Shown here piece by piece: positions 1-22,957 of a stretch of 22,957 nucleotides of DNA; position 1 is the first letter of the stretch; the number at the start of each line of letters is the position of its first letter. The stretch is from an uncultured archaeon (GTDB taxonomy: Archaea > Asgardarchaeota > Thorarchaeia > Thorarchaeales > CAZPUN01). The stretch is taken from assembly GCA_964589775.1 (NCBI GenBank), contig CAZPUN010000038.1, positions 1 through 22,957 on the forward strand, in the 5' to 3' direction. Made by a program: the position numbers and the translations under genes. The notes under the pieces are model-generated. The model was not told the origin of the DNA. It did not search any database and was given only the letters and a program-made list of their open reading frames with translations.

Positions 1-1
1 A

Positions 2-2116
2 TCCAATGAATTAGCAAAAATGCAACCGGCAGAAATATTAATTTCTGAGAAACACCAAAACAATCCAGCGCTAAAGAACAAGATAGCAGAATCTTGCGAT
101 GCGGTTATTACAGTTACTGAAGATTGGCAATTTAATCCGGAAAATGCGGAATATCTTCTGAAAGAGCATTTTAAGATTATTTCACTTGATGCTTTTGGTT
201 TGAAAGAAAAAGACAGTGCAATTGGTGCTGCTGGAGCAGTCATGGCGTATCTAAAAAAGACACAGATGAATTCATTGAGCAACATTATTTCCATAAAATA
301 CTATCATACAGAACAATACATGATATTAGATAACATTTCACAGAGAAATTTGGAACTCGTATTAAATATAATAGATCGAACCCAAAAGCACACATTACTT
401 GATGTGCTTCTCAAGTGCAATACGTCAATGGGTGCAAGATTGCTCAAACAATGGCTTCTACGACCATTAATGGACATTAACGAGATAAAGAAACGTCAAG
501 ATGCTATTGAAGAATTCATGAATAGCACATTCATGCGAATGGACCTACGCGAAATGCTTATGGATATACAAGATATTGAGCGCATTAGCACTCGTATTTT
601 GTTTGGTAGTTGTAATGCGCGAGACCTTTTAGCATTGGGCAAGACATTATCAAAAATACCGAAAATTAAGGAAATATTATCAGAAGCAAAATCAGAACTC
701 AATTTAGAACTCACAAAAGATTTACATGCATTAGATGATATTGCCGAAATGATTTTGAAAGGAATTGTAGATGATCCCCCACTTACAATTAAGGAAGGCG
801 GCATGATTAGAGAAGGCTATTCAAAGGAATTAGATGAAATTAGGAATTCAGCTAAGACCTTCAAAGAATGGATTGCACAATTGCAGGAGAGAGAAAGACG
901 CCGAACGGGAATAAAATCATTAAAGGTACGATATAATAAAGTGTTTGGATACTATATTGAAGTTACAAAGGCAAATCTCCATCTTGTACCTGACGATTAT
1001 ATACGAAAACAAACCACTGTAAATGGAGAACGATACATTACACCTGAACTGAAAGAGAAAGAAGATTCCATACTTTCTGCTGAAGAACGCGCGAAAAGAT
1101 TGGAACTACAGATCTTTGAAGAGATGCGAAGTAAAGTTGTAAGTCGGGCGAAAGAAATCCAAGTTACTGCAAAGGCATTGGCTCAATTAGATGTGCTTGC
1201 ATCTCTCGCAGAAGTTGCCTTACAGAACGACTACCACCGCCCGGTTGTGGATAATTCAGATAAAATAAAAATAATTGATGGCCGCCATCCAGTAGTTGAA
1301 CAGATGATAGATGAACCATTTGTGCCAAACAATACAGAAATGAATACACAAGACAAACGAACATTAATAATAACAGGACCAAATATGGCAGGAAAATCAA
1401 CATACATGAGGCAAGTAGCTCTGATTGTAATAATGGCACAAATGGGCTCATTTGTTCCGGCAGCAGAGGCACATATTGGTCTTGTAGATCGTATTTTCAC
1501 ACGTGTCGGAGCCTATGACTTTCTAACAATGCAACAGTCCACATTTGCTGTTGAAATGACAGAGACGGCAAACATTTTGAATAATGCTACAAGGCGAAGC
1601 TTGATACTTCTGGATGAAGTTGGAAGGGGTACTTCAACTTATGACGGAATGAGCCTTGCATGGGCAATTGCAGAATATATCACTACAAAAATTAAGGCAC
1701 GAACATTGTTCGCAACACATTTTCATCACTTAACAGAATTAGAAAATCAAATTGAAGGAATTGTAAATCTTCACATGCAAGCAAAAGAAACAAAGGATGG
1801 AATTATTCTAATTCGTAAGGTCGTCCCGGGCGGAACAGATAAATCATATGGAATTCAGGTTGCTAAACTTGCGGGTATTCCTGATGAAGTCATAGAGCGC
1901 AGTAAGCAAATATTGATGCAATTAGAAAAGGAGAAAATAGAAGTTTCAGGTGAAATGCCAACTGTTCCGCTTCAGACCACTCTTGAAGGATTAGTGGAAC
2001 CAGATCCCGTTGTGGAACGCATTAAAGATATCGACATAAACAGAATGACCCCAATAGATGCATTATTATTTCTGAAAGAACTAAAGGATATGATAGAGGA
2101 AAGAGAGAAAAAATAG
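2..2116 (+). CDS. mutS: DNA mismatch repair protein MutS (MutS1 type), 5'-truncated by the window edge
   Basis: The frame is open from position 2 ([13 protein letters not shown], connector domain), so ATG20 is internal. Motifs: [11 protein letters not shown] (clamp), GRHPVVE, Walker [19 protein letters not shown], Walker [29 protein letters not shown] and the C-terminal MTPIDAL. Confidence 0.98.
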
Positions 2117-2127
2117 AGGTGTTATTC

Positions 2128-3315
2128 GTGGCGAAAAAAATAGCAATTATTGGTGGTACAATCTTACCAATCACAAGTGACCCAATCGAGAATGGGGTCA
2201 TTCTCGTCGAGAATGGCAAGATCGCAAAGATAGGAAAAAATGTAGACATACCAGATAATGCAGAAGTTATAGAAGCGAAGGGAAAATACATACTGCCAGG
2301 CTTTATTGATGCGCATACACATCAAGGGATATGGCAAGATTCAGTCGGTTGGGAAGGCAGAGATTTTAATGAAATGACAGATCCTGCAACACCACATCTG
2401 AGAGCAATTGATGCGATATATCCTGAAGATAGAGGTCTTGCAGATGGCCCAGAAGGTGGAGTTACCGCTATTAATACTGGACCTGGATCTGCAAACGTCA
2501 TAGGTGGTATTTTCGCAGTTATAAAAACACATGGAAAAACAATAGATGACCTTGTAGTAAAGCCAGATGCAGCCTTAAAAGTAGCATTTGGTGAGAATCC
2601 CAAACGCGTATATAACGAACAAAAGAAAGCTCCGACAACTAGAATGGCAGTGGCTGCTGTGTTCAGAGAACAATTTACCGAAGCTAAAAACTACATGGCA
2701 AAGTGGGAACACTACAAAAAACAAATCGAAAAGGGAGAAGATGTAGCACCCCCGGAAATCAATCTGAAAATGGAAACTCTTGTAAAAGTTCTAAAGAAGG
2801 AAATGCCAATCCACGCACACGCACATCGTGCAGATGATATAATTACTGCCATTAGACTTGCAGAGGAATTCGATATTAATATTGCATTAATTCATGCAAC
2901 AGAAGGACATCTAATTCCAGAATATCTCGCAAAGAAAAAAGTACCATGTATTGTCGGACCAAATCTCATAGGTCGCGAAAAGGTTGAACTGAAAAATGTC
3001 ACATTTGATACTCCAGGAGTTTTAGAAAAACACGGAGTGAAAATCGCATTACAGAGTGATACGATTCCACCATTACGATACTTCCAGCTCATACCTTTAC
3101 TAGCAGTGAAATACGGCATGGATGAAAAAGAGGCCTTAAAAGCAGTAACAATTAATCCCGCAGAAATTTTAGGTATTGCAGACCGAATGGGTTCATTAGA
3201 GCCAGGCAAGGATGCCGACATTGTAATTTGGACAGATCATCCATTAGAATTCAAAGCTAGAGTTGAAAAGACGTTCATAAACGGTGAGAAAGTTTTCGAA
3301 TTAAAGAAAGCATAA
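2128..3315 (+). CDS. Metal-dependent amidohydrolase (Amidohydro_1, Met_dep_hydrolase_C-like), substrate unknown
   Basis: Motifs [42 protein letters not shown] and [10 protein letters not shown]. The track's GTG2119 lies inside the SD GAGGTG (2116-2121), so the in-frame GTG2128 is preferred as start. Confidence 0.93.
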
Positions 3316-3320
3316 TCAAA

Positions 3321-3341
3321 TTTCTTTTTTATTTTTATTTT
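3321..3341 (+). terminator. Archaeal U-tract terminator
   Basis: TTTCTTTTTTATTTTTATTTT starts 5 nt after the stop at 3315. Confidence 0.6.
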
Positions 3342-3353
3342 AATCAACAACGT

Positions 3354-3378
3354 CGAAAAGCACTAATATAAATATATA
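3354..3378 (+). promoter_or_regulatory. Putative BRE/TATA promoter for the amidohydrolase-mutL unit
   Basis: CGAAAAG followed by TAATATAAATATA, about 25-30 nt before ATG3397. Confidence 0.5.
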
Positions 3379-3396
3379 CAAGTTCCTTAATAGAAT

Positions 3397-4947
3397 ATGA
3401 AGGACGAGAGAAAAATGTGCAAGCCCACATTAATTTTTACAAATTGCAATATTATAACACTTGAAGATGAGAACTATATCAAAAATGGTCACATTAAAAT
3501 TTTTCAAGATAAAATATGTGAAGTTTCATCGTTGCCCTATGAGGGGAATAAAAGCGATATTGTAATAGATCTTCATGGCGCTACAATATTACCGGGCTTT
3601 ATAGATTCCCACAATCATTTAGCCTCCACGGGGAGAATTCAGTCGTATGTAAATTTAGGAAATACCAAAAATATTGAAGATGCAATTGAACTAATACGAG
3701 AACGCGTAAAAAATACAGAAAAAGGAAAATGGATATATGGATGGAACTGGGATGAAAGTAAATGGGCGGAAAAGCGGTATCTCACGAAAGATGATTTAGA
3801 CGCAATTTCAACGGAACATCCCATATATCTCGTGAGGGTTTGCGGACACTTGGTTTCGGTTAATAGCTTAGCGTTAGAGAAACTTGATCTTGACATGAAC
3901 CATCCGGGTGTTATTAAGAAAGATGGAAAACCAATCGGTGTGCTTAAGGATATAGTTGTAGGATTTGAGGGCGTAGAACATACTGATGAAGATACAATGA
4001 ATGGCATATTAGTAGGATGTCGAATCGCAAACGAACTTGGCATAACAACAAACACGGACAACCTAAGAGATTATCAAATTCGTCCATACATTAGATTGGC
4101 ACGTGAACGAAAACTTACTGTCAGAATGAATATTAATATACCTGTAGAAAAATTCGATTGTGCAAAAGAATTAGGATTAACGTCAGGAATAGGCGGAGAG
4201 TTTCTACGAATAAGTGGCGTGAAAATATTTACGGATGGATCAATCGGTGCAAAAACAGCGGCTATATCATATGATTATATAGATGATCCGAATAATCATG
4301 GGATTTTTACAATCGAAAAGAAAGAATTATTGAGAATATACAAAGAAGCAAACGCTATTGGAATGCAAACAGCGACACATGCAATTGGAGATCGTGCTAT
4401 TGATCTAGTTTTGGATTGCTGGGAAGAGGTTGCTAAAGAACAGAACATTAAACCATTTATGCATAGAATCGAGCATGCAGAAATAATTCGGGATGACCAA
4501 TTAAAACGATGTAAGGAACTTGGTATCGTACTATCCATGCAACCAAATTTCATGGGCGAATGGGGATTCCCTGGAGAAATGTACGACCAGCGACTTGGAC
4601 ATGAAATCACAAAGAAAATGAATCCATTCAGGAAGGTAATAAATTATGGTATAAAGCTATGTTTCGGAAGCGATGGAATGCCACTTGGACCACTATACGG
4701 AATCTGGTCAGCGGTAAATTGTCCATATCAAGATTGCAAAATTTCAGTCCTCGAAGCACTTAAAGCGTATACCATTTGGGGTGCAGAAGTCATTGGGCAG
4801 CAAGATAAAATTGGAACCATCAAGAAAGGAAAACTCGCAGATCTCGTCATACTGGAGGAAAATCCTCTGGAAGTACCCGAAGAACACATAAAAGAGATAA
4901 GGATTCTATATACTGTAGTTGGTGGAAAAATCGTATATCAAAGGTGA
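3397..4947 (+). CDS. YtcJ-like amidohydrolase (Amidohydro_3)
   Basis: Motifs PGFIDSHNH, VKIFTDGSIGAKTA, HAIGDRA, HRIEHA, FGSDG and GTIKKGKLADLVIL. Alternative start ATG3415. Confidence 0.93.
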   Translation: MKDERKMCKPTLIFTNCNIITLEDENYIKNGHIKIFQDKICEVSSLPYEGNKSDIVIDLHGATILPGFIDSHNHLASTGRIQSYVNLGNTKNIEDAIELIRERVKNTEKGKWIYGWNWDESKWAEKRYLTKDDLDAISTEHPIYLVRVCGHLVSVNSLALEKLDLDMNHPGVIKKDGKPIGVLKDIVVGFEGVEHTDEDTMNGILVGCRIANELGITTNTDNLRDYQIRPYIRLARERKLTVRMNINIPVEKFDCAKELGLTSGIGGEFLRISGVKIFTDGSIGAKTAAISYDYIDDPNNHGIFTIEKKELLRIYKEANAIGMQTATHAIGDRAIDLVLDCWEEVAKEQNIKPFMHRIEHAEIIRDDQLKRCKELGIVLSMQPNFMGEWGFPGEMYDQRLGHEITKKMNPFRKVINYGIKLCFGSDGMPLGPLYGIWSAVNCPYQDCKISVLEALKAYTIWGAEVIGQQDKIGTIKKGKLADLVILEENPLEVPEEHIKEIRILYTVVGGKIVYQR

Positions 4948-4953
4948 TTTTTT

Positions 4954-6786
4954 GTGAAAATTAAGCAACTCGACCAAATAACAATCGATAAAATTGCGGC
5001 AGGAGAGGTCATTGAACGACCCGCATCAGTAGTTAAAGAATTAGTAGAAAATTCAATAGATGCGGGAGCAAGTAGTATAATTGTTTCTCTAAAAAAATCC
5101 GGCAAAGAGCTTATTCAAGTTATTGATAATGGAGAGGGAATTGCCTTCGAGGATCTTAAAATTGCAGTTCAGAGGCATACGACATCAAAAATCACAAAAT
5201 TAGAAGACCTATACGAAACAAATAGTTATGGATTTAGAGGCGAGGCACTATCGAGTATTTGTAGTGTTTCCCAAATGGAGCTCAAAAGCCGGCCTAAGGA
5301 GCAAGAAATCGGTGGAAGGCTCGTCTGTGAAGGCGGACAGATAATTGAACTTTATGAAATTGGTATGCCACATGGAACAGAAATCAACGTACGAAACCTA
5401 TTTTATAATGTACCTGCTAGAAAAAAACACTTAGCATCTGATTTTGCGGAACTAGGGCAGATAATTACAATCCTCACAAAATATGCGTTAGTACATCCTG
5501 AGATTAAATTTACACTCGAAAACAACAATAAGAAAATATTTAGCTATCATAAAACATCTACAATTATTGAACGGATCGCACAAGTATTAGATAAAGACAC
5601 TGCCAAATCAATGGTCGAGGTTAATTATGAAGAGGAAAACTTGAAGATTACAGGTGCTACTAGTAAGCCAAGCCATACAAGAGCATCAAGAACTGGAATT
5701 CATATTTTTGTAAATAATAGACCAATTGTATCTGAGCGCATAGCTACTGCAATTGAGGAAGGCTATGGAACGTTATTAATGGTGGGAAGGCATCCTATTA
5801 GTATCATAAACATTGAAATTGATCCGGCAGAAGTAGATGTAAACGTACATCCAACAAAGAAGGAAGTGAGATTCCTAAATGAACGCAAGGTGGCCAATGC
5901 AGTAATTACAGCAATAGCGAATGCATTCAAAAACCTGACGCTAACGCGCGAATATACAGAAATGGTTGAAATGCATGAAATAGTTCCGGAAATCAGCGAC
6001 CAAGGTCAAATTGAAACTGAGGAAAAAGAGGAAGATGAAATCCCGTCTACAGCATCACGAATAAAAATGGAAATTCATGATGAACCTACTGCAATTCAAG
6101 CATCACTTGATATAGGTTATGAAGATAAACAGGAATCTGTAACTCAAGTTCCGGGCGAGCCTATAAAAATTGAAGTCGCAAATGCTATAGGCATATTAGG
6201 TGCCAAACGTGGGATCAAAGTAATAGGGCAAGTAAATCTGAAATATATTATTGCTGCCGATGATGATAACATAATTATTATCGATCAACATGCAGCCCAT
6301 GAACGCATAATGTATGAGAAGATCAAGAACACCTTAAAATCCCGAAAATTACAAACTCAAGAACTATTGTCACCTATTACAATTGAGCTATCTCTTGCAG
6401 ATATAGCACGAGTACAAGAAAACATTCCGTTTCTAAATGAACTCGGATTTGATATTTCCTATTTTGGAGGAAAGACATTTATTGTGAATGCAGTTCCACT
6501 AATATTATCAAGAAACGCAACAGAAAAGGACCTTAAAGACCTTCTAGACGAATTATCTTCATTCAGTCAAAAAACACTCAAGGAAACCTTTGGTGATGAA
6601 TTAATTAAATTAACTGCATGCCATTCGGCTATCAGATGGGGCGATGCTCTCACAAAAGAACAAATGGTTAAACTGATTAACGAACTTGCAGCTGCTGAAA
6701 ATCCATATTCGTGCCCGCATGGACGCCCGACAATACTTGTAGTACCCCTCAAGAAGCTTGAACGACGTTTCGGTAGAATTCAATAA
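4954..6786 (+). CDS. mutL: DNA mismatch repair protein MutL (endonuclease-containing)
   Basis: Motifs KIAAGEVIERPASVVKELVENSIDAGA, DNGEG, GFRGEALSSI, VDVNVHPTKKEVRF, DQHAAHERIMYE, ACH, CPHGRP and FGR. GTG start follows the SD AGGTGA, which contains the upstream stop. Confidence 0.98.
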   Translation: MKIKQLDQITIDKIAAGEVIERPASVVKELVENSIDAGASSIIVSLKKSGKELIQVIDNGEGIAFEDLKIAVQRHTTSKITKLEDLYETNSYGFRGEALSSICSVSQMELKSRPKEQEIGGRLVCEGGQIIELYEIGMPHGTEINVRNLFYNVPARKKHLASDFAELGQIITILTKYALVHPEIKFTLENNNKKIFSYHKTSTIIERIAQVLDKDTAKSMVEVNYEEENLKITGATSKPSHTRASRTGIHIFVNNRPIVSERIATAIEEGYGTLLMVGRHPISIINIEIDPAEVDVNVHPTKKEVRFLNERKVANAVITAIANAFKNLTLTREYTEMVEMHEIVPEISDQGQIETEEKEEDEIPSTASRIKMEIHDEPTAIQASLDIGYEDKQESVTQVPGEPIKIEVANAIGILGAKRGIKVIGQVNLKYIIAADDDNIIIIDQHAAHERIMYEKIKNTLKSRKLQTQELLSPITIELSLADIARVQENIPFLNELGFDISYFGGKTFIVNAVPLILSRNATEKDLKDLLDELSSFSQKTLKETFGDELIKLTACHSAIRWGDALTKEQMVKLINELAAAENPYSCPHGRPTILVVPLKKLERRFGRIQ

Positions 6787-6932
6787 TTTCATTTTTTAAA
6801 GAATTCTTCATCTATTTTTTATCTATCGATTGAGATTATATCGAATTTTATAGTTTATTTAAAAATGAGAACCAAACATTTTTCAGTTTGATTTAAATTA
6901 TATTATATGGGTTTGCGAAAGGAGAGAATAAA

Positions 6933-7349
6933 ATGAATGAACCATACTGGATCGTCCGGGAATATTTGAAAAGATTAGATTTAGAATTCATGGAAAATCC
7001 ACAAGATAAAATAATTAATCTATTTTTGGATGTCAAAGATCGTCGAATAAAAGTTGAAATCCGGTTGAATGAAGGTTGGATAGATATACAGACACAATTG
7101 CACAATACACGCAAGCTCAGTCCAGAAGAACGATTACAAATATATGAGGCAATGTTAAAAGCAAGCGGAAAAACAAAAACTAGTTTTTATCTGGAACGTT
7201 CCAAAGCACTTGTACAAGCCTCTCTACCAGTACAAGGACTGAACTTTGAAATTTTCAAAACCGAAATAGAAACTTACCACAAATGTTTAGAATATTGGAC
7301 TACAAAAATCATACCAAAACTCGGATTAGAAATTATTGCAGCCGAGTAA
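6933..7349 (+). CDS. Hypothetical protein, probable YbjN / type III secretion chaperone-like fold
   Basis: 138 aa with SD AGGAG upstream. The apparent secondary-structure order is alpha-beta-beta-beta-alpha-beta-beta-alpha with a long amphipathic C-terminal helix. The fold call is pattern-based inference. Confidence 0.6.
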   Translation: MNEPYWIVREYLKRLDLEFMENPQDKIINLFLDVKDRRIKVEIRLNEGWIDIQTQLHNTRKLSPEERLQIYEAMLKASGKTKTSFYLERSKALVQASLPVQGLNFEIFKTEIETYHKCLEYWTTKIIPKLGLEIIAAE

Positions 7350-7386
7350 AATTCTAAGTTTTATTTACAAAAAAATAAAGAAACTG

Positions 7387-7406
7387 AAAGGGAAAATTCC
7401 CTTTTT
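7387..7406. terminator. Hairpin with flanking A/T tracts between convergent genes
   Basis: AAAGGGA-AAAT-TCCCTTT (7387-7404). Ts follow on +, and the A-rich 7368-7383 gives a U-tract on -. Confidence 0.6.
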
Positions 7407-7411
7407 ATGCA

Positions 7412-10400
7412 TTAACGTCGTTTCTTGGCGATTATGACAATCAATAAGATCATAGCGGCTCCAATCAATGCTCCACCGATTAGCAAATCAGTTGGAACGT
7501 TTGGAATGTTTGTACCAGTGTTGGTATTAGAACTACTTGATGATGAAGACGATGATGAACTAGTTCCGCTTGCAACTACATATGAGAATGACGGCGAAAT
7601 TTGTTCATTGTTCAATGTGTCTGCAGCATGAATTCTGTATTTGACTTCAGTACCGGCAGGCTGACCTGGAATTGTTCCTTGATATGAATTACCATCCATA
7701 GGCGTCATATCAACGCTAGTCCATGTAAATCCACCATCGGTGCTGTATTCAAGCTTTACCCACTGGACGCCATCGGGGTCATCAACAGTTGCGTAAATAG
7801 TGACTTCTTCATTTGCTGCAGGAGATGGGTTGCTAATGCGAATGTCAGAAATTGTAGGTGCACTTGGATTAGATGTACCGCCACTACCCTGACCACTGGA
7901 ATAACCAACATATGCAGGATCCTGGAAGACTGCGAAACCGTCCCACTTCGGGAAGCCAATTGTTACGTAATACTGGTTTGAACTAACTGTGAAACTTGTG
8001 ACTGAATTACCACCTTCACTTTCATATGTGGCTTCAAATGTACTTACAGGTGTAACCGAGCTGGTCACATTGATTGGAACTGTAGTATTCTTTGCCCAGT
8101 CGTATGTATTACCACCAAGTTTCATTTCTGCAAATACACTATTTCCGGAACCGAATGATAGTGATGGCGCAACAGAATTCTGGTTGTTATCAACTTCTGT
8201 ACCATTCGTGCCAAATACTTGATACGTTTGAGATAACTCTGCTTCAGCATAATATGCAATACCTAAGCTCCGATCGACAAGGACCGCACGACCGCCAAGT
8301 ATATCAACATCAAAGTTTCCAATGTGCTGGTCTACTTTGAGCTCAAACTTGTTGTTTACACTCTGAGTGATATATCCATTGAAGTGTACTAAGAAGGTTA
8401 ATTCGTCGATAACTGCATCAGTCGGACGCTCATCAAATGTAAGCATGTCAGATTCAACCATACCGGAGTACCAGTCCCAATAGCCATAGCCAAATGGGAA
8501 GAACGTTCCAGAGACATTATAGTATGTAATGCCAAATGTCAGTGAATCATTAACATTTAGTGTAAGATGTCCGGTTAGGTTATAGTTGCCATAGGCTTCG
8601 CCAGGTAGCACAAAGGATACTCCATCCACACCATCAGGTATGAAGTAATGAGTCACTTCGGAGTTGGTAAGATTGCACGGGTCAATATCGATTATTCCAT
8701 TGTTATTGGTATCATTGTATATGAATAGACCTGCAAATTCGTATCGCATTTTAATTGCGGTGTATGTATATGTAGTATTTGTAACGGAAGAAGTTCCATA
8801 GGCCTCATCAAAACCGAACCAGATCCAAGACCATGTCTGCCAATCATTGCTTATCCAGTCCCAGCCTCTTTCTTGAGCTTTCTGGACAATATCAGCCCAA
8901 GTCATATTGCGTACATACCAGCCAAGAGTCCAATATCCAGGATTAGGCTCACCACTGGATGACAATATGGTCGAATTAATTTGTGCCATTTCAGTTGCAT
9001 TTACAGGAGTAAAGTCGCTAGCATGGTACCAATAGAATCTGTATTCCCATGAGAATCTCCATGCCTGAGTTGCAAGACCCATAAATGAACGAACATGTAC
9101 TTCGTCGCCTGATACGGTTCCGTTCGGGTTCCACCAGATATCTACAAACAGTGAACTGGTATTGTACTTCCATTCATCAGATGAAGTGTATTCTTGTAGT
9201 ATGTAGTATTGGTCGTTTGTGGTCTTAACATCACCATCGAGGTCTAGAGCACCAGTTTCAGTTGTCTTCCATGCACGGAAGCCCCACATGTCATATTGAG
9301 GATTACCGATAATCAATTCACTTTGCGACTTGATTGTTCTGAAGCCTAATGGCTTAGGACCGTATACATACGCCCAACCATAGATCTTTATCTGAGAGTA
9401 AACGAAATCATATCGCGGAATTAGTAATTCTGTGTAGTTTGCAGCACTTAAGCCATAGATTTGTAAGTAGGTATAACTATCATACATTGGCTTAGCAATT
9501 ACCCAACGGTCATACGCTGAAGTGCTGTTTATGAACTCATAATTGTAAATTCTCATTTCTGGTGCAATTAGCTGACCAATAGATAGATCGCCCTCAAAGT
9601 CATCCACAATAATGTATGGAGTTCCATTAATGACATAGTAATATCGGTTGTAAGTTCCATTTATGTAACTCATTGTAACGTTAAATATCGGATATAGTTC
9701 AACAGTCAATAATACGACAAAAGCCCAATCATCTAGGATTAGTTTTGTTCCATTAATGAGTCGATATTCGTATTTATTAGTGGTATCATTATAATTGAGC
9801 GTATCAGTATAACCATAGTAAACATGACCTAGAATCTTCACTTTATACACTGCAACTGAGGATCCGTAATAGATAGTATATCTTGTACCATTGTAAAGTG
9901 TTATGTACTGACTTCCGTTATCATAGTCGTAAGACCAGCCATGATACGTCGTCAAATTAGTATCTTTTGTAATATCAAGATAACCTCTCACATCAACAGG
10001 CAGCGGACTATTGGGAATATCGTTGTTCATTATGGAAAGTTTGCCATACAGGGCTGTTACACCAATACCATCATCATGTTCTTCTGGACCACTAATACCA
10101 AAATTCACTAGTAATCCATTGTACATTGTGAAGATCGTATGGTTGCAATTTTCAAAGTATCTTAGCCAGCCAAGATATGTTAATTCAACAGTACTATTGT
10201 CAATTTGTATGTAATAGCTTCCATTTGCATTTATTATTGGATAGATTACACCATTGATTTTTATAGACTGAGATGCAGGAACAGCACCGTTATTGTAAAT
10301 GGTTCGATCCAAATCGTCCCAATACAGAGCTTTTGTACCAGGTTCAGGCATCTGATATTCAGTACCATTTACATTCGTGTAGTAGTAATTTACTAGTTGC

Positions 10401-13399
10401 CAGTCAGCGTAGTATAGCTTAGTACCATTATAGTCTACAGGATATGAATACTCTGGCCAAGTTATGTAATATATAGTTCCGTTGGCAACAAAGTAGTGTC
10501 CATAATTCTGATCTTCTTCGATATAGTAGCGATAATTGGCAGGAGTGATTACATAGTATTTCTCAACGATTGCATCCCATCGGAATGCACGAAATTCCAT
10601 ATAGTATGAACCGTTTACAATTGATACGTATCTCATAAATTCATTAGTATCGACATTGATGTAGTCAACAATTGTGTAGTTGTATCCTTCAATTTCGTAA
10701 TAATCAAATGAGACAACAGTTCCATTAAGTAATATCCAAGTGTTGCCTCTGTTGAATTTTTCAGCAGTATAACGGTTCCAGATATATATTCCATTAAGGG
10801 CAAGGAATGATTTTCCGTTAGTAAAGTTAACTTGATAAATTGGTCCAAGTCTTCTTTCATATACGTAGTACTTTTCGCCATTTTCACCAAGGTAATATCT
10901 ATCCCACATGCCAGTTGTTGAATTATATTCCTCATATAGTAATCTCTTTGTAGTATAACCACTAGACTCAATTGAATAGTATGACTTGATAGGAACTTTT
11001 GTATTTCCAATGACAATATATGGTGTTGTCATTGCTAAATATTGTGTTTGATTATAACCATAGAACAGACCTACGCGTGGAGTGCCAAAGTATGCAGCGG
11101 TAGCATTGCTTGTCCATACAGGAGATCTGTGCCAAGCAGTTACTACATGCTCGCCCCAACCTTGAGAGTAGTCGATCTGCCAGGTATTATTTAGATAGAA
11201 AACATTCCACATATATGAAGTCTGGGGTGCTAATGAATTAACTGTAAGATTCATAAATACGTCCAGTGTTGGTGAATCTAAGAAGTATGCTTCATTAATA
11301 GTGAAAATCGACACATTTACTTTAGTTTGAGCACTGATCATTTCAAAGTTTGCATTTTGAATCCATTTATGTAGCGATTGATCATATGAGTAAAATGTCC
11401 AATACCAACCAGTAACTTTCACATTTTCCCACTCAGTATAATTACCATAAACCCATACGTAATCACCCAGTGTTGCGTTCCATTCATAGTGCCAGTCGGT
11501 CTTATTTACTTCGACCCATTCCCAGTGTTCACCATAAGTTAAATTATATTTCTGGGTGTAGTTGAATGCGAGGATTTCAGTTGTATTATCCTTTAGTATA
11601 TGAATTATGTAATTCAATGTTGTGTATATGGATTCATTATTACCGTATTTTGAAGTCCATGCACGAATGTCGAAGGCTGCGCCATCTACATCATCTGCAA
11701 TGTCTGAAGCACCTTGTACATAAGACTGCACGATGAATGGAACACCCGGATCAATATGGGCAAACCATGTTCCAGTTGAGCTGCCATCATTCTTAGTGAT
11801 TTTTGCAACTGTAACCGGTGTTTCAACAGCAATTTGTCGTGCTTGCTCAAAATCCTCTCTAGTCTGAATTGCTTCAACCTTTGCGTTTGCACCATCATCC
11901 ATAACGTAAGCAGCAGGTTGAAATTCATACATATCTTCGTCATAGACTCGTGGATAAAATGTGTATATTTGACCACGTGGAGTTTCATTGGTAAAGTAAC
12001 CAGTAAATGTAACACTCCAACCAAGAGTTGTGTTAACAACCGAAGTGCTTGTCAAATTGAACAAGATAAGGTCATCTGAAGTTACAGGTGTAATATTAAA
12101 GTGCATACCAGATTTTCCAGTTATAGGATCAACGCCCCAATATGTATATCCAATGTATGAACCGAAAGTTCCTGACGAATAATTATACAGATAGAAATAT
12201 TTCAAGTACGCACTATCATTGTATGGAACAATTTCGCCAGTAGTATAGTTGCGATAATAATTCGTATATGTTACATAATTGTTCAGGAACACATCACGAT
12301 ATTCAATGTGTGGCCCATATACCTCTTCAGTATAGGTAATATTTGCATTTTCATCATATACATAGCAATCCAGTGTTTCATTGTATATCCAACCGCCAGT
12401 TTCATGGATGACTTTTCTGTACCACCCGTATACAGTAACTGGAACTTTCAATGAATATGGCATGTCTAGAGTTAGCATGACATATGACAAAGTCATTGCA
12501 GAAATGTTTAATCTAAATGTGAATTCCTGACCACGTGTCGCAGAATAGATTGGATCGCCATTGACATCATATTTCTCAAGGGTGTACATTCCCGAATATA
12601 GTTCGCGCATTGCTTGGCTCTTAGAAATACCAATTGGAAGCATCTTATGGGGCGCGGAATCATAATAGCCATTACCCTGAAAGTCTGAAATCATAAGTGA
12701 TGAAGAATAAGTTAATGGTATGGTATCATTAGTAAAGTATCCAACTATTTTTATTCGGATCATATCAACATCAACGTTTACTGAACAGCTTGGTTGGTTG
12801 ATTTCAAAGAAAGCGTTATTGGTTTGCGATATAAGAGTCTTATCAGGGACATCTGCAAACATACTGCCAGAAGACATATCCGATGACGTCATGTTATATT
12901 CATTTATACTAGAATATGAATACCATGGCTCATAAGATTCGTTTCTGTAACCGATTGTGAAGAAAATATCGGTTTGTGTCTGATTTTCAGGAATATAAAT
13001 ATGTGCGTAAGCTTCGATAGCAGTTTGATAAAGAGACTTGCCACCTAATAGCTGACGTGGTATCGTGATATTCAAAACAATTGTTTGTTCAATTGGAATC
13101 GTTTCTAGATCACCTATCTCTGTTCCATTCGAGAAATAGATGCGATAATCCGCTTTGGGACCGAACACCCAATTACGATTTGTCCAGTTCCATGAGCCAG
13201 ATTCATTTTGATTCTGCTGGTCCCAGAACACATTCAGGTCACCCGGAGAATTGTTTGTTTGTGAGACTACAAAATTGTTCTCACGGGTGATTGCTGGAAC
13301 TGTTGATTCTGGTAAGGGACCTGCAGAGGCACCTATCATCGATATGAGGAACAGAGAGATAGATAATATAGCCATTATTTCCTTACTATATTTGATCAT
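7412..13399 (-). CDS. Giant (1995 aa) secreted, C-terminally membrane-anchored surface glycoprotein (S-layer/adhesin-like), function unknown
   Basis: N-terminal signal peptide (MIKYSK, hydrophobic core, ASA). Very many N-x-S/T sequons in a Tyr/Asn/Trp/Thr-rich beta-type sequence. C-terminus has an Ig-like domain, a poly-Ser linker, a TM helix and a KKRR tail. SD GAGGTG at 13411-13416. Confidence 0.9.
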   Translation of the reverse strand: MIKYSKEIMAILSISLFLISMIGASAGPLPESTVPAITRENNFVVSQTNNSPGDLNVFWDQQNQNESGSWNWTNRNWVFGPKADYRIYFSNGTEIGDLETIPIEQTIVLNITIPRQLLGGKSLYQTAIEAYAHIYIPENQTQTDIFFTIGYRNESYEPWYSYSSINEYNMTSSDMSSGSMFADVPDKTLISQTNNAFFEINQPSCSVNVDVDMIRIKIVGYFTNDTIPLTYSSSLMISDFQGNGYYDSAPHKMLPIGISKSQAMRELYSGMYTLEKYDVNGDPIYSATRGQEFTFRLNISAMTLSYVMLTLDMPYSLKVPVTVYGWYRKVIHETGGWIYNETLDCYVYDENANITYTEEVYGPHIEYRDVFLNNYVTYTNYYRNYTTGEIVPYNDSAYLKYFYLYNYSSGTFGSYIGYTYWGVDPITGKSGMHFNITPVTSDDLILFNLTSTSVVNTTLGWSVTFTGYFTNETPRGQIYTFYPRVYDEDMYEFQPAAYVMDDGANAKVEAIQTREDFEQARQIAVETPVTVAKITKNDGSSTGTWFAHIDPGVPFIVQSYVQGASDIADDVDGAAFDIRAWTSKYGNNESIYTTLNYIIHILKDNTTEILAFNYTQKYNLTYGEHWEWVEVNKTDWHYEWNATLGDYVWVYGNYTEWENVKVTGWYWTFYSYDQSLHKWIQNANFEMISAQTKVNVSIFTINEAYFLDSPTLDVFMNLTVNSLAPQTSYMWNVFYLNNTWQIDYSQGWGEHVVTAWHRSPVWTSNATAAYFGTPRVGLFYGYNQTQYLAMTTPYIVIGNTKVPIKSYYSIESSGYTTKRLLYEEYNSTTGMWDRYYLGENGEKYYVYERRLGPIYQVNFTNGKSFLALNGIYIWNRYTAEKFNRGNTWILLNGTVVSFDYYEIEGYNYTIVDYINVDTNEFMRYVSIVNGSYYMEFRAFRWDAIVEKYYVITPANYRYYIEEDQNYGHYFVANGTIYYITWPEYSYPVDYNGTKLYYADWQLVNYYYTNVNGTEYQMPEPGTKALYWDDLDRTIYNNGAVPASQSIKINGVIYPIINANGSYYIQIDNSTVELTYLGWLRYFENCNHTIFTMYNGLLVNFGISGPEEHDDGIGVTALYGKLSIMNNDIPNSPLPVDVRGYLDITKDTNLTTYHGWSYDYDNGSQYITLYNGTRYTIYYGSSVAVYKVKILGHVYYGYTDTLNYNDTTNKYEYRLINGTKLILDDWAFVVLLTVELYPIFNVTMSYINGTYNRYYYVINGTPYIIVDDFEGDLSIGQLIAPEMRIYNYEFINSTSAYDRWVIAKPMYDSYTYLQIYGLSAANYTELLIPRYDFVYSQIKIYGWAYVYGPKPLGFRTIKSQSELIIGNPQYDMWGFRAWKTTETGALDLDGDVKTTNDQYYILQEYTSSDEWKYNTSSLFVDIWWNPNGTVSGDEVHVRSFMGLATQAWRFSWEYRFYWYHASDFTPVNATEMAQINSTILSSSGEPNPGYWTLGWYVRNMTWADIVQKAQERGWDWISNDWQTWSWIWFGFDEAYGTSSVTNTTYTYTAIKMRYEFAGLFIYNDTNNNGIIDIDPCNLTNSEVTHYFIPDGVDGVSFVLPGEAYGNYNLTGHLTLNVNDSLTFGITYYNVSGTFFPFGYGYWDWYSGMVESDMLTFDERPTDAVIDELTFLVHFNGYITQSVNNKFELKVDQHIGNFDVDILGGRAVLVDRSLGIAYYAEAELSQTYQVFGTNGTEVDNNQNSVAPSLSFGSGNSVFAEMKLGGNTYDWAKNTTVPINVTSSVTPVSTFEATYESEGGNSVTSFTVSSNQYYVTIGFPKWDGFAVFQDPAYVGYSSGQGSGGTSNPSAPTISDIRISNPSPAANEEVTIYATVDDPDGVQWVKLEYSTDGGFTWTSVDMTPMDGNSYQGTIPGQPAGTEVKYRIHAADTLNNEQISPSFSYVVASGTSSSSSSSSSSSNTNTGTNIPNVPTDLLIGGALIGAAMILLIVIIAKKRR

Positions 13400-13410
13400 T
13401 TTTTATTATC

Positions 13411-13416
13411 CACCTC
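13411..13416 (-). promoter_or_regulatory. Shine-Dalgarno GAGGTG of the giant surface-protein gene
   Basis: CACCTC on +, 11 nt upstream of ATG13399. Confidence 0.7.
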
Positions 13417-13458
13417 TCTTATTAAAGGTTTAAGATGAAGAACCAACATACTGACGTA

Positions 13459-13632
13459 CCGCTTTGAAATGCGGAAGTTATGCGTATAAGCTATTCAAGA
13501 TAGCCCATTCGCGTAGGTACTCACTATATCCAAGTGAGCACACGATACGCACAGTTTATTTTTTGAACGATCCACCACCAGTTGAAAAGTGATGGATTTC
13601 GCGCATTTCTGTAATTATCGATTACAGTTGAA
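13459..13632 (-). ncRNA. Candidate structured cis-regulatory RNA / long 5' leader, family not recognised
   Basis: Six or more helices in ~170 nt, three G-U pairs valid only on the - strand, 42% GC (13451-13640) versus 19% in the adjacent 13661-13800 (hand count), and no long ORF. Confidence 0.65.
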
Positions 13633-13661
13633 GGTCCACATCTAGAAAATAATTAGTACGT

Positions 13662-13684
13662 ATACAAATAAAAAACTTTTCATG
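13662..13684 (-). promoter_or_regulatory. Putative BRE/TATA-like promoter for the leader plus giant gene
   Basis: The - strand reads CATGAAAAGTTTTTTATTTGTAT. This would place the TSS near 13640-13645, just before the first hairpin. Confidence 0.45.
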
Positions 13685-13870
13685 TCAAATACATAAAATG
13701 AATTAATTTTTTTACAATATTCAGCTTATTTTATTAAGAAATTCGTAATAACTAGATTGTAAAAAATCAACAAAATCGCAAGTAAAATTGGGATAATAAC
13801 AATATGAATATGAGGTAATTAGAAAAAGTATCATTTATGAAATATCTAAAGATATGTGATACAATTTTTT

Positions 13871-13894
13871 ACAAAAAAAGAAAAAAGGAAAAAA
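13871..13894 (-). terminator. U-tract terminator of the SpoIIM-domain gene
   Basis: The - strand reads TTTTTTCCTTTTTTCTTTTTTTGT just after the stop at 13896. Confidence 0.65.
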
Positions 13895-13895
13895 T

Positions 13896-16346
13896 CTACC
13901 AATGATAGCCATAAAATCCAAAGAATCTAAGAAGATTCGGACGCAAATAGGCTTCGATCATAGCAGAAATTATGAATAAGACAATTACGAGAAAATAGCT
14001 TCTCCATACTGCAGGATCTTGAGTTTCTTCTTTCGTTCGATTTATGAATGCAATATAGTCTCCACTATCAACATATTCGTTGAGTTCATCCGCAAGCTTT
14101 TTGCCAGCCGCTGCAGCAAAGAAGAATGCGGGTAATTCAATGATACCATGCGGTACGATATATAGAATCGACTGGAATAGTTCACCCGCCAATGAATGGA
14201 TAATGAATTTGCCCGTTATCCAGAACATAGTTGACATAACTTCGATTGCAGGTAGCGCCCAAAGAGAATATTTGACAAATTGGATTAGAAAATCTTTCTT
14301 TTTCACAAGGGAATCATAAGCGGCGGGTAACAATGGGACTACAAATAATGAAAGATATGTAAATTGATCATCATATGCGAAATATTCAACGATCAAAACT
14401 ATGATGGTGCTTATTAGCCATAATAGGTTTCTTTTGAAATTGGGCATTTCTTCATGTTTCTTGGTATAGATAACATAAAGCTGAAAGATCGTAGCCCAGA
14501 CGACAGGACCAATGAAAATCATTAGCAATGACCTTATGCTGTTATGCTCAAATATGATGACAAACGGTGAGAATGTAAGGAGAGCCTCTAGGCCTTCAGG
14601 CATTGCTATTTCATACAGGATCCAATTAACCAAAGTGTTTGTTTCTGCCAAGGATATGAAACACATGGGGATTATGAATGCCGCAGTTAGAATGATTGCA
14701 AGAAATGCCACTTTTACTATTGTGTAAACTTCATTTCGGGTAATATTCAGAAATGCAGATTCGAGTTTTCCAGTTTGAATTGCCCATTGTTTTCGGTAGT
14801 ACAGATAATACATAAGGAATAATGCGGTAAATGTCCATATGCTGCCATCTACGATTATTGTCATAAGCATTTTTGGAACAAGATATTCAGGACCTTGTGG
14901 AGCCAAATTTATTGTTAATCTGATATACTGAAATGTCGTGCCCATATAATCCATTAGAGACCAATATGATGTGAGGAAGAAGTCAATTTCAGGTATCAAT
15001 ATCATAAGTCCTGCCATTGTAGAAAGCCCTGTCAAGAGAGCTAATAGTTCTTTTCGTACTTTAAAAATATCCGACATTTTGTATCCAATGATACCCAAGA
15101 GTAATTTCAATGCCAACAGAATAAATACAACTGAAACAACCCAGATAAACTGAGGAAGATGCGACATGAAAAAGTCAGAAGTATTGAGTGATGTTACCAG
15201 ATTGCTCATAAACGTACTGTCTGGAATTAATATGTGAGCACTGGTTAATGTTAATGTAACGGCAGATATAGTTACGAAAGCTATCATAAATGTAATTGCA
15301 CCTGCAACAAATGAAGTGACTAATGTTTTTATTGCACTTGCAGAAACTGCGCCCTTTGAATAAGTTTTAACGTTCATTGCGAATTTCAATAGTTTCTCAA
15401 AGAATTTCTTCGCATATGGCTCAACCAAGGGTAGCAGAATAATTGCAAATAGAATAGGTCTAATAAAGTCCAACAAGGCAAAGAAAAGGCTTATTAGATA
15501 TCCGATACCTGCGCTTCCACTAACGATAGGAATAATGACAGCAGAAAGTATGGTAATAAATATGTTGAATTTAAAGAATATTCCGGTAGTACCTTGCATC
15601 ATTTCCTCGCCAATATTTCTGGTTCCCACTCGAACATTGGCACCCTTAGCAAGCCTGTTCGCAGCAGGATAACCAAAACGGTAAATAAATATCGCAAAGA
15701 TCAATGCATTTAACACATAGATATTAGTACCGGAAGTTAGCAAGTTATAGCCAAAAATTGTAGTCGGTAGCAATGTTGCAAGACCGATAATTAGATAATC
15801 TTTCCATGATTCATTAAAAGTTTGTTCGATAACCTGCGGATCGTAAGGAGATTCAGTTCCAGTATCAACTGAAAGATTATGGAACCTATCCCGCACCTTC
15901 GGGAATTCAAGTTTTTCCAAAGGTCGCCTCCGAATTCTATTTAGAATGTTCTTTCCAAAGGTTTGCAGAGGCATGATGAGTGTAATTCTTAAGAAAATCA
16001 GTAACACGCCGAACACCGCAGAAAAGAATGAAATCATGACCCAATACCAAAATTCTTGAAATGCTGAATTAAACTGGTACATGAAATTAATTATAAAAAG
16101 CCACCATAATGTAGAGATATTGTTTCCAGAATCTGAATAATCAGGCGTTCCATTTATACCACGAAACATGAGATTGGGTGATATGAAATAAAGGAGATCC
16201 TTGAGTATGACATTTATTAGCATAATCAATAGAAATGCTTCAATATATCTGTTTCTTTGCTTTCTAAATAATATAACATACAGAACTGCAATTGAAATGA
16301 ATGGGAGGAGGTCCCACAACAATGTTATTTCTAACAAGTAATTCAC
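13896..16346 (-). CDS. Large polytopic membrane protein with a C-terminal SpoIIM (DUF95)-like domain
   Basis: Roughly 18-20 hydrophobic segments. C-terminal motifs IIFEHN, IVPHGIIELPAFFFAAAAG and ISAMIEAYL match the SpoIIM/DUF95 pattern. GTG16346 lies within the SD GAGGTG, so the in-frame TTG16337 may be the real start. Confidence 0.8.
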   Translation of the reverse strand: MNYLLEITLLWDLLPFISIAVLYVILFRKQRNRYIEAFLLIMLINVILKDLLYFISPNLMFRGINGTPDYSDSGNNISTLWWLFIINFMYQFNSAFQEFWYWVMISFFSAVFGVLLIFLRITLIMPLQTFGKNILNRIRRRPLEKLEFPKVRDRFHNLSVDTGTESPYDPQVIEQTFNESWKDYLIIGLATLLPTTIFGYNLLTSGTNIYVLNALIFAIFIYRFGYPAANRLAKGANVRVGTRNIGEEMMQGTTGIFFKFNIFITILSAVIIPIVSGSAGIGYLISLFFALLDFIRPILFAIILLPLVEPYAKKFFEKLLKFAMNVKTYSKGAVSASAIKTLVTSFVAGAITFMIAFVTISAVTLTLTSAHILIPDSTFMSNLVTSLNTSDFFMSHLPQFIWVVSVVFILLALKLLLGIIGYKMSDIFKVRKELLALLTGLSTMAGLMILIPEIDFFLTSYWSLMDYMGTTFQYIRLTINLAPQGPEYLVPKMLMTIIVDGSIWTFTALFLMYYLYYRKQWAIQTGKLESAFLNITRNEVYTIVKVAFLAIILTAAFIIPMCFISLAETNTLVNWILYEIAMPEGLEALLTFSPFVIIFEHNSIRSLLMIFIGPVVWATIFQLYVIYTKKHEEMPNFKRNLLWLISTIIVLIVEYFAYDDQFTYLSLFVVPLLPAAYDSLVKKKDFLIQFVKYSLWALPAIEVMSTMFWITGKFIIHSLAGELFQSILYIVPHGIIELPAFFFAAAAGKKLADELNEYVDSGDYIAFINRTKEETQDPAVWRSYFLVIVLFIISAMIEAYLRPNLLRFFGFYGYHW

Positions 16347-16469
16347 CTCTCAAACTCGATATTATGCATATATATTTAGAAGAACCACTAAATAAAAGTT
16401 GGGGATTTTTTCTGAAACAATAAGTATCTTTTTTAACGGGATTATCTTTAGTTTAAGTATATAATACAA
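16347..16469. promoter_or_regulatory. Divergent promoter region
   Basis: 123-bp AT-rich gap between divergent genes, with TATA-like tracts on both strands (CTTTTATTTAG on - near 16388-16398; CTTTTTTAAC and TTTAAGTATATAA on +). Confidence 0.45.
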
Positions 16470-17252
16470 ATGGAGGAAGTCTTATTGCTGCAATTAAAAA
16501 ATCCAGAGATTGTCGCAAAGACAATTGAAGATTGGATTGAAAACTATTTTGATACTTATTCATTGAAAATTGGAATTATTGGTTTATCTGGCGGAATTGA
16601 TTCAGCACTCGTTGCAACATTAGCAAGTAAAGCTTTAGGTCCTGAAAGAGTTAAAGCTGTTCTAATGCCATATACACTAGAATGGCGGCCACAAGATGTA
16701 GAAGATGCAGAACTAATTGCTAAACATTTAGGATTAGAATGGGAAACATTTGAAATTAAAAACTTTGCAGACCCATTTGAAGTACTAGGACTAAACGAAG
16801 TCGAACGTGGAAATGTTATTGCAAGATGCCGAATGATTACTCTATATGCTCTTGCAAATAAATATGGTGGTGCAGTTCTCGGGACTGGAAATAAGTCAGA
16901 ACTAATGATTGGCTATTTTACAAAATACGGAGATGGAGGAACTGACCTGCTACCAATTGGAGATCTATATAAGACGGAAGTATTTCAACTTGCAAAATTC
17001 TTGAAAGTACCTGAAAAAATAATTAAACGAAAGCCCACTGCAGGACTATGGAAAGGACAAACGGATGAAGATGAAATCGGCATGAGTTATGAGGTCCTTG
17101 ATGAAATACTATATAATCATATAGAATTGAAGAAAAGCAAAGATGATTTAGTTAAGATGGGCTTCTCTGTAGAACACGTAGAAAAAGTTTTGCACTTGAT
17201 AAAAATAAGCGAACATAAACGAAGAACTCCACCAATTCCAAAAATACATTAA
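16470..17252 (+). CDS. nadE: NH3-dependent NAD+ synthetase
   Basis: Motifs GLSGGIDS, GNVIARCRM, GTGNKSE, GYFTKYGDG, DLYKTEV, PTAGLW-QTDE and SEHKR. No glutaminase domain. Possible alternative start TTG16485 after GGAGG. Confidence 0.96.
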   Translation: MEEVLLLQLKNPEIVAKTIEDWIENYFDTYSLKIGIIGLSGGIDSALVATLASKALGPERVKAVLMPYTLEWRPQDVEDAELIAKHLGLEWETFEIKNFADPFEVLGLNEVERGNVIARCRMITLYALANKYGGAVLGTGNKSELMIGYFTKYGDGGTDLLPIGDLYKTEVFQLAKFLKVPEKIIKRKPTAGLWKGQTDEDEIGMSYEVLDEILYNHIELKKSKDDLVKMGFSVEHVEKVLHLIKISEHKRRTPPIPKIH

Positions 17253-17267
17253 AATAGGTGAATAATA

Positions 17268-19196
17268 ATGTATGAACAAATAATACTTGAAGAACTTTCG
17301 GGTATTCGCGCTAAAGACCATATCGCCAGATTAAGTCAATATCATAGAATTCAAGCTTCAGATGGTTTTGCGCAAGCAATAGACTATGTTTCAGACGTGT
17401 TGCGACAAAATGGATTGACACCCGAGATCCACCGATACAAAGCTGATGGGAAAACAACAATTGAGACTTGGACACTGCCATGGGGATGGGAAGCAGATTA
17501 TGCCACTTTGCATATTATCGAACCAGAAGACCACAAGAAAAAAATTGCAGATTACCAAGCGATTCCATTGTCATTAATTGTACATAGCAGAGATACCGAT
17601 ACAATTGCAGAAGTTGTATATGTCGGCGAAGGAATGACACCTGCAGATTATAAAGATAAAGATGTGGAAGGAAAAATTGTTCTTGCATATGGAGAAGCAA
17701 GATTCGTCATACAGATGGCACGAAAATTTGGAGCTCTTGGAATAATCAAGTTCCCATCCACGGATCGAACACAAGAACTTAAGGACCTAATACAATATCA
17801 AGCTTTCTGGCCAATTGGGGATAAGGGGAAAGAAGAAACTACATTTGGTTTTTCAATTTCGCAAAGCGATGCATATGAAATCATAAAAATGCTTGAACGC
17901 GGAAAAACTGTAAAAGTTCATGCAAAAGTAAAAGCTCGGTTGAAAGAGAAGAACCTAATTGTAGCGACAACGTTAATTGAAGGAACTGAAAAGGAACAAG
18001 AAATTCATATTATAGCCCATATTTGTCATCCCAAACCGGGTGCAAATGATAATGCAAGCGGCGCAGCACTAATACTTGAAATTGCAACAACATTGAACAG
18101 ATTAATTTCTACCGGAAAACTTGAACGTCCGAAGCGAAGTATTCGATTTATATGGGTACCGGAAATGTTTGGAACTGTTGCTTATATGAATGAGAATCCG
18201 GATATATTAGAAAAAACCATTTGCACAATTAATGCAGATATGGTTGGTCAAAATCAATACTTGTGTAGATCAAAATTAAATATTATAGAAACCCCATATT
18301 CACTTCCGAGCTTTATTAATTCATTAATTACAAAGTATGTTTCAAAGTATGCAAATAATGATGCGATTTTCGAAAAAGGCGGAACAGAGGGACCTCTGGT
18401 TTATAACGTATTAGGGTATTCAGGCGGCTCAGACCATTTTATATATGATGATTCATCAATCGGAATACCGGCGGTCATGTTATTACAGTGGCCAGACATT
18501 TTCTATCATTCAACATTAGATACAGTCGATAAATCAGATGCAACAGCACTAAAATGGATTGGTAGTGCAATTGCAGTCACGTCCTATGAAATTGCTATCG
18601 CAGACAGAAGCAAAGCATTAGAATTTGCAGATATTGATTTTGCGCGTAACATAAGTAAATTGTCTCATGCGTACGTGAAATCTTCAAATGCAATTAAAAA
18701 GGGCAAAATCACACTAGAGAAGGCAATTAAAAACATCAATTTTGTTCTAAGTAATGCATGTGATTCATTGAAATCACTAAGAACAATCGCACAAGATATC
18801 GACGATGAAATTAACAATTTGATTGATATTTTGAATATGAATGCCGAAAAGATTCGAGTGACACTAAAAGCTAAATTCTCAGACGAAAAGACAGATATGT
18901 CAGACGTTGAAAAAGAGGCAAATGAAATTAAGCCAAAAAGATTATTCAAGTATCCACTGAATTTCACAGACATAATACGTAAACTCTCATTCGATGAACT
19001 AGCGAAATGGATGAAAATCAATAATCAAGACAAACAATTCCACAACAAAATTTATGAGCTGTGTAATTTCATGGATGGCAATAGAACACTCTATGAAATA
19101 GTAGATCTCGTATCATTTGAGTTTGGAGAGTTAAAAGTCGATATAGCTCTTGATTTCGTAAAAACACTAAAACAATTAGGACTTGTAGATTATTAA
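17268..19196 (+). CDS. M28-family zinc peptidase-like protein (DUF4910 type) with a PA domain and a C-terminal helical/HTH region
   Basis: Motifs AHICHPKPGANDNASG, FIWVPE, NADMVG, GGSDH and WPDIFYHSTLD; PA insert VYVGEG..DY..KDVEGKIVL. SD AGGTGA. Confidence 0.85.
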   Translation: MYEQIILEELSGIRAKDHIARLSQYHRIQASDGFAQAIDYVSDVLRQNGLTPEIHRYKADGKTTIETWTLPWGWEADYATLHIIEPEDHKKKIADYQAIPLSLIVHSRDTDTIAEVVYVGEGMTPADYKDKDVEGKIVLAYGEARFVIQMARKFGALGIIKFPSTDRTQELKDLIQYQAFWPIGDKGKEETTFGFSISQSDAYEIIKMLERGKTVKVHAKVKARLKEKNLIVATTLIEGTEKEQEIHIIAHICHPKPGANDNASGAALILEIATTLNRLISTGKLERPKRSIRFIWVPEMFGTVAYMNENPDILEKTICTINADMVGQNQYLCRSKLNIIETPYSLPSFINSLITKYVSKYANNDAIFEKGGTEGPLVYNVLGYSGGSDHFIYDDSSIGIPAVMLLQWPDIFYHSTLDTVDKSDATALKWIGSAIAVTSYEIAIADRSKALEFADIDFARNISKLSHAYVKSSNAIKKGKITLEKAIKNINFVLSNACDSLKSLRTIAQDIDDEINNLIDILNMNAEKIRVTLKAKFSDEKTDMSDVEKEANEIKPKRLFKYPLNFTDIIRKLSFDELAKWMKINNQDKQFHNKIYELCNFMDGNRTLYEIVDLVSFEFGELKVDIALDFVKTLKQLGLVDY

Positions 19197-19219
19197 TTAT
19201 GCAATAGGTGAAGAATAAC

Positions 19220-19705
19220 TTGAACAAACATCCATATAAACACGTCGTACTTGGCGGAAGCTTTGATCATTTACACCAGGGCCATAAGAAACTCCTCCAT
19301 ACTGCCTTTTTTTATGGCGAGAAAGTGCATATAGGGATTACAGCTCAAGAGGTATTGCTTAAGAAGAAATATACGCGGGATGCACAACCTCTTGAAACCA
19401 GAATTAATCAATTAAAGAACTTTCTACAAAAGCATAACTATTTGGATAGAGCTGAGATATTTGTGATAAATACAGTAGAAGGTGGCGCAGACATAAGACC
19501 AGAACTAGAAGCCATAATTGTTTCAGATGATGACCATGTAATTGCAAATGCAAAATATATCAATGAGAAGCGTCTAGAAAATGGCCTAAAAAGGCTAATT
19601 ATTATTGTGGTGCCACGGGTATTAACAAAAGATGGAAAACCAATATCATCTACGAGAATTAGAAGAGGAGAGCACTTTAAAGACTCAGACCTTATTTTCG
19701 ATTGA
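19220..19705 (+). CDS. coaD: Phosphopantetheine adenylyltransferase, archaeal/eukaryotic type
   Basis: Motifs GGSFDHLHQGH (HxGH), EAIIVS, INEKRLENGLKRL and GKPISSTRIRRGE. GTG19208 lies within the SD AGGTGA, so the in-frame TTG19220 is preferred. Confidence 0.85.
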   Translation: MNKHPYKHVVLGGSFDHLHQGHKKLLHTAFFYGEKVHIGITAQEVLLKKKYTRDAQPLETRINQLKNFLQKHNYLDRAEIFVINTVEGGADIRPELEAIIVSDDDHVIANAKYINEKRLENGLKRLIIIVVPRVLTKDGKPISSTRIRRGEHFKDSDLIFD

Positions 19706-19712
19706 GCTCTCC

Positions 19713-20153
19713 TCAATCTCTTTGTTTCACTAGCAGCACAGGGCAATCCAAATGTTGCACTACTTTATCACTGACAGAACCAAGTAATAATCTTTTTATA
19801 CCACCAATTCCGCGACGCCCCATGACTACAAGATCAACATTACTTTCAATTGCAGTATTTATAATTTGTTCTGCAGGGTCACCACGGGCGATTAATATTT
19901 CTACATCGCACCCAAGATCTTTCGCAAATTTCTTACAATCTTGAAGAATTTTCTCACCTGCTTCCTCTAATGCTAAATATGGTTGGTCCGCAGCAACATC
20001 ACCATATGGTGTCGGACTTGATATCATTGGAACTACATGCAATACGTAAATTTGCCCTTCGAATTTTTCAGATATACTACATGCAATCTCAAGAGCACGC
20101 CTTGAGTGTGGCGACCCATCAACAGGAACCAATATTTTCTCCAGATTAATCAT
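19713..20153 (-). CDS. Universal stress protein (UspA family, ATP-binding type)
   Basis: Motifs KILVPVDGS, GDPAEQII and GRRG-x9-GS. ATG20153 is preceded by the SD GGAGGT and is preferred over TTG20180. Confidence 0.95.
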   Translation of the reverse strand: MINLEKILVPVDGSPHSRRALEIACSISEKFEGQIYVLHVVPMISSPTPYGDVAADQPYLALEEAGEKILQDCKKFAKDLGCDVEILIARGDPAEQIINTAIESNVDLVVMGRRGIGGIKRLLLGSVSDKVVQHLDCPVLLVKQRD

Positions 20154-20198
20154 TAGAGACCTCCAAACATTTTTCTCCAAAAAAGAATTACTACAAAT

Positions 20199-20216
20199 CT
20201 AATTATAAAGTTTTAT
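20199..20216 (-). promoter_or_regulatory. Putative BRE/TATA promoter of the usp gene
   Basis: The - strand reads ATAAAACTTTATAATTAG, about 50 nt upstream of ATG20153. Confidence 0.55.
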
Positions 20217-20265
20217 ACAAAAAAAGCGAAAGATTGAACTTTTTTTAAATAAAAAATATGAAAGA

Positions 20266-21111
20266 TCATTCGGTGATAAAACTCTGCTCGATTAAACGCA
20301 ATATGGAATACATGATACCCATTATACCAATGATTATTATTACGAATGCTGCGAGAAATGCAGATGCCGAATAGATCGTAAATGCGCCGAAGATTCTACT
20401 GGGATCATGCGAATATGAAGGCCATAATAAGGGAACAACAATTTGAATTGCTATGGGAATGGCAAAAAGAAATGTTACAGCCATTACACTATATTTCGTT
20501 ATTGCCCATTTATTGACCTTTGTTTTGAAGATTTCTTTTGATGATACCACTTCAGGCGTTTTGGACTTTTTAGAGATTTTTCTTGTCAATAACCAAAAAT
20601 TGAATCGCTCATAGTGGTAATCCAACCAAGATTTGAAATTCGCAATACTCAATGAATCTCCGCTTTTTAAAGTATAATAGACTACTATAGACGACAACAT
20701 AAAAGCCCATAGCATAAACCAACGATAGTAATCTGGTGCGTATAATAGACCATAATAATATAGAACAAACGCAGTCCGAACTGCAAATAATCCACTGAAC
20801 AAAAGATTTGCACGATAGCGAAAACCAATCGTGATACGAAATCCGGTAATAAACATTGCAAAAATAGCCATAGATACGATATTAATAATAACCCAAAAGA
20901 TTTGTAGATTGTATCCATAGAATAATTTTACAAGAGGATTAATTTCATGTTCAATTCCCATTTTCATAATTAATAGATTCGTAAAATAAGAATCAAGAAT
21001 ACCCAAGATTACAGCACAATCTACAAAAAGCACAGCCCAATGATGCTTCATCCAACTTGTCATAATTTTGTGGATCGAATGCATATCATATGTCAATTTT
21101 AACACTCTCAT
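20266..21111 (-). CDS. Membrane protein with an N-terminal DUF5658-like domain
   Basis: LDSYFT...G.EHEINPLV matches the lD..T....G..E.NP pattern. About 4 TM helices, a basic loop, then 2 more TM helices. Start codon uncertain. Confidence 0.65.
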   Translation of the reverse strand: MRVLKLTYDMHSIHKIMTSWMKHHWAVLFVDCAVILGILDSYFTNLLIMKMGIEHEINPLVKLFYGYNLQIFWVIINIVSMAIFAMFITGFRITIGFRYRANLLFSGLFAVRTAFVLYYYGLLYAPDYYRWFMLWAFMLSSIVVYYTLKSGDSLSIANFKSWLDYHYERFNFWLLTRKISKKSKTPEVVSSKEIFKTKVNKWAITKYSVMAVTFLFAIPIAIQIVVPLLWPSYSHDPSRIFGAFTIYSASAFLAAFVIIIIGIMGIMYSILRLIEQSFITE

Positions 21112-21183
21112 GTAATCAACGGATTATACACCAAATAAATCTTTTTTATGAAGCAAAAAACATTCACAAAACAAGTTGAGTGC

Positions 21184-21219
21184 AAAAAGAAAAAATTTAG
21201 GGACCGAAAGGTCCTTTTT
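21184..21219 (-). terminator. GC hairpin plus U-tract downstream of the SBP gene
   Basis: GGACC-GAAA-GGTCC at 21201-21214. On - it is followed by CTAAATTTTTTCTTTTT. Confidence 0.7.
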
Positions 21220-21228
21220 ATCTACTCT

Positions 21229-22956
21229 TTAGATAAACGAGCTGGTTGTGTTGGTTGTCTTGCTTGACCAGATAAGTCCATAGTATGGACCGTGCATTGG
21301 GTTGAACCACCAGCCGTGAATCCAAGTACGCTCAACGTGGAAGCTTGTGGCTTGATATACCCAAATGAATGGGACATCTTCAATTGCCATTACTTGGATT
21401 CTGTAGTAGAGCTTCTCACGGACGTGTGGATCAGTTGCACGGGCTGCCTGGTCAATCAAGCTATCGATTGTGGTGTTCTTGTAACCAGTGTAGTATGGGA
21501 AGAGACCCTTACTGTACAAGAATGGCTGTACGTAGTTATGAGGATCTGCATAGTCGGGTGCCCAACCAAGGAAGTAGATTGGGAGCTTGTGACCTCTTAG
21601 AGCACCAAGGTAGGTTGGCCAGTCTAATGCCTGTACAGAGGCAGTGACCATACCGGTTTCCTCTAATGAGGACTTAAGCATAAGACATGCAGTCTCACGT
21701 ACAGTGTTACCAGAGTTGTAGTAGATAGTAATATCTAATTTATTGGTTGTGCTATAACCTGCAGCCTGCAAGTATTGCTTGGCTTTGTTGAGGTCATAGC
21801 TGAATAAGGTCAAGTTGTCAGCATGTGCAAACATTCCCTTCGGAATTGGACCTTCTAATTGAATACCAAATCCGTTGGTTACGTTTTCAATGAATTGCTG
21901 ATAGTTGAATGCATATGAGAATGCAATTCTAACATTCTTATCAACAAATGGATTGTTCTTAGTTGCGTTTGTCAATACATCAGTGTATGTTGGGAACATG
22001 TTGAAACCAAGGAACATAACAGTGAAGGTTGGTTTCTTAGCTACAACACGGATGTTTGGATCCTTGGATTGACCAGTTGTAGGATCATAAATTTCGAATG
22101 CGTGTGTGGTTGGCCAGTATACAAAGTCGGCTTCACCAGTCTTAAGAGCAAGCATTCTTGAGGTAACATCTTCTACTTTCTGGTAGATGACTAATTTAAC
22201 GTTACCTGCATTTGGATCATATTGACGAAGCTGGCTCCAGCCCCAATAGTTATCGTTACGTTCAAGGACGATGGCTTCACCCTTGGACCAGTACTTGAGT
22301 GTGTAAGGACCAGTACCACAGGTGTGCTCATCCATCCATGTATTGTGTGTATTGAACTGTACACCACCATGTCTTTCGACATAGGTTGGACTTACTTGGG
22401 CTCCAACTTCATAGGTCATTGCAGCTAAGAATGGAGCGAATGGATATGCTAAGTGAAATGCAACAGTGTAAGTGTCAATAACTTCAACTGGGTGATAGGT
22501 GTTAACCCAATAGTTGAAGGATGTTTCGTTCCACCATTCGGGATGACCACTATAGACTAAGCTTTCTACGTAGTCACCACCATTGATAGGCTCAACGATC
22601 ATCCAAACTGGACCTGATGGATCAAACATCTTAACGGCACGATAGAAGTTGTATTGGACACAGCTTGCATTGAATGGCGTGCCATCATGGAACTTGACAC
22701 CTTGTCTTAGGTGGAAGGTCCAAGTCTTACCATCATCACTTATTTCGTATGATGTAGCAAGTAAGGGTTCAGTAGGATTGCTTTTCTCACGATCAACACT
22801 TGGGTCACGTGGATACGTGTAAAGCGTCTCGTAAATATTGTAGTGTAACTCGCTGCCGTAACTTTCATAGTTTACATGGGGGTCCATGTAATCTGGGTCA
22901 CCAATTGTCTGAATTGTGACAATTTGGTTCTGGAAATTAAATCCAGTTGGTGCTTG
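21229..22956 (-). CDS. ABC transporter substrate-binding protein, family 5 (oligopeptide/dipeptide/nickel), 5'-truncated
   Basis: The frame stays open to the window edge (QAPTG...TIGDPDYMDP). Motifs IYETL, SDDGKTWTFHLRQGVKFHDGTPFNA, GTGPYTL, LERNDNYWG, VRIAFSYAFN, GWAPDYADP and EDVPFIWVY. Confidence 0.95.
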   Translation of the reverse strand, partial: QAPTGFNFQNQIVTIQTIGDPDYMDPHVNYESYGSELHYNIYETLYTYPRDPSVDREKSNPTEPLLATSYEISDDGKTWTFHLRQGVKFHDGTPFNASCVQYNFYRAVKMFDPSGPVWMIVEPINGGDYVESLVYSGHPEWWNETSFNYWVNTYHPVEVIDTYTVAFHLAYPFAPFLAAMTYEVGAQVSPTYVERHGGVQFNTHNTWMDEHTCGTGPYTLKYWSKGEAIVLERNDNYWGWSQLRQYDPNAGNVKLVIYQKVEDVTSRMLALKTGEADFVYWPTTHAFEIYDPTTGQSKDPNIRVVAKKPTFTVMFLGFNMFPTYTDVLTNATKNNPFVDKNVRIAFSYAFNYQQFIENVTNGFGIQLEGPIPKGMFAHADNLTLFSYDLNKAKQYLQAAGYSTTNKLDITIYYNSGNTVRETACLMLKSSLEETGMVTASVQALDWPTYLGALRGHKLPIYFLGWAPDYADPHNYVQPFLYSKGLFPYYTGYKNTTIDSLIDQAARATDPHVREKLYYRIQVMAIEDVPFIWVYQATSFHVERTWIHGWWFNPMHGPYYGLIWSSKTTNTTSSFI

Positions 22957-22957
22957 G

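Follow-up and report, generated by a model that had tools for sequence, protein, structure and literature searches.

A folded element in front of a giant surface-protein gene of a Thor-like Asgard archaeon is probably a diverged copy of a protein-free IS200/IS605-type mini-transposon

The strongly folded stretch that precedes the gene of a 1995-aa surface glycoprotein-like protein in the 22,957-nt stretch of DNA analysed here (the window) is very likely a diverged, probably immobile copy of a protein-free mini-transposon of the IS200/IS605 type (PATE), which occurs in about 42 copies in the genome. The repeat copy upstream of the 1995-aa gene, which lies on the minus strand, is referred to as the window copy. 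Since the ends of the family match the geometry of IS608, the structure of the element appears to be inherited from a mobile element. The repeat family is new, while its kind (PATE/IS200-IS605 class) is already known.

The observation from which the analysis started, a densely folded RNA-like element on the strand of the surface-protein gene, is confirmed: the stretch is real and strongly folded. All six helices listed in a sequence-only reading of the window were found in the sequence of positions 13300–13900 (Table 1) and are present in the MFE structure, and the three C/A mismatches of the plus strand indeed appear as G-U pairs on the minus strand, as in RNA-like pairing. The claimed strand specificity was borne out by RNAfold, with the shuffle check run on both strands. 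Positions 13459–13632 of the minus strand reached −57.1 kcal/mol, as compared to −35.2 ± 3.6 kcal/mol for dinucleotide shuffles (z −6.17; none of 200 shuffles was as good), whereas the plus strand reached −47.6 kcal/mol (z −3.57). The GC content of the element (42–45%) likewise contrasts with that of the neighbouring positions 13650–13850 (17–22%), and the element, as described, shares its strand with the downstream gene and is flanked by an AT-rich, promoter-like region on one side and on the other by a Shine-Dalgarno (SD) sequence (GAGGTGG, 13416–13410; ATG, 13399–13397). It extends beyond the 3′ limit originally assigned, to about 13438–13445. As a control, the 609 intergenic regions of the entire 2.16-Mb assembly (GC 35%) were folded as 4454 segments of 174 nt; by approximate z, the stretch 13459–13632 ranked 13th, beside rRNA and SRP RNA.

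The statement that the element belongs to no known RNA family also held. Rfam 15, searched with the whole 22,957-nt stretch at the gathering score, gave no match; at E ≤ 10, nothing was found on it within 13300–13900, and the Rfam searches yielded chance matches only (rox2, Corio-PBP). Five other copies of the family had no Rfam match at E ≤ 1, and ARAGORN did not predict a tRNA.

Two other intergenic stretches of the genome, C13:54405-54578 (+) and C1:27070-27243 (−), folded better (approximate z of −7.9 and −6.5). Neither of them matches an Rfam family at the gathering score or belongs to the repeat family; both are structured RNA candidates. A further stretch, C13:67477-67650 (+) (locus L173), is tRNA-like, with a closing stem GGGCCCGTAGCCTAGCGGATAG...GGGCCCGCC and an apparent long insert; the Rfam tRNA model made no call at the gathering score, and the locus may be an intron-containing or unusual tRNA gene.

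Table 1. Features of the surface-protein gene, its upstream region and the window copy (positions of the 22,957-nt window)
Feature	Position	Strand	Basis or remark
Hairpin CTGTAAT/ATTACAG	13609-15/13621-27	+ coordinates	sequence
Long-range helix GAAATGCG/CGCATTTC	13466-73/13602-09	+ coordinates	sequence
10-bp hairpin	13570-79/13588-97		two C/A mismatches on + become G-U on −
Junction-closing helix TGCGTAT/ATACGCA	13481-87/13545-51	+ coordinates	sequence
Hairpin GCTAT/ATAGC	13490-94/13500-04	+ coordinates	sequence
Long arm	13512-25/13533-44	+ coordinates	sequence
1995-aa surface glycoprotein-like gene	7412..13399	−	signal peptide, C-terminal Ser-rich linker, TM helix, KKRR
SD of the 1995-aa gene, GAGGTGGAT	13408..13416	−	sequence
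T runs adjoining the stop codon of the SpoIIM-domain gene that lies upstream (ends 13896)	13865..13895	−	sequence
TATA-like box TTTTTTATTTG	13666..13676	−	candidate; score −1.9
Second candidate TATA box TAATTATTTT	13655-13646	−	
Candidate TATA box GCTTATAC inside the element	13484..13491	−	score 7.1; would give a ~65-nt leader
Core, right-end half	13438..13561	−	hp0, hp1, hp2 in short outer helix, right subterminal hairpin, tail
hp1 (CUCACUU..AGUGAG)	13520..13538	−	core of the 12-bp arm; model pairs 30-36/43-49
hp2 (GGGCUAUC..AUAGCUU)	13488..13506	−	hairpin 13490-94/13500-04 lengthened by G-U pairs
Right subterminal hairpin CCGC-AUUUCAAA-GCGG	13457..13476	−	IP_R equivalent; aligned to family CCUCGCAU-CUCA-AUGCGGGG
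Right-end tail CGUCAGUAUGU	13445..13456	−	counterpart of family end AGUAUGUCAG, which carries TCAN
5′ part: CUGUAAU/AUUACAG (13627-13609) and 10-bp hairpin of AUCCAUCACU/AGUGGUGGAU type (13597-13570)	13562..13650	−	
Three-way junction, closed by UGCGUAU/AUACGCA	13481..13551	−	in MFE; alternative to family helices hp0 and P4

The spacers C21:77953 and C37:13070, which were among those ranking highest for structure, share a block GAGTA..GCGAAATGGCTATC..TAGCCTATACGCA with the window copy. A fuzzy motif scan of the genome detected more than 35 loci with the core block, and nhmmer with a profile of the 124-nt core detected 43, among them the window copy at an E value of 8.8e-21. A covariance model (R1), built from five hand-drawn helices and 30 copies with the window copy left out, matched positions 13438–13561 of the minus strand, the 3′ two-thirds of the element, over its full length (model positions 1–130 of 130; 66.2 bits, E 1.2e-15) and gave 42 matches in the 2.16-Mb MAG. 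All copies in the MAG are intergenic, and no recurring protein family was found beside them. Relative to their neighbours, the copies are oriented nearly at random: 24 point the same way as the downstream gene and 17 the opposite way, and for the upstream gene the numbers are 19 and 20. Due to this intergenic location, the mixed orientation and the lack of a recurrent neighbour protein, the family is considered the leader of no particular gene class.

R1 had no match in 100 relatives, and a search of 150 genomes across the phylum returned one weak match (25.9 bits, genome G158), which was judged spurious, as it consists mostly of coding DNA and shows no visible similarity. In total, the family was not detected in about 230 distinct other Asgard genomes searched. 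Moreover, neither blastn of the element against 60 relatives nor a search for the core motif in viral contigs gave any match. The host MAG is the sole member of its family in the comparison set, within a Thor-like order, and the NadE protein encoded next to the surface-protein gene has its best matches, at about 50% identity, in Thorarchaeota MAGs.

Four metagenome contigs carry the core motif. L250 and L251 represent the same strain as the MAG organism (99.8% identity), and L249 and L252 contain further copies with flanks that do not occur in the MAG. The copy on L249 (Ga0256914_1006837; positions 2219-2497, minus strand) shares ~65 nt with the 3′ end of a gene for a 778-aa Lamin-tail-domain protein and is located near a Cas1 gene; this contig may come from the same organism, as unbinned DNA, or from a second host.

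Alignment of the flanks revealed sharp boundaries of the family and a length of full copies of 198–276 nt, in two classes of 198–224 and 261–276 nt. The left end comprises TTAC, followed by AAACACTCTGCGAGAAAG and a hairpin CATCGC(TT)-loop-(AA)GCGGTG; at the right end, a hairpin CCTCGCAT-CTCA-ATGCGGGG is followed by AGTATGTCA(G/T/A). A left end was detected in 20 copies, and almost all of these begin with TTAC, which is separated by 18 nt from the foot of the left hairpin, and AAAG is situated just 5′ of this foot in most left ends. TCAN is found 10 nt after the right hairpin, and beyond the sequence GGGG-AGTATGTCA(G/T/A) conservation ends. The two subterminal hairpins are alike (left, ATCGC..GCGGT; right, CTCGC..GCGGG), with a T-G mispair in each. 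By eye, no target duplication was visible in the flanks of about 20 full copies, and the end-to-end inverted similarity is weak (about 10 of 15 bases); interpretation as a MITE was dropped for these two reasons. An HMM of the left half found 38 of the 42 cores, 25 of these out to the TTAC end. In the long copies, TATA-like blocks (TATACATATAATAAAT) were recognized by eye about 25 nt before the first structural element.

Two loci (C64:26028-26235 and C21:44297-44492) contain a full core and then a second, partial core in the same orientation, in a tandem or nested arrangement, and an inverted right-end fragment is present just upstream of the copy at C61:22700. For the module GCGAAAUGG...CCUAUACGC, assignments as K-turn or C/D-box, H/ACA, hammerhead or loop E were rejected, as inspection by eye showed the respective motifs to be lacking.

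In IS608, the transposase TnpA cleaves 3′ of TTAC, 19 nt 5′ of IP_L, with the guide AAAG, by which TTAC is recognised, directly 5′ of the hairpin, and cleavage of the right end occurs after TCAA, 10 nt 3′ of IP_R (PMC3201880). The family shares with this element of Helicobacter pylori, a representative of IS200/IS605, the TTAC and AAAG motifs, the spacing of about 18–19 nt, and TCAN 10 nt 3′ of the right hairpin. However, IS608 carries tnpA and tnpB whereas the family is gene-less, the fixed right motif TCAA of IS608 is replaced by TCAG, TCAT or TCAA, and the hairpin sequences of the family are unrelated to those of IS608. By analogy, a Y1 (HUH) TnpA would excise and insert the elements as single-stranded DNA via the TTAC/AAAG/hairpin/TCAN layout, and the anatomy of the family suggests that it was mobile.

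The PATEs of Haloquadratum walsbyi derive from IS605-type transposons; PATEs are defined as non-coding elements that lack inverted terminal repeats, possess near-terminal palindromes and do not generate a target duplication (PMC3119063). Like these elements, the family described here lacks clear inverted terminal repeats, shows no target duplication to the eye, carries similar palindromes close to its two ends, and has many diverged (‘heterogeneous’) intergenic copies with a conserved terminal oligonucleotide. In contrast to Haloquadratum, the host is an Asgard (Thor-like) archaeon, in whose genome neither a parent IS605 element nor TnpA or TnpB was detected, and a recognisable left end is missing from the window copy.

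A six-frame search of the MAG, which is 96.75% complete, for Y1 TnpA (PF01797, NF033573) was negative, while control genomes gave matches. TnpB (PF07282, PF01385, NF040570) was not found in the MAG either. OrfB_IS605 gave weak matches on C7 and C21, in frames of 628 and 678 aa, that did not reach the cut-off, and a 438-aa frame on C9 with a weak zinc-ribbon match was identified as TiaS, not TnpB. Genes of insertion sequences are often left unbinned. Many copies are located near contig ends, within about 1 kb (C50:999, C53:712, C3:1046, C48:972, C25:1150, C46:912, C10:5701), suggesting that the repeats contribute to the breaks in the assembly; in such gaps, a parent element with tnpA or tnpB could have been lost.

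The conserved core of about 125 nt, which reaches to the right end, contains five helices on the LE-to-RE strand. In the model-based alignment, which is fitted to the structure so that its pair counts lean towards it, 79.5% of the cells pair, as compared to 31–47% in slid controls, both partners have changed in 23 of 31 pairs, and the covariation score of 0.302 was reached by none of 500 shuffles (0.236 ± 0.009); across the family, this alignment contains 183 G-U versus 117 A-C pairs. A plain MAFFT alignment gave a smaller covariation excess (0.256 versus 0.234, reached by 7 of 500 shuffles). From 39 copies aligned with MAFFT, RNAalifold predicted almost no structure, since the hairpins are put out of register by indels. 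The fraction of pairs kept drops from 0.9 to 0.6 with divergence, and many copies are decaying. The most conserved block of the family is the motif flanking hp2, GCGAA(A)UGGCUAYC...UAGCCUAUACGCA.

With its location beside the right end, the core occupies the position where IS605 elements encode the scaffold of the TnpB omegaRNA, and such a scaffold is the most likely origin of its conserved hairpins. PATEs ‘often encode omegaRNAs’, for which TnpB is needed in trans (Meers et al., PMC10055086); a scaffold in the protein-free copies of the present family would have the same need. The PATE-like elements of Geobacillus stearothermophilus resemble the family in being protein-free, in having kept both ends, and in their structured scaffold abutting the right end. 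However, Geobacillus is documented to have cognate TnpB and TnpA genes and to express the omegaRNAs (PMC10055086), whereas no TnpB and no homology to known omegaRNAs were found here.

The window copy has neither TTAC nor a homologous left end, so that only its core is securely assigned to the family. The core stretch (13438–13561) folds with a z of −4.18 on the minus and −2.84 on the plus strand. Its hp1 differs from the consensus CUCGUCG/CGGCGAG by compensatory changes, and its right subterminal hairpin, which forms in both DNA and RNA folds, competes with the long-range helix (13466-73/13602-09). Conservation in the family stops sharply after GTATGTCAG; in the window copy, the right end reads GCGG followed by TACGTCAG, with TCAG at nt 5–8, in a register that is ambiguous. 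A helix equivalent to the junction stem, GCGUAUAG/CUAUACGC, is possible, as judged by eye, in copies that read GGAGCGTATAGC (for example C23:117k, C27:30k and C61:22k). Thus, two of the six listed helices are those of the family (hp1 and hp2), the junction stem occurs in a subset of copies, and three helices are private to the window copy. There are no ORFs of at least 60 aa within 13438–13650.

The 5′ part of the window copy has a layout like that of the left half of the family, with two hairpins separated by a spacer and an A-rich run leading up to the core, but was not matched by the left-half HMM even at an E value of 10. The stretch 13562–13650 is structured on the sense strand only (z −3.95 on minus versus −0.36 on plus). 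A left hairpin is present (13627–13609) but not homologous to that of the family, and TTAC and AAAG are missing, with TTTT and TCAA at the equivalent places. An IS608-type pair of target and guide was also considered for this part and rejected, since AGAT, 12 nt from the hairpin foot, is at the wrong distance. As it lacks a recognisable left end, the window copy is probably immobile.

At 22 of its 62 paired positions the window copy differs from the consensus, and it has kept 26 of the 31 pairs, whereas random decay would leave 17–20 (P ≤ 0.007). Other diverged copies likewise keep pairs beyond random decay; the retention of pairs in the window copy therefore probably reflects a constraint on the master lineage, not on this locus.

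The 1995-aa protein contains dozens of N-x-S/T sequons and has no Pfam match. Full-length homologues of about 35% identity are encoded in nearly all of 60 relatives; a protein search gave no relative above 27% identity, and a metagenome scan with the first 700 residues did not find anything. The element is not conserved upstream of these homologues: blastn and R1 did not detect it in any of about 47 upstream regions from relatives (loci L032-L047 and L131-L165), which carry a different leader of about 75–150 nt and no copy. This leader is only mildly structured (mean z −1.7); in 31 of 34 cases, complementarity between its terminal 34 nt at either end exceeds that of shuffles. The homologue upstream regions share a strongly conserved CTTATATT box, followed 30–45 nt downstream by a GCGCGCC-like box (GCGCGCC or GCGCCGC), and have GGAG 8–14 nt before the ATG. 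In several homologues (L145, L148, L153, L033) a GGCGCGC immediately upstream of the SD is the pairing partner of the GC box. The leaders of the homologues possibly represent a conserved architecture in their own right. Since the SD is conserved in the homologues, the mRNA is expected to have a leader.

Termination at oligo-T tracts is established in archaea, and the T runs behind the upstream SpoIIM-domain gene (Table 1) are likely to be a terminator. These T runs imply that the giant gene needs its own promoter in 13400–13860, and as the copy is situated between them and the ATG, any promoter upstream of the copy must read through it. A TATA box near 13670, and with it a leader of about 240 nt, had been proposed, but could not be confirmed. 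When scored with a promoter matrix derived from 37 homologous genes of another family of organisms (training sites 4.2 to above 18, median 18.1), no site in the 500-nt spacer came closer to the CTTATATT box of the relatives than GCTTATAC, within the element. If the element were removed, the box at about 13670 would be placed about 73 nt from the ATG, a plausible ancestral arrangement. By a small margin over an even chance, we expect the element to be transcribed within the 5′ UTR; a start of transcription inside the element is estimated to be clearly less likely. The window copy, 38–45 nt before the ATG of the giant gene and in sense orientation, would thereby be a passenger in its 5′ UTR, and simple transcription as such a passenger is its most likely role.

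A gene-specific cis-regulator, riboswitch-like or protein-binding, was the interpretation offered by the sequence-only reading, and a dense structure with a three-way junction, located before a gene and on its strand, does have the appearance of one. However, the core is one of 42 dispersed copies beside unrelated genes in both orientations (24/17 with respect to the downstream gene), it is absent before the about 47 homologues examined in relatives, and no Rfam family matches it, which makes a new regulatory RNA of this gene very improbable. A family of trans-acting small-RNA genes spread by duplication, with the window copy as one such gene, would account for a structure that is conserved and covarying on one strand, for the TATACATATAATAAAT blocks upstream of the first structural element, and for a genome in which no transposase was found; it would not be expected to have sharp boundaries with the IS608-type TTAC/AAAG/hairpin/TCAN geometry, many decaying copies, copies at contig ends, and a distribution that leaves out about 230 other Asgard genomes. 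We regard this explanation as improbable, and it overlaps with the transposon reading, since a PATE bearing an omegaRNA would be both. Somewhat less doubtful, but still unlikely, is that the copy donated a promoter: transcription would start from GCTTATAC (13491-13484), most of the structure would lie upstream of the start site and outside the mRNA, and the resulting leader of about 65 nt would still hold the SD. The score of GCTTATAC (7.1, versus −1.9 for the box at about 13670) tops the spacer but is far below the training median of a matrix taken from another family of organisms, and the sequence is one base off the family consensus CCTATAC, which is found before genes of either orientation.

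Some mRNAs of S-layer proteins have long structured 5′ leaders, and the window copy resembles these in that a long stretch with strong folding separates the SD of a probable major surface-protein gene from its promoter region; it differs from them in that the fold stems from a dispersed repeat and lacks conservation before the homologues. A PATE-derived copy might have been kept and remodelled as a structured 5′ UTR of the highly expressed surface-protein mRNA, acting as a stabiliser or an SD switch. This is a rather unlikely scenario, in spite of several features that agree with it: the sense orientation at 38–45 nt from the ATG, the terminator-like T run upstream, the retention of family pairs despite about 35% change at paired positions, additional strong private helices together with a 5′ part structured on the sense strand only, and the long leaders with complementary ends in the homologues. 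Besides, the 7-mer GGTGGAT occurs twice, in the 3′ arm of a hairpin (13576–13570) and in the SD (13414–13408), so that the AUCCAUC arm (13597–13591) could pair either with GGUGGAU (13576–13570) or with the real SD, a possible decoy or anti-SD arrangement. Yet folds of equal or greater strength are seen in copies beside unrelated genes (C21:77953, z about −9.8; C37:13070, about −6.8) and other diverged copies also retain their pairs, which means that neither fold strength nor pair retention is special to this locus. Moreover, the nine copies located within 45 nt of a co-oriented start codon suggest an insertion preference rather than selection. Domestication in the narrower sense, as an mRNA stabiliser or as a gate of the ribosome binding site via AUCCAUC/GGUGGAU decoy pairing, appears slightly more doubtful still; if true, it would mean that an archaeal leader RNA had been made from the scaffold of a transposon guide RNA.

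The reading of the element as a diverged PATE is mainly of value as a correction, in that a convincing riboswitch-like leader turned out, by a check of the whole genome, to be a transposon relic. The family would be a further case of omegaRNA-like, protein-free IS605 derivatives, here in Asgard archaea and in a genome without detectable TnpA or TnpB. It raises the questions of whether such scaffolds persist by inertia, and of what effect dozens of copies have on neighbouring genes when situated 45 nt or less from their start codons. For such effects, the window copy would be a natural test case.
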